The notes beneath the pieces were generated by a model that made no database searches, was not told the DNA's origin, and worked only from the letters and a program-made list of their open reading frames with translations. Positions 1-64,000 of a DNA stretch of 64,000 nt are shown here, in pieces; the first letter of the stretch is position 1; each line of letters starts with the position of its first letter. The stretch spans positions 126,232,001 through 126,296,000 of the forward strand of contig NC_042998.1 of the NCBI RefSeq assembly GCF_006345805.1, read 5' to 3'. Position numbers and translations under genes: made by a program. The DNA is from Octopus sinensis. Taxonomy: Eukaryota.

Positions 1-781
<781 letters not shown>

Positions 782-865
782 TAGTACTTGGTATTTTAGT
801 CTTGCACATTTAAAGAATTTTGAGGCTATAGTGCAACTGAATGCTGTTTTGTTTTTCTATTTCAG

Positions 866-995
866 AGATTACAAGGCAAAATTATCAAGATAGTTGATGT
901 TTCCTATGGAGGAGAGAATGGTTTTAATCAAGCAATTGAACTAGCATCAGATGCTTTAGCGAATGTTAAATTTATTCAAGAAAAGAAATTGATAG
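866..995 (+). CDS. ETF1: eRF1 exon
   Basis: ttcag acceptor, gtattt donor. [43 protein letters not shown](G) is in frame with the previous exon. Confidence 0.97.
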
Positions 996-1043
996 GTATT
1001 TAAAAAAGTTTTTTAAAATTTTATTTTAACGAAACTATTACTT

Positions 1044-1132
1044 GGAGCCTGATGCAGCTCTCCAGCTTGCCAGCTCTGGTCAAACCGTTCAGCCCATGCC
1101 AGCATGGACAATGGACATTAAATGATGATGAT
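1044..1132 (+). mobile_element. 5'-truncated copy of the same retroposon tail
   Basis: cccatgccagcatggacaatggacattaaatgatgatgat. Confidence 0.6.
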
Positions 1133-3425
1133 ATGGCTGTGGTGTTTCCTACATACTATAGTGTACTAAAGAATAAACCTTTGAAATTGAATAGCCGGAC
1201 AGTCATTAGTGAGTGTCTTTATACAATCTCAGTGTAATTAGTAATAGGAATCAGCTGGACCAATTTCAAACTTCATTAGCAACTGGCACTTTTCTCAAAC
1301 TATCCACTATGTATGTGTGCATGCAACTGCTATTATTAAGGGTTTTATTAAATTGAACTCACAATTTGCAGAATTGCATTCTTGACAGCTGGTTTGGTTA
1401 ATGAATTAATAACGTCTTATCAGTGTTCATTTTTGATGCTGTACTGTTCTACAGAATAAACTTATCAATGTTTGTGTATCCAATTCAATACACAGTGGTT
1501 ATATATGCAGTTCACTGGATGGTTAGAGCTGATCTCTTTTTCTGCCCATGGTAAAATTGTATAAAATTAACTGTATTTAATTTCAGTTTAGATATGCCGT
1601 GCTTTTTTGAAATTTATGAATTTATTCTGTGGCTTCAAAAACAAATATGTTAGTAATTTATAAATGTACATGGGCAGTGTAGATAGTAGAGACAGTAGTG
1701 TTGTTTGCTCTGTGGTCAGCTTTTTATTTTTGGTGGGGTCAAATATGAATATTATGGTCAATACCTATTAGTCTTAGTGCTTGGTATTAAAAGCTGTTGT
1801 CGCCACAGATATGATTCATACCAATGGGAATTATCTTAAAAAGGCTTTGCACTGTCAAGTTTAAAAACCTCTCTGATAAAATAACACTGATATTTAATTT
1901 TCATTATTGCATTCCGGAATTTGATTAAAAATGTTTGGTTGATGATAAAAATCCTTAATATTTGCAAGGTGTAACCACTGGTTTATAATACCCAAAGTTT
2001 GGTGACTGCTGATGTCGATTAAGCTTTACCAGTAGGGTTGGTATAAGTATTAGCATAATACTCCATCTCCATTCAGTTGGTTCCTTTTGTTACAAAAATA
2101 GATATAAAGAAATCAATTTTTTTGTTTAATTGGGTTTTTAAAAATCCATTTTTTGTAGGGAAGGGAAATTGAAATTATTTCACCAAATGTCCTTTCTCCA
2201 TCTTGGACCAAAAAAATAACATTTATTCTAGTTTGAATTCAACTTCTGGTAGAATACCTGGTGCTTTTCTGTCAAGCTTGTTATTGCAGTTATTCTATTT
2301 TGTAGTTGGTTTTACAAAATTTATATTTAAAATACTAGAGTGAAATATTTTGTTCTCAAAAGCTGGTGTGTTAGTTATATTTTTATTACTTTATGATAAA
2401 ATGTAACTGGATCAATGAATTCTTGGTGGTTCTGATCACTGAGATTTTTCGGAATAGCTACACAGGAGTAGTTTCACACATAGTTCACTCCAGGCCCATG
2501 GCTGATATTCAGTGTTCTTACTGCTAACAACAGTGAGCTGTATCAACCAACTTATACTATTTAAGTATATATACTAAGTTCTTTTCCATGAACACAATAC
2601 AGTCTAGGTAACAGGTTATCAACTATTGACTCTGCCAGTAGGGTTGATATAAATACTAGCATAATACTCAGTCTCTATTCAGTAAGTTCCTTTTGTTACA
2701 AAATATACTTGGTTCCCTTTGTCAGCCAATTAAAGTTACCTAAAGAAACTATTTGTTTTTGAGTTGGGACTAGTCAGATGTCATGTCTTGGATTCACTTT
2801 CAGTAAATTAGCAATGTTTGAATACTATTGTGTAGTTTTAAAGCATTTAGTAATATTTCTCCTGGTGTCAAAAAGACAAAAATAAAAGATTATACACATG
2901 CACACACATATTATTCATGGCCTCATCTTTAGAGATGGAAAAATGTGATATTTGCACCTCTACACTGCAGTTTTGTCTCTGATTATCAATATGTCAGAAG
3001 TCTTGTAGTAATTAGTGTTAACAGCTTTTGTTTAGGTAGAAAATTTCCTATTTCAAATCCATTATGTACCCATCCAGAAATAAAGTATATCTTGATGAAC
3101 AAACTGATTGTAATTAGTTACAGAAAAATTGGGTTTTTAGAGGTGAGCTCAGAAAACTTTTGTTAATTCTTTGATATCAACTGCTTGAGACTAGCCCTGA
3201 TTTTATAGCATAAAACTTTCTGCTTTAAAGTGATAAACTAAACCTTCTATCAAGATTTATTGTCAGTTTATGTTCCAGATATCAGCTCAATAATGCTAGT
3301 TATTTTAAATTCTTCATTAACAAAAGGATTAATTCTATTAAAATAAATGGCAATTGGAAATTAAAGTTGTAATAATTTAGTTTTTTTTTTGTTAAGTTAA
3401 TTTTAATAAAATTTACTTTTTACAG

Positions 3426-3581
3426 GCAGGTATTTTGATGAGATATCTCAGGATACAGGCAAATATTGTTTTGGTGTTGATGACACCTTAAAAGCTTTAG
3501 AAATGGGTGCTGTTGACATTCTGATCGTCTGGGAAAATCTTGATATTACAAGATATATCTTGAAGAACCATTCCACAGATG
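3426..3581 (+). CDS. ETF1: eRF1 exon
   Basis: tacag acceptor, gtgagt donor. [51 protein letters not shown]. Confidence 0.97.
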
Positions 3582-5232
3582 GTGAGTAAATTAATTTCTT
3601 GTTTCATATAACATTGGTTGAGGAAAAAATGCCACTGCCCTTTATTTCAAACGAAACAAGGGTCAGTGGCATTTGTCAATTCATTTTGTCCAGTAGTATT
3701 TTATTAGTATCTTAAGGAAGAATGTGAATATTACAACATTTGATCTTCCTAAAAGTCTGTCTTTGATTGTAAGAATGAATGCACCTTTTAAATGTTTTTT
3801 TTTAATTAAGGTTTCTATTTCAAATTACTCCTATGTTATGTTTCATAAAAGGGCTTGTGATAAAATTTTGTTGAATGATAAAGTAGTTAACTATTTGATA
3901 ATGTTAGGAGTAATTCATTGAATATACTTTCTATTCTAATTTGGGAGTGGACCAACAAAAATAGCTGCCTTGCCCAGGAAGTACAACAGAACACTTTGTA
4001 AGATTTGAGCTTATGATTGGAGTTAGTTCTTCAGTTGCTTAGTCTTACAGCCATAACACACAATCCACCTGTCCACTGATGTGTGTGTGTGCTATACCAG
4101 CCAGAAACCATAATTTGGATTGAAATATGGTTAATTCCCCTATATATATTATGACATTGTTTTACATAAAATTTGGTTGATGAATTTTAATAATTCTTCA
4201 GTAATGACCCATGCAAGCATGGAAAAATGGACATTTAAGGATGATGATGAATAACATTTAGTTTTACAAAATTCTTCCTGACAGTGACCACATGATTACC
4301 AAGTTTGATGAAACTATTCTGTAGTTATTTTAAAGCTCATTTAGGATAGGTAATCCACTGGTGGCAGTGGTATTGGTTTTCAGCTGATATTAATATCGTA
4401 ATAACCCATGCTAGCATGGAAACCGGTTGTTAAACGATGATAATGATTTGCTTATTATTACAAAAAGTAGCACATTTTCAATTACAGTTTAACAATTTCC
4501 CTGAGATGAAAAAGTACTAAATAACTTCTATTACTACAGTTCTTGGCTAGTTCTAGTGGAGCTGTACATTCATGTAATAATGAAGCTGGTATTATGTTGT
4601 AATAATTGTTCCTGTTGCTACTATAATCTCAGTGTTATATGTGAGTCCTGAAGATGTTGAAAATTTACATATTTGCATGTGGTTTGTACTTCGTTTAAAT
4701 TTTGGAGAGGAGCTTTTTAAAAGCTTAAATTCTCTTATTAAAGCACAATTCTGATTAGAAATTGGCAATAGAAAATTCTGTTATCAGTTTTAGTGGTTAT
4801 ATAAAATGTGATATAGAAACATGGTGTACATGCACAGTGGCTGTAAGATTAAAATGCTGGATTGCTAACCTTTATAGTTTGCTATAGCCATTGAGTTGCG
4901 TCACTGGTCAAGTCTGTTTAGTTTATCTAATGAAAGATGCACCACAATTTTGGCAGCCCTTTCCTTGAACTACCACTTATTTACCTGAACCATGATCTCC
5001 TGCTTATCAAATGTAGGTTGGTTTTCTTGGATATTTCTTTCAAAAAGTGTCTCTTTAAAATTCAAATACATCAAGTGGCTAGCAATAGCAAGGGCATCCA
5101 GCTGTGAAAGAAATTCTTCAGCGAATTTGAAGGCTATAAAGATATGACTGTAAAATAGTAGGAATTTAAAGATGTAAATACATACTTTTATATTTGTTAG
5201 CTAATTTGTTTCTCTTTTTGTTATATTTGTAG

Positions 5233-5297
5233 AGGAGAAAATCTTGCATTTGAGGCCAGAGCAGGAAAAAGACAAAACACACTTCATGGAAAAAGAA
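5233..5297 (+). CDS. ETF1: eRF1 exon (C-domain minidomain)
   Basis: ttgtag acceptor, gtttgt donor. (E)EKILHLRPEQEKDKTHFMEKE; phase 1 in, phase 0 out, consistent with neighbours. Confidence 0.93.
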
Positions 5298-6079
5298 GTT
5301 TGTTCTTTCACTATTTTTTTATACCTGCTTTACTTGTTTTTTAGATCTAAAATAATTTGATTTGTTTGTTTATTTTGACAGTGTGTAAATATTTCAAAGT
5401 ATAGCCTTGAGCTAAAATCTAGATTGCTTTTTGTAATGTGGCAGGCCACTTTCATTAGAAGCTTCAGGTGTTTTATTTCAGTATATGACTATTTTTCATT
5501 ACAAGGTGCTTTATTTTGCATTTTTATTATTTTTTGTTCATACAAAGCTGTGTTACATCTTTAATCTTATTGAAATGAGAGAAGTTATGTTTACAACATG
5601 GGGTTGCTATGTTAGCTCATTGAAGTTTAGTTTAAGCAAGTTTAAATAAAAGGCTAGTGGATTTGTTTTTTATAAAGTATTACTTCAAAATTTATAATAT
5701 TAGATATGAAAACTGTTACAGTTGATATAATATCATGATTTTCAGAATTTATACATGTAAACTATTGAAGTAAATTGATTGAGATACACTATCTTTAATT
5801 ATTAATGCCTATTTGGTCAATTTATTTTAAAAAACAAATACAAGAAACCTTGTTGAAACTTGCTTAAGTATACCTCATTGTGAACTAGGAATAAACTTTT
5901 CAGTCAATTATTTAAAACTGAAATTTCTTTTTGTGACAGATGGGGACAGGAATGGCCATGTAATTAAGAAGTTCACTTCGTGATTACTTGGTTCCAAGTA
6001 TGGTCCCACTGCATAATTCAGTAGACTATGTGGAAGTCCATATTTGGGTTTCTGCACAATTTAGAAGCATGGAAAACAG

Positions 6080-9000
6080 AATCAATACAGTGTTGAGCTA
6101 AATACTCTTGTAGTTGGTCAAGATGAAGTTACGTTGCCCATAGCCATCACAAACCCAGTGATATTGCAGTTTAATGTTCCTATCAAATAATTACAGGAAC
6201 AAAATTGCTGACAGATTGGTCATAGTTTTTACTAGGATGAGGGACAACTCAATATAGATAATGAGAGAAAGAGACAAGTGAGGGAGTGTCTTAGGAGCAG
6301 GGATCAGTACAGTAAACATAGAAAAGGCAGAAAATGGAGGCAGCATGTCAGTGGACTGTATGTAGTAGTGTGTTGATGTCATACCAATCAGCTGTGGCTT
6401 TTCTTTGAATGCAGTTTAGGATGTGTGTGTGTGTATCAACAGCATTGTCCTAGATTTGGAAGCAGTACACCATTATGGATGTATTTAAGTTTTGTGGAGA
6501 GTTGTTGGGGATTAAAATACCTTCTAGCACTGAAAAATAAGATCAGTCTTTGCCAAGTTGATGTGCATTTGCCAGAAGGGATCCATAGTGATATTACTAC
6601 TTGGCAATTGTAGCAGCCTTATGGGAATTTAGTGTAGTTGGTTGCAATATTGTTTTCTTAATATATGTAATAATTCTGCCTATTGGCACACTTCCATTAA
6701 ATGTTTTATTAAATCAGAATTCAGTCTGTTTGTTCAGTGCAGGTTTGCTATTGATGTTACAGTTATTTCTATATATGTGTATTCCTTGCACTTGTCTGAG
6801 ATGAGTGGGAGAGCTAGTCATCCTTTTGAATGTTGTATAGTGTTCTCTGGTGTGGGAGTTGACGACTTCTTGTGTACTGACAAGGACTGTAGGGATTGAA
6901 GCTAACTGCAGTAGCAAGCCATTTCTCGCATGTGTAGATGGTTTTGTTTTTCCTTTTTTTCATTTGTGTCGGTTATCTCTGTACAACATGTTATGCATTG
7001 TGCACTGTTTCAAGTTTTTTGTAGTTTATTGTGGCTTGTGGGGAAATTTGACAGGGCTTGCTTAGTCCATAATGGATATAATGTAGTATTTGTAAACCAT
7101 TGCTGTTTCCGTCTTATTTCTTAATTGCCCACAAGGGGCTAAACATAGAGGAGACAGACAAAAGGATTAAGTCAATTACATCAATCCCAGTGCGTAAGGA
7201 TGAAAGGCAAAGTTGACCTCGGCGGAATTTGAGCTCAGAACGTTTCTGCCAGCTCGCCGCCTTCCTTGCTGTTTCCTTCTGTTAGCCAAATGTGGTACCT
7301 GGGATTGCTCTAAGTATTTGCATTGCTTTGCTTTCTTTACTGTCTTCTGTATTTTGGGAATAAGTTGTGACTTGTATTTATGTTTTCTCTGTATTGTGTG
7401 TGGTTTAGTTGTTGTTGAGGAATATCTGTTTTTGATGTTCTATGTTGTTGCTGATAGGAAGGGAAACTGGATTTAGTATGTTGCTATGGAACTAGTCGCA
7501 GATAGTTGGGCAGTAGTGTCACGGGAATGAATGAAGATATGAGTGTTGGGTTGTTTATGTAATATTATGTAGGAATGTTGTGAAGGTATATATTGGAAAA
7601 CAGTGAGTGATAGGAGGAATCTCTGTGGTAATCCATTTGGGAAATAGGTTGTAGAAGTGTAGTTTTTGTATAATACATAGGCTTGGCTGTCTTGCATATA
7701 GTTTACTGGTTTTGAGTGTCTTTTGTATGAGTAAATAGTGAGGAGTGGAGCTGAAAACTTTTGCTGGTGTTAATGGTATTTAGAATTGCATTATCTGAAC
7801 ACGTGATTTGGAGAGGGGAATGTATCAGTTAGTGATGTCAAGGATTATGTTTGATCATTTGTCTAATCTCTGACAAGGTTGTGGAAATTTGACAATATAG
7901 AGTAGTTTTAGACGTTTAGTGCAGTGGTTCCTGTGGGTGTGAGGTGTTTTAAATGTAGATTTGTTTGGCTGAGACTTATGAATTTAGGGGATTTTCATAA
8001 AAGAAATAGGTCAGAATCACTGTCTCGATGGGAGGTGCAAATTCTTAGTGTTGCTTCTCTTTGTGTAGTTTTTGGCAACTGAGAAATAGCTAATGGGGAT
8101 GGATTATTAAGGTTGTTATTGTGGCATGAGCTCTTGTGTGACCACTGTTATTGATATTGCTTATTACTCTGTATAGTGTTTTATCATTAGTTTTGTGGTT
8201 GTGTAGATTTGGTGTTTGAGTTTGTCTCTGGTTATTATGAGGTTAGTAATTTTTTTACTGAATATAAAGGTATGTTGAACTTGCCAGATGGGATGTGATT
8301 TTTAGATATAAATTTATAATATATGTGTGACAGTGTCCGTGATTGGAGATTGTATTGCTGCTGAATTCTGTAAACCATGTATTTGCATCATGACAGAATC
8401 TTCTCCATTGAGCTTTCTTACCTTGTAAATGTGTCTTGGCTTTTTTTCATTGATGTGCAAACAGTAGGTGGTCTGAGATTAGTTGGGGAATTGTTTGCCA
8501 GGTGAATGTGGTAGCTAAGCATGGAGAGCAGGAAGTTATGTCTAGGGAAGTGGTGCAGTTAGTTTGGTGATGTATATATGTGTATGTTGGTGTGAGTGTA
8601 AAGAGAGTCGAGTTGCAATGATATTACATCACCTCTCTCGTTATCTGTACTATTTGAAAACCAGGAGGTGTTGAGTGCATTGAAGTCTCCCCAATGATGG
8701 TGTTTGTGAGAGTGTTAAAGTGCTGTAGCTGGTTGGGGTGCAACCTGGTGGGACAGTTGGTGAGGTTGGTAGTGGTATGTATATGTTTATTATATTAATG
8801 TGCTTCATGTTGCTAGTTTTATACAGTTTCTAGTGTAGTGTTTTTTCCTGTTAGTTGATGAATGTTATTTGTCATATCTGTTTATTGAATGCAAGTTTTT
8901 CTTTTAAATCATGTTATAGGATCTTTTCTGTTGTTAAAGTGTCTGCCTCGTCTGATATGAGTAAAATTTGGAATAGTGGTTATTTGGTGTTTTGGTGAAA

Positions 9001-9990
9001 GAATGTTTCCTAAACTATTGCTACATGAATGTTGTGAGAGATGATGAACACTTAAGTTCCATAAAGGTTTTTTTTAATGTCATTAGTGTTGTAATGCAGA
9101 ATTTTAAAAAAGATTTGTTTACACAATTTATTTTTCTGTATGAAATGTTTATTTTTAAAAGTATTCATACAAACCTGTGATTGTAGGGAGTTAAGGTACA
9201 ACTTGTTTTTATTGTCACTGTATTTTTCTGGATTATTTGTAAGTGTTTGGTGGAGTTTGTATGTATTTTGAAGGCTTTGTGAAACACCTTTGTGTAAGAA
9301 CTTCAGCTGATTGATGCAGAAGGTGTAGCTTCTCTCCCTGATGGTATTCACACTTGTGAGAGAAATATGTGTCCTAAAATTTGTTCAATTGGCTTTCTAG
9401 CCATGGCCAGTCTGTTGTCTTTTTTGATGTATTCAATATTGTTTAAACCTTTTTGTATGTAACTACCTTTCAAGGCAGTAGGATAGTGTTTAAGGAAGAT
9501 TTAGGAGCTCTTTCTTGCAGCTCAGGACTCCCTTATTAGCATATGGTGTGTGTGTGTAAGAATGGTGGTGTAGAAAGGGATATTTTGGGGAATTGCTGAT
9601 TCTGTACAGTTAAGAGTTTGATGCAATGTAGGCAGCAAATTTAGTGGCTTTCTGAGCAAGAGTATCACCTAGAGGACTGTCTTGGTTTAGAAGTAAGGCA
9701 AAGGAGAATTCTGCAAAGTTAGCAGATCCTCTCAACAAGAGATTAGGGCAAAATGATTGGTTGCAGTTTGAGAGGCAGGCTCTGCCAACCTTTGCATTTT
9801 GGATGATGGTCTTGCAGGAGTTGCAGTATTGTCTAAAAGCTGTTCCATACAGTGGATATTTGTGATATGGCTCAACAGGTGCAAAGACATTGATAATTGG
9901 AGGTGAGCAAAATGACAATGAATATCAGACAAAAGAACTGGGGTTGGTATTATTAACAAAAACCCATGAATATGATAATGTAACATAGGT
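6080..9990 (-). mobile_element. Highly decayed APE-RT LINE (I/Jockey/R1 group) in the large ETF1 intron
   Basis: Minus-strand relics in LINE order: ILHYNTNDIK (~9090), HNIHVAIV*ET (~9030), NIYIP (~8780), frameshifted GDFN..W (~8685), LDITSCSPCLATTFTWQTIPQLISDHLL (8465-8550), LHLKHLTPTG (~7945), FPNGLPQRFLLS (~7630), NYKKLETVHNA (~7010). Many stops and frameshifts; outer limits uncertain. Confidence 0.65.
7111..7265 (-). mobile_element. Internally deleted tRNA-derived SINE (family B) inserted in the LINE relic
   Basis: Reverse complement of aggcggcgagctggcagaaac...ccgaggtcaactttgcctttcatcc; 11-bp TSD ttgctgtttcc at 7100-7110 and 7266-7276. Confidence 0.8.
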
Positions 9991-10129
9991 GACCAACTGG
10001 AATTAGTAATAAATAAAAAAGTATAATTTTAGTAAAATTGCAATTTCTGATTAAAGGATTGATCTTATTGCCATTGATCATTTTTAGATTCATATTCTGT
10101 TTGTATGGGTTAGAAGAGTCTTCTCAAGC

Positions 10130-12050
10130 ACGGTGATCCTTTTCCATCTTCCTTCAGCTTCCTCTTCTTCTTTTGGATTATTGCTCTCTCCATCACTCAG
10201 TTTTTATCCTCTACATGCATCACTTCTTTATTAGCAGTTTTCTCTCTTGCATACTGCATCTGATTCTCTTTAATACTGCCTTTTTCTTGGCTCATTTATG
10301 CTGTTGCTCATGCACACTAACATTATACATTTATCAGTGCACACTCACTTCATTTCTTTACAGCCTTTGCACATCCTCCTCATGGATGCTCAGGTTTTGT
10401 TACCATGCAACATCGCACTTCGTACACAAGCATCATACAATCTGCCCTTCATTCAGAGAGAGAATTCTTGTGTTGCTGTTGGAGGTAATAGCTCCCAGGA
10501 CTTTTTCCATCCCGTTATATATATTATGCTTTGGGAATATATTCCTCCACAGCTGTTTTGGTCAGCTTGGTAACAGAAGCTATCAACTACCTCTAAGGAG
10601 CCTACTAAGCATTACTATTCCTGTTCATCTGCTACATATGAAATCTTCTTTGTCAGTTTCTCTAATCCTACTGCATTTCTTATGCACCCATGTCACTCTT
10701 CTGCATATTCAATATGGTCACCCCTCTAATGTTTTAGTGTTCTTCTTTCCTGCTCATTTGAACTATTTTAACTCTTTGCAAGGTTTATTTCTTCTTTCAA
10801 TTTAGGCTTTGCTTTCATGTTTGGAGTTTTTAAAAAATTCCATGACAGATTCACCTTTGAAGTCTGGATATTAATATACAATAGTTTCCACAGATAGTTT
10901 GCTTTAAACACTTTTGTTATGGCCTGGAGACTTATAACAAACAGGAAGTGGTTGAGAATTGAGCCCTAGTAGGCACTTGCCTGCATACTACATTCCTTGC
11001 TATCTCATCTTGTTCACAGCATCTCTTTACATGACTTAACATGATTTTCTCAAGTCATTCATCTACACTCAGTTTTCTTGAGACTATAGAGTTTGGTACC
11101 CTGTTAAAGGCTTTGTCTAGGCCAATGAATGTTAGGTAGAATGGTTTTCACTTAGCTAAAAGTTCCTGTAGTTCTATCTCTAGGACATCACTGGCAGTAC
11201 CATTTTTTGGTACAAATTTGAACTGCGTCTCATCTCTTCCTCATCAGTTGTGATATAACTTATATAACCTGTTCCATATCAAGTTGCTGTCTTGTAAGGT
11301 GACTGGTATAACACTATCATCATCCACTGCAAATTTTGTTTGTAGTAGTTGATGATGATGATAATAGTGCTACACCAGTCATTTAGCATGAGCCCTCTTT
11401 CTCAAGATATTTTCAACATGTTAGCTACTTTCCTTGATGATGTAGATGCCTTCATATCCTTCATTTTGCTTTAACTATATAGTTATATAACTGTCAACTT
11501 CAATAGCTTGATCCTTCTGTTGAGTTTATTTAGAGTAGGTGCTCTCTTTCCTGTGTATTTTCTCCTCATTCAATAATTTTTGTTATAACCTTTCCAAATC
11601 TGTCTGTGTAGCAGCAATGTGGCAGGTGCATTTCTGTCATTCTGTATGCATTTTTCTCAAAAATATCTTGATTTATACTACATTGCAATCAGGCCTCAGA
11701 CCCCTCTTGTAGAACATTAGGAATCCTCATACTTTCAGCTCATTTTCTCCATATTCTAGACATTTAGTTTCTCATTAGCTATCTGATTTTGTTATCTTTC
11801 TAGGCTGCCCTTTTCATTTTTACAGCTCTATCTACTTAACTATTCCATCACCATATCTGACATCTGTTCAGGTGGAACATTATTCCATCCACAGATCTGG
11901 TCTGCAGCTAGCAGCAGATTATCTCATAGTGTTTCAGTTGACCTCTCTGTCATAAGTCTCTATCTCCTCCTCATACATATTAACTAATACGTCTGTGAAC
12001 CTACATCTGGCTGAAAGCTCTTTAACTTTCCATAACTTCCTTCTCTGGGT
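10130..12050 (-). mobile_element. Decayed RTE-clade LINE (RT region)
   Basis: Minus-strand KPFYLTFIGLDKAFNRVP (~11095-11150), WVHKKCS (~10655), LEVVDSFCY (~10580), KGRLYDACVRSAMLHG (~10400-10450). C-terminal part resembles 46801-47001 and 61210-61450. Confidence 0.85.
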
Positions 12051-12143
12051 ATTACTTCTGTATTTATTAGGTATTTTTGATATTTTTTTCTCTGTTAATT
12101 ATATATGAAAGAGTTTTGTTAAATATTTTACTTTACCTTTCAG

Positions 12144-12216
12144 ACGGGAGTTGAGTTGGAATTAGTGGACCAAATGCCTCTTCTTGAATGGTTTGCAAAT
12201 AATTACAAAAACTTTG
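12144..12216 (+). CDS. ETF1: eRF1 exon
   Basis: tttcag acceptor, gtaag donor. [24 protein letters not shown](G). Confidence 0.97.
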
Positions 12217-12646
12217 GTAAGAGTTTTATTTCTTTTTTTTTAAATCTAATTTTATGATTTGGTTCAGACAGAATATTTTTGTTTGTTAGCATAATTATTA
12301 GATGATGCTTTAAGAAATAAGTTTATTAATGTTTTGTTTCTACTTTAAGAAATAAAATCTGATGACATTATTTACTGCATTATTTGTGTTCAATATATTG
12401 TTATGAAATCTGAAAAGTTGTATATTTGTGTAGGGAAAGATTTTTATATAATTCGGTTTATATAGTGCTGGAGCTGAGGACAACTTGCCAATCATTCCAA
12501 AATCTCTTTAGTTGAGAAACTGGCTTTGGTATAAGGAAATAAGTTATATAAAGAAAATATGTAATGCTAGGAGCATAGTTATGTTATTTTCACTTCAATG
12601 CCTCAAAGGAAATGATCTTATTTTTTCCTTTTTTATGATTTAATAG

Positions 12647-12721
12647 GTGCCACATTGGAAATAATTACAGACAAGTCCCAGGAAGGTGCACAATTTGTGA
12701 AAGGTTTTGGTGGTATTGGAG
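12647..12721 (+). CDS. ETF1: eRF1 exon
   Basis: aatag acceptor, gtaag donor. [24 protein letters not shown]. Confidence 0.97.
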
Positions 12722-13579
12722 GTAAGTTGAGAACCTTGAATTTAAAATCTAGAGTGGAGTAGATAGTCCTACAAGACAATGAACTACAGACATTGTCTTA
12801 GTTGAAGATTGTGAGAGAGTTTCTTTATACAAGACTTGGTTAAGATATAATTTTGGTTCTGCTACCAAAATTATATCTTGAACATCATTGACTAAGTAAT
12901 TTGTTTTTCGTGCTAACATATTTAATAGTGGCCATCAAAAATCTTAACTTGGGAGGGAAGAAAAGATGAAATGAACTCAATGACTAATATTATCTTACTA
13001 ATTATAGTATGGAAGACAGCTCCAGACATGTTTTAATTGCCAAAGTAGTAATTTTTACACTATTATGCACGAGTTGTAAAAAAATTAGTTCCAAAATGGT
13101 TAATTTGATTGAAGAATAAAAGGGAATAATATTTGATAACCCTATTTCAATTCCATTTTTTAAAATTGGTTAACATTGTGAATATATTTCTGAACCACTC
13201 CTCTGTTTTAATTTCTAAAATAATTGTGAATTTTGACTGGTTACATTAAGCAGCTATGTTTTGTTATTCGTTATAAGAATGTATTTGCCTAAACTACTCT
13301 GATTACAAGTTAATTTAATGAAATGTACAATTATTTAAATTTTGTTTAAATATCTGTTTATAAAATGAATTGTAAATAAATATTCCCCTGGGATAAATAA
13401 CAATAGCTGTACTGAAGAAATGTGCATATTGCATTTTTCATTTGAACTGGAATGTATGTAGAATAAGTAATATATAAAGGCAAAAATAGTATGAGAAATT
13501 GAAATTTATCAAGATTTGACTAACCTGCAGTGTACTATGTTTTCCACATACACAATTGTTTTTTCTTTTTCTCTTTCAG

Positions 13580-13665
13580 CCATTTTGCGGTACCAAGTAG
13601 ACTTCAATATTTTGGAGGTACACGAAGATGGTTATGACGAAGATTTTGATCTTGAAGATTACTGA
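13580..13665 (+). CDS. ETF1: eRF1 terminal coding exon
   Basis: Long polypyrimidine tract plus cag acceptor. (A)ILRYQVDFNILEVHEDGYDEDFDLEDY* with TGA at 13663-13665; acidic tail ending ...FDLEDY as in animal eRF1. Confidence 0.96.
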
Positions 13666-15194
13666 AGATTTAGTTTCAGCAATGTGTTGTGCTGGTGTCA
13701 CGTCCACTTGCTGCTTGGCCACATGTGTTTGCGCAGTTGCTGTGAGAAGTACTACACAGCACATCTCAAACATACGACTGTCAGCCCCTATTTCTTCTTC
13801 CTCCTTTCCAAATCTGTTTAGATATCATCTCTGTCTGGAACATTTTTCATTTTCTAACCGCTCTTATTTTCAACACAGCAGTGGCCGGACAAAAGCTTTG
13901 GCTTTAATGATACATGTCACTGAAAAGATAGCACCCATAATGAAATATATTCTTTTCAATACAATTAAGTACTGATTTGGACTAAATTTCTATTATATAA
14001 TGAATTTATATAGTTTATTTTCAGTTATTACATTGTGTTTATTTTTTTTTTTTCTTTTCTTTTATCACTTATGAGATGCCAAGTAATATGTTGGCTTGAA
14101 ATTTTTTATTTCATACATAACAAAAATTTCTTGGCAAGAATGAAGAAAAATGAGAAACTGGTCTGATTTCTGTAAATGACATGCTTCTGATATGTTTTTG
14201 TGTGTGTGCATGCATGTGGTCACTGCTTGTTTCCAAACCTTTTCACTCATTCATTCTGATCATAAAGAAGCTTGATATATAGACATCCTGATTTCTTGTT
14301 AGATTTAAATCTTTTTAAAGCTTAGGAAAATTGAAATGATATGACCTACATATATATATATGTATTTTATATAAGATTAATTTTATCTTTTATCATAGCA
14401 GATGTTTTTTAGGGTTGTTCATAAGACTGCAAGATTGTTATGAAAAGGAATCAAATGATGTTCACTCTGAGTGGGTGTCTGACTTATAAGTGTAATAGGC
14501 AGTGTACCACTATGACCTGTTTGTGTCAAGATTGTTATTGGCATCTAGCAAGAGCCATTTACCATCCTAAAATCCATATGAAAATTCCTCTGCAGTTTGT
14601 TAGTGACTTTTCCTCATCTTAATTTATTTTAGAAACCTATCCTGAAGAATTCTGTAAGTCTTTGAATTTTTCTGAGAATGCTTTGCTGCTTTATTTCAAT
14701 TTTGTCTTCCCACATCTAAACTCTCAGCTGGTTGGCATTGGCAAGATGTAGCAGCAGTTGTGTGGTTTACTTTTCATGCCAATACATTTAGATTGCCTCT
14801 GTAGGTTGGTTTTAGGGCAAGTTGGCTTCAACAAGTATAAGGGATCAAAAGAAAGTTACTCCCCATCCACCTTTTTTCATTATTATTATTATTTAAAAAG
14901 AAAAAAAATCTTTACTTTCCAGTTCCTTGAAAACTTTTTACCCCTGTTGCTATTTACCTTGCCCTACTTCTCTCAGACCCCTTTCCCCGTTGCTAACTCC
15001 CTTGTTGTTCCACGTTAATCACCTATACTTTCTCTCACCTTATGGGTGCACAGCAGTGATTTCCAGTATTTAAATTTTGCTTGCTGTGAGTATTTATCTC
15101 ACTCACCAGTGACCTTTATTTTTAAAGGTTATGGCAAGTAATTTTAATGGACAGTCTTGCAGATCTAGAAATCTGTTGAAAAAGATATGTGGCC

Positions 15195-15200
15195 AATAAA
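15195..15200 (+). promoter_or_regulatory. Probable ETF1 polyadenylation signal
   Basis: First AATAAA I found after the stop, followed by a GT/T-rich tract (tggtttggtgtttcaatttttttcctgtgt). Implies a 3'UTR of about 1.55 kb. Confidence 0.5.
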
Positions 15201-15444
15201 AGCATAAAATGGTTTGGTGTTTCAATTTTTTTTCCTGTGTATGTGTGTATATGTGTGTATGTATATATATGTATACATATGTGTGTATGTATGTGATTTA
15301 TATACACACACACATATGCACTTTATATTTTTTGTGTGCATATTTTACATCTTTTTCAGCCTCTAATAGAAGTTCAAGGAATAGCTAACCGTTCTCATAG
15401 CCTTATTTCTCACAATACAAAGTTCCTGTCTTATTGGTATTAGC

Positions 15445-15720
15445 ATTTAATGTCCATGTTCCATGCTGGCATCGGTTGGATGGTTTGACAGGATCTGATG
15501 TTTCCAAGGAATGCCTTGTCTTCCAATGTCTGTTTTGGCATGGTTTCTACAGTTGGATGCCATTCCTAATGCTAACAACTTTACAGTTTTGACTGGGTGC
15601 TTTTTTATGTGCCACCCGCACTATTGGAGTTGCTGTGCAGTTCACAGGACTGCAAGCCCTAGGGGAAATTGGGATAGGACAGCTTCCTGCTAGGATATGA
15701 GGGTATTACTATGAGAAGTG
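15445..15720 (-). mobile_element. Retroposon with the shared (GAT)n-type tail
   Basis: tttaatgtccatgttccatgctggcat...ggatgccattcctaatgc...gggtgcttttttatgtgccac. Confidence 0.6.
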
Positions 15721-17671
15721 GGGTGAGGATAGTGCAGGTTCTTGTAGAGGTATCTATGTAGTTACTTATATATTGTAAAGAAAAAGATAAGAGGGGAAAA
15801 GAAAAAGATCAGGAGCTGCAAGAGATAGATAATGGCAATGAGGTGCCCAGGGGGTCCCCACAAAACACAAACTGAAATGAAGTGGTTAGGTGAGTTGGCA
15901 GTTTGAAAATTTGTTAGCAAAGGAGAATGAGGAATGGAGAGGATTGATATGTTAACTGTATTTTGAACACAATTTAAAAAGTGGGGTTTTATGTGTCATT
16001 ATGAAACTTTTACTCAGGACAATTTATTTTCATACTATTACATGTGATTAAATTTATATATAATGCAGGTGTTTTCAGAAGAGTTGTTATCATGGAACCA
16101 GAAGTGGTTTTGAAAGAGTTAATTCATATAGCTGAACTGTTGTTAGCAAATTACGATTTTGAATTAATTTTACAGAAGTATGTTGTTTGTTCTCTAAAAT
16201 TGATATTAATCTTCATAATTGAATTTGTTGCTACATTGCAAACATTATTAATTATAGACATCAATAGTGAGGTTGTATTGCTTGTTTCAAGTCTTAAAAT
16301 AGTACACTCAAATGCAAATCCAGTGTAATCTTAAAAGAAGTGTGTATTCAATGATGGGCTATGAGTTGAGAATTGTGGATGAGATGTGAAAAGAATTAAA
16401 AAGCATTGATAAATTATGTGATGTATTTTCTGTTTGAAAATTTTCATGTTTGTATCGTTTAGTTCTGTGAGCATCTTTTCCCTTTAAGAAGGGTTATAGG
16501 AAACTTATGGACTTTAATCTGAATTGATATAGTTGTGGATTTGAATGTATTCCAATAGGATCTTGCAACTGGATTGATTGTTATTCGTTTGAAAGGAAAC
16601 TGGATTCTTTCTAAAGAGGATAGTATAAAAGACATTGTTTTTAATCTCAGAATGTTGACTATATTCTTGTTGATATTATTTATGTAACCTTGAGCACGTT
16701 TAAAGTTTCATCAAAGTAACAAGATAATGAAGCAGTTGTGTGCCAATATATGATTAATGAAAAAGAACTTACAAATATGATGTCTTTGTTTAAAGAATAC
16801 TTGATTTATTTTTCCAAATATGTTGTAATCATCATATGTTTACATTTTTTCACATTCGTGTCAGACACCCTCCAGAATTTTGCCATAGAAATTTGATTTT
16901 GCTATAGTCATTATCTTTGGATTGGCTTCATGTATTTGATGTATAGGAGATGAATGTGATGTGAAAAAAAAAGGTTTAAATTAGACTTGTACAGATTATG
17001 TATAAGTTTTTGTGGATCTTGTGGGTTTCTTTTTTAAACCCCCCTCATTTCTCAAAGAAATATATCAAGTGGTACTCTTGTTAGTTACCTGGTTGTTGTT
17101 ACTTGATAGATTTGGGGTTTTCTTCTGTGACTATCATTTGAGATTATATATATTATGTAGAGTCTTCATCAGTCATACAAACTGGAACCAGATTGAATTT
17201 ATGACTATTCAATAATTTCATTCTCTGTCTTCTCAGTTATTGTGGCTCTTAGTGTTTCAGTTTCCTATTTAAGTCATTTCTACTTCATCTTTCTTATGAA
17301 TTTGTCAACTTCAATCACTCTTCTGCTTTTTAGCACCATTTGACTAATTCTCATGACACTACAGGCTTACATTTGCCATTTATTTTAACAAGCCAGTTGC
17401 CTGCCTACGTTTTACTCTGGTTAATGTGTATCACTTTTTGATTTCTTTGATACTGTTACCTAAGCTTTAATTTATTTCATTGCTAACAGGATTAATCTGG
17501 AAAGATTTGAGATTAGTATAGGATATATATGGATTGAAGCCAGAAAATAGAAATGTTAGTTGTTTTCCTGTGGGTGCACTGTTAAATGTTTGATGCTATA
17601 CTTATGTATTGATTCTGTGTTTTCACTTAAAGGGAAGAATCAAAATATAACCATTTTGTTTACATGGGTTC

Positions 17672-17950
17672 AGGTATGGCTGTTTAGTTATTGTGTTTGC
17701 TTCACAGCTATGGGGTTTCTTCATTTGATCCTGCTTTGTAGTATGTTGGGCAAGTGTCTTATATATTAGGTTGTCCCAAAAGTTCGTAAACACTTGCGAA
17801 AATTGAATTTTTACTCGCCAAGTACTAACAAAAACAACAAAAATTATTCCTCAAAATAAAGACCATTATTTTCCAAGACTTTCTACAAACTTTTGGGACA
17901 ACCTTATAGTTTCACTTCAAGCAATACCTTAGAAACTGCAAGTCAGTTGT
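17672..17950 (+). mobile_element. Decayed tRNA-head SINE (family A) interrupted by a mariner MITE
   Basis: caggtatggctgtttag...ttgggcaagtgtctt matches the family A head; the sequence resumes after 17908. Confidence 0.55.
17766..17906. mobile_element. Tc1/mariner-type MITE, 141 bp
   Basis: 23-bp TIRs ttaggttgtcccaaaagttcgta / tacaaacttttgggacaacctta (2 mismatches), flanked by TA at 17764-17765 and 17907-17908. The TTAGGTTG start is typical of mariner TIRs. Confidence 0.85.
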
Positions 17951-19199
17951 ATATGTGTGTGTGTGTTTATCTTACTGATGTACATTAATGAAAGATATAA
18001 GCACTAAGAAACTCTGAAACTGGTGACTCTCCTTTGTCACTCTTACTTTTGTAAATACAGTAAACCAAGGATTAGTTTACTGGATCTCTAACAAGCGACA
18101 CTATTGTTCACAAATTGCAATATTACATTTAAGTAAAATAGTAGGGTGATTTTGAAGTTGTATGGGGAAAAGAATGTTGGAGATTGCCTCAGGTTTCCAT
18201 AAGAGGCAGTTTTAAAACTAAGCTGCCTGAATCAGAAAATCTTAAAAGATTACCACAAAACAAATTTTGCAGTGAAAATGTAATACACTGGTTTCAAAAC
18301 TACAATTATAGGACATTTCAGTTGGAAGAAACATATAGATTCTAACTAAAACAGATAAGATTAGGAAATGAAGTATGTCTTTATCCAGCTGCCATACTAG
18401 AAGCTTTTCTTTCTTTTTTTTTTTTTGTCATCTTTTACAAAGGATAAAGCTTCAAATAAAAGCAACAGAATTTTGCATACTTTTCTTAAAAGTAAGTTAT
18501 AACTTACCATATGGCAGAGTTTGTAAGCGAAATTTAGTGACCAAAGTCCCATTTAAGAACTACTGAAGATCCATGAAGGAATATGCTGAAATGGCCTCTT
18601 GACTTACAAGTAGACATTTTCTGCTCTGCAAGTTTATAAACAGATTTTAATGTTTTAATAATAAGAGCTGGATAAATTCTGTTAATAGCTAAGTGCATTG
18701 GCATGGGCACAAGTGCAATAAGGCTAGACAAACTGCAGTTGATCTTGTTGAGTATTCTTTCTAATCAACCATCTGTATTTCATGTTTACCTTTTTAAAGC
18801 TTCAAATGGAATTCATTTTGCATTATATAGTTGAAGCAATGTATTATAAGTCTTTACTTGCATTCTTTTTATCCATTTTGAAGTTGTAAGAAAGAAATGA
18901 TGAGGGAGGCTCATGAACATATGCACACGTTGTTTAAACCTTGTCATCAAAAGCATTTTGCAATGCATTTGTTTCTTTATGTAAAAGGTCAAGATCAGAG
19001 AAAGCTTGAATATTAATATTGGATTTCTTTAGAGTTGGGGTATATGACTTCCCTCACACTGACAGTTAATATCAACATAGAAAATCTGTTTCTTACAATG
19101 TCCATTTGACTTGGTTTTACACTGCTACTATCACTCTGTTTCTAGTTTTGTCTTTCTCCTAGTTTCAGTTCACTTATATTTGCTTTTGATACTTCTTGT

Positions 19200-19895
19200 T
19201 AGGCTCCAAGACTGATCTCAACAATGAAACCTACAAAGGAAATGACAAAAGAGCGAGGTACCTGTCTACCACAACAATTGATATCCTAATACCACCTTAA
19301 TAATACCTCTCTATGTCAACCAGTTCTTCCTTCATTTCATCCCCAAGATTAGAATAGGTATATACTACATCCTCCTGCTTATTCAGTTAACTTCTGTTTT
19401 CCATTATCTTTCCCTGCTTGCTGTCTCCACCATTCAGCTCCTTTCTGTACCTTCTCTCTTCTATGTTAACACATTACTTATTTGCTTTCATCATATATCT
19501 ACTGTAACCCCTTCCCCCAAACCTCTCCTATATTCACTCCATTTTCCACAGTCACCTGTGTTTCATCACCCTCTCTCTTTATTTTACTCTCTGGCTCACC
19601 TGTTCACTTTATCTTACTCTCTAACTCACCATCCTTTCTTCTCCAACCAGAGTATCCATGTATCTATTCTGCAGTAAGATACCCATCCCTGTATACCTTA
19701 ATCTCTCATGAACTGGCACAAAGTCACTCTCCACTCTCAGTTGAGGGGTCTTTGTCTTGCTGGTGCCATGTAAAAAAACACTCAGTACACTCTAGTGATT
19801 GGTGAGTATCCAACTGTAGAAACTATACCAAAACAGACAATGAAGCCTGAAATCGTCCAATCCTTGCCAGCATGAAAAATAGGTATTAAGTGATA
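19200..19895 (+). mobile_element. Composite retroposon: Penelope-like relic, pyrimidine-rich tract and shared tail (family C)
   Basis: CT-rich tract 19400-19740, then ctcagttgaggggtctttgtcttgctggtgccatgtaaaaaaacac...ttgccagcatgaaaa. The junction recurs at ~24470, ~29900 and ~42890. Confidence 0.5.
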
Positions 19896-20250
19896 ATTGA
19901 TGATATAGTTCTGCCTCTGGTGGGTCAAGCATCCATATTAAAGCTGCCATTTTTATTAGTTTTTACTGGGTTGCAAGTTTACACGTATAATTCCACCACT
20001 TGAAGCATGGAGTAATTTGCGTTTCAAACTTGTAAGCATTTGGACAAAACCTCTGGCAATGAATTATCTTGATCTCACTAAATACTAACAACAACTACAC
20101 TACGCTTTCTTTAATGTGTTAGCCATAAAATAACCCTAATGTCTGCAGTTTAAAATCTAACCTAGATTCCAAGTTTCACCAAATAACAAGCAACATTCTT
20201 CCCCTATAGTTCCGGTAAGATCTACAACAAAGAATTCCACTTCTTTTTAA

Positions 20251-21283
20251 CCCTTTCGTTACCAAACCCGCCCGTATTTACCTATTCATATTTAAATGAG
20301 AATATCAGAGCAAATCTCTTTATTACATTCGTGAAAACATGTGATTATACTTTGTAAACAGTTCATCTACAGTTTTGTACAATGATCGAAGTGTAATTTT
20401 AATTCCGTGAATTTTGGGAGATTTTTTTCCGAAATTTGTTCCTATTGTGTTTTCAAAATTTGTAATTCTGACAAAAAATGGATACGAATTTCATTATATC
20501 AAGCAGCGAGTCAAAATTCGAAGGCTTTTCTACTGAAGACCTTCATAAATCTAACTCTATGACTGAAAAAAAAAAAGCACGAGGTATTTGATAATGAATC
20601 CGATGTTTCATTTTCCGAAAGTGAAAACAGTGAATCCGAGAGCTCCGACAGCGATAAAGAAAATGAATTGGCACCTGAATGGAGTGAAAATTTTAAAACT
20701 GTTTCTTTCGGTGATTTATCTGAAGAAACTGGACCAAGCCACAGTCTTTCCCAGGAGAGTAAAGCCTTAGACTATTTCTATTTACTTTTTCGAATGAGCC
20801 TATTTGAAATCATTACGGCGGAAACGAACCATTACGCTAAATGTAAACAAAGCGAAAGAAAGGATAGTTTGTGGTTTCCCACAACCTTAAATGAAATTAA
20901 TGCCTATTTTGCCATAAATATTATGGGTATCAGAAAGTTACCCAGAATAACAAATTCTATAGTAAAATTTTGTTGTATACCCAATTGAATATTAGCTAAT
21001 AACCCATTTTCTATAGCGATGTTTGAACAAAATTTTAATAATTTTATATTTTGTTGAATTTACCTGTATCTACCTGCAATTAGAGTCACTTTGTGACAAA
21101 AATTATAGTATAGAATTGGTTGAGAACATTTCATTAAATTATCTTCCAAAAATCAGATTAATATATTGATAAATAAAAAAGTTATAGTTGTTTAATGAAA
21201 CCAGACTAAATTTATGATTGTGTTAGAAATTAATTGAAACATATAAGGGGTGTATTTTGGGCAGAAATATAGTAACGAAAGGG
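20251..21283 (+). mobile_element. Internally deleted piggyBac transposon, 1033 bp, non-autonomous
   Basis: TTAA TSDs at 20247-20250 and 21284-21287; identical 12-bp TIRs ccctttcgttac / gtaacgaaaggg. Transposase N-terminal relic from ATG 20478: acidic stretch then ALDYFYLLF...IITAETNHYA...WFPTTLNEINAYFAINIMGIRKLPRI. Catalytic core absent. Confidence 0.92.
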
Positions 21284-21329
21284 TTAATGCGTTAATCTGG
21301 AGGAAAGTATGGAGTTTACAGGTGATCTA

Positions 21330-22750
21330 AGACCAGTGTATATAGTATATGGCATCTGGAATGGTGCTACTATGCACATGCGTACACTCTAGAGAAAGAC
21401 CATTCAACTGACTGGTACAATTTTGGTCTCCAATATTCTGGTCCACAAATGTACTATCTCCTCATTACCTTTTCTAATGCTACAAATGAGGTCTCTGCTC
21501 TGTGGTTGCCACTAAGATGTTTAACAACACTGTGCCAGAAATCTTTGTCCCCCATTAGCTTTGGTAGGTTTCAATTCCATGTTTGTCTCTGCTAATAACA
21601 TTAAAGCAACTGAGTGGTCTTCGTCCTCTGTTAGGGTGGAAAAGTCTCCAAAATGATATATAATATGGCCTGTTGTTCAGTATAGAATGTGTCCATAAAT
21701 TTCCTTTTTGGTCTTATGCAAATCCCATGCGATGTATTGAACCCTTATCAGAAGCCTGGTATCTATGTGATCTTGAAACTCTTGATGCCCAGGTTTTGTC
21801 TCCATAGAGGAGAAGGCCAGGCTTGTTGATTTTGAAATGATTTTGAAGCTTGTTCATTGCATATCAGGAAGTCTTTCTTACTGTCACCAACCCAAGGTAC
21901 TTCAAGTCATTGTGTCATGTGTTGTTATGAAATTTTGCAGGTGGTTCTTATCCTTATTTCCAATCATATACTCAGTCAACATTGAGAAACCGACTGACTA
22001 AAGCATTCTCAAGAGATGTCTTGTGTGTCACACACTTTGAGCTACATCAGCATAGTCAGAGTCACTGAGATATGGTTCTGCTGATGTCTCGATCACTTCT
22101 GCTAGATGGGGGTCAAGATATTACCTTAGGATGGAATCCACTACAATAACAAAAGAAAAAGAACTAAAGTATCATTCAAGATTTATAAAGCTAAAGGTGA
22201 GAGTTTAATTTCTCTGTAGAGGCAAGTGAAGATCACTTTTTGGAAGTGGAATAATTGAAGATTGAAAACGTTTTGTTTCCTTTATTGGTCTCATCTCAAG
22301 TCCAACAGATGTAGAAGAGTTCACTCTTCCAGATGGTGGCTAGGATATTATCTGGAATTGATGTCTTGTCTAGGCATTTTTTAAAGCTCTTCTATGGTAA
22401 ATGCGCCAGGCTCAATAAGCAAGCAGTCTGGTACTTTATAGGTGAAGAAAGAGTTGTCATCAAGATTGGAGTTATGTAGCTGTTTTACCAAGAAGCAGTT
22501 TGAAAATACTCAACCAGACCTCTCAATGCTGATCAGTGTTTTTCCTTGCTATGTTCATCATTAGAGAAATTGTCTTCAAAAGCTGCCTGGGCAGCAACAT
22601 GCTTATTTTCATTATGGAAGTCTTCAAATTCTTCAGTTTTTGATTCTAGTGCCTCCTTGTATGTTTTATCAAGTGTGACTTTAAAGTGAGTCAAGGTAAT
22701 GACAGCTTCCTTAGATTTCTGCTATTTGAAGAGACAGGCAGTTATGGCAG
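21330..22750 (-). mobile_element. Decayed RTE-clade LINE (a second RTE family)
   Basis: Minus-strand PGAFTIEEL (~22400), FVIVVDSILR (~22140), DSDYADVA (~22050), LKYLG (~21900), LLLYGDKTW (~21800), TRLLIRVQ (~21755). Confidence 0.8.
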
Positions 22751-24399
22751 CTTACAGTTCTCTAGACACTACTACATTACTAGAAATAGTTGAATAATAC
22801 TACAGGTATGTATATACAGCATGGCTTAGTTTTTTTAATTTACTACTGAATGTATTGGCTAATTATAGAAATATGTGTATCCTTTACCTTGTTTAGGCAA
22901 GCTCTTTCAATACATTCTAAGTGCCTGGTACTTAGTGTTGGGGCTCATCTTAACCTGTGATTTTTAGCAGTTAAGGTATGAGGTTTAAACTAAAAGTATT
23001 GTAAAAATGAGCATAACTGTGTTATTAATCAACATAAGTCTTTCTAATTGCACATGTTAGTAGAGTAACACTTCCTCTATGCAAAGGTATTACTCAACAC
23101 AGTTTCCATAGTACTATTTTTGAGTCCAACTCTTGAATCCTCTTTGAAAAAAAATGCAAGTGTGTTGTGTTGTATACACTTCTTCACAGCTCCTTTCATC
23201 TTGTCTGAGACTAAACTGTCACAGAAGATATATTTGTCATTCCCCATGGATTGAATCTTCATTTCTGGATCAAAGGTACACCCATGTTTCATCCCTTGTC
23301 ACCATCATCATCACTAGAGAAAAAAGGTATTGGTTTCAAATGCTTCCAATAAATTAGATGCTCTCCTTCAAAATGGATGTCAGCTTCTGAGGAATTCACT
23401 TTCCAATACCTTAAGTCTTCCACTATCTGTAATGCATGATGACCACAATCTAATTGTGCAACAAGCTTGTGAATTGTAACTTGTCTGTCTGCAATTCATT
23501 TCATCTGCTCATTGGTGATTTATGTCAGTGGTCACAGTTAATGGTTTGTTACCAATGCTGGCTTCTACCTTGCTGCTGATAGTACTCGTAATATTATACC
23601 TAACACCTCTCATCTCTTTATATTACATATCCATATGAGATACAGCTGTTGCTCTTGCACACATAATTATTTTTTTGTAAGTCCAGCTGGTTTCTCAGTT
23701 TTCTTGTATTTACCTTTCATAAAAATTTATATTACAAATCCAACAGATTATATTCAACATATTCTATTCATTGTAAATTTTGTTACTGAAGAGAAATGTC
23801 AAACAAATACAGCTTACATTTCTTTTATCATATGTAGGTGTGGGAAATATGGTAATAAATAATACATTTATTGATGTCTCTGGCTAAAAATATTTACAGC
23901 CTCGGGTAAAAACTGTTTTCCATTTTTGTATGTGGCGAAGCAAACCAATGAAGAATCTCTACGTGATCAATTGAATTGCAAGAAATAACAATGAAATTTC
24001 TCTTATCATGCCTGCCATTTTTTCTTGAAGAGACAGAACACAGTAGATAGTTATAAGTACTTTTGATGACAGGGTCTAAATCAGTCGTGGGCAAACTGTG
24101 GCCCATAGTACTTTCTGAATGCCATGCCAAACAAAAAATTACCTTTAATTTGTTAAGTAGCATAGTCCACCTGATGCAGCCTGCTTCTCAAAAGAAAAAC
24201 AAAAAAAACCAGCCCATACCTGGTCTAAATGTCAACAGTAACAAATCTTGCTCCTGGATAGAATGTCAAGTAAATCTAAATTTACTCAACATCCTATATG
24301 CCAAGGAGTTTATGCATATAATACTATAAAAATAAAATTTAATTGAATGCAAGGTAGCCATGCATCTCTTCTAGAGCATGAAACCTTTCTGAGCTCCTG

Positions 24400-24690
24400 C
24401 CTTCATTGTTTAACTTTTCTTCTAGCATAAAGTTGCCTCCTTCTCTGTTTTAGTTCCACTCAGTTGAGGTGGATCTTAGTCTTGCAAGTTATGTGATAAC
24501 CTCACTAGTGTTGGTGCCATAAAAGAAAATGTGCAGTTCACTCTGCGAAGTAGTTGGCAATGAGAAGGGATTCCAGCCATAGAAACCATGTCAAAACAGA
24601 CATTGGAGCATGACATAATCCTCCACCTCATCAACTGCTGTTGAGCTATACCAGTATGGAAGACAGGCATTAAATGATGATGTTGATGTA
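24400..24690 (+). mobile_element. Family C retroposon (pyrimidine tract plus shared tail)
   Basis: ctcagttgaggtggatcttagtcttgcaagttatgtgataacctcactagtgttggtgccat...ggcattaaatgatgatgttgatg. Confidence 0.55.
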
Positions 24691-25022
24691 TTTCACATAT
24701 GTACTAGTACTTCTGCAAGATCTTTCATTGATACCTCTAATACTGACTTCTCAAATTGTGGCAAAGTCTAGAGATGTGTTGGATAGATTCTACTGACAAT
24801 GTTGACTCTGATAACTGAAAAGAAGATCAGAAAAAAAAAAACTCAAAGTCATTTAATCAAGTTCTTTACTGATTCAGCTCTTCCAGACCTCTCCAATATT
24901 TAAGTTCCAAAGGAAAGGATTTTTTTTTTGTGCGTGTAACAAGATTATAGACAGATATAAATTCAAATGAGGGCTTTAAATAATTGACAGATGTCTGAGC
25001 AAAAGCACTGTTAAGAAGTAAT

Positions 25023-25245
25023 TTAACTCTGGCATTCAGATTACACTGTCAAATATAATCCTCATTCATTCACATTGTTTTAAATTAATCATGCATTATA
25101 TCATAGCTTCGAGATTTCAATGACGTGATTGCTTATTTTTGGAATGACATTGTTAGGTCAATGTGAGAAGGCAGATCTGGTCAGTTTGATCATAAAACGT
25201 ATAGAATATTTGAACCAGATATGGCTAGTTTTAATGCTAAAAGAT
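25023..25245. mobile_element. Degenerate copy of the piggyBac-type MITE at 40469-40673
   Basis: ttaactctggcattcagattacactgtcaaat...tagaatatttg...aatgctaaaag aligns by eye with 40469-40673. Confidence 0.5.
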
Positions 25246-26956
25246 GAAAGTTATGGGGCACTAATTTGACAAAAGAATGTAAGCTTCATGATTCAGAGAC
25301 TCTGGAAATTAATATTTAGAACCCTCTTATTCAATGTATCCTTTTTTGAAGATAGGTTGTAATTTAAGGGAGATCTGACTGCTACTTCTGATAGGTTCAA
25401 TTGGCATGAAGAAGACAATTTTTGCAAATTGTTAAGTTAGATAGCTATCTGTCCTCCTAGATAATTGCTAATATGGGGAGTAAAGTGAGGTTTATCCATT
25501 CTAAATAGAACTTCTATATTTGATATAAACAAGAGGTTTTCAAGAAAAGTTAAGATTGAAGTATATAATCACATTTTATTGCTTATTTAGCAAGATTTGT
25601 ATAAAAAAGGTAACAAGAATAGTATGTAACAAAAAAAAATGAAAAATAATACAACAGGTTTCAAGTTAAAATGTTACTTTTGATAAAGTCCTTTTTTTCC
25701 TCATCTAAAAATGTATATTAAAACAAGAAAAAAATAGAATAACAACCAAATCTTATCTCCCCTCCCTCCCCATGTAAAAATACTCTAAACCTTGGCAATA
25801 ATACATATATCACAAACTCAATATATTAATTTATTAAACCTGAACATTGCATACAAATGCAAGCTTGTTGGCAATTATAAGTTGAATGAAATAGTAGTTG
25901 CATAGAGATCCAGAACCAAAGTTGGAATCAGTTTTACAGTACCAGCCACTTCATGAATATAAGAGAAATTTCTTTACTGAGACCCAAAGCGATAAGATTG
26001 TAACAAGAAGGATTTATTGTGAGGTAATGACTTTTTCAAAAGTAATAATCATGCGAGTGAAATGAAGTGACTTTGCTCAGGAATCAAAACTGGCTTGCTT
26101 ACTTCAGTACTCAATGTATACCCCAAACTTAATGTTGAAAATACTTCTAACATAATTGATGAAGTACTCATTAGTTACACAGCATCAATAGAAGTTTGTT
26201 TCAAGTGTTATTTATAGTTAGAATATTCTTGAATTTAGAGGTTTTTAAGTAAAGCCTGTCCTGAGAAGTAAAGACTCTACCAGCTGAAATTTATAAGATA
26301 CACATGATTCCATTTCAAACACACATAATTTCTTACAGTGACACAAAGTCATATGTCAAAGTGTATAGCCAGTTAAATTGATACAAGTTCATGGCTTGTT
26401 AGGGATAAAATGCAAAGTCCACTTACTGGGATTTGAACTCAGAACTAAATACTGGTACTTAACAGTTTCTACCTTCTTAATGATTCTTTCTAATTTTAGC
26501 ACAAGGCCAGTAATTTTTAAGGGGTTGGGGAAGTTGATTACATCAGTCCCAATGCTCAATTAGTACTTATTTTTCAACTCTAAAAAGATGAAAAGCAAAG
26601 TTGGCCTTGGCAGCATTTCAGCTCAGAGATGAAAGAAATACTGTAAAGAGCTGCAAGAAATACTGATAAGAAATAAAGTAAAGAACTGGAAGATATACTG
26701 TTAAGCCTTCATAATAATAATGCATTCTGCTTATAGGAATATATTCAATATTTACGATGATCTGAAGTTGAAAGGAAGGTAAATTACAGCAAAAAGAAGT
26801 AAAAGTTAGGCACTATAATTACAACTCCCCCAACAAATATTTTGATGAAATAACTATACTGAAAGTTGCAGATTTTGTTTTTCCTCATTATCATAGAGAG
26901 AGTAGCAGTGATGTTAAAGTATTATATACAATAAATCACATGTTCAAAAGTTCAAA

Positions 26957-26962
26957 TTTATT
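26957..26962 (-). promoter_or_regulatory. Possible CCDC149 polyadenylation signal
   Basis: First minus-strand AATAAA (plus-strand tttatt) I found after the stop, with T-rich sequence downstream. Confidence 0.35.
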
Positions 26963-27445
26963 GTATTTGTGGCACCTCACACTATCTTGGTAAGAATGGT
27001 ATAGCTAAATGTCTAAATACATAGGGAACTAATCCTAGAAGATTAAAACTGATTATTAGAAATAATGAAGGAATAATTAATGAAAATCCTCCTATATTAT
27101 TACTGAAAGATTGAGCAATTTGTATATTAATAATTTGTTCAGGTGGCTTTGAAAATTGGTACCTCTTTTTATGTCATGGTTAAGTAGTTTGTGATTAAAT
27201 TGTAAATTTGCCAATCTCCACCCCACTAAAATCCCCCACAATATCAATAACAATACATAACAATATCCTACCTCACCCATATTAGCATGGGATAATGGTT
27301 AAAAAAAAATAGTTTTAAAATATTAAATAAAAATTTAACTTGAAAATTTTCTACGAAAGTGTTTTAAGGAGAATTTCTTATTTTTGCTTAAAAAATAAGT
27401 TATTAACTTTAGAGTAACCGAAAACTATCAAAGTGCTAAGACTAG

Positions 27446-27849
27446 CTAGACTTGAACATTGATATTGTGAGAATTGGTTCCGTCCTGAAATAAACTCGAA
27501 GATGTTGGTAATGCATGTTTAGGTTGTGAAGACAAGTTGTGCCTCTCTAACAAGTCTGGTTGGACAGTGTTATCTTGAGATTCATGTGATTCAGATTGAT
27601 GAACAGCAGATGGATGACTGGCTTCAGTGCCACAACCATCTTGAGATTTGTTCACTTGAGTATTCTGCCTGTGTGACACTTTTGATGTAGCTGTCTCAAC
27701 CAACTGCCAAAGTTTCATCTCTGTAGGATCAGACACATTTGCTTCTAGAACTTTTTCAGGTTCATCTCTTTCTTCATAATTCGAAAGACTCTCATTCCTT
27801 ATTTCTGGATCTTCATCAATTTTAGAATCCTTTAAAAAACAGTCATAAT
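27446..27849 (-). CDS. CCDC149: Probable CCDC149 terminal coding exon
   Basis: ctaatcttttcag acceptor, phase 1 in. (D)YDCFLKDSKIDEDPEIRNESLSN...TNSHNINVQV* open for 133 codons to TAG at 27448-27446. Assignment by position and phase. Confidence 0.75.
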
Positions 27850-28392
27850 CTGAAAAGATTAGATATATATATATATATGTATTTATATAGATAGGTATGT
27901 ATATATGTTTTCTATTTTTAATCATTTGGAATCTTCCTGTAAAGAAGGAACTGATTTCTAACAAAGATACAAAACTCCATCATTGGAATGTTATAACAAA
28001 AGCTATGTTGCATTTTAATTTTGAGAAAAGTTTTGCATATTTTTACTGTTCCACTTACAGATTGAATTTGTAATGTGCATATTAGCTAGTTGGCTTCTTT
28101 TTCTGAAAACCCTAGCTTTTCTAGATTGTTATTCAAGCATTTAACAACAAAACCAAGTGCACCAATTATCATTGGTATAAAAGTGAATATATAATCTGGG
28201 CAAAGAAACTGAAGATTTAAAAGCAGTTGTCTATAGTTACTCTCTTCAAGCAATTAGCAGCTCTATTATAACTGAAAAAGCTTTTGCAGAGGATTGGAAA
28301 CAAATTACACTGTTGTACGATGGAGACTTTTGTTTGCAATTAGCACACTCACATAAAGACAAAAGGAAAGAAAAACCACATACATGTACACA

Positions 28393-28395
<3 letters not shown>

Positions 28396-28432
<37 letters not shown>
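28396..28432. repeat. (TA)n microsatellite
   Basis: Pure AT run. Confidence 0.95.
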
Positions 28433-28435
<3 letters not shown>

Positions 28436-29289
28436 GTTGTTGTCATTTTACATCTGATTTCCATACTGATATAATTTCGATGGATCATTTCTGCTTTCTT
28501 AGACAGGTCAGGAGACTACATCTTGCATGGAAGTTTCAGTTTTTATTTGGTTTCTTTGGCTTCATGTCCTTCCTAACACCAATCACTTTACACAAAGTGT
28601 ATTGGGCGCATTTTTAGTGGCATCAGCATTAGAGAGGTTCTTACACCTTCATCAAGACTAAAGGGCCCTCAAAATATATATTTATAATAGGCTTCTTCCA
28701 TATTCCATCAACCAAATTTCACTCATAAGGTACAGGTCAACCCAATGGAAGACACCAGTAATAAATTCCATACTTTGGAAGTGAACCTAAAACAACAGGA
28801 TTCAGAACCATGCCTACAGATATATGCATGTATGTGTAAACACACACACAACACAAACACGCGTACATGCATACCAATGCACTCACACACATGACAATTA
28901 ATTCACCTAGTGAGATAATGGCCATCTTGTTAGTTACAGTTCAGTCAATCACTGTTCACTGTCATGCACCCATGTGTTTCGAGTTGGCTCTTAAGACCAG
29001 CTTATCATCTAAGAAAGAAGCAAAATGAAAAATTAAAGCGATAAAGTCTTTACATTTTTGGATTACAGTTACATGCTTGTACAAGAAGTATCCATTGTAA
29101 AATATCCTGTGACAAGTGAGAGCAAACTGATCATAACTATTTCAGCTGCAGGCTTTTATACCAGAGGGTCTTCACCAGGCTACTTCAATAAAAAAAATAC
29201 TATGGACTGCAAACAAATGTCACTGTCAGAAAGCTACCTTTATTTTTTAAAAAGCCAGTGAATGCAAGGGAAATACAAGCTCACTCATA

Positions 29290-29445
29290 CAAACACACAC
29301 ATTCATACACACAATCCATTCACAAAGCTTTAGTTGGTCTAGAAGAGTAGAAGCCACTTGCTCAAGGTCCCATGCTGTGGGACTTAACTCGAAATCATGT
29401 GACTAGGAAGAAATAAACTTTTTAACCACACAGCCATGCCTGCAT
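29290..29445 (-). mobile_element. tRNA-head SINE (family A), head only
   Basis: ...agaagccacttgctcaaggtcccatgctgtgggacttaactc...accacacagccatgcctgcatc is the reverse complement of the family A head. Confidence 0.6.
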
Positions 29446-29479
29446 CTACACACATATCTATTTATATGTCTCCTCACAA

Positions 29480-30170
29480 GCATTATGGTACCTGCTAGCC
29501 CCTCTTTCTCTCATTGTGCTCACCCACTGCTTTCTAACTCTCTCTTTCTCTTTCACAGTCCTTTCCTCACAACTTCTGTTCCACCTGAAGCCCTCTCATC
29601 ATTCTCTCTATGGCCCAGCCCCATGACCCTACCACACATCTCTTTCCTTCAATGACCTTCTCCCAGAGCCATTTTGTCTCTTCATCACCCTTATCTCTTT
29701 CTTGTTCCCTTCCTTCCACACCTTCTATCCTTATTCACCGCAAACATTAGCCACTTCACCAGTCTTACTACTCTGTTACTCTCTCCACTATCATCTCACA
29801 ACAATAAATCTTTTCCTCTCATCATACTTCACCCTCACTCATCAACTCACCTAAAATCATCACATACTCTCTTCTATTTTTCTTTTAGTTGTGGGAGCTG
29901 TTTAGTTTGCAAGTTACAAGGTGATCTCACCAGTGCTGGTGCCATGAAAAAGGCACCCAGTACACTTTGTAAAATGGTTGGTAAACTGAATAGAGACAAG
30001 CAAGGTTGAGATGAAAACTCTTCAGTTTGCAAGGGAAAAGACTCATGACACAAAACATGCACCCAATACACTCTATAAAGTGACTGTTGTCAGAAAATGT
30101 ATCCAACCATAGAAACCATATCAAAATTGAAACATTGGAGCTTGATGCAAACATCCAACTCATCAGATAC
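29480..30170 (+). mobile_element. Family C retroposon (long CT-rich tract plus shared tail)
   Basis: CT-rich 29480-29885, then tttgcaagttacaaggtgatctcaccagtgctggtgccatgaaaaaggcacccagtacac. Confidence 0.55.
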
Positions 30171-31657
30171 AGTTCAGCTGTTTAATGTATCACACACACA
30201 CACACACACGCATATATATGTCGTCATCACTGTTATAACATCCACTTCTCCATATTAACATAGGTCAGAGACTTATTGAGGTAGTTTTTTCTATTACTAA
30301 CTGCTCTCTCTGCCAGTAAGCCCCACCTGTTTCCCATCAAAAAATATTTTCCCTGGTCCTTCAATCAACAAACAGCTAAGTGGCTAGACATGTTTTTGTG
30401 AAAGATAGTAAATAAAAGACACTTTTTGAATGAATGGTAACTCTGTCTTTGAATTGGCACACATGTCAAGATCTTTCTCTCTATACATCCAAAGGCCCAA
30501 CTAAGCCAACAGTACTTCTTACATCAATGCTGAATGGAGAAATCCCAGAAGATCAATGGTTAGGATTGCCAAGCTCTATCAAGTGAGTAACTGCAACACA
30601 TCTATAGGGGTGACATCCATGGTTGTATAATCAGCAAATGAAAGATTCATTATAACTCAAGCTCCAGATTAAAATTCCAATGAATAATAGAATTGGATGG
30701 TGACAGAGAGTCACATGAATCCGGACAAGCAACATGACTGGATGATATGGCATAACCGTGTATTTAAGAAGTGGACTTGGCCCCAAAATAAATTTCCTTA
30801 GACAATTGTCTTCTACTATAGCTCTGAGATGATCCAAACCTTGAGAGTAAATTTTGTAGACAAAAACTAAAGAAGTCCTTCATATATACATATACCAGGC
30901 ATGTGCCATCAGTAATTAATCAGGGTAAGCAGTTGGTGACGTTTATGTAGTAAAACAAATAAGCAAAATGCAGGTGCACAACTGTGTCGTAGACAGATTT
31001 ACTTCTGCCTTTATAGCACGTAAAGAAAACATTGTTGTAGGAGTGTATGCAGCAAGTGTACTACAGCAGTTCTATGTGTAGCTTTAATACTGAGATTGAA
31101 AGGCAGGGGCAACTTATGCCTGCCTAATCTACAAAACAATACAATATTTTGCATTTTATGTATTATAATCAGAGTAGCCTTCATAATTTTATTGAATTAA
31201 GTGCATATTTTGCCATAAAAGGAAAATATTAATATCAATCTATTTTATTCAGGGTAGGCACTACCTACCTAGACGGCATGTTCCTGACATATACATATAT
31301 TATATGTGTGTTTGTGTATCGTTAGGGTGTCTGTGCCTGAGAGAGAGATAGAGAGAGAAAGAGAGTGGGGAGAGTGTGTATATGTTTATGTCTCCTTGTC
31401 TTGATGTCATACACTAATTGTTATAATCTTTTGTGATAACACATGTGGCCATGTGATAACATATGTGGTCATGTTTGAAGAACTAGAGGAAATATTATCT
31501 TGCTTGGATACAGGTGAGGGTTGGCAGTTGGCAACATGAAGAGTACCCAGTTGTAGAAAAGTTGCATCACAAATTTCATTTGGCCCATGCAAACATGGAA
31601 AAGCTAACATTAAAATTATGATAATGATAATATATATATATATATATATATATACAC

Positions 31658-32766
31658 GAAAGAAGGTTTGAAAATGCAATTCAAAAGATGTTTATTTACT
31701 TTACCGGTTTCACTCTTTGGAAAAAGATTGTCAAAAGTAACATGTAGAAGTTTGGTTGCATTAATTATTGGTTGTTGCAAATTGCTACATTACATATATA
31801 CAGTCTTTGGTAACAGGGACATGTTAAGGACATAAAAAAGTTCAACAAGTTCCTTAAAATATTGGGCTCAAAAGATTACTACATAAATAATCGTTCTCAA
31901 GGACATGCTTAAGATAGTTTCCAGAAGGAATTGATATTGGTATTGTATCTGTATATTCAAACATGCACAGAATATTGGTTGACACAGAGTACTATAATCC
32001 ATATAAATATACATTCTTTGGTGACAAGAGTATGTTGAGAATATAAAAAAGTTTAACAAGCTCATTGAAATAATGGGCACAAAAGATTACAACAAATATA
32101 TTATACATCTCAAGATAATTTCCAGGAGGAATTATTAAAAAAGTTCAGTATACACGTACAGAATATTATGAGTTCAAAAAGATTTACATTATAATAGTCC
32201 GGACAGGTCAGTTTTAGCTTCACCACTATTATTATGTAAATCTTTTTGAACTCATAATATTCTGTACGTGTATACTGAACTTTTTTAATAATTCCTTCTG
32301 GAAATTATCTTGAGATGTATAATATATTTGTTGTAATCTTTTGTGCCCATTATTTCAATGAGCTTGTTAAACTTTTTTATATTCTCAACATACTCTTGTC
32401 ACCAAAGAATGTATATTTATATGGACTATAGTACTCTGTGTCAACCAATATTCTGTGCATGTTTGAATATACAGATACAATACCAATATCAATTCCTTCT
32501 GGAAACTATCTTAAGCATGTCCTTGAGAACGATTATTTATGTAGTAATCTTTTGAGCCCAATATTTTAAGGAACTTGTTGAACTTTTTTATGTCCTTAAC
32601 ATGTCCCTGTTACCAAAGACTGTATATATGTAATGTAGCAATTTGAAACAACCAATAATTAACGCAACCAAACTTCTACATGTTACTCTCGACAATCTTT
32701 TTCCAAAGAGTGAAACCGGTAAAGTAAATAAACATCTTTTAAATTGCATTTTCAAAACCTTCTTTC
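31658..32766. repeat. ~1.1-kb near-perfect inverted repeat (palindrome), possibly a foldback-type element
   Basis: Arms 31658-32198 and 32225-32766 with a 26-bp spacer. Hand alignment gives 8 substitutions and one 1-nt indel. The ORF track shows identical 70-aa peptides at 31868-32080(-) and 32343-32555(+). Confidence 0.95.
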
Positions 32767-32808
32767 ATATATAATTCCACTCGTGCGGTACCCCACAACT
32801 CCACTTTG

Positions 32809-32821
32809 TTATATATATATA

Positions 32822-32858
<37 letters not shown>
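32809..32858. repeat. (TA)n microsatellite right of the large palindrome
   Basis: TA run with one interruption; a matching (TA)n lies at 31630-31654 on the left. Confidence 0.93.
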
Positions 32859-32860
<2 letters not shown>

Positions 32861-34301
32861 AAACTCATCGTGTATACATATATATAAAAGCCAGTTTGCA
32901 GCTGTAGCAGATGTCACTACCGAGCAGTGCCAACTCTAAACCACAGAGATTCAAAGTGAACTGTAACCACTGCAAACTTTTTTGATATTTATGTTACCAA
33001 GTGCAGTTAGTAATTTAAAGACTAAACTTTTTTAGTAAAAAAAGGGCTAATATTAGTCATATATATGTTAGATAAGAAGTATATTAGAAAACTGTAGAGA
33101 GGCAGTGAGAAAGTTAGAAAGAATATTAGTGCTATATACAGAGAATAAATAGATTATTTTACCTGTCAACATCTTCACTAATGTCTAAAAATCAAAATAT
33201 GGAGAACACTGTAAATAGTAGTAGAAGTAATTGTATATAGGCTACATATAGTTTAATGTGCCATAGATTGGATAGTAATGTGCTAATATACAAATAGACA
33301 CATATTAATTACTAACAGAAATAAGTACATATTTTTATCAACAGGTTCTATATAGCAATACACTAATCTGATAAATACAATGAGTTGGTTAATGCTTGAG
33401 ATCAAATGTATCTATGAATGGATGATCAAAGAGGGAATGGTAAAGATGTGACCAGTATTATAAGTTTAGAAAGAAAATTAGAAGCTTTAGTAAACTGATA
33501 TAGCTACAATGAAGAATTCAATCCAGATCAGTGCTTTACCAAGACTATGTCTTACTTTAATATAATTATGTATGTACATGTATACATGTGTGCGTGTTCA
33601 CACACAGACATGGAATTGCAGAAACAACCCACAAATATTGTTGAAGCCATATTAATTAAACAACAAATGCTGTTCTCAATAAACAAACACCAGACAGAAT
33701 GTGACAACCAAATCATTACAAAAGCAATCGTCTGAAGCATGGTCTTTGAAAGATATTGGTCAAGTAGAATGAGATATCACACAACATCAGGCAGTAATAT
33801 TCTTTCAAATCAAAGACACAAGTATTTCACAGCTATGGGTTGAATACATATACAAAAAAAAAAAAATCTGCAGCGTTTCAATGAATTTACATCTGATAGA
33901 GAAGTGTACTTGTTTGGCAACTCATATCATCTGAGATTGTGTATTGAAGCTGAAATAATTACCTCATGAAGGGCTCATTAGTAACATATAAACATAGTTA
34001 TGGTAACTCTCACTTATATCTTAATTGTATAGTTTCTTAAAGCTAGATACTTCATAAGAAGCAATGTTATTAAAAAACAAATGTGAACGGAATGCTTTCT
34101 GTGTTTCTTAAATGACTAAATTTGACAATGTAACTGTTATCACCACACAAAAGCATTAACACTTTAAATATAGTATGACTATATAAATGAAAAAGAGATT
34201 AACATAGGCATTTTTATACCTAATATTATATGCATATTATTATTTTTATGTGTATGTGTGTATATATTTACGTTTTTTATGTCTAATCCCCCCCCCCTCT
34301 C

Positions 34302-34850
34302 TCTATATATATATATATATAGAAAGGAGAGATTCAGTCCATTTGTGTGTTTGTTCATTTGTTTGTCCACCAAAACGAAAGTAAATGGTTCAAGGGAAGC
34401 TATTATGTATATGTATCTTATCTACTATTATTATTATCTATATATATATATAAAAGAGAGATTCAAAAAGAGATTCTTTCCATTTGTGTGTTTGTTCATT
34501 CATTTGTCAACCAAAATGAAAGTAAGTTGTTCAAGGGAAGCTATTATGCTTTTTCCATATCTATATGCCATTGTCTAATTTGTCTCAACAAAAATTATGC
34601 AATGGTACAACATTAATTGTGCACAAACTTATGAGGAACTGCATTGAAGTAAATATTCTCACTGGTTGTGGTAAAGGTGACACTGTCTTCATTCATCACA
34701 TACCAGTTATACCATCTAATGTCTCAGTCAAAGTTAAGCCATTACAGTTTCTTATCCCACTTTCTTTTGCCATGAGCATTAATAAAACTCAGGGCCAAAT
34801 ACTAAAAGTTGCTGGTTTGCAACTTGAAGAACAAACAGAAATTCGTATAT
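34302..34850 (+). mobile_element. Helitron relic: two tandem 5'-end-like units fused to a PIF1-like helicase C-terminal fragment
   Basis: 34565-34835 translates NLSQQKLCNGTTLIVHKLMRNCIEVNILTGCGKGDTVFIHHIPVIPS...LSFAMSINKTQGQILKVAGLQLEE (Helitron helicase motifs CNGT and FAMSINKxQGQ). Upstream ~135-bp unit starting TCTATATAT.. is duplicated. No 3' CTRR end found. Confidence 0.75.
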
Positions 34851-35944
34851 GAAATTCATTTTTCTTTCAATTATTACATGCTTTTCTCTTATATAATACA
34901 CACATACAGGACAAGTAAACCTAAATCTATAGTCGTAGTCTCACCCTGGTTCAGATTCGAAACTGAATCTTTCAATTCTCCTTGGGCATACGGCCTGTTC
35001 AAATGTCAAAAGAAGCCGTGACAAATGGGTCTTCCACTTCACCTGGGGCCTTCTCGGTGCCTTTACACAGTCACCTGGATTTCATGAAGCTATTCTATAT
35101 CCTTGGTTCCCAAACTTTTTCAAAATTTTCATCCTACAGATCCCCTTTTAATCAGGAATTTTTCAATTCTTAATTTGTATTTCATAAATATTTTCTAAAG
35201 ATTTATGTGCACAAACATATTTATGTAAGTAATAATGGAATAATTTATTTATTGGTATATGTTTATATGCTTATTGATAGAAAAAATATAGATTTTTAAT
35301 TACTATATTTGTTGATTGTAATTTAGATACTTATTTTTATGTATTTATTATTTTATAATTATTATATGCGAACTAAAATCTAAAAATATTAATAGTGATT
35401 GTTTTGTTAAATAGTTTAGTAATTAAATATTAGAGTATAACCAGGTTAAAGATATTCTATAGTTTATTAATGTTTTGTAAGCTAAATTATATCTTCACAG
35501 ATAAATACATTTTTCTATCTATCTACTCTATTTTTTTACCTTAAATATTTAACATAATAAATGTATTGTAGGGAACTGATATTAATGTTTTAAGTTTCAA
35601 ATTTAGTTAATGGTATTTCTTCTATAAGAAAAAACATTATTTTATTTATTTTTTTAATAAATATTGTTTAACTCTGTTTGCTTATTTATTTAACTATTAT
35701 TGTTAACCTGAAGATTGACTATAATTTTAAATTGAATTCATTTCAATTAAATTTAATTGTAATTCGAATTTCATTATAGCCATGAAACATACGTAGTCTT
35801 TTACTTATTATATATTGATTATTCATTTTTATATTTTTTGTGATCTAGTTATTTGTTTCATAAAAATATTTTTTATTTGTTATTTATGTTTTGGTTTATG
35901 TCTATCATTGTTTGAGTTGCATAATAGTGGTTTTATCTCTAATT

Positions 35945-35949
<5 letters not shown>

Positions 35950-36000
<51 letters not shown>

Positions 36001-36017
36001 TTATATATATATATATA
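35950..36017. repeat. Interrupted (TA)n microsatellite ending an extremely AT-rich block (35170-35950)
   Basis: Direct reading. Confidence 0.9.
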
Positions 36018-36170
36018 GGTGCAGGCATAGCTCTTATGATTAAGAAGTTTGCTTCCTAATCACTTGGTTTTGGGTTCAGTTCCACTGCATGGCACTTTAG
36101 ACAGGTGCCTTCTCCTATAGCCCTGGGCCAACCAAAGCAGATTTGGTAGATGGAAACTGAAAAAGTTAGT
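36017..36170 (+). mobile_element. tRNA-head SINE (family A), head only
   Basis: gtgcaggcatagct...gggttcagttccactgcatggcac...tatagccctgggccaaccaaagc; B-box-like GGTTCAGTTCC. Confidence 0.7.
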
Positions 36171-37159
36171 TGTACTAATAAATGTGTATATGGATATAAA
36201 TGTGTGCGCATTTGTGTTTCTTTGTTTTAACACTTCATGGAAGTCATGGAAGTTATCACAATGCTAAATAAGCAGAAGAAATGTAAGAAATGTATACAAT
36301 ATTTTCAATTAAAAATAGCAAAATAGTGACTAAATTAATTTTCTACTTCTACTGGACTCTGTTTTGCTTATACTTAGTATCAATGCTTCAGGCATAAAAT
36401 CAAATATTGCTCAGAAGGTTTTGATAGTAGGAAAATCAAAAGCTTTTGCTTTAAAAGTGAATTTCTAAAGTTAAAAATGGGTGTGATTCTTTTTCTATAC
36501 ACATACTTAATTTATCATCATCAATTAGGTAAAAAAAAAAGAAGGGAGTTTATGTCAGCTGTAGCAGAGTTTGATCTTAAATCCACAAAGAAATTAAACC
36601 ATAAATATTCAGAATGATGTCCTTAAACATTTTGCTATTTTCTTATTCAATAAATTATAACAATGTCATAAGGCATGATACAGTCCACTAAAAAAGACAA
36701 AAAAACTGCCTTTAAGATCTAATACATGGAGTAAAATATGTAAAAAAAATAATAAAAAGAAAACCCAAAACAAGACACTTTATAAAAGCAAGGAAGATAT
36801 TTATCTATCTTCTAAACATTAGAGAAACATTTCAGGAGTAGGGGCTAAACGCTAGTGAAGTTAATGAGACACAACTCCACAGAAAGGCAGTGCCTCATTG
36901 AGTTTACTGGGGTCTTGTCTTACAGGGTTCCCTAGCACCTCATCTTTAGATAGGTTGTTAGTCAACCACAGAAAGCTATTTGAAGATGATTTAGCATTTA
37001 TTACAAACAATATAGGATAAATACAGGATATAATGTTTTACCCAGGAACAGAAATTTTGAAGTGTAACTAATGAGCTTGTAGTTCATCACATCTCTATTC
37101 ATAAAAGAGACTCTGCAAGAAATAAAGCAAGAGGGAAATAAAACTTTCTCATAGCTTAC

Positions 37160-37489
37160 CGAAAAATTTTAGGTCCAAACTGTTTGCTGAAATTTCTCCA
37201 TCACTTTTTTCTAAGGATTGCTGATTTAGAATTTCTTTAGTTGGAAGTAAATCTAGGTCTGTGAGTGAGACAACTTTATATGGAGTTTGTTGATTGCTAT
37301 GGGAAGGGCTGTTATCTACAGTGGATGCAGGAGTACTCAAAGTCTCCAGTGTTTCAGTATCTTCTTCAGTGTCTTTATCGTATATAGCGCCATCAGGCTC
37401 AGATTTGTTTTCTGGTGAAGAGACATCGGGTAACAAGGATTTCACTTCCTCATATTCTGACCGGATCTTTGCAAGGACTGGATGGGGAC
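37160..37489 (-). CDS. CCDC149: CCDC149 C-terminal-region exon (low complexity, Ser/Thr/acidic)
   Basis: ttccag acceptor, gtaagc donor, 330 nt open and phase 1-1: (G)PHPVLAKIRSEYEEVKSLLPDVSSPENKSEPDG...NSLDLKFF. Assignment to CCDC149 is by position, strand and phase. Confidence 0.78.
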
Positions 37490-37609
37490 CTGGAAGAACA
37501 AATGTAATGGTGTAAGTTAAAGAAACATTGACAGAAATGGTAATATCTCTTAGATCAAAAACAGCATGCTAGAGAACATAATTAAACACTACAAATATAT
37601 ACAAAATAC

Positions 37610-37995
37610 AGGTGTAGTTGTGTAGTTAAAAAGTTAGCTTCCCAACCACATGGTTTCCAGTTCAGTCCCATTGTTTGGCACTTTGGACAACTGTCTTCTA
37701 CTATGGCCCTGGGCCAACCAAAGCCTCATGAGTAGATTTGGTACATGGAAACTGAAGCTCACCATATATATATGTGAGAGAGAGAATGTTTGCATCTCTT
37801 TGTCCTGACATTGCATGGCTGTTGTAAATAAATATCATTCCTTTCCAAATTTCTGTGAAAATGTCTGGCCAGGGAGAAATATCACCTTGCTTGGAAATAG
37901 GTAAGGGTTGATGACAGGAAGAGCATTTGGCCTTAGAATATCTGCTTCTATAAACTCTGTCTGACCCATGCAAGCATGGAAAAGTGGATACTCAT
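37610..37995 (+). mobile_element. Full-length family A SINE ending in the RTE-like (GAT)n tail
   Basis: Head ggtgtagttgtgtag...gttcagtccc, core ggacaactgtcttctactatggcc, tail acccatgcaagcatggaaaagtgg...gacgatgataatg. Confidence 0.8.
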
Positions 37996-38425
37996 ATGAC
38001 GATGATAATGCAAATGTGTCTGACATTGCATATATGTGTAAAGTGGGAGACAAATGAGCAGCAATGTGGAGTTGTGAGGTCCCTTTAATCATGATGAGGA
38101 TATAGCTACCTTTCTAGTACTGGTGGGATGAGAAATGCATCCAATAAATTCTGTGAAGTGGTTGGTGTTAGGAAGGGCATATAATCAGAAACCAAGCCAA
38201 AATGAAATATGAGTGAGATGGTGTCACCCTGACCCATCTAAGTGAGTAAGTCTGTGCAACCCATGGACAGCAGATATAAAACAAGATGATGAATAATACA
38301 CAGATACAGTCTTCAAGAGTTTAGTTAATTATATCAATCCCTTTATTTCATTTTATCAACCTCAGAAAGAGTAAATACAAAATTGTGAGGACTGAATTTC
38401 AACTTGTAATATAGAGGGACATATA

Positions 38426-38632
38426 AGGTAGTGAGGTGGTAGACTCGTTAGTATGTCAGGCAAAATGCTTAGTGGCATTTCTTCCAACTTTACGTTCAGA
38501 TTTCAAATGCTGCCAGGGTCAACTTTGCCTTTCATCCTTTCGGAGGTGATAAAACATGTACCAGTTGAGTTCAATCAACTCATCCTCTCCCTCAAAATTG
38601 CTGGCCTTGTGCTAAATTTTGAAACCAATATA
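38426..38632 (+). mobile_element. tRNA-derived SINE (family B)
   Basis: aaggtagtgaggtggtagactcgttag...gtcaactttgcctttcatcctttcggaggtgataaa; same family as 41120-41330. Confidence 0.75.
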
Positions 38633-39125
38633 AAGGGACATAACTAAATATCACAAAGTAATTTGTCCAAGTGTCTACTGATTTTGCTATCCACCTGCCA
38701 ATACACACACACACCTGACAAGCTTCTGCACATTTTCTGGTAACCAAATTTTATTCACTATGTCCATGTTATGAATGTACTCAGCATTTTAAATTATTTC
38801 CTTGCTTGAGTTAACGTAGTCTATCCAGTTGAAATTTCTATTTTTGAAAGGAACAGCATGAAACCAGTGGTATTGAACAAATATATTATTGCAATTTGCT
38901 CAGTTGCATAATTTAATCCATGCATGTGTTTACAAGGTCATGCTTTTATGTGGGACAGGAATGAAAAGGAGATGGAAATGATTTTTACAGTTGTAGAATC
39001 CACAAAGGGAGGAAATGTTTATTATATGTGTGTCAGCTGTTGTATGTGTGCATACATGTGTCTGCATAGCTGTTTTCAGAAGTGTGTGCATGTGTGAATA
39101 TATAATTTGCACATATATCAAAAGC

Positions 39126-39127
<2 letters not shown>

Positions 39128-39186
<59 letters not shown>
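39128..39186. repeat. (GT)n microsatellite
   Basis: Pure TG/GT run of about 29 units. Confidence 0.97.
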
Positions 39187-39188
<2 letters not shown>

Positions 39189-39929
39189 CTACTTGTATGG
39201 ACAGTATATCTGTGTATATCTGTTTCTTAAGTTGTGATGTTGTTTATGTCAAGACTGCCATACAGCTATTTTCTTGGCAGGTATGTATGAGGGTGTGTAT
39301 GTGCTTTTGGTAAGCTTATTTTGTTTCTATCTTTAGTAAATGTGAGAATGTTGAGTTCATGTATTAGTATGAGTTTTTAGAAGCATGCATGTAAAGTTTT
39401 TTTGTGCATGCAGACAGGTATGTGTATGTACATGCTTGTGTTAATATTAGATGTGCATGTTTATTTATGTGGCAATAGTAGAGGTGTGTGTGTGTGTGTG
39501 TGTGTGTGTGCATTTGTCAAATTGTGATATCTTAGTGTGGTCATGTGTGTTTTCTTAAGTATGGTGCATGTATATATGAAAAAAAGTGTTCAAAAAATGG
39601 TAGGTTTAGTATTAAAATCACATTGTTGGAAGGTTCCAAGAAGGAACATAAGTTCCTTTCTCTTCATAGACAGAAGAGGCAGGCAATGCAAGCTCAGAAA
39701 GGAAGTACCAAGAGGTGTGGTCTACTGAGTAGAAATGATGCAGACAAGTGAAATGTTGTTGAGCTGGATGTCCAACCAAGCATAAATAATTCTGAAACAA
39801 CAAACAGTTTATTCATCAAACTAATAAGGCTTGTTATTAAGTGATCCAATGCCTAAAGTTTGTGTGTGTGTGTGTGTGCATGCTCATACATGTGTGTATA
39901 CCATATTTATATATAGATATACAGAGAAG

Positions 39930-40070
39930 TTGAGGTTATAAGAGATAATGGTGTCATTGAGACCCAAAGGTGTCAGGTAATGCTGAATAAGTGCTATAGA
40001 CAGACCATAGTTAAATTCCAGATTCGGTAATATTGCGAATAAAGGGTTCAACGTTGGTTCTATGTCAGCG
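39930..40070 (-). mobile_element. Possible Penelope-like element ORF C-terminal relic
   Basis: Minus strand reads ...IQHYLTPLGLND, similar to the L.TL.P.GLN end of Penelope GIY-YIG ORFs. Short match only. Confidence 0.4.
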
Positions 40071-40081
40071 TGTGTATATAC

Positions 40082-40280
40082 AAATTTTTTGTGTAATGAG
40101 ATAAAAAAACAAGGCTGTATAGATATTAGAACATTTATAGATAGAAGGTCTCACAGCTGTTTCTAGGATATTATAGGAATATTATTAATTAATATCCTAG
40201 AAACAGCTGTAAGACCTTCTATCTATAAATGCTCTAATATCTATACAGCCTTGGTGTTTTATCTCATTATGCAAAAAATT
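40082..40280. repeat. ~200-bp palindrome (arms ~92 bp, 16-bp AT spacer)
   Basis: Arms 40082-40173 and 40190-40280 are reverse complements with few mismatches (e.g. gatagaaggtct / agaccttctatc, aggctgtatagatattaga / tctaatatctatacagcct). Confidence 0.9.
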
Positions 40281-40426
40281 CATATATATAGATATACATA
40301 CATATACACATTTAGACATGTATACATACACACGTAAATGTTCTGATGTTTGCTTGTTTGTCTGGAAACAGCTGTACAAATTCTCAATGAGTTTTCACAA
40401 AAATTTGCATACGTTTTTTTTTAATG

Positions 40427-40972
40427 TTTCATTCATTAGATTGCGGCCATGCTGGGGCACCACTTTGACCCTTTAGCATTCAGATTACTCTGTTAAATGC
40501 AATGCTTTTTGAAGTGATCATGCACAATCTCATAGATTAGAGATTTTGATGATGTAATTGTTTATTTTTAGAATAACATTATAGGGAGTGCATGAGAGGC
40601 CAAACCTGGCTAGGTTAAAGGTAAAACTGGTAGAATATTTTGGTTACATATGGCCAGTTTAAATACTAAAGGGTTAAAGAACTTTTAGTTGAATGAAACA
40701 ACTCCAGGATTTTCTTTTTTTAAGCTTGGTACTTATTCTATCACTCTCTTTTTGCCAAACTGCTAAGTTAAAGTTGCCAAGTGGTGGTGGTGGACAAACA
40801 CACACACACACACACAACAGGCTTCTTTCAGTTTCTTTCTACGAAATCCACTCATAAGGATTTGGTTGGCCTGAGGCTATAGGAGAAGACACTTGCCTAA
40901 GGTGTCACACAATAGGATTGGACCTAGAACTAAGTGGTTGGGAGGTAAGCTTATTACCACACAGCCATGTCC
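40427..40972 (-). mobile_element. Family A SINE with the alternative 3' half (ccagcatggccgca...tgaatgaaac), interrupted by a piggyBac MITE
   Basis: Aligns by eye with 63283-63655 once 40469-40673 is removed. Confidence 0.75.
40469..40673. mobile_element. piggyBac-type MITE, 205 bp
   Basis: TIRs ccctttagcatt / aatactaaaggg (1 mismatch), flanked by TTGA (40465-40468) and TTAA (40674-40677). Confidence 0.8.
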
Positions 40973-41119
40973 GTTCCTTCATAAAGACAGACGAAATGCC
41001 ACTAAGCATTTTGCCTGGTATGCTAACAATTCTATCAGTCAAAATAATTTCAGAATAATGCATGATGGAATAAAATGGAGTCGAAGGTTTCCCTGGGGCA
41101 ATATCTGTACATTTTGTAA

Positions 41120-41330
41120 GGCGGTGAGCTGGCAGAAATGTTAGCACGCCAAGCAAAATGCTTAGCGGTATTTCATCTGTCTTTATGTTCTGAGTTCAAA
41201 TTTTGCCAAGGTTGACTTTATCTTTCATCCTTTCGGGGTCGATAAATTAAGTACAAGTTGTGTACGGGGTCGATCTAATCGACTGGACCCCTCCCCAAAA
41301 ATTTCGGGCCTTGTACCTAGAGTAGAAACG
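41120..41330 (+). mobile_element. Relatively young tRNA-derived SINE (family B) with a 20-bp TSD
   Basis: Perfect direct repeat aatatctgtacattttgtaa at 41100-41119 and 41331-41350. Head ggcggtgagctggcagaaatgttagcac, B-box-like gagttcaaatt, core ctttcatcctttcggggtcgataaattaagtac (from recall similar to the Meta/MESC SINE core; unverified). Confidence 0.9.
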
Positions 41331-41603
41331 AATATCTGTACATTTTGTAATGTGCATGCTCAACTGGACACAGATACACACACACACAGAGTGATATACA
41401 CCTTTGTGTTTGGCATACAGTTACCATGACAACAACATTTGATAGTCATTATTGTATAGAAACAATCTTTTGTTTTGGCTTTTATTTTGTTTTCAATGAA
41501 CATGTCATTATAAGATTGTTCTTCTAACATTGAAAACAGAAGTCTAAAAACTGTCAAGTCATCCAACTTATGTAGGCATGGATATAAAGATGATGATAGA
41601 TCA

Positions 41604-41756
41604 GATGCAGGCATGGCTATGTAATTGCATAGTTTGCTTCACAGCCATATTGCTTTAGGTTCCATCCCAGTTAGCAGCACTTGGGGGTTAGGCAAGTTTC
41701 TTCAGCTATAGGCTGAACAATACCTTGTGAATGAAATTCAGCAGATTAAAACTGAG
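41604..41756 (+). mobile_element. Decayed family A SINE head
   Basis: gatgcaggcatggctatg...ggttccatccc...ggcaagtttcttcagctatagg. Confidence 0.55.
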
Positions 41757-42594
41757 AGAGAGAGAGAGACAGAGAGAGTGTGTGTGTGTATGTATGTGTG
41801 TGTGTATGCATATATCTGTGTGCGTAAATATATAGAGATATATAACACATACACACACAAAATCATTTGAAGAATGCAGGAATTATACACAAGCTACTTC
41901 AAGTTTCATGTAACTGAATGGGCTTGTATAACATATTATGCAAAATCTGATAACTGTTCAGGATTAAATGTCATGACTTTTCCATGAGGAAATGTGAGGG
42001 AAAAAAAAAGACATTAAAGGAAAGAGGGATAATTAAAATTATCATTAGTGTTGAATGATTACATCTAAAAAAAAATCTATGCCAAGTGAAAGTAGTCAAA
42101 TAGGGGAAAGGTAATAGTATGTTAAACTGCATGTCTAATCAGATTAGGAAGGGGGCATTTTATATACATGTGCCTGAATACATCCCTTGTAAACGATATA
42201 TCCCATTACTGAGTGATTTAGTTAACTTCAAAACTAGGGAGTAAAATGTATTTCACTTGAAAGGCAAGCATTGGTGACAGGAAGAGCATCTATCTACAAA
42301 CTACAGCCTTATTCAATCCATGTAAGCATTGAAAAAGTGGACATAGAAATGATAATGATGCACATACACAAGTTTGTGAGTGTGTGTGCGTGTGTACAAG
42401 GACAGGTAGGATATCAAGATTAAATGGATTTATCAGCATAAAGAGAAAAATGACTAACATAAGCAGTGTAGCAAAGAAGTCAACATACATGGCAACATGG
42501 CTGTTGGTTGAGGAAAGATAGCATTTCTTTATGTAGACTGTCATTGACAAGAAAGTCATACAAGTTTACATGATGTTCTATTCACATGCAAGCT

Positions 42595-43430
42595 ATCATC
42601 ATCATTGTTAAATATCCACTCTCCATGCTGGCATGGATTAGACGAATTGACAGTAGAAGGCTGCACAAGATTTCTGTATGTTTTGGCACAGTTTTTATGG
42701 CTGGATGCCCTTCCTAACATCAACCACCCTCCAGAATGGACTGAGAGCTTTTATGTGTCACAAGCACAGGTGAGGTCAGTTTAGCATGGTTTTTACAACT
42801 GGATGCCCTTCCAGATGCTAACCACTTTACAGTGTAGACTGGATGCTTTTTACATGGCACCAGCACTAGAAGGGTTACCAAGTAACTTGCAAGACAAAGA
42901 TCCTTTGAGAGAAGCAGGGGCATTGGAGGAGGTGATCTTGTGTCAGATGATGAAAGGTTAGAGTGTGACAGAGAGACAGAAACAGGTGTCTAGCTGTACA
43001 AGAGGTATATGGATAACCGGCGAAAGAGAGAGAGAGCATTGCTGGAGCATTAAAGCAGTAACAGATCATGCTCAGTATGAGCAGAATTAACATAATGCAT
43101 TATATGGTTTTCAATAATGCAGATGGCAGGCAAAAATGCAAAAGAACAAGCAGAAGGCAGTAAAGATCAGTCTTCTCAACAAGGTCTGGTAGAAGCACTT
43201 GTTTTCCTAAGTCATACTGCAATCATGAAACAATGGCCAAGTTTGATGGTATGGTCTGGATTGACAAAGTGTCTATGTTTTTGAGTTCACTGTGCTACTT
43301 GAAGGCTATGTGGAGTGGTTCTGTGAAAGGAAGCATCTGAAATATGAAGGAGTTACAGAGTGGGTGAGGCATAAGGATGGTAGCGTACATTACTTCAAAT
43401 GACAATGGGATTTTAGTTACAGGTCACCAT
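42595..43430 (-). mobile_element. Family C composite: Penelope-like endonuclease relic, pyrimidine tract and shared (GAT)n tail
   Basis: Minus-strand RHFVNPDHTIKLG (~43235-43280) and RRLIF (~43110), CT-rich tract, ggatctttgtcttgcaagttacttgg...agtgctggtgccatgtaaaaagc, then a tail ending at ~42597. Confidence 0.6.
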
Positions 43431-44079
43431 TAGAGAAAATGATGTTGTTTGAAGGAACCAGAATAGTTGTGACTTAGAGCACAGAGCTGATGAAGAAAAT
43501 ATCTTTAACTCAAACTATATGTAGAATAAATAAAAAGAGATGTGACTGTGTTCCAGTTTTATGCTTTTTTTATAACAGATTTTTCATCTTCTGCATCAGT
43601 TTCTTACAGTTAGTTTCAAGAAAGAGATACAATATAGTTGTATCTTTAATGAAACGTATTGAAAACAATAGTTAATTCCCATATATATATATATATATAA
43701 ATCTGTCTCTTTGTCTTTCTATCCACACACACACTCTCTCTCCCTCTCTCACTTTCGGTTTTAGTCACAAACTGTGGTCATGCTGAGGTACTGACTTGGA
43801 GGGGAGTTTCAGTAAATGAAATCAATCCCAATACTTATTTTTCTCTCTCTAAGTGTTGAAATGCTAAATAATGGGTGCATAAACAAAGCAACACAAATTA
43901 TCAAATGCAGTTAACACACACACACACATACGCATACAAATCTATATATACATACACACACAGACATTAATTATTATTATTTAAAATAGTTTAATTTGGC
44001 CCCAAGCAACTTTAAAAAAAAAGCTTCATAGGCTCTTTACAGGAACCTAGCCTGTCGGGCTGAGGTAGCTGAATCGTCA

Positions 44080-44432
44080 TTTAACATCCAAATTTTTCAT
44101 ACTTGCATGGGTCACATAGAATTTGTTGAGGTAGATTTTCTACAGTTGTCACCAACCCTCACTTGCCGCCAAGCAAGATAGCCTTTTCCCATTGCTAAAC
44201 ATGTTTTTCACAGAAGACTGGATATGAACAACCTTGTTTGTGTGATGACATATCTAGATAAAGACACACACACACACAACAAGCTTCTTTCAGTTTCCAA
44301 TTACCAAATCCGCTCACAAGGCCTGGGTTGGCCTGGGCTATAGCAGAAGACACTTGTCCAAAGAGCCACATAGTAAGAATGAACCAAAACCAAATGGCTG
44401 GGAAGCAAGCCTCTCAAACACATAGCTACACC
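44080..44432 (-). mobile_element. Family A SINE with RTE-like tail
   Basis: tcgtcatttaacatcc...cttgcatgggtc at the left; ctatagcagaagacacttgtcc...acacatagctacacc at the right. Confidence 0.7.
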
Positions 44433-45253
44433 CGTGTCTTAGTGATTATTAACCAATCAATGTGATTACAAACATACAAACAGTACATCTGATGGTGGAT
44501 TTTTACATCTGAAACAGTATAGGACACAGCTAAACGATAAGAACTTATTCAGCAGCAAGGCTCAATCTAGAGTTATTCATTAGTTAAGTTGATAATCTTT
44601 TGTACACATATGTAAATTTAGCTTTCCCAACATTTGTATGCATTTGTTTATATCCAAAAGATAAGCTTTACCTGATCTTTCTTACACAAACATTTATTTG
44701 CAATAGTTGAAGTCTTTCATATAGCAATCAAATACATGTGCAATAATCTTCTTAAATGAATTGTTACTTGAATGCTATAATATCTGCTATATTTTATGAG
44801 CATTAATGATATGTCAAATTGGAGTAGTGCTATTTGTGGGATATATAAAAAAAACAACAACATTAGTTGATAATTTAATCATTTTATAGAAATGCTCCCC
44901 ACTCCTGAAAAAAAATTATTAAAAAAAAAACCAAAAGAAAACCTAGACAATTATTCAAAAATAGTTATATTAATAGCAAAATATAAAGCAAAACTTGTGA
45001 CACAGATAGCACATCCTTGTAACAAACCAATTCTAGATGCCCCAGGACACTATTTCATGAATTGGTCAATTTAATATATCAACAGGCTGAAGATTTAAAG
45101 TCTGCTGATAATGAATGAAAAACAGACACAACAGTGTTCTCATTATTCTCGCCAGATTAAAACTGTGCAATAGCAACCACCACAACCACACGTGTGTGTG
45201 TGTGTGTGTGTATTATTTTATTGGGTTTGGCTTGAGAGCTGTGAAACAGCCAA

Positions 45254-45288
<35 letters not shown>

Positions 45289-46104
45289 ATTATATTTAAA
45301 ATGATTGCGTATACTCAGATGTGGAAAGACTTGTATTGTGGAAATGTGGAAATTGTTCTGCCATATAGAGAATTTTCACAGTGAAGATTTTTCCATATCT
45401 GAGTGTATATGAATATGTTAAATATAATTGTACACAAAATTTAGGTCAATGCTGCTTTGAGCAACTCAAAGTAAGATGCATGCATGCGCACGCACTCACA
45501 CGCGCACACACACACACACACACACAAAATAAATATGGTTCTTAAATACTATCAGACTGAGGCAATTTATTGTTCTCAAAGGAACAGTAAATATTCAGCT
45601 TTATATGTTCAAAAGAAAAAATTTTACACATATTTGCACTCAAAAAATCTAAGAAAATGTTACACAGAAAACTGTAAAGAAATATCATAATTGATCTTAA
45701 TACATTATACACACATGAACATGGGTAGAATACAACTATTCAAACATTATAAAGAGATGTCTTTGGAAAAACATGTACATGAGTGTCTTACAAAACAAAA
45801 TGTATATTTATAGATTCAAGTTTGATTGTTGCAAAATATGCATGTGTACATATGTGTACACACACATATATGCATATGTATACTTTTACAAACAGACTGT
45901 TGCATAAACTGAAATCAATTTTGCACCGATATGTATTGCAATGTTCAGCCTGTAAGCAAATACTACAATGATACTGAAGGAAATGCAAAACACCAAAACT
46001 ATTGAACCAAAGAGAGACAAAGAAAAACCAAATGATCTATTACAGATCTCAGACAGAGTGTGAAACCTGTTTATTAAGAAACTTATCATCAAGTTCATTA
46101 AATA

Positions 46105-46240
46105 TCATCATCATCATCATTTAATGTGTTTTCCATGCTGGCATAGGTTGGATGGTTTGAGAGGGGCTGGCCAAATGGAGAGCTGCATCAGGCTCCAATT
46201 GTCTATTTTGGCATGGTTTCTATGACTGCATACTTTTCCT
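46105..46240 (-). mobile_element. Truncated shared retroposon tail
   Basis: (atc)n ttaatgtgttttccatgctggcataggttggatggtttg. Confidence 0.6.
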
Positions 46241-46254
46241 TACACATAAGTCCT

Positions 46255-46763
46255 GAGGACAGCTGATATCTTGAGTATTGAGGCAATGGTGCACAAGCAC
46301 CAGTTATATTGGACTGGACCCTTATTAGAATGAAGGATAGTAGGATCCCTAAGCAGATGCTATATGGGGAACTTGTGAATGGAAAAAGACCCCGGCAGAA
46401 ACCAAGGATGTGATTTAAGGACTGTGTCAAGTCCTCATTATATGCAGGAGACTGACTAGGAGAGCAATGCTTGTCATTACCACAGATGGAGGATGCAGGT
46501 TAAGGAGGGGTGGTCAACACTTTTGAGAGAGCACATATTCTGCATGAGGAACTTAAGTGTGCTGCTCGAAAGTGCACTGCTGGTGTAGTGAATGGGGAAA
46601 ACTTTGGTAAGCATTGGTTTGTAATGTTTGTAGTTGTGTATGCTTGTCAAGAGCAGGGCTCATAAGCCACCAACGGAACTGCAAATGCAAATTATTAGTT
46701 AGTCCTAGAGCACACAATGTTCCTGAAGGTCAGCAATGGTCTTCCTCGGTCACGAGTGGATGA

Positions 46764-46768
<5 letters not shown>
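46255..46768 (+). mobile_element. 5'-truncated RTE-1/BovB-like LINE, C-terminal end
   Basis: SIEAMVHKHQLYWTG...IRMKDSRIPKQMLYGELVNGKRPRQKP, then a C2H2-like CNVCSCVCLSRAGLISHQR; ends in (TA)n. Confidence 0.85.

Positions 46769-46800
<32 letters not shown>
46769..46800. repeat. (TA)n tail of the BovB-like LINE and target of the RTE insertion
   Basis: Direct reading. Confidence 0.9.
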
Positions 46801-46803
<3 letters not shown>

Positions 46804-47598
46804 GCGAGAATGGATGAAGATAGGCGTGTGAGAAAGTGCCAATCCCTAGCAGTTGAGGGAACCCGTGGAAGAGGTAGACCCAGGAAAACCTGGGACGAGG
46901 TGGTGAAGCACGACCTTCGAACATTAGGTCTCACCATGGAAATGACCAGAGACCGAGACCTATGGAAGTATGCTGTGCGTGAGAAGACCCGGCAAGACTA
47001 GTGAAGCCATAACCCGTGGCCCCTACCTGGGACGTAGTCAGTCCGCCTGTGCATACCTTCCTGCTTGTGACACTTGTGAAGACCTGTTGAGGCAAGTCAA
47101 ATCAAAGTCAAATCGAATCAAGTCAAACCAAATCAAAATAGATGAACATCAATGGAATTTGTATCCTTGTGGTACCAGTGCCGGTGGCACATAAGAAAAC
47201 CATCCGAACGGGACCGTAGCCAGTACCGCATCGACTGGCCTCCGTGCTGTGGGCACGTAACAAACACCGTCCGAGCGTGGCCGTCTGCCAGCCTCGTCTG
47301 GCACCTGTGTCGGTGGCACATAATAACACCATCCGAGCGTGGCCGTCTGGCACCTGTGTCGGTGGCACATAAAAACACCATCCGAGCGTGGCCGTTCGCC
47401 AGCCTCGTCTGGCACCTGTGTCGGTGGCACATAAAATCACCCACTACACTCTCGGAGTGGTTGGCGTTAGGAAGGGCATCCAGCTGTAGAAACACTGCCA
47501 GATCTGACTGGCCTGGTGCAGCCTTCGGGCTCCCCAGACCCCAGTTGAACCGTCCAACCCATGCTAGCATGGAAAGTGGACGTTAAACGATGATGATG
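46801..47598 (+). mobile_element. Young 5'-truncated RTE LINE with full 3'UTR, inserted in a (TA)n tract
   Basis: Uninterrupted frame VARMDEDRRVRKCQSLAVEGTRGRGRPRKTWDEVVKHDLRTLGLTMEMTRDRDLWKYAVREKTRQD* (46801-47001). CpG-rich 3'UTR with internal repeats, a (GAT)n tail, and (TA)n on both sides. Confidence 0.9.
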
Positions 47599-47804
47599 AT
47601 GATGATATATATATATAAATGCATTTATAATGGTGAAAAAGGCCTCACAGAGGAGATGACAAAGAACCAATGCTTCTGGCAGTTTGCTGTGCTTGAGAAA
47701 ACAAGTCAAGCTGAGTATATTTATTGCTGTTCATGCATACAGGTATGTCCTCTACATCCCTCTCTCAGCCAAGAAATCATTGTCTTGTGGGCTTATGGGT
47801 GCTG

Positions 47805-48085
47805 GTGTTACATAAAAGTGTCCATACTGGTGCCATGTAAAAGCACCTATGCTGATGTCAGGTAAAAGCACCCAAGCCAGTGCCACATAAAAGCGACCAT
47901 GCTGGTGCCATGCAAAAGTGCTCATTACACTCTGTAAAGTAGTTGGCATTAGGAAGGGCATCCAGCAATAGAAACCATGTCAAAACAGACAAATGGAACC
48001 CAGGCTGTTCTCTAGCTGGTCAGCTTCTGTCAAACCATCCAACTCATGCCAGCATGGAGGACGGACATTAAATAAGGATGATGAT
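47805..48085 (+). repeat. 5 x 25-bp tandem array of gtgccacgtaaaagcac-type units followed by the shared retroposon tail
   Basis: Units start at 47805, 47830, 47855, 47880 and 47905; tail ends aaataaggatgatgat. Confidence 0.75.
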
Positions 48086-48104
48086 TTAAGTATGTGTGCA
48101 TGTA

Positions 48105-48138
<34 letters not shown>

Positions 48139-48627
48139 AAACTTAATCTATAACTCACATTCATAACTGAAATGAAAATTACTTTAATACCAGGTCACTG
48201 AAGTGTCTTTCAGGCAAGTTACTAATGCTCCAAGTGTCTTATCTTGGCTAAATAATTAATTTTCATAATCAATAAGGCTTAATTAAATATTCTCAGACAG
48301 TTTGATAAATCTGATGATAGATTCAAATTAAACATTTCCATGCATAAAAACCATAAAAATTATAATAAAACCATCACCAGCCAAATTTTCTCTTGTCAAA
48401 AACAACTGCAGTGTGCTTTAGAAATTTCCCCATAAAACATATCAAAAGGCAAAGAGTAAAGCAAAGAGATATATAAAAGAGAAAATTTAAGGCACATAAA
48501 AAGGTTTCCCTTTCTGAAATTGGAAAAAAAAATGCATATGGAAGAGAGATATAAATTAAGAAGGGAAGAAATTGGATATGAAATACCATGAAGCATTATC
48601 ATTTCAAGTCTTGAGTCCAAGACTTAC

Positions 48628-48669
48628 CTGATGGACTTGTGTCTGTGTCAGTGCTGAGCAAATCAATAA
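48628..48669 (-). CDS. CCDC149: Candidate 42-nt CCDC149 microexon (phase 1-1)
   Basis: Pyrimidine tract plus attag acceptor and a strong gtaagt donor. (V)IDLLSTDTDTSPS keeps the frame. No homology support. Confidence 0.6.
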
Positions 48670-50333
48670 CTAATTGTAAGGTAAATAAAACGGTAAGTTA
48701 AACAAAATGGCCCACAATATAAAAAAGAAGATGATAAAAAAAATTGATGATTCAAATAGTTTGGTAGACCTGGTCAAACAAAATGGTGGTCATTATTTTA
48801 AATAAAATATAAGACAATATCAGATGAAATGTTTGCCCAATTGAAATTCATTAGTTGATCTGAAGGAAGAAGCTGTTCATAGACTTCATCATAGATACAA
48901 CCCCCGAAGTAGAGATGTCCCCTCTGTACTAGAACTACATTAGACAATAATATATCAGATGACATAGGAGAAAATGCAAGATTGTGTCAAACAATAATAA
49001 ACTCAAACAAAATATATCAGAAGAAAAAGCTAACTTCAAAGATATTGAGCTTCTACAATTATGATGAAAGTGTTTAATGAAGTTTTTAAAGTTTTTCATT
49101 AGGTTAGAAGATTGTTTTTTGCTTTTTTATTACTATTTGTTTGGAATTTTAAAAATGATGGTCATCAAGATATCCCAGTGTTCTTATGGGCCTGTGGTCT
49201 GCTGCTGGTTAGCATATACCCAAGGGAAGCAACTGGACTGATATGGATTTAGGACTCATAACAATGATACAAAGAGCAAAAAGTTGCAGGATGACGCTAT
49301 TGGTTATACTAAGTAATCATACATGGCAGGGGGTAAATAAATTTGACCCTAGTAAGTTGTCTAATTAGAATACATTAAAATACATCAAAAGATAATATAC
49401 TGTAGATCAGTCAAAAAAAGCTGATATGAAAAGAATTGACTTTGATGACAACAAGGATAAGAAAGAAGCTAAGAGATTTGTACAAAGTTAAAACAGTACT
49501 AGCACATGATGTTAGCAGAGAGTTGTTAGTGCAGAGGTCATGATGGTCTGGATATATGAAGACAAAAGATGTAAACTAGCATGTAAGTTGGTCATGTTAG
49601 TCTGGACATGTGATCAAAGTAGATGGCAGACTAATTTAATGATGATAACAGTCAGTAAAAAAGTGCTATGACATGCTTTTAACAATAGCCAGAGAAGAGT
49701 TTGATCAAGTTGTTATCTATCATTACAATTGCTGAATAAACAATAACATTTATAGAGCACTACAATTGAACATCAGGAAGGCTGGGTAGCAGTTATGTGA
49801 AAACATTGTAATGCTAATTTTAATAAACAAAAATATTTTAGGAATAATGTAGCGAGCATCTATGAAATTCAAGACTGTCTATGTATGTATATGGACATGT
49901 GTCTCTGTTTATATTGTCATACATAATCTTGTTATCATAATGATTGTAGTCTCTCAATATCTGTTCTGTTGTTGTAACTAGCTTCAGGTAAATCATTATT
50001 AAGCAGACTTATGTTTAGAGACATTCCAGCCATGATCATACCATTTATTTTCAAGCAGAGGATTACATTAACCAATGTGTCCTTCCTTTTTACAAGATGG
50101 TGAAGTGTGATTTGATAGAGATTTGGCCACTTTTCTGGCATACTGAATGACCAAACAGAAGATTTTTCATTGGCTTCACCATATTCATTACCGTATAATA
50201 TGTATGTTATTGTATGCCATTATTGCTAATTAAACATTCCGATTTTTATCTTCTGATTTTTTGTTTCTCAAATCTAGTAGAACAATAAAAAAGAAAACAA
50301 TTTTCCTTTTTATAGTATCTGAATTATTTCCTA

Positions 50334-50651
<318 letters not shown>

Positions 50652-53016
50652 TCATCTCTTACACAATGTAACATAAATTTGTGGACAGATATAATCAAAT
50701 GAATTGATCCAAGTATAAAGGTGGAACTAATTTAATAGTCTTGCAAGAACAAAAATCAGATTGGATCTTATAAGGATTTGAACTCAAGATATAAAAACAT
50801 GAAACTAATACTGTACATTATTTAATTTAGCAAATGTCCATTTTTGTTGACATACCACCCTTAAAAATATTATTTTCTAATACTACATATTTTTTTTGGG
50901 GGGGGGGGTATATAGTTGATTAGACTGATGCCAATATTTAAATGGTACTTTATTTTAATCAATCATTGAGGGTTGAAATGAAAAATTATATTTGAACACA
51001 GACCATAAACAGGATATAACTAAATACAGCAAATCATTTTATCTGCTGCCCTACCATTTCTGCCATCTACTACCTTGATAATAAATATTTCTCACAAATT
51101 TGGGGAAGTGGGTTGGAACAGTGAAAACAAAAACAACTGCAGTCTGATTTAAATTGAGAATGTAGAAGGACAAAGCAAAATGCTGTTAGATATTTAATCT
51201 AGTATTTTACCATTTCTATTATAACATTAACTTTAATAATAATGATGTCTACCATAAAGACAAGGGCAGACAGGAAAAGGCTGTAGCTGATAATTTTGAC
51301 ACTAATACTTGAGTAGTGCTATTTTATTAACCCTAAAAGGTGAAAGGCAAAGTTGACTACAACAGAATTTGATCCCAGAATAATAAAGATTAAAATAAAA
51401 CCAGTAATTACTAGTATTTAACAGTAATATCAATTGAGATACTATAAGATAAAATGCTCATAAGGTTATCTTAAGTTTCCTTCATCTCACTGAAGTCAGT
51501 ATTAGACTTCAGTAGGGTGAAGTCTTAGGGAAGAGTAGAAATTTGTGCAGGTTTTATAATGCTACTCAGGACAAATGCATTACCATACTTGAGAGTTATG
51601 AGCTTGAAACTATCTAACATATCATCTTGGGTTGTGATAATATTTATGATTAGATCATATTATAAACACAGATTATCATTTAAGATGTATAAGTAACATT
51701 AAGTTTGGTTAATAGTTGGCTTGATATATATATATATATATATATGTGCATAAGTCCCGTAACACACCATATCATAAGTAAATATCTTGGAGACCTTGTT
51801 TTTATGTTGTGTATCAAGAGTAAGTTAGTTATCAGTTATACAGTATTCCTGATGTATACAGGACTTAATAGTTCTGCTTGTGGAATAAATTTATAATTTG
51901 GTGGATTATACCAAGTGAGAGGTCAGGATCTTGTCACAAACAGAGAAAAGTATCAGTCATGAGATATGAACCAATGACTCATTAGTTGGCAGTTCAACAC
52001 TCAGTTAATACAGACAGTGGTCAGATTAACAAATAAACCTGGGAGCTATTTATCCAGATCTGAAGCTTCATGATTTTTTTTTTATTTCCATACTACTCAC
52101 ATTGAAAAAAATTTTTTACTTTCCTTATTAAAGAATGATGGCAGAACAATGTAAAGTACACCAGACACCAAGTTAATGATTCACTTCACGTCCTGTCCTC
52201 AGTACTGCTTTATATCAATGGTCAAAGTACTTAGCTCTAAGAAGATATTACTAGGTGGTAGTAATTCATCATAATCAAGTATTAATTTCAGCAAGAAAAG
52301 TACTTGTGATAACATTCTATCTAGAGGTTGATTTCTCTCTCATTTGCTTAATGTTAGAGAAACCGAAGTTGAACTACAGACCCAAGAGATCCTTGTGATT
52401 TGGAAAGGATAAGGTTTCATAAGTGAGACGTCCTAATAAGCCAAAGAAACTATCCACTTAATGACAGATACTTGTGAGAGATCAGTTTCAATGAAATTGA
52501 TGGTTTCATACCAAATAGTATATACAGTATATAATTATAACCTGAGTTTAGATCTATTTGCAAAGTTAGCCTAGATGTTTGATGGGATCTGATAAGAGGT
52601 TAAATATTCTCAGGTTCTTATTACTGGTACTTATTAGTGATAACCAGGTGAATCGAGACAATCATCCTCAACAACATGTCTGGTTTTCCATATTAGTGTG
52701 GGTTGGATGGTTTTTCTGAGGCAGTGTTTTATGGACAGATACCTTTCCTGTCACTAACTCTTTTAGTTACCTCTTACAAAACATAGGGTGACTATGTACC
52801 TATTCTAAAACCATGATATACATGGTAAGTAAATATGCAGAATAAAAATGTTCTGTCTATAAACAAAACAAAACATTATTAACATGTTTAAATCTTTGGC
52901 CTATGATTAGGTAGCTCAATATATTATACACTGGGTCATCTTTTGGAGGTTGAATTAGTTGCAGTATCAAAGAATGAAGTCTATTGAAGAAGAGGAAAAT
53001 GTAAACTAAATCTTAC

Positions 53017-53155
53017 TTGTTTGTTTTCCGCTGATGAGATAAAGCTAGATTTTTGTCATTGATAGTTTCTAAGAGAGCAACGGCTAAGCCCCGAAGATCT
53101 GCCATTGCCTGGACACTTGGAACTGTATATTTCTTATCTTCAATCAAATGGTGGA
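53017..53155 (-). CDS. CCDC149: CCDC149 exon
   Basis: acatag acceptor, gtaag donor. (V)HHLIEDKKYTVPSVQAMADLRGLAVALLETINDKNLALSHQRKTN(K) resembles CCDC149 [28 protein letters not shown]. Confidence 0.93.
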
Positions 53156-53827
53156 CTATGTAGAAAGACAAATTCATGGTCAAATTTCTTTTTACATGAA
53201 ATTAGCAATTTCTTAGACATGGCATGAAATATCACATTTATTAGAAAGTAATAAAAACACGGCACAAAATTTGAGTTGTGAAAAAACACTGATTTTTGGT
53301 GTATATTGTGTGTGGGAGATGTGCCCAAATATAGGCAAGAAAGAGAAAGTTAAACAGATTAAACCATGTTAAATATTATGGATATTAATTTGGTATTAAA
53401 AAAATAAAATAAAATAAACTGAAAGGACTTGAATCCAGGTTCTTGATAGGCAATTGCATTTCCAATTATGCTACAGTGTACTTGTGTAGTTTCTCACTCT
53501 CTAAAATTAAAACTGTTATCTAATTGTACTATTCAGTCTATTCTCACTTGCTTCTGAGATATTTTGTTAGACACTTGATACAAACAGTATAGCCTAATTC
53601 TAGTAATGTTTAACAGTGCTAAATGACTGACAAATTATGTGAAAACACACACACACAATGGATAAACATTTCTAGCATGCAAAAATAGCAATTTAAAAGA
53701 TGAATAGAAGAAATTTAACTATCTTATTTTGAAGATATAAGAGAGTTTTCATCAAATTTGAAATGCAAAAAAGTATTAACTCATTAAAATAATGAGGTAA
53801 CAAGAAAGATTTTATTTTCATACCAAC

Positions 53828-53912
53828 CTTGCTTCTGGCTAATGACCAAGCTGTCATTTCGATTTTGACCAAACTTTAAACCTCCTTTACTTTTCTTTCT
53901 TTCTAGAATATT
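53828..53912 (-). CDS. CCDC149: CCDC149 exon
   Basis: tttcag acceptor, gttggt donor. NILERKKSKGGLKFGQNRNDSLVISQKQ, 28 codons + 1 nt. Confidence 0.88.
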
Positions 53913-54130
53913 CTGAAAATATATATTAAAAAAAAACACCATGTAGATTAATTAGTGTCAGTTAAATATTGTACCACATTAACAGATATGTACAGTCAGA
54001 GAATACAAAAGACTTTGCAGTAATATATTTTAAAGAGGCAACAATGTGGACATCATGATAACATCAGAGCTGAAAATGGTAGAAAATAAATGGATAAAAT
54101 AAAAAGATAAATAAACAGATGAATTAATAC

Positions 54131-54203
54131 CTTATACTTGGAAGCGGTTGCCATTGCCATTGTTTTTTCCTCCTCCATTTGTTTGAGTCTTTCTTGTAAA
54201 TAC
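54131..54203 (-). CDS. CCDC149: CCDC149 exon
   Basis: ttgtag acceptor, gtatta donor. YLQERLKQMEEEKTMAMATASKYK. Confidence 0.93.
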
Positions 54204-54616
54204 CTACAACATACAACAGATAAATGAAATTCCATGTCATTAGAACTCCCTGTAAGCACTTCTAATGCAATTATTCAACTATATAATTTAGATATGTGTA
54301 AAGAGCTAGTAGAGTAAAAATCAATGTAAGCACTTATATTAAATCAAAATTATTTTTCAGAGTATTAACTTTATCCTTAGAATGTATATTTGTAATTATT
54401 ACACCTTCACAACATTTTGATTATCAGATATCTTATCCCTGGATGTTTACATTATCCAAGGTAGGATTTGAACTAGAGCTGAACTGGATTAAAATTCATC
54501 CTTGAATTGCAAATGCTTCCAGGAATAAATAATTCATTAGAGATGAAAATTGATTGAAGTATAGTAAAGATTTAACAACTGCAAATATATGTGCTGAGGA
54601 TAAGGTTAAGAATCAT

Positions 54617-54780
54617 CATTAACGTTTAACGTCCGCTTTCCATGGGTTGGACGGTTTGACTGAGGACTGGCAAGCCAGAAGGCTGCAGCAGGTTCCAATC
54701 TGATCTGGCAAGGTTTCTAAAGCTGGATGCCCTTCCTAATGCCAATCACTCCGAGAGGGTAGTGGATGCTTTTTACATAG
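54617..54780 (-). mobile_element. Young truncated copy of the shared retroposon tail
   Basis: cgtttaacgtccgctttccatgggttggacggtttgac...ggatgcccttcctaatgccaatcactccgagag; CpGs retained. Confidence 0.75.
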
Positions 54781-54859
54781 GTAGGTAGGAAGGTGGATAT
54801 ATTGCATATGTATAGTATTTAATATTGTCTATCTAAAAGTATTATACATGGGGCCAGTA

Positions 54860-55850
54860 CAAGCTATGTACAAAGATGTAGTATGTAAAGTGACAATTTC
54901 AGTGACAATTTCAGCATGAAAGTAGGAGTTCATCAAGGCTCAGTCCTTGGTTTTTTATTCATCATAATCCTACACAATAAATTTTAAAGCTGGCTATCTA
55001 TGAGAATTCCTATATGCTGATAATTTAGTTCTCATAGCTGAATCTATAAAGGAATTAGAGTGGTAATTCCAGACATAGAAGCTAAACCTACAATTGAGAG
55101 GCCTCAAGGTAAACTTAGTAAAGACAAAGATTTTAGTATGAAAGAAAGATAGGATTCAGGTACTTTCAAAGACATGGCCTTGCTTGATTAAAAAAAAAAG
55201 AGGAGTAGGTATTAACTCCATAAACTGTACTCAATGTAAGCTATGGACATATAAGAATTGTAATGGAATTGTAGGCAGACTAACAGAGAAAGTAAGCTTC
55301 ATATGAGACAAATGCACTGGAGCAATGTATACTATGAACACACTAGAACTAGATTCTCTTACATACCTAGATGGCTCACCAAAAGTAGTTGATAGCATTT
55401 GTTACTAGATTTAATTAGATCTGGCTGTCATTTCTAATGAGTTAAGCAAATGCAAAGAGGCTCACTTGATGCAAACAATTAGTTTGTACCACAATCAGTT
55501 TGAGTTAATAAGAAAAGTTATATTTTTGTGAGTCAATTACAAAGAGAAGATCTAGACTAAGAACAAACCTCTCAATTTTGCAGTTTTTGATTTGGAGAAA
55601 ATCTTTAATGTAGTCTTGTGTGTATTAAAGAAACTAATACAGATGAACAACTTGTGAGAGCCATGTATGTCAGGTAACAATCAGCAGTGAATTCAATGAC
55701 AAATTAAGTATACAGAGAGGTGTTCACCAGGGTCCTATCCTCAGTTTTACTTCTATGTATTACAGTTCTGAAGTATACAATACAAGAGTTCATGACTAGT
55801 TATCCTTAGGGTCTTTTATATACTCATGATAGGTCCATAGCAGAACCTAT
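54860..55850 (+). mobile_element. Two tandem decayed RTE reverse-transcriptase fragments
   Basis: Fragment 1: VQAMYKD...KVGVHQGSVL...LYADNLVLIAES...GLKVNLVKTKILV...CTQCKLWTYKNC. Fragment 2 (~55510-55850): KNKPLNFAVFDLEKIF...RGVHQGPILS. Confidence 0.75.
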
Positions 55851-56228
55851 TTAAAACATAGAAGCATGATTTTGAGTACAAAGACCTAAAAATTACAACG
55901 GTAAATATTAAACAGTTAGGTAGTAATAGAAACTTAGTAACAGACTTTCCAAGTTATAGTTTCATGTTATAATTTGGAAAGTCTTGGTGAAGTATAGAGG
56001 TAGGAAGTTGGTAGAAATTTGAGTACACAGTGCAAGTAATGAGCACACAAAATATGCAGTGGGATCTCTGGTAAAGTGACTGAAAACCAGGATTTCAAAA
56101 GTACTGTTCCTTCTAAGTTGTGCTTGAGATCATGCATACATATCTTGCAATCATTACATAAAAGATTAGTTACTTGAAATAGTGAAGAAATTCATAATTA
56201 TATTTATTATATATGTATTAAATATTAG

Positions 56229-56370
56229 ATGCAGGTGTGGCTTCCAGCCACATGGTTCCTGGTTCACTTTCTCTGAGTAGTACCTTGGGTAAGTGTCTTC
56301 TACTATAACCTCAGGTTGACCAAAGTCTTGTGAGTAGATTTGGTAGACAGAAACTGAAAGAAGTTAGTTG

Positions 56371-56434
<64 letters not shown>

Positions 56435-56750
56435 GCGCGTGTGTGTGTGCGTGCGTGTGTGTATTCATGCATGTATGTATGTATATATGAATGTATGTAT
56501 GCATGTGTGAGTGCATGTATGTTACTGACTCCTTGTCTTGACATTGCATGATAGTTGCAAACAAGTGCTGTCATACCAGTGTGTCATTCATTTCCAATAT
56601 CCAGTAAAAACATGTCTGATTACAGGGAAATATCATCTTACTCAGAAACAGGTGAAGGTTGGCAACAGGAAGGGCATCCAACCAGAGAATATTCACCTCA
56701 ATAAATTCCGTTTGACCCATGCAAATATGTACGTTAAAACAATGGTGATT
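56229..56750 (+). mobile_element. Family A SINE with an expanded internal (GT)n and RTE-like tail
   Basis: Core ccttgggtaagtgtcttctactataacc; gtgagtagatttggtagacagaaactgaaagaag; tail ggaagggcatccaacc...acccatgcaaatatg. Confidence 0.8.
56373..56462. repeat. (GT)n compound microsatellite inside a SINE
   Basis: Pure GT run to ~56429, then mixed GC/GT. Confidence 0.95.
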
Positions 56751-59143
56751 ATATATGTATTTAGTGTACTCTTACTTTTGCTTTAAAAAAAAGAAAAAAA
56801 CCCTGCAGAATATAGAATTTGTTTTGCACAATGGCTTCTGAAAACTAATGGGAACATTGTTCACATATAACAGGATTAATTAGAATAGTATGAAGTAGAG
56901 GCACCTATAGAATAGAGTCCAAGCACTATGCATATGACTTTTTAGGTGCAAATTCCTTTCTATTTATGCTGCTTGCTCAATCAGTTAAGGTTGTGAAGCC
57001 GGTGCTATATCCAACCACTGATACACCAATGTAATCAGTAATTACTAAATGTGCAAAGGAAAAGCACAATTTTAATGTGTTGTTTGTTAGCCTATTTTGT
57101 AGGTAACCATACATAGCCTATCCTATATAAATGTTTTTAGTTATGATTCTGAATTTCATGCCACAATAATCTCTAAAGAAATTTGAAATTTAAAATTAGA
57201 CTTGAAGTAATGAATAAAAATTAGCAATGAATTTGATTGCATGCATGAGTGAGAGAGAAAGCGAGGGGAAGGAGGGAATGTGTGTGTGGGAGGGGGAGGG
57301 GGCTATGTGTGCGTGTGCAGCCAGGCATTATCTTCAGATTTCCATTTATAAGTGGCTGCGTCTACCACATTTGGCCTTATACACAAACGTTTGTAGATGA
57401 TCACTTTAAATGTTTTGGTACTAGTTAGTATATATTTTATACAATTTTATACATACAGATTATATGAAACTAATTATTATTCATTTTGCTGTTTAAGTAT
57501 TTGTTTATCAATAAATTATCATAACTGATCATTCAGAATATATACAAGATGTTAAGAAGAGAGTTCATGAACAGATGTTTTCTTTCTTAATGCTATTTAC
57601 TAGTATGATTATCAATAAATCAACAGCTTTCCATATTTCATTTACGACAGCTAGATTTGATGGAGCTACTATATTATTAGTATTCATTTTGTGATTTATT
57701 TATGAATTACTTTAACTAATCAATCAGATTACATGCAAAATAGTTAGAAGAGAGACCACAAGAGCTTTTAAGTGATATGAACAATCACCAGAGTCCATGT
57801 CAGAATATAGTCTCTTGATAATTCACCCAATGCCTCAGCAACAGTTTCATTTTAAGACTACCTCCTTAAGATTCTTTCTACCTGCTTCATCTCTTTCTCC
57901 CTCTTTCAGTATAGATATATCCCTTTTTTTTCTCATAACACTCTCCTCATAACACTCTCTTTCTCTCCCTGTCTCTCTCACATGTCCCATTTTCCCACTT
58001 GCTGAGGTCTATTTGTGAAACAATACCTGTTCATTGTAGCATCCTATTTGCCAAACACGTCTAGTTAGCAGTATATCTCTATTGCTATTTTGCTCTTCTT
58101 ATATCTCACTGTCTCCTTCACTCCATATTTCTATCTCTTTACCAGTTTCTACACTGTTTGCATGCACTGTGAACAACTTTGGCAGTATCTAACTCTGAAT
58201 GAAAGTCTCCACAGATGAGGACCACACATCATCTAGAAAAGCAATAGCTAAATGAAAATGGACAGGGAGTAGAGAGACACTTTAGTCCTGATAGACAACT
58301 TCTTTAGTACTTGTAGCATAATAAAATGTCGAGTGATTGCTAACAAGAAGAGCATTCAGCCAATAAAGCCACATCAAAATTATGACAGTCACAAATATAA
58401 TGAAAAGCACTGATTGTCCAACATAGGACTAAGCTACCATGTCAGTGATGTGCATAGAAGAGGCCAGATGGAGCCATTAGACTTGTGCGAGAATCCCACA
58501 GCCATTAAACAATCACATGAACTCCTTCACTGATGCAGAAAATAGACACTCAGCTACAACCCATGCCATCATGAGAAATTCTCCTTTTCCTGTCAGGTAC
58601 AAAACATCAGGGCTGCCACCATTAACACTGATGTAAAGATGTTGGATCAAAGGAAAATTATATGCAATGATTAACTTTCACTTCAAAACACAAAAGAGCC
58701 AACTCTATTTCCATTATGTGGGTGGGAAGAATCATTAGTCAGTGGCATGATTGACATTCTAACTTTCCAAAGAAAATCTTTATCCAGCATGTACCAAAAA
58801 ATTAACAACTGGTTCTTATTTTAGAAAAGGTGCTAACAACCAGCCCCTTATAAAAAAAAAAACAATGAAAAAAGGTCCAGCTCACCAGTGTGTATACAAA
58901 TACTCATCAACATAAATTTAATATTTAATTTCCAGGCTTGGGTCTGCAGTATAACCCAAGAAACCCTACATCTTGATTCTACATCATCTTATCTGTGAAA
59001 TCTAATGTGTGCATGCATTTTTTCAGGTGAGATGACAAAGGGCTGAAATACCTAGTTGATGCCAGGCTGTACTCAAGAAGACCCGTACTCTACAGCAGAA
59101 GTGTTAAGACCAACCCTTCTGATAGTGTAAAGCACTCATGACA

Positions 59144-59580
59144 GTGCCAAGTAAAAGCACCTGTGTGGTGCTACGGTAAAGCACACATGTGGCAACATGT
59201 AAAAGCGCCTGTGTGGTGTTACATAAAAGTGTGTGTTATGTGGCATGTAAAAGCACCTGTGTAGAGTCACGTAAAAGTGCTTGTGCAGTGTCATGTAAAA
59301 GTGCCCACACAGTGCTACATAAAAGCACCCATGTGGTGCCATGTAAAAGTGTGTGTGGTGTCATAAAAAAAGTGCCCGTGTAATGCCACATACAAGCGCC
59401 CATATGGAACCATGTAAAAGCACCTGTGCAGTGTCTTGCAAAAGCATCCAGCAAGATCTGTAAAGTGGTTGGCATTAGGAAGAGCATCTAGTCATAGAAA
59501 CCATGCCAAATCAAACTAGAGACTGGTGCAGCCCCCCCAGCTTGCCAGCATGGACAACAGACGTTCAATAATGATGATGA
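59144..59580 (+). repeat. 13 x ~24-bp tandem array (consensus GTGCCACGTAAAAGCACCTGTGTG) followed by the shared retroposon tail
   Basis: Units at 59144, 59168, 59192, 59216, 59240, 59264, 59288, 59312, 59336, 59358, 59383, 59407, 59431; then gtaaagtggttggcattagg...ccagcatggacaacagacgttcaataatgatgatga. Confidence 0.88.
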
Positions 59581-59689
59581 ATTGATATAATTATATACAT
59601 ATATATCCAAATTTGATAATATAATAAATAAATAAATAAAAAAAAACAATGCATTCCAAGAACCAATAAACTGTTTTAGAGGAACATAC

Positions 59690-59862
59690 CGATTCTCCAT
59701 GACCATGGCATCGATATCAAGAATTCGTCTCTCATCTCCTTTCAGTATATAGTTCAGCTCCTGGTTTAAGCGTTCATACTTCGTTTTGTAAGCATCTCTT
59801 TCAGTCTCTTGTTCTTCTTTCTCATCCAGTACATGTTGCAGGTCTCGCTCCAGCTGTAGATA
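59690..59862 (-). CDS. CCDC149: CCDC149 exon
   Basis: attag acceptor, gtatg donor. YLQLERDLQHVLDEKEEQETERDAYKTKYERLNQELNYILKGDERRILDIDAMVMEN(R) resembles CCDC149 ERLNQELNHIL...IIDVDALCMENR. Confidence 0.94.
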
Positions 59863-60904
59863 CTAATTAAACAATTTAAAAATTAAAGAATCATATAAAG
59901 TAAAGTGATACAATAGAAAGAAAGAAATTGAAGATAAATCGACTATAACTGATTGATTCTTTCTGAATTACAGGAGTTATTTAAGCTGGTTCTGAATAAC
60001 TGATTCTGTACCATTTAGTGGATGTGAGAGAGAACAACCTCCTTGGTAACAGAATGATAGTCTGTGATAGGTAGTTCTTCTTGTAAATTGAACTCAGCAT
60101 TGCAAGCCAACAACACATTTATTAATCCCTCTGTGCTGTTATTACTTCCTTATGACTACTTAGATATTATTACTGATGACTGCTTGTATCTCTGGACAAG
60201 GAACTTTATTCTGTGTGTCATAGTTTACCTGATCAACCACACAAACATCTACACAGTCATAGACAATTAGTTGTCACAAATAGATACATTTCTACATATA
60301 TGGAGACTGAATTCATATCTTTTCCTTGACTATTTAAAAATATTTTCCATATTAATGTAGCTGATAATGAATTTGAATCATTTTATTTTGTTCAAAGAAT
60401 ACAATACAACAATTGGTAATAATGTTTAGACTCATGACAATTAGAGCAAGTGTTCAAGACTGTAACCTCATTAACCATTGTGCTTCAGACACTATTTTCA
60501 ACTGATTCAATGTAAACAGCTAGTCTTTACACAATGATTATGTGAAAGTCATTTCTGTCAAGGTTGTTTCTTCAGTCAGATGCAGCTCTTAATTGATTTT
60601 AGAAATGAACTGCTGAATTTTTAATGTAATCTACATGAGCCATAATGCTTGTAAGCTTGAAGTGATCAGAGTAAAAGGACAAATCTAAATATTGATGAAA
60701 TATTTAATCTGGTGCTTTACCAGTTCTGCTTATCTCATGCTCCTAAAAATCAATATTTTTACTATAACTACTTACAATTCCTGGCAGAGATCGAACCTGT
60801 GTAGTTTTTATGCTGTTTCTCATGTTTGTTATACACAAACAACTATTAACATCAAATGTTATTACCATCATTTTCATTCTCGGAAACAGTTCTACAAAAG
60901 ATTA

Positions 60905-61036
<132 letters not shown>

Positions 61037-61209
61037 CTATTTGAAGACAAATATCAGGTAACAATATTACTAATGGCAATTTTTTGTCACAATAAGTAAT
61101 CAATCAGGAAAAAAAGTTATACATTGCTGTTTTCAATTCTTAGTGAAGTTACAAACTGTTTAAAGCATGTATGACAGAGTGTAAATGTCTTGAGAGAAAA
61201 GTTGGGCAT

Positions 61210-61920
61210 AAAAGGCATTAGATGTGGTGTGTAAGAGAAATGACTGCATTGGTATGGTCATGTGATGCATATAGATGTGGACAGCTGTGTGAAGAAGTGC
61301 CAATCTCTACCAGGGGAAGGAAGTTGTGGAAGAGGGAGATCCAGGAAGACATAGGACGAGGTGGTGAAGTATGATCTTCAAACACTGCCTCATGGAGGCA
61401 ATGACTAGCAACCAAGACCTTTGGCGATATGCTGTGTCTGTGAAGACCTGTGAAGCCAAGTGAAATCATAATTGTGGCCGTTGTCTGTGTCATGTAACTG
61501 GCACCCATGCTGGTGGCACATAAAACAGACCTTTCGAGCATTGAGCCTCACGGAGGCAATTTGGCCAATGCTGGTGTCATGTAACTAACACTTGTGCCAG
61601 TGGCACATAAACACACCTTCTGAGGTGCTGGGTCGCATGGAGGCAATGACAACTAACTGAAACCTTTGGCAATATGCTGTGCTTGAGAAGGTAGACCTAT
61701 TAAGTCAAGTGAAATCATAGTTGGGGCAGATATTGGTGTCAAACCAGTGGTACATAAAAGCACCCATTACAATCTCGGAGTGGTAAGTGTTAGGAAGGGC
61801 ATCCAGACATAGATGCCATGTCAAATCAGACTGGAGTTTGGTGCAGCCCCATCAGCTTACCAGTTCCAGTCAAACTGTCCAATCCATGCCAGCATGGACA
61901 ATAGATGCTAAATGATGATC
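61210..61920 (+). mobile_element. Decayed 3' end of the same RTE family as 46801-47598
   Basis: LHWYGHVMHIDVDSCVKKCQSL.GEGSCGRGRSRKT*DEVVKYDL, repeated 3'UTR units, tail ccatgccagcatggacaatagatgctaaatgatgat. Confidence 0.8.
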
Positions 61921-62014
61921 ATATATATATATCAAGAAAACCCATCCTGTACTCAAGAAGACCACAGTAGAATGTTAAGGTCACTCCTCCTGGTGAAGAG
62001 GATTTGCCTGTAAG

Positions 62015-62197
62015 AGCTATGTGCTGGTGCCACATTAAAAGCAGCCCACAAACACTGAAATGTAGTTTGTGTTAGGAAGGGCATCCAGCCATTGAAACTA
62101 AGTTAAATCAGATTAAAATTTGGTGCAGCTCTCCAGTTAGCCAAACTAACAACCCATGCTAGCATGAAAAACAGACATTTGATGATGATGATGATGT
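62015..62197 (+). mobile_element. Truncated shared retroposon tail
   Basis: gtgctggtgccacattaaaagcagccc...ggaagggcatccagcc...acccatgctagcatg...(gat)n. Confidence 0.65.
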
Positions 62198-62437
62198 ATA
62201 TGTATCTATGTATGCATGTGTCACATAACTGAGATAATTGTGTCAGATAATTGAGTTAGAAGTGCATAATACGTTTAAGAAAGTTCTCTCACAACTTGAG
62301 ATTCATACGAAGTTAAACCCAACATTGATTACTTTTATGACCAATAAATTTTTTAACTTTGTTTACACTGAGATAGTGTCCCAATAATTTCCCAAAAAGT
62401 TTTTAAAAATGAATATAAAAAAAAGCTGAAAAAATAC

Positions 62438-62542
62438 CTTGATATCTCCCTGAGCATCAGAAAGTTTCTGTTTCATATCATCCACTTCAAATTGTAATGA
62501 TTTGCTATGATCCCGAGAATCAGAGAGCAACTTGTGAATATT
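62438..62542 (-). CDS. CCDC149: CCDC149 coiled-coil protein exon; more 5' exons probably lie outside the window
   Basis: Minus-strand ttctag acceptor, gtattt donor. NIHKLLSDSRDHSKSLQFEVDDMKQKLSDAQGDIK (35 codons), in frame with the next exon. Confidence 0.88.
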
Positions 62543-63282
62543 CTAGAAGTAGAAAAAAATGCTAAATTAAAATATCAATAGAGCCATAAAGAAACCTGGA
62601 AGCATTCACAACTGACGTTCATCAACTGTATACTTTCCCTTTTCCCACACATTATTTATTCATTTATTAATCTGAAATTTTAGCAGTACTCATAAATTGT
62701 AGCTGTAAGCAAAAAGGTTACAATATATAAGAATAACAGTTTATATTAAAATATGTTTATAATGCCTTAGTTTCTCAAAATTAGACTCATTTAAGTACCA
62801 AATTAGATTTAATATCATTTAAATTTGATGACTAGACAAGAACCAGTGGGGGTTTTTTGCAACATTAACCGGCTGAATTTTTTTTATTTCTTCAGGGAAG
62901 CATATTCTCAAGAGGAAGTACATGCAGCAATAATGAATATTCAAATCAAAGTAAATATGGAATTTAATAATGGCCATTCCAAATTCATTTCTTTCTTGAT
63001 AGTATGGTTGAGAAAATAGTGGTTGGCACAGCTTATTTTACAACTGAATTTAGTAAACCATTTTAGTTGAAGAATGGACAAAAATTTCTTTGAAAACAAT
63101 TCAAACTTTGTACAAGTCCATACCTCATAGAATTCACACTGTAATTACTGTCAAAGGTGGTCCTGCCCCATATTAAAATAAATTTGTTTGAAATTTTAAG
63201 GTGTTTCCATTATTTTGTCCAACCCCTCTATGTGAGTGTAACTATTTATATATGCATGCACACATACACACACACACGTCTT

Positions 63283-63655
63283 TTATCTTCCACTTGTTTC
63301 AGTCATTAGACTATGGCCATGCTGGGGCACCACCTTGAAGAATTTTTCATTGAATGAATCAATCCCAGTGTCTGATATTTATTTTATCGTTCTCTTTTGC
63401 CAAACCACTAAGTTACAGGGATGTAAACAGACCAACACCAGCTGTCAAGTGGTGGTGGGGAACAAACACAGAGACACACACACATATATACGAGAAGCTT
63501 CTTTCAGTTTCTATCTACCAGATCCACTCACAAGGCTTTGATCAGCCTGGGGCTATAGTAGAAGACACTTGCCCAAGGTGCTACACAGTAGGACTGAACT
63601 TGGAACCATGTAGTTGGGAAGTAAGCTTCTTACCACACAGTCACATCTGTGCCTA
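63283..63655 (-). mobile_element. Family A SINE with the alternative (non-RTE-tail) 3' half
   Basis: ttgtttcagtcattagactatggccatgctggggcacc...ctatagtagaagacacttgcccaaggtgc...cttaccacacagtc. Confidence 0.8.
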
Positions 63656-64000
63656 TCCATATTAGTTAAAGTTAAATTACTTTTATTTTATTTCTTCATA
63701 GTGTAATATACTTCTTAGCACTTTATAATATACAATACTATCAAGAAATAAAACAGAATTAATTATAAAAGCATATATATTTTTTAAATAGCTATCATGA
63801 CTCTTTCACATAGTAACTCTGTATGTGTGTATATGTTGAATATATTTGTATACATGCATACAATAAAGTGTTTACCTAGAAAAATTGCTTGCTGCACTCC
63901 TGCAAGTTGCAATCAAATTTCCAATTCTTATCAACCATACCATTTCTCTCCTTAAAACACTAATTATGCCACAAGTTACACATAGCACTTCATTATGAGG

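Follow-up and report, generated by a model that had tools for sequence, protein, structure and literature searches.

The last intron of CCDC149

The palindrome described here lies inside a gene on the minus strand of a 64-kb stretch of DNA (referred to below as the window). A preliminary description of this locus had named the gene as CCDC149. This identity was confirmed by a Pfam match to PF09789 on the minus strand (E = 6e-24), which places one exon near 59.7 kb and the end of the domain near 50.5 kb. The exon at 50.5 kb is joined to an exon at 37160-37489 in a transcript-derived protein of a relative (P0037, from Logan). The latter is the penultimate coding exon of CCDC149 (GPHPVLAKIRSEYEEVKSLLPDV…DLKFF, minus strand), and it is bordered by a cag/G acceptor that follows a polypyrimidine tract and by a G/gtaagc donor. 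When position 37160 is spliced to the acceptor at 27849 (ttttcag/AT), the reading frame is kept for 134 further codons and then meets a stop. The terminal coding exon obtained in this way (27446-27849, minus strand; DYDCFLKDSKIDEDPE…NINVQV, then the stop) is in frame with the exon at 37160-37489. A homologue of the terminal exon was found in a transcript contig of a relative (L004; tblastn E = 3e-13), and both sequences end with NVQV and a stop codon.

The two exons delimit the last intron of the gene, which spans 9,310 nt (27850-37159). Within this intron, the distance from the palindrome is 4.4 kb to the donor and 3.8 kb to the acceptor. Its intronic position, as proposed in the preliminary description, is supported by the splice sites, by the in-frame junction and by a relative's transcript that contains both flanking exons.

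Anatomy of the palindrome

The boundaries of the palindrome were set by global alignment of the left arm with the reverse-complemented right arm. The left arm occupies 31658-32198 on the plus strand (541 nt, 71% AT) and was recovered by alignment, by repeat search and by a profile of its internal units. The right arm occupies 32225-32766 (542 nt, minus strand) and is the reverse complement of the left arm with 98.3% identity. Between the arms lies a spacer of 26 nt (32199-32224, CCGGACAGGTCAGTTTTAGCTTCACC), which constitutes the middle domain of the palindrome and the loop of the corresponding hairpin. The spacer is asymmetric, includes a CCGG and has a GC content of 54%, whereas the arms have 29%; the whole element is 70.5% AT. 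The alignment returned exactly the counts previously made by hand for a near-perfect palindrome of 1.1 kb, namely 8 substitutions, one indel and a 26-nt spacer. An independent search for inverted repeats reported 532 nt at 98% identity, again with 26 nt separating the arms. The complete element measures 1,109-1,113 bp. Its inverted repeat can be extended without gaps by 7 more nucleotides into the TA runs on either side, with two C/T mismatches, and this extension accounts for the wider coordinates given earlier (31651-32773). The window contains no second inverted repeat of comparable size. As had also been noted, there is no real open reading frame (ORF); the longest in the arm encodes 70 amino acids.

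Each arm is modular. In the left arm, an outer domain of ~96 nt (31658-31753) is followed by unit 1 (31754-31961), unit 2 (31962-32181) and a short inner stub (32182-32198), all on the plus strand. The right arm repeats this order on the minus strand, with unit 2' at 32242-32461 and unit 1' at 32462-32669. The tandem duplication of ~210 bp that had been recognized by eye inside each arm was recovered by two approaches. The autocorrelation of the arm has a sole significant peak at a lag of 211 nt (z = 5.4), and a profile built from the unit found exactly four matches in the 64-kb window, which are 31754-31961, 31962-32181 and their mirror images. The units measure ~205-211 nt, and unit 1 is 77% identical to unit 2 over 205 aligned positions. 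The outer domain shares the motifs AAAAGAT and CTTTGG with the units (5 occurrences, compared with 0.28 expected). The spacer was also scored as a continuation of the tandem unit, and the two orientations gave nearly equal scores (25 and 23), so that the spacer points to neither arm as the ancestral one.

Differences between the arms

The substitutions that distinguish the two arms are located at 31682, 31733, 31735, 31760, 31777, 31997, 32126 and 32190. Six are transitions and two are transversions, and the differences at 31733 and 31760 are of the CpG/CpA type. The single indel is one nucleotide in a T run, where the right arm has an extra T at 32757. These differences carry the signature of genuine germline mutation rather than that of read error.

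Could the second arm have been created by a foldback or chimeric long read, or by a mis-join during assembly? It is known that long-read and amplification-based libraries can fail at palindromes. Against such an origin, the palindrome is internal and has a different, unique and non-palindromic flank on each side. The transition bias among the 8 substitutions, the two CpG/CpA differences and the presence of just one homopolymer indel are together unlike the product of read error or polishing, and a smaller palindrome in the same window has arms that have diverged by 8%. The spacer is also not known to resemble any sequencing adapter. The preliminary description had used the arm differences as an argument against a foldback-read artefact, and this argument is sound given the 6:2 ratio of transitions to transversions, the CpG/CpA sites and the unique flanks. 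An assembly or sequencing artefact is accordingly very improbable.

The differences are weakly non-random in their distribution. The clustering seen previously is real in that 6 of the 9 differences fall within the outer 120 nt and the arms are identical over the 219 nt from 31778 to 31996. A difference-free gap of this length was obtained in simulations with P = 0.09. The enrichment of differences in the outer 130 nt gave P = 0.009 with a cut-off that was picked post hoc. Gene conversion between the arms, which had been suggested from this pattern, therefore lacks statistical support.

Flanking sequences and TA runs

On its left side, the palindrome adjoins an older SINE-like interspersed repeat (30796-31654, plus strand), similar copies of which are located at 56232-56763 and elsewhere in the window. 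This repeat presumably resembles repeats of octopus. Its 3' tail (…aaaattatgataatgataat) has expanded into an (AT)12.5 tract, identified by TRF at 31630-31654, that reaches the palindrome. Only the trinucleotide CAC (31655-31657, plus strand) intervenes, and it has no counterpart on the right. The CAC could be the terminus of an element, junction filler or the result of T>C changes at two positions of the TA run. On the right side, the arm is directly followed by ATATATA (32767-32773), which equals the sequence at 31648-31654 and is a candidate for either a target-site duplication of 6-7 bp or a junction microhomology. The remainder of the right flank (32774-32858) consists of 36 unique nucleotides (ATTCCACTCGTGCGGTACCCCACAACTCCACTTTGT) followed by (TA)25 at 32810-32858, as read from the sequence and from TRF; the right flank has no further copy in the 64-kb window.

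TA runs make up 1.8% of the window, and the probability that an end of the palindrome adjoins one by chance is ~0.011 per end. TATATA is present on both flanks, and the match is lengthened to ATATATA on both if the CAC is counted within the element. TATATA is a self-complementary microsatellite motif, and for this reason these ends would look the same whether they arose as a target-site duplication, by extension of the inverted repeat or from a microhomology junction.

Other repeats were observed in the window. A second palindrome, similarly bounded by TATATA, lies at 40071-40292. Its arms of 99 nt are 92% identical and enclose a spacer of 16 nt, and its sequence is unrelated to that of the 1.1-kb palindrome. 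The window's only transposase remnants are one fragment of piggyBac type and another of Helitron/Pif1 type, and neither is linked to the 1.1-kb palindrome.

The TA runs bear directly on the possibility that the palindrome is a one-off local inverted duplication rather than a mobile element. In this scenario, a pre-existing intronic segment of ~541 nt, which already contained the old 210-nt duplication, lay next to a break or stalled replication fork that was repaired via fold-back priming or template switching. The segment would have been copied in inverted orientation with 26 nt left as the loop, and the outer junction would have been sealed by microhomology within a TA run. De novo palindromes are known to arise through fold-back priming from short inverted repeats and through template switching at palindromes (PMC7999016). 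The outer boundaries lie in self-complementary TA runs, which provide ideal microhomology for an inverted join, and the extra CAC resembles junction filler. The palindrome is single-copy in all the sequence examined, and the unrelated TA-bounded palindrome at 40071-40292 fits a process that depends on TA runs and not on a particular sequence. However, a local duplication requires two coordinated events that both ended precisely at TA runs, and its inner junctions show no microhomology. The loops of fold-back events have been reported to be 3-12 nt in length (PMC7999016), compared with 26 nt here. The GC-rich spacer is atypical of the surrounding intron, and an arm composed of a flanking domain plus tandem units has the typical look of a foldback transposon. 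Local duplication is a serious rival to the transposon explanation presented below, although the less probable of the two.

Other copies and relatives

Copies of the arm were searched for in the 64-kb window by blastn (word size 9) and by nhmmer with both the unit profile and the whole arm, and the two arms alone were found. A search of the window for a solo terminus, using the terminal 24-mer with 3 mismatches permitted, likewise identified only the two arms. A scan for tRNA and SINE heads found nothing.

These results are relevant to an explanation in which one repeat of ~541 nt, for instance a SINE, inserted twice independently in tail-to-tail orientation with 26 bp between the insertions. 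The genome is rich in interspersed repeats, which favors such a scenario in general terms. The repeat in question, however, has no other copy in 64 kb and possesses neither a tRNA-like head nor an A-rich or simple-repeat tail. Both insertions would need to be complete, with ends at the same nucleotide, and of equal age, and two events only 26 bp apart are improbable in themselves. This explanation is very improbable.

Searches beyond the window included a collection of 5.8 billion proteins. The concatenated ORFs of the arm had no match in this collection, and the 70-aa arm ORF was not found in it by exact look-up. The closest match of the collection to CCDC149 is just 58-64% identical: a 237-aa query made from the last two exons was matched at this level at best, and in the penultimate exon only. 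The source species is thus evidently missing from the collection, and the empty result for the arm ORFs is uninformative. JGI metagenome contigs and contigs of prokaryotic genomes were also scanned with exact patterns; there were 0 matches in these collections, which almost certainly do not include the source species.

The arm was not found in the sequences L001-L003. One of these, L003, is the orthologous CCDC149 locus of the nearest relative, and its alignment is confined to the exon, with 62.6% nucleotide identity. Because the locus aligns in the exon alone, it offers no comparison with an empty site. In a relative's CCDC149 locus, two copies of a palindromic miniature element (MITE) of 403 nt with a TA duplication were observed.

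Folding of RNA and DNA

The preliminary description had attributed to the palindrome a potential to form ~540 bp of double-stranded RNA (dsRNA), and folding of the sense strand upholds this claim. When the inner 1000 nt of the minus (sense) strand were folded, a single hairpin resulted, whose energy of -802.8 kcal/mol compares with -196 ± 8 kcal/mol for shuffled sequences (z = -76.6). The structure of the palindrome is far beyond chance. From the list of arm differences, the sense stem contains 533 Watson-Crick pairs, 5 G·U pairs, 3 mismatches and 1 bulge, and the antisense stem contains 7 mismatches. This asymmetry reflects that 5 of the 6 transitions are compatible with G·U pairing in the sense strand and produce C·A mismatches in the antisense strand, a bias that is not significant (P = 0.11). 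A search with the covariance models of Rfam 15 returned only a chance-level match in the (TA)n flank (E = 0.35; 32 bits, compared with a gathering score of 90).

A long RNA hairpin would be the only effect that can be predicted for the palindrome. Once transcribed, the CCDC149 pre-mRNA (minus strand) is expected to fold into a stem of ~540 bp. Judging from the biology of ADAR and of palindromes in other systems, this stem would be a substrate for hyper-editing by ADAR and possibly a substrate for Dicer (PMC5625713; PMC7999016). As DNA, the palindrome may form a hairpin or a cruciform and may be fragile, as the preliminary description proposed, although the 26-nt spacer is expected to limit extrusion. 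A hairpin may also form on the lagging strand during replication, as the general behavior of palindromes would suggest.

Has this structure been selected? The palindrome might be a hairpin-RNA locus, which would produce endo-siRNAs like the hpRNAs of Drosophila, or act as a regulator of the last intron through ADAR binding or editing, with its arms maintained by conversion. The near-perfect sense stem, the G·U compatibility of most transitions and the 219-nt stretch without arm differences are all consistent with such a locus. Neither the G·U bias nor the difference-free gap is significant, however, as the probabilities given above indicate. The arm is unlike any gene in the window, its ORFs are unmatched in the protein collection, Rfam provides no match and there is no conservation at a relative's locus. 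The 1.5% divergence of the arms is what would be expected from a simple recent origin. Selection for a hairpin RNA is thus highly unlikely. A more elaborate proposal combines mobility with function. It holds that the palindrome is a member of a cephalopod foldback family, so far uncatalogued, with (TA)n tracts as its target, and that it is transcribed in CCDC149; that its stem yields endo-siRNAs or influences how the last intron is processed by serving as an ADAR sink; and that the sense stem is conserved by conversion between the arms. This proposal is similarly a long shot.

A foldback-type transposon as the most probable explanation

The best explanation of the palindrome is that it is one copy of a non-autonomous, non-coding DNA transposon of foldback type, an explanation to which we give an even chance. 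It is favored because of the foldback-like architecture, the ends in TA runs and the frequency of palindromic elements. Long terminal inverted repeats (TIRs), modular arms and a short non-coding middle, which are the structural hallmarks of foldback elements, are all present. Palindromic elements are frequent in the source genome and in related genomes, as the palindrome at 40071-40292 and the 403-nt element of the relative illustrate. The GC-rich spacer, unlike its AT-rich surroundings, fits a remnant of foreign internal sequence.

Under the transposon explanation, the element would comprise two TIRs of ~541 nt, each made of a flanking domain of ~96 nt and two old units of ~210 nt, around a middle of 26 nt. 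Its insertion site in the last intron of CCDC149 would be the (TA)n tail of the older SINE-like repeat. The element would have been mobilized in trans by a transposase that prefers TA runs, and the insertion may have generated a target-site duplication of 6-7 bp, TATATA(T). The insertion is most likely recent relative to the tandem duplication within the arms, given that the arms are 1.5% apart and the units about 23%. No benefit to the host is implied.

Several observations speak against a transposon. The palindrome is single-copy in the 64-kb window and has no related element there. Its left end carries the unmatched CAC, and the TA run at its right end extends for just 7 nt before the 36 unique nucleotides. 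No terminal motif of a known superfamily could be recognized at the ends of the palindrome. Foldback elements have target-site duplications of 7-10 bp; the ATATATA on the two flanks reaches 7 bp if the CAC is included in the element, and as a self-complementary microsatellite motif it is of little informative value. MITEs are usually below about 800 bp and occur in many near-identical copies. The element was previously described as a foldback-type element or giant MITE of an unrecognised family. This description fits the anatomy, but the window yielded no second copy, no unambiguous target-site duplication and no linked transposase, and at 1,109-1,113 bp the element is above the usual size of MITEs.

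Significance

In kind, the palindrome is ordinary: it is a further example of a dsRNA-forming locus and opens no new question. If it represents a mobile family, it would add a long-TIR foldback element that targets TA runs and carries modules of ~210 nt to the poorly catalogued repeats of invertebrates. Repeat modules of this type can seed satellites, as has occurred with TIR-220 in Drosophila virilis. Whatever the origin of the palindrome, A-to-I hyper-editing in animals takes place mainly on substrates of the kind that an intramolecular duplex of 540 bp in a pre-mRNA represents. The locus is also a likely point of failure for short-read assembly and PCR.

Comparison with known systems

Among known elements, the closest parallels are the Drosophila foldback transposons with modular TIRs, namely FB, Galileo and especially Tetris. 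Tetris of Drosophila virilis consists of a flanking domain, tandem repeats of ~220 bp with ~70% AT and a non-coding middle, and it produces a target-site duplication of 8-9 bp (PMC4079207). Its flanking domain has a short stretch in common with its repeats (PMC4079207). As in these elements, the inverted repeats of the present palindrome make up nearly the whole element, and the arms combine a flanking domain with AT-rich tandem repeats of ~210-220 bp. The likeness to Tetris extends to the short non-coding middle, to the sharing of motifs between flanking domain and repeats (here AAAAGAT and CTTTGG) and possibly to a target-site duplication of 7-9 bp. In contrast to FB, Galileo and Tetris, there are only two units per arm, which are old (77% alike), and the middle measures just 26 nt. 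The comparison is one of architecture; the target-site duplication is ambiguous inside a TA run, and the host is not an insect.

Insertion into TA microsatellites has been described in other families. The MuTAnT elements of Medicago, which are Mutator-like, have TIRs and target TA microsatellites (PMC4486113), and microsatellite-associated MITEs have been documented (PMC8449440; PMC5907723). The present palindrome is similarly non-coding and bounded by TA dinucleotides on both sides. These plant families differ in having short TIRs and hundreds of copies, whereas the TIRs here are 541 nt long. Helitrons were also considered, given an insertion at A/T and a Pif1-like fragment at a distance of 1.7 kb. 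This identity was rejected, as the ends of the palindrome do not conform to 5'-TC…CTRR-3' and lack a subterminal 3' hairpin other than the palindrome itself.

Palindromes that are not known to be transposons provide a second set of comparisons. The human palindromic AT-rich repeats (PATRRs) are more than 90% AT and form nearly perfect palindromes without a spacer (PMC4940405). The present palindrome resembles PATRR11, PATRR22 and PATRR17 in being a near-perfect, cruciform-prone palindrome of several hundred base pairs, which is sometimes intronic (PATRR17 lies in NF1; PMC4940405). Its AT content of 70.5% and its asymmetric 26-nt spacer exclude it from this class. Duplications that arise by fold-back or template switching (PMC7999016) share with it a short asymmetric spacer and one junction in self-complementary microhomology. 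Fold-back events typically produce very large palindromes with loops of 3-12 nt (PMC7999016); the present palindrome has short arms that stop cleanly at TA runs.

The closest functional parallels are found among substrates of RNA editing. In Octopus bimaculoides, an exceptionally high frequency of loci that form long, near-perfect dsRNA has been reported (PMC5625713). Palindromic repeats are known substrates of hyper-editing, as exemplified by the palindromic Harbinger repeat of Xenopus (PMC5625713). Like the Harbinger palindrome, the element in CCDC149 is a self-complementary repeat within a pre-mRNA and, as predicted here from its sequence, would by itself form a long, near-perfect dsRNA.

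Flanking repeats and a second palindrome

The large palindrome, a ~1.1-kb near-perfect inverted repeat in the last intron of CCDC149, lies beside a member of a SINE-like interspersed repeat family. Copies of this family were found at 30796-31654, 37627-37991, 40798-40978, 56232-56763 and 63474-63654 of the window; they carry an internal microsatellite (GT/GA/TA) and are 63-81% alike. The (AT)n tract beside the large palindrome is derived from the 3' tail of the SINE-like repeat. Within this left-flank repeat, 21 nt (31415-31435) match unit 2 of the palindrome arms (32325-32345 / 32078-32098) at 90% (TAATTGTTATAATCTTTTGTG). The extended alignment gave E = 0.014, and the likeness is probably due to chance. 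A 20-nt tandem repeat is located beside this match, at 31432-31474.

A further palindrome, unrelated in sequence to the large one, was observed at 40071-40292, with 99-nt arms of 92% identity around a 16-nt spacer. The element itself spans 40081-40282 and is parsed as TATATA|CA…CA|TATATA, such that bounding by TA runs is common to both palindromes. No further copy of it was found within the 64-kb window; a weak, partial match adjoins it at 40362-40423.

Other coding and transposon fragments

Several other fragments were identified in the window. A plus-strand ORF fragment at 413-781 matches eRF1 domain 2 (Pfam E = 1.5e-20); it is a pseudogene or else an exon from a release-factor gene that neighbours CCDC149 and lies on the opposite strand. 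Downstream of the CCDC149 stop codon sits a plus-strand piggyBac-type transposase fragment (20563-20985; DDE_Tnp_1_7, E = 6e-7). A C-terminal fragment of a Pif1/Helitron-like helicase, also on the plus strand, was recognized at 34526-34849 (region 34328-34849) by a weak Pfam Pif1_2B match. Ahead of it lies a 141-nt direct repeat, whose copies (34328-34407 and 34469-34548) are 90% alike. The helicase fragment is 1.7 kb from the large palindrome, and no link was found between the two. The block at 46000-48000 is GC-rich (46% vs 34% window-wide) and holds a retroelement-like ORF (46699-46998) containing …GRGRPRKTWDEVV…, open reading frames of ~146-149 aa on each strand (47136-47583) and a 49-nt tandem repeat (47295-47395).

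CCDC149 outside the window

A transcript contig from a relative (L004; Logan SRR27666061) shows a frame shift at the junction of the penultimate and terminal CCDC149 exons, at about nt 700-800. Its called protein ends …QLFGFNQIY, and the homologue of the terminal exon lies in a different frame. An assembly error or an alternative isoform accounts for the shift; in the window, unlike in L004, the junction is in frame. A relative's CCDC149 locus (L002) carries a ~403-nt palindromic MITE twice (1272-1674 and 2807-3210), with arms of 137-181 nt that are 84-87% identical. Its ends read AACTCTGTC…GACAGAGTT, and the TA on each flank of the copies is a Tc1/mariner-type duplication.
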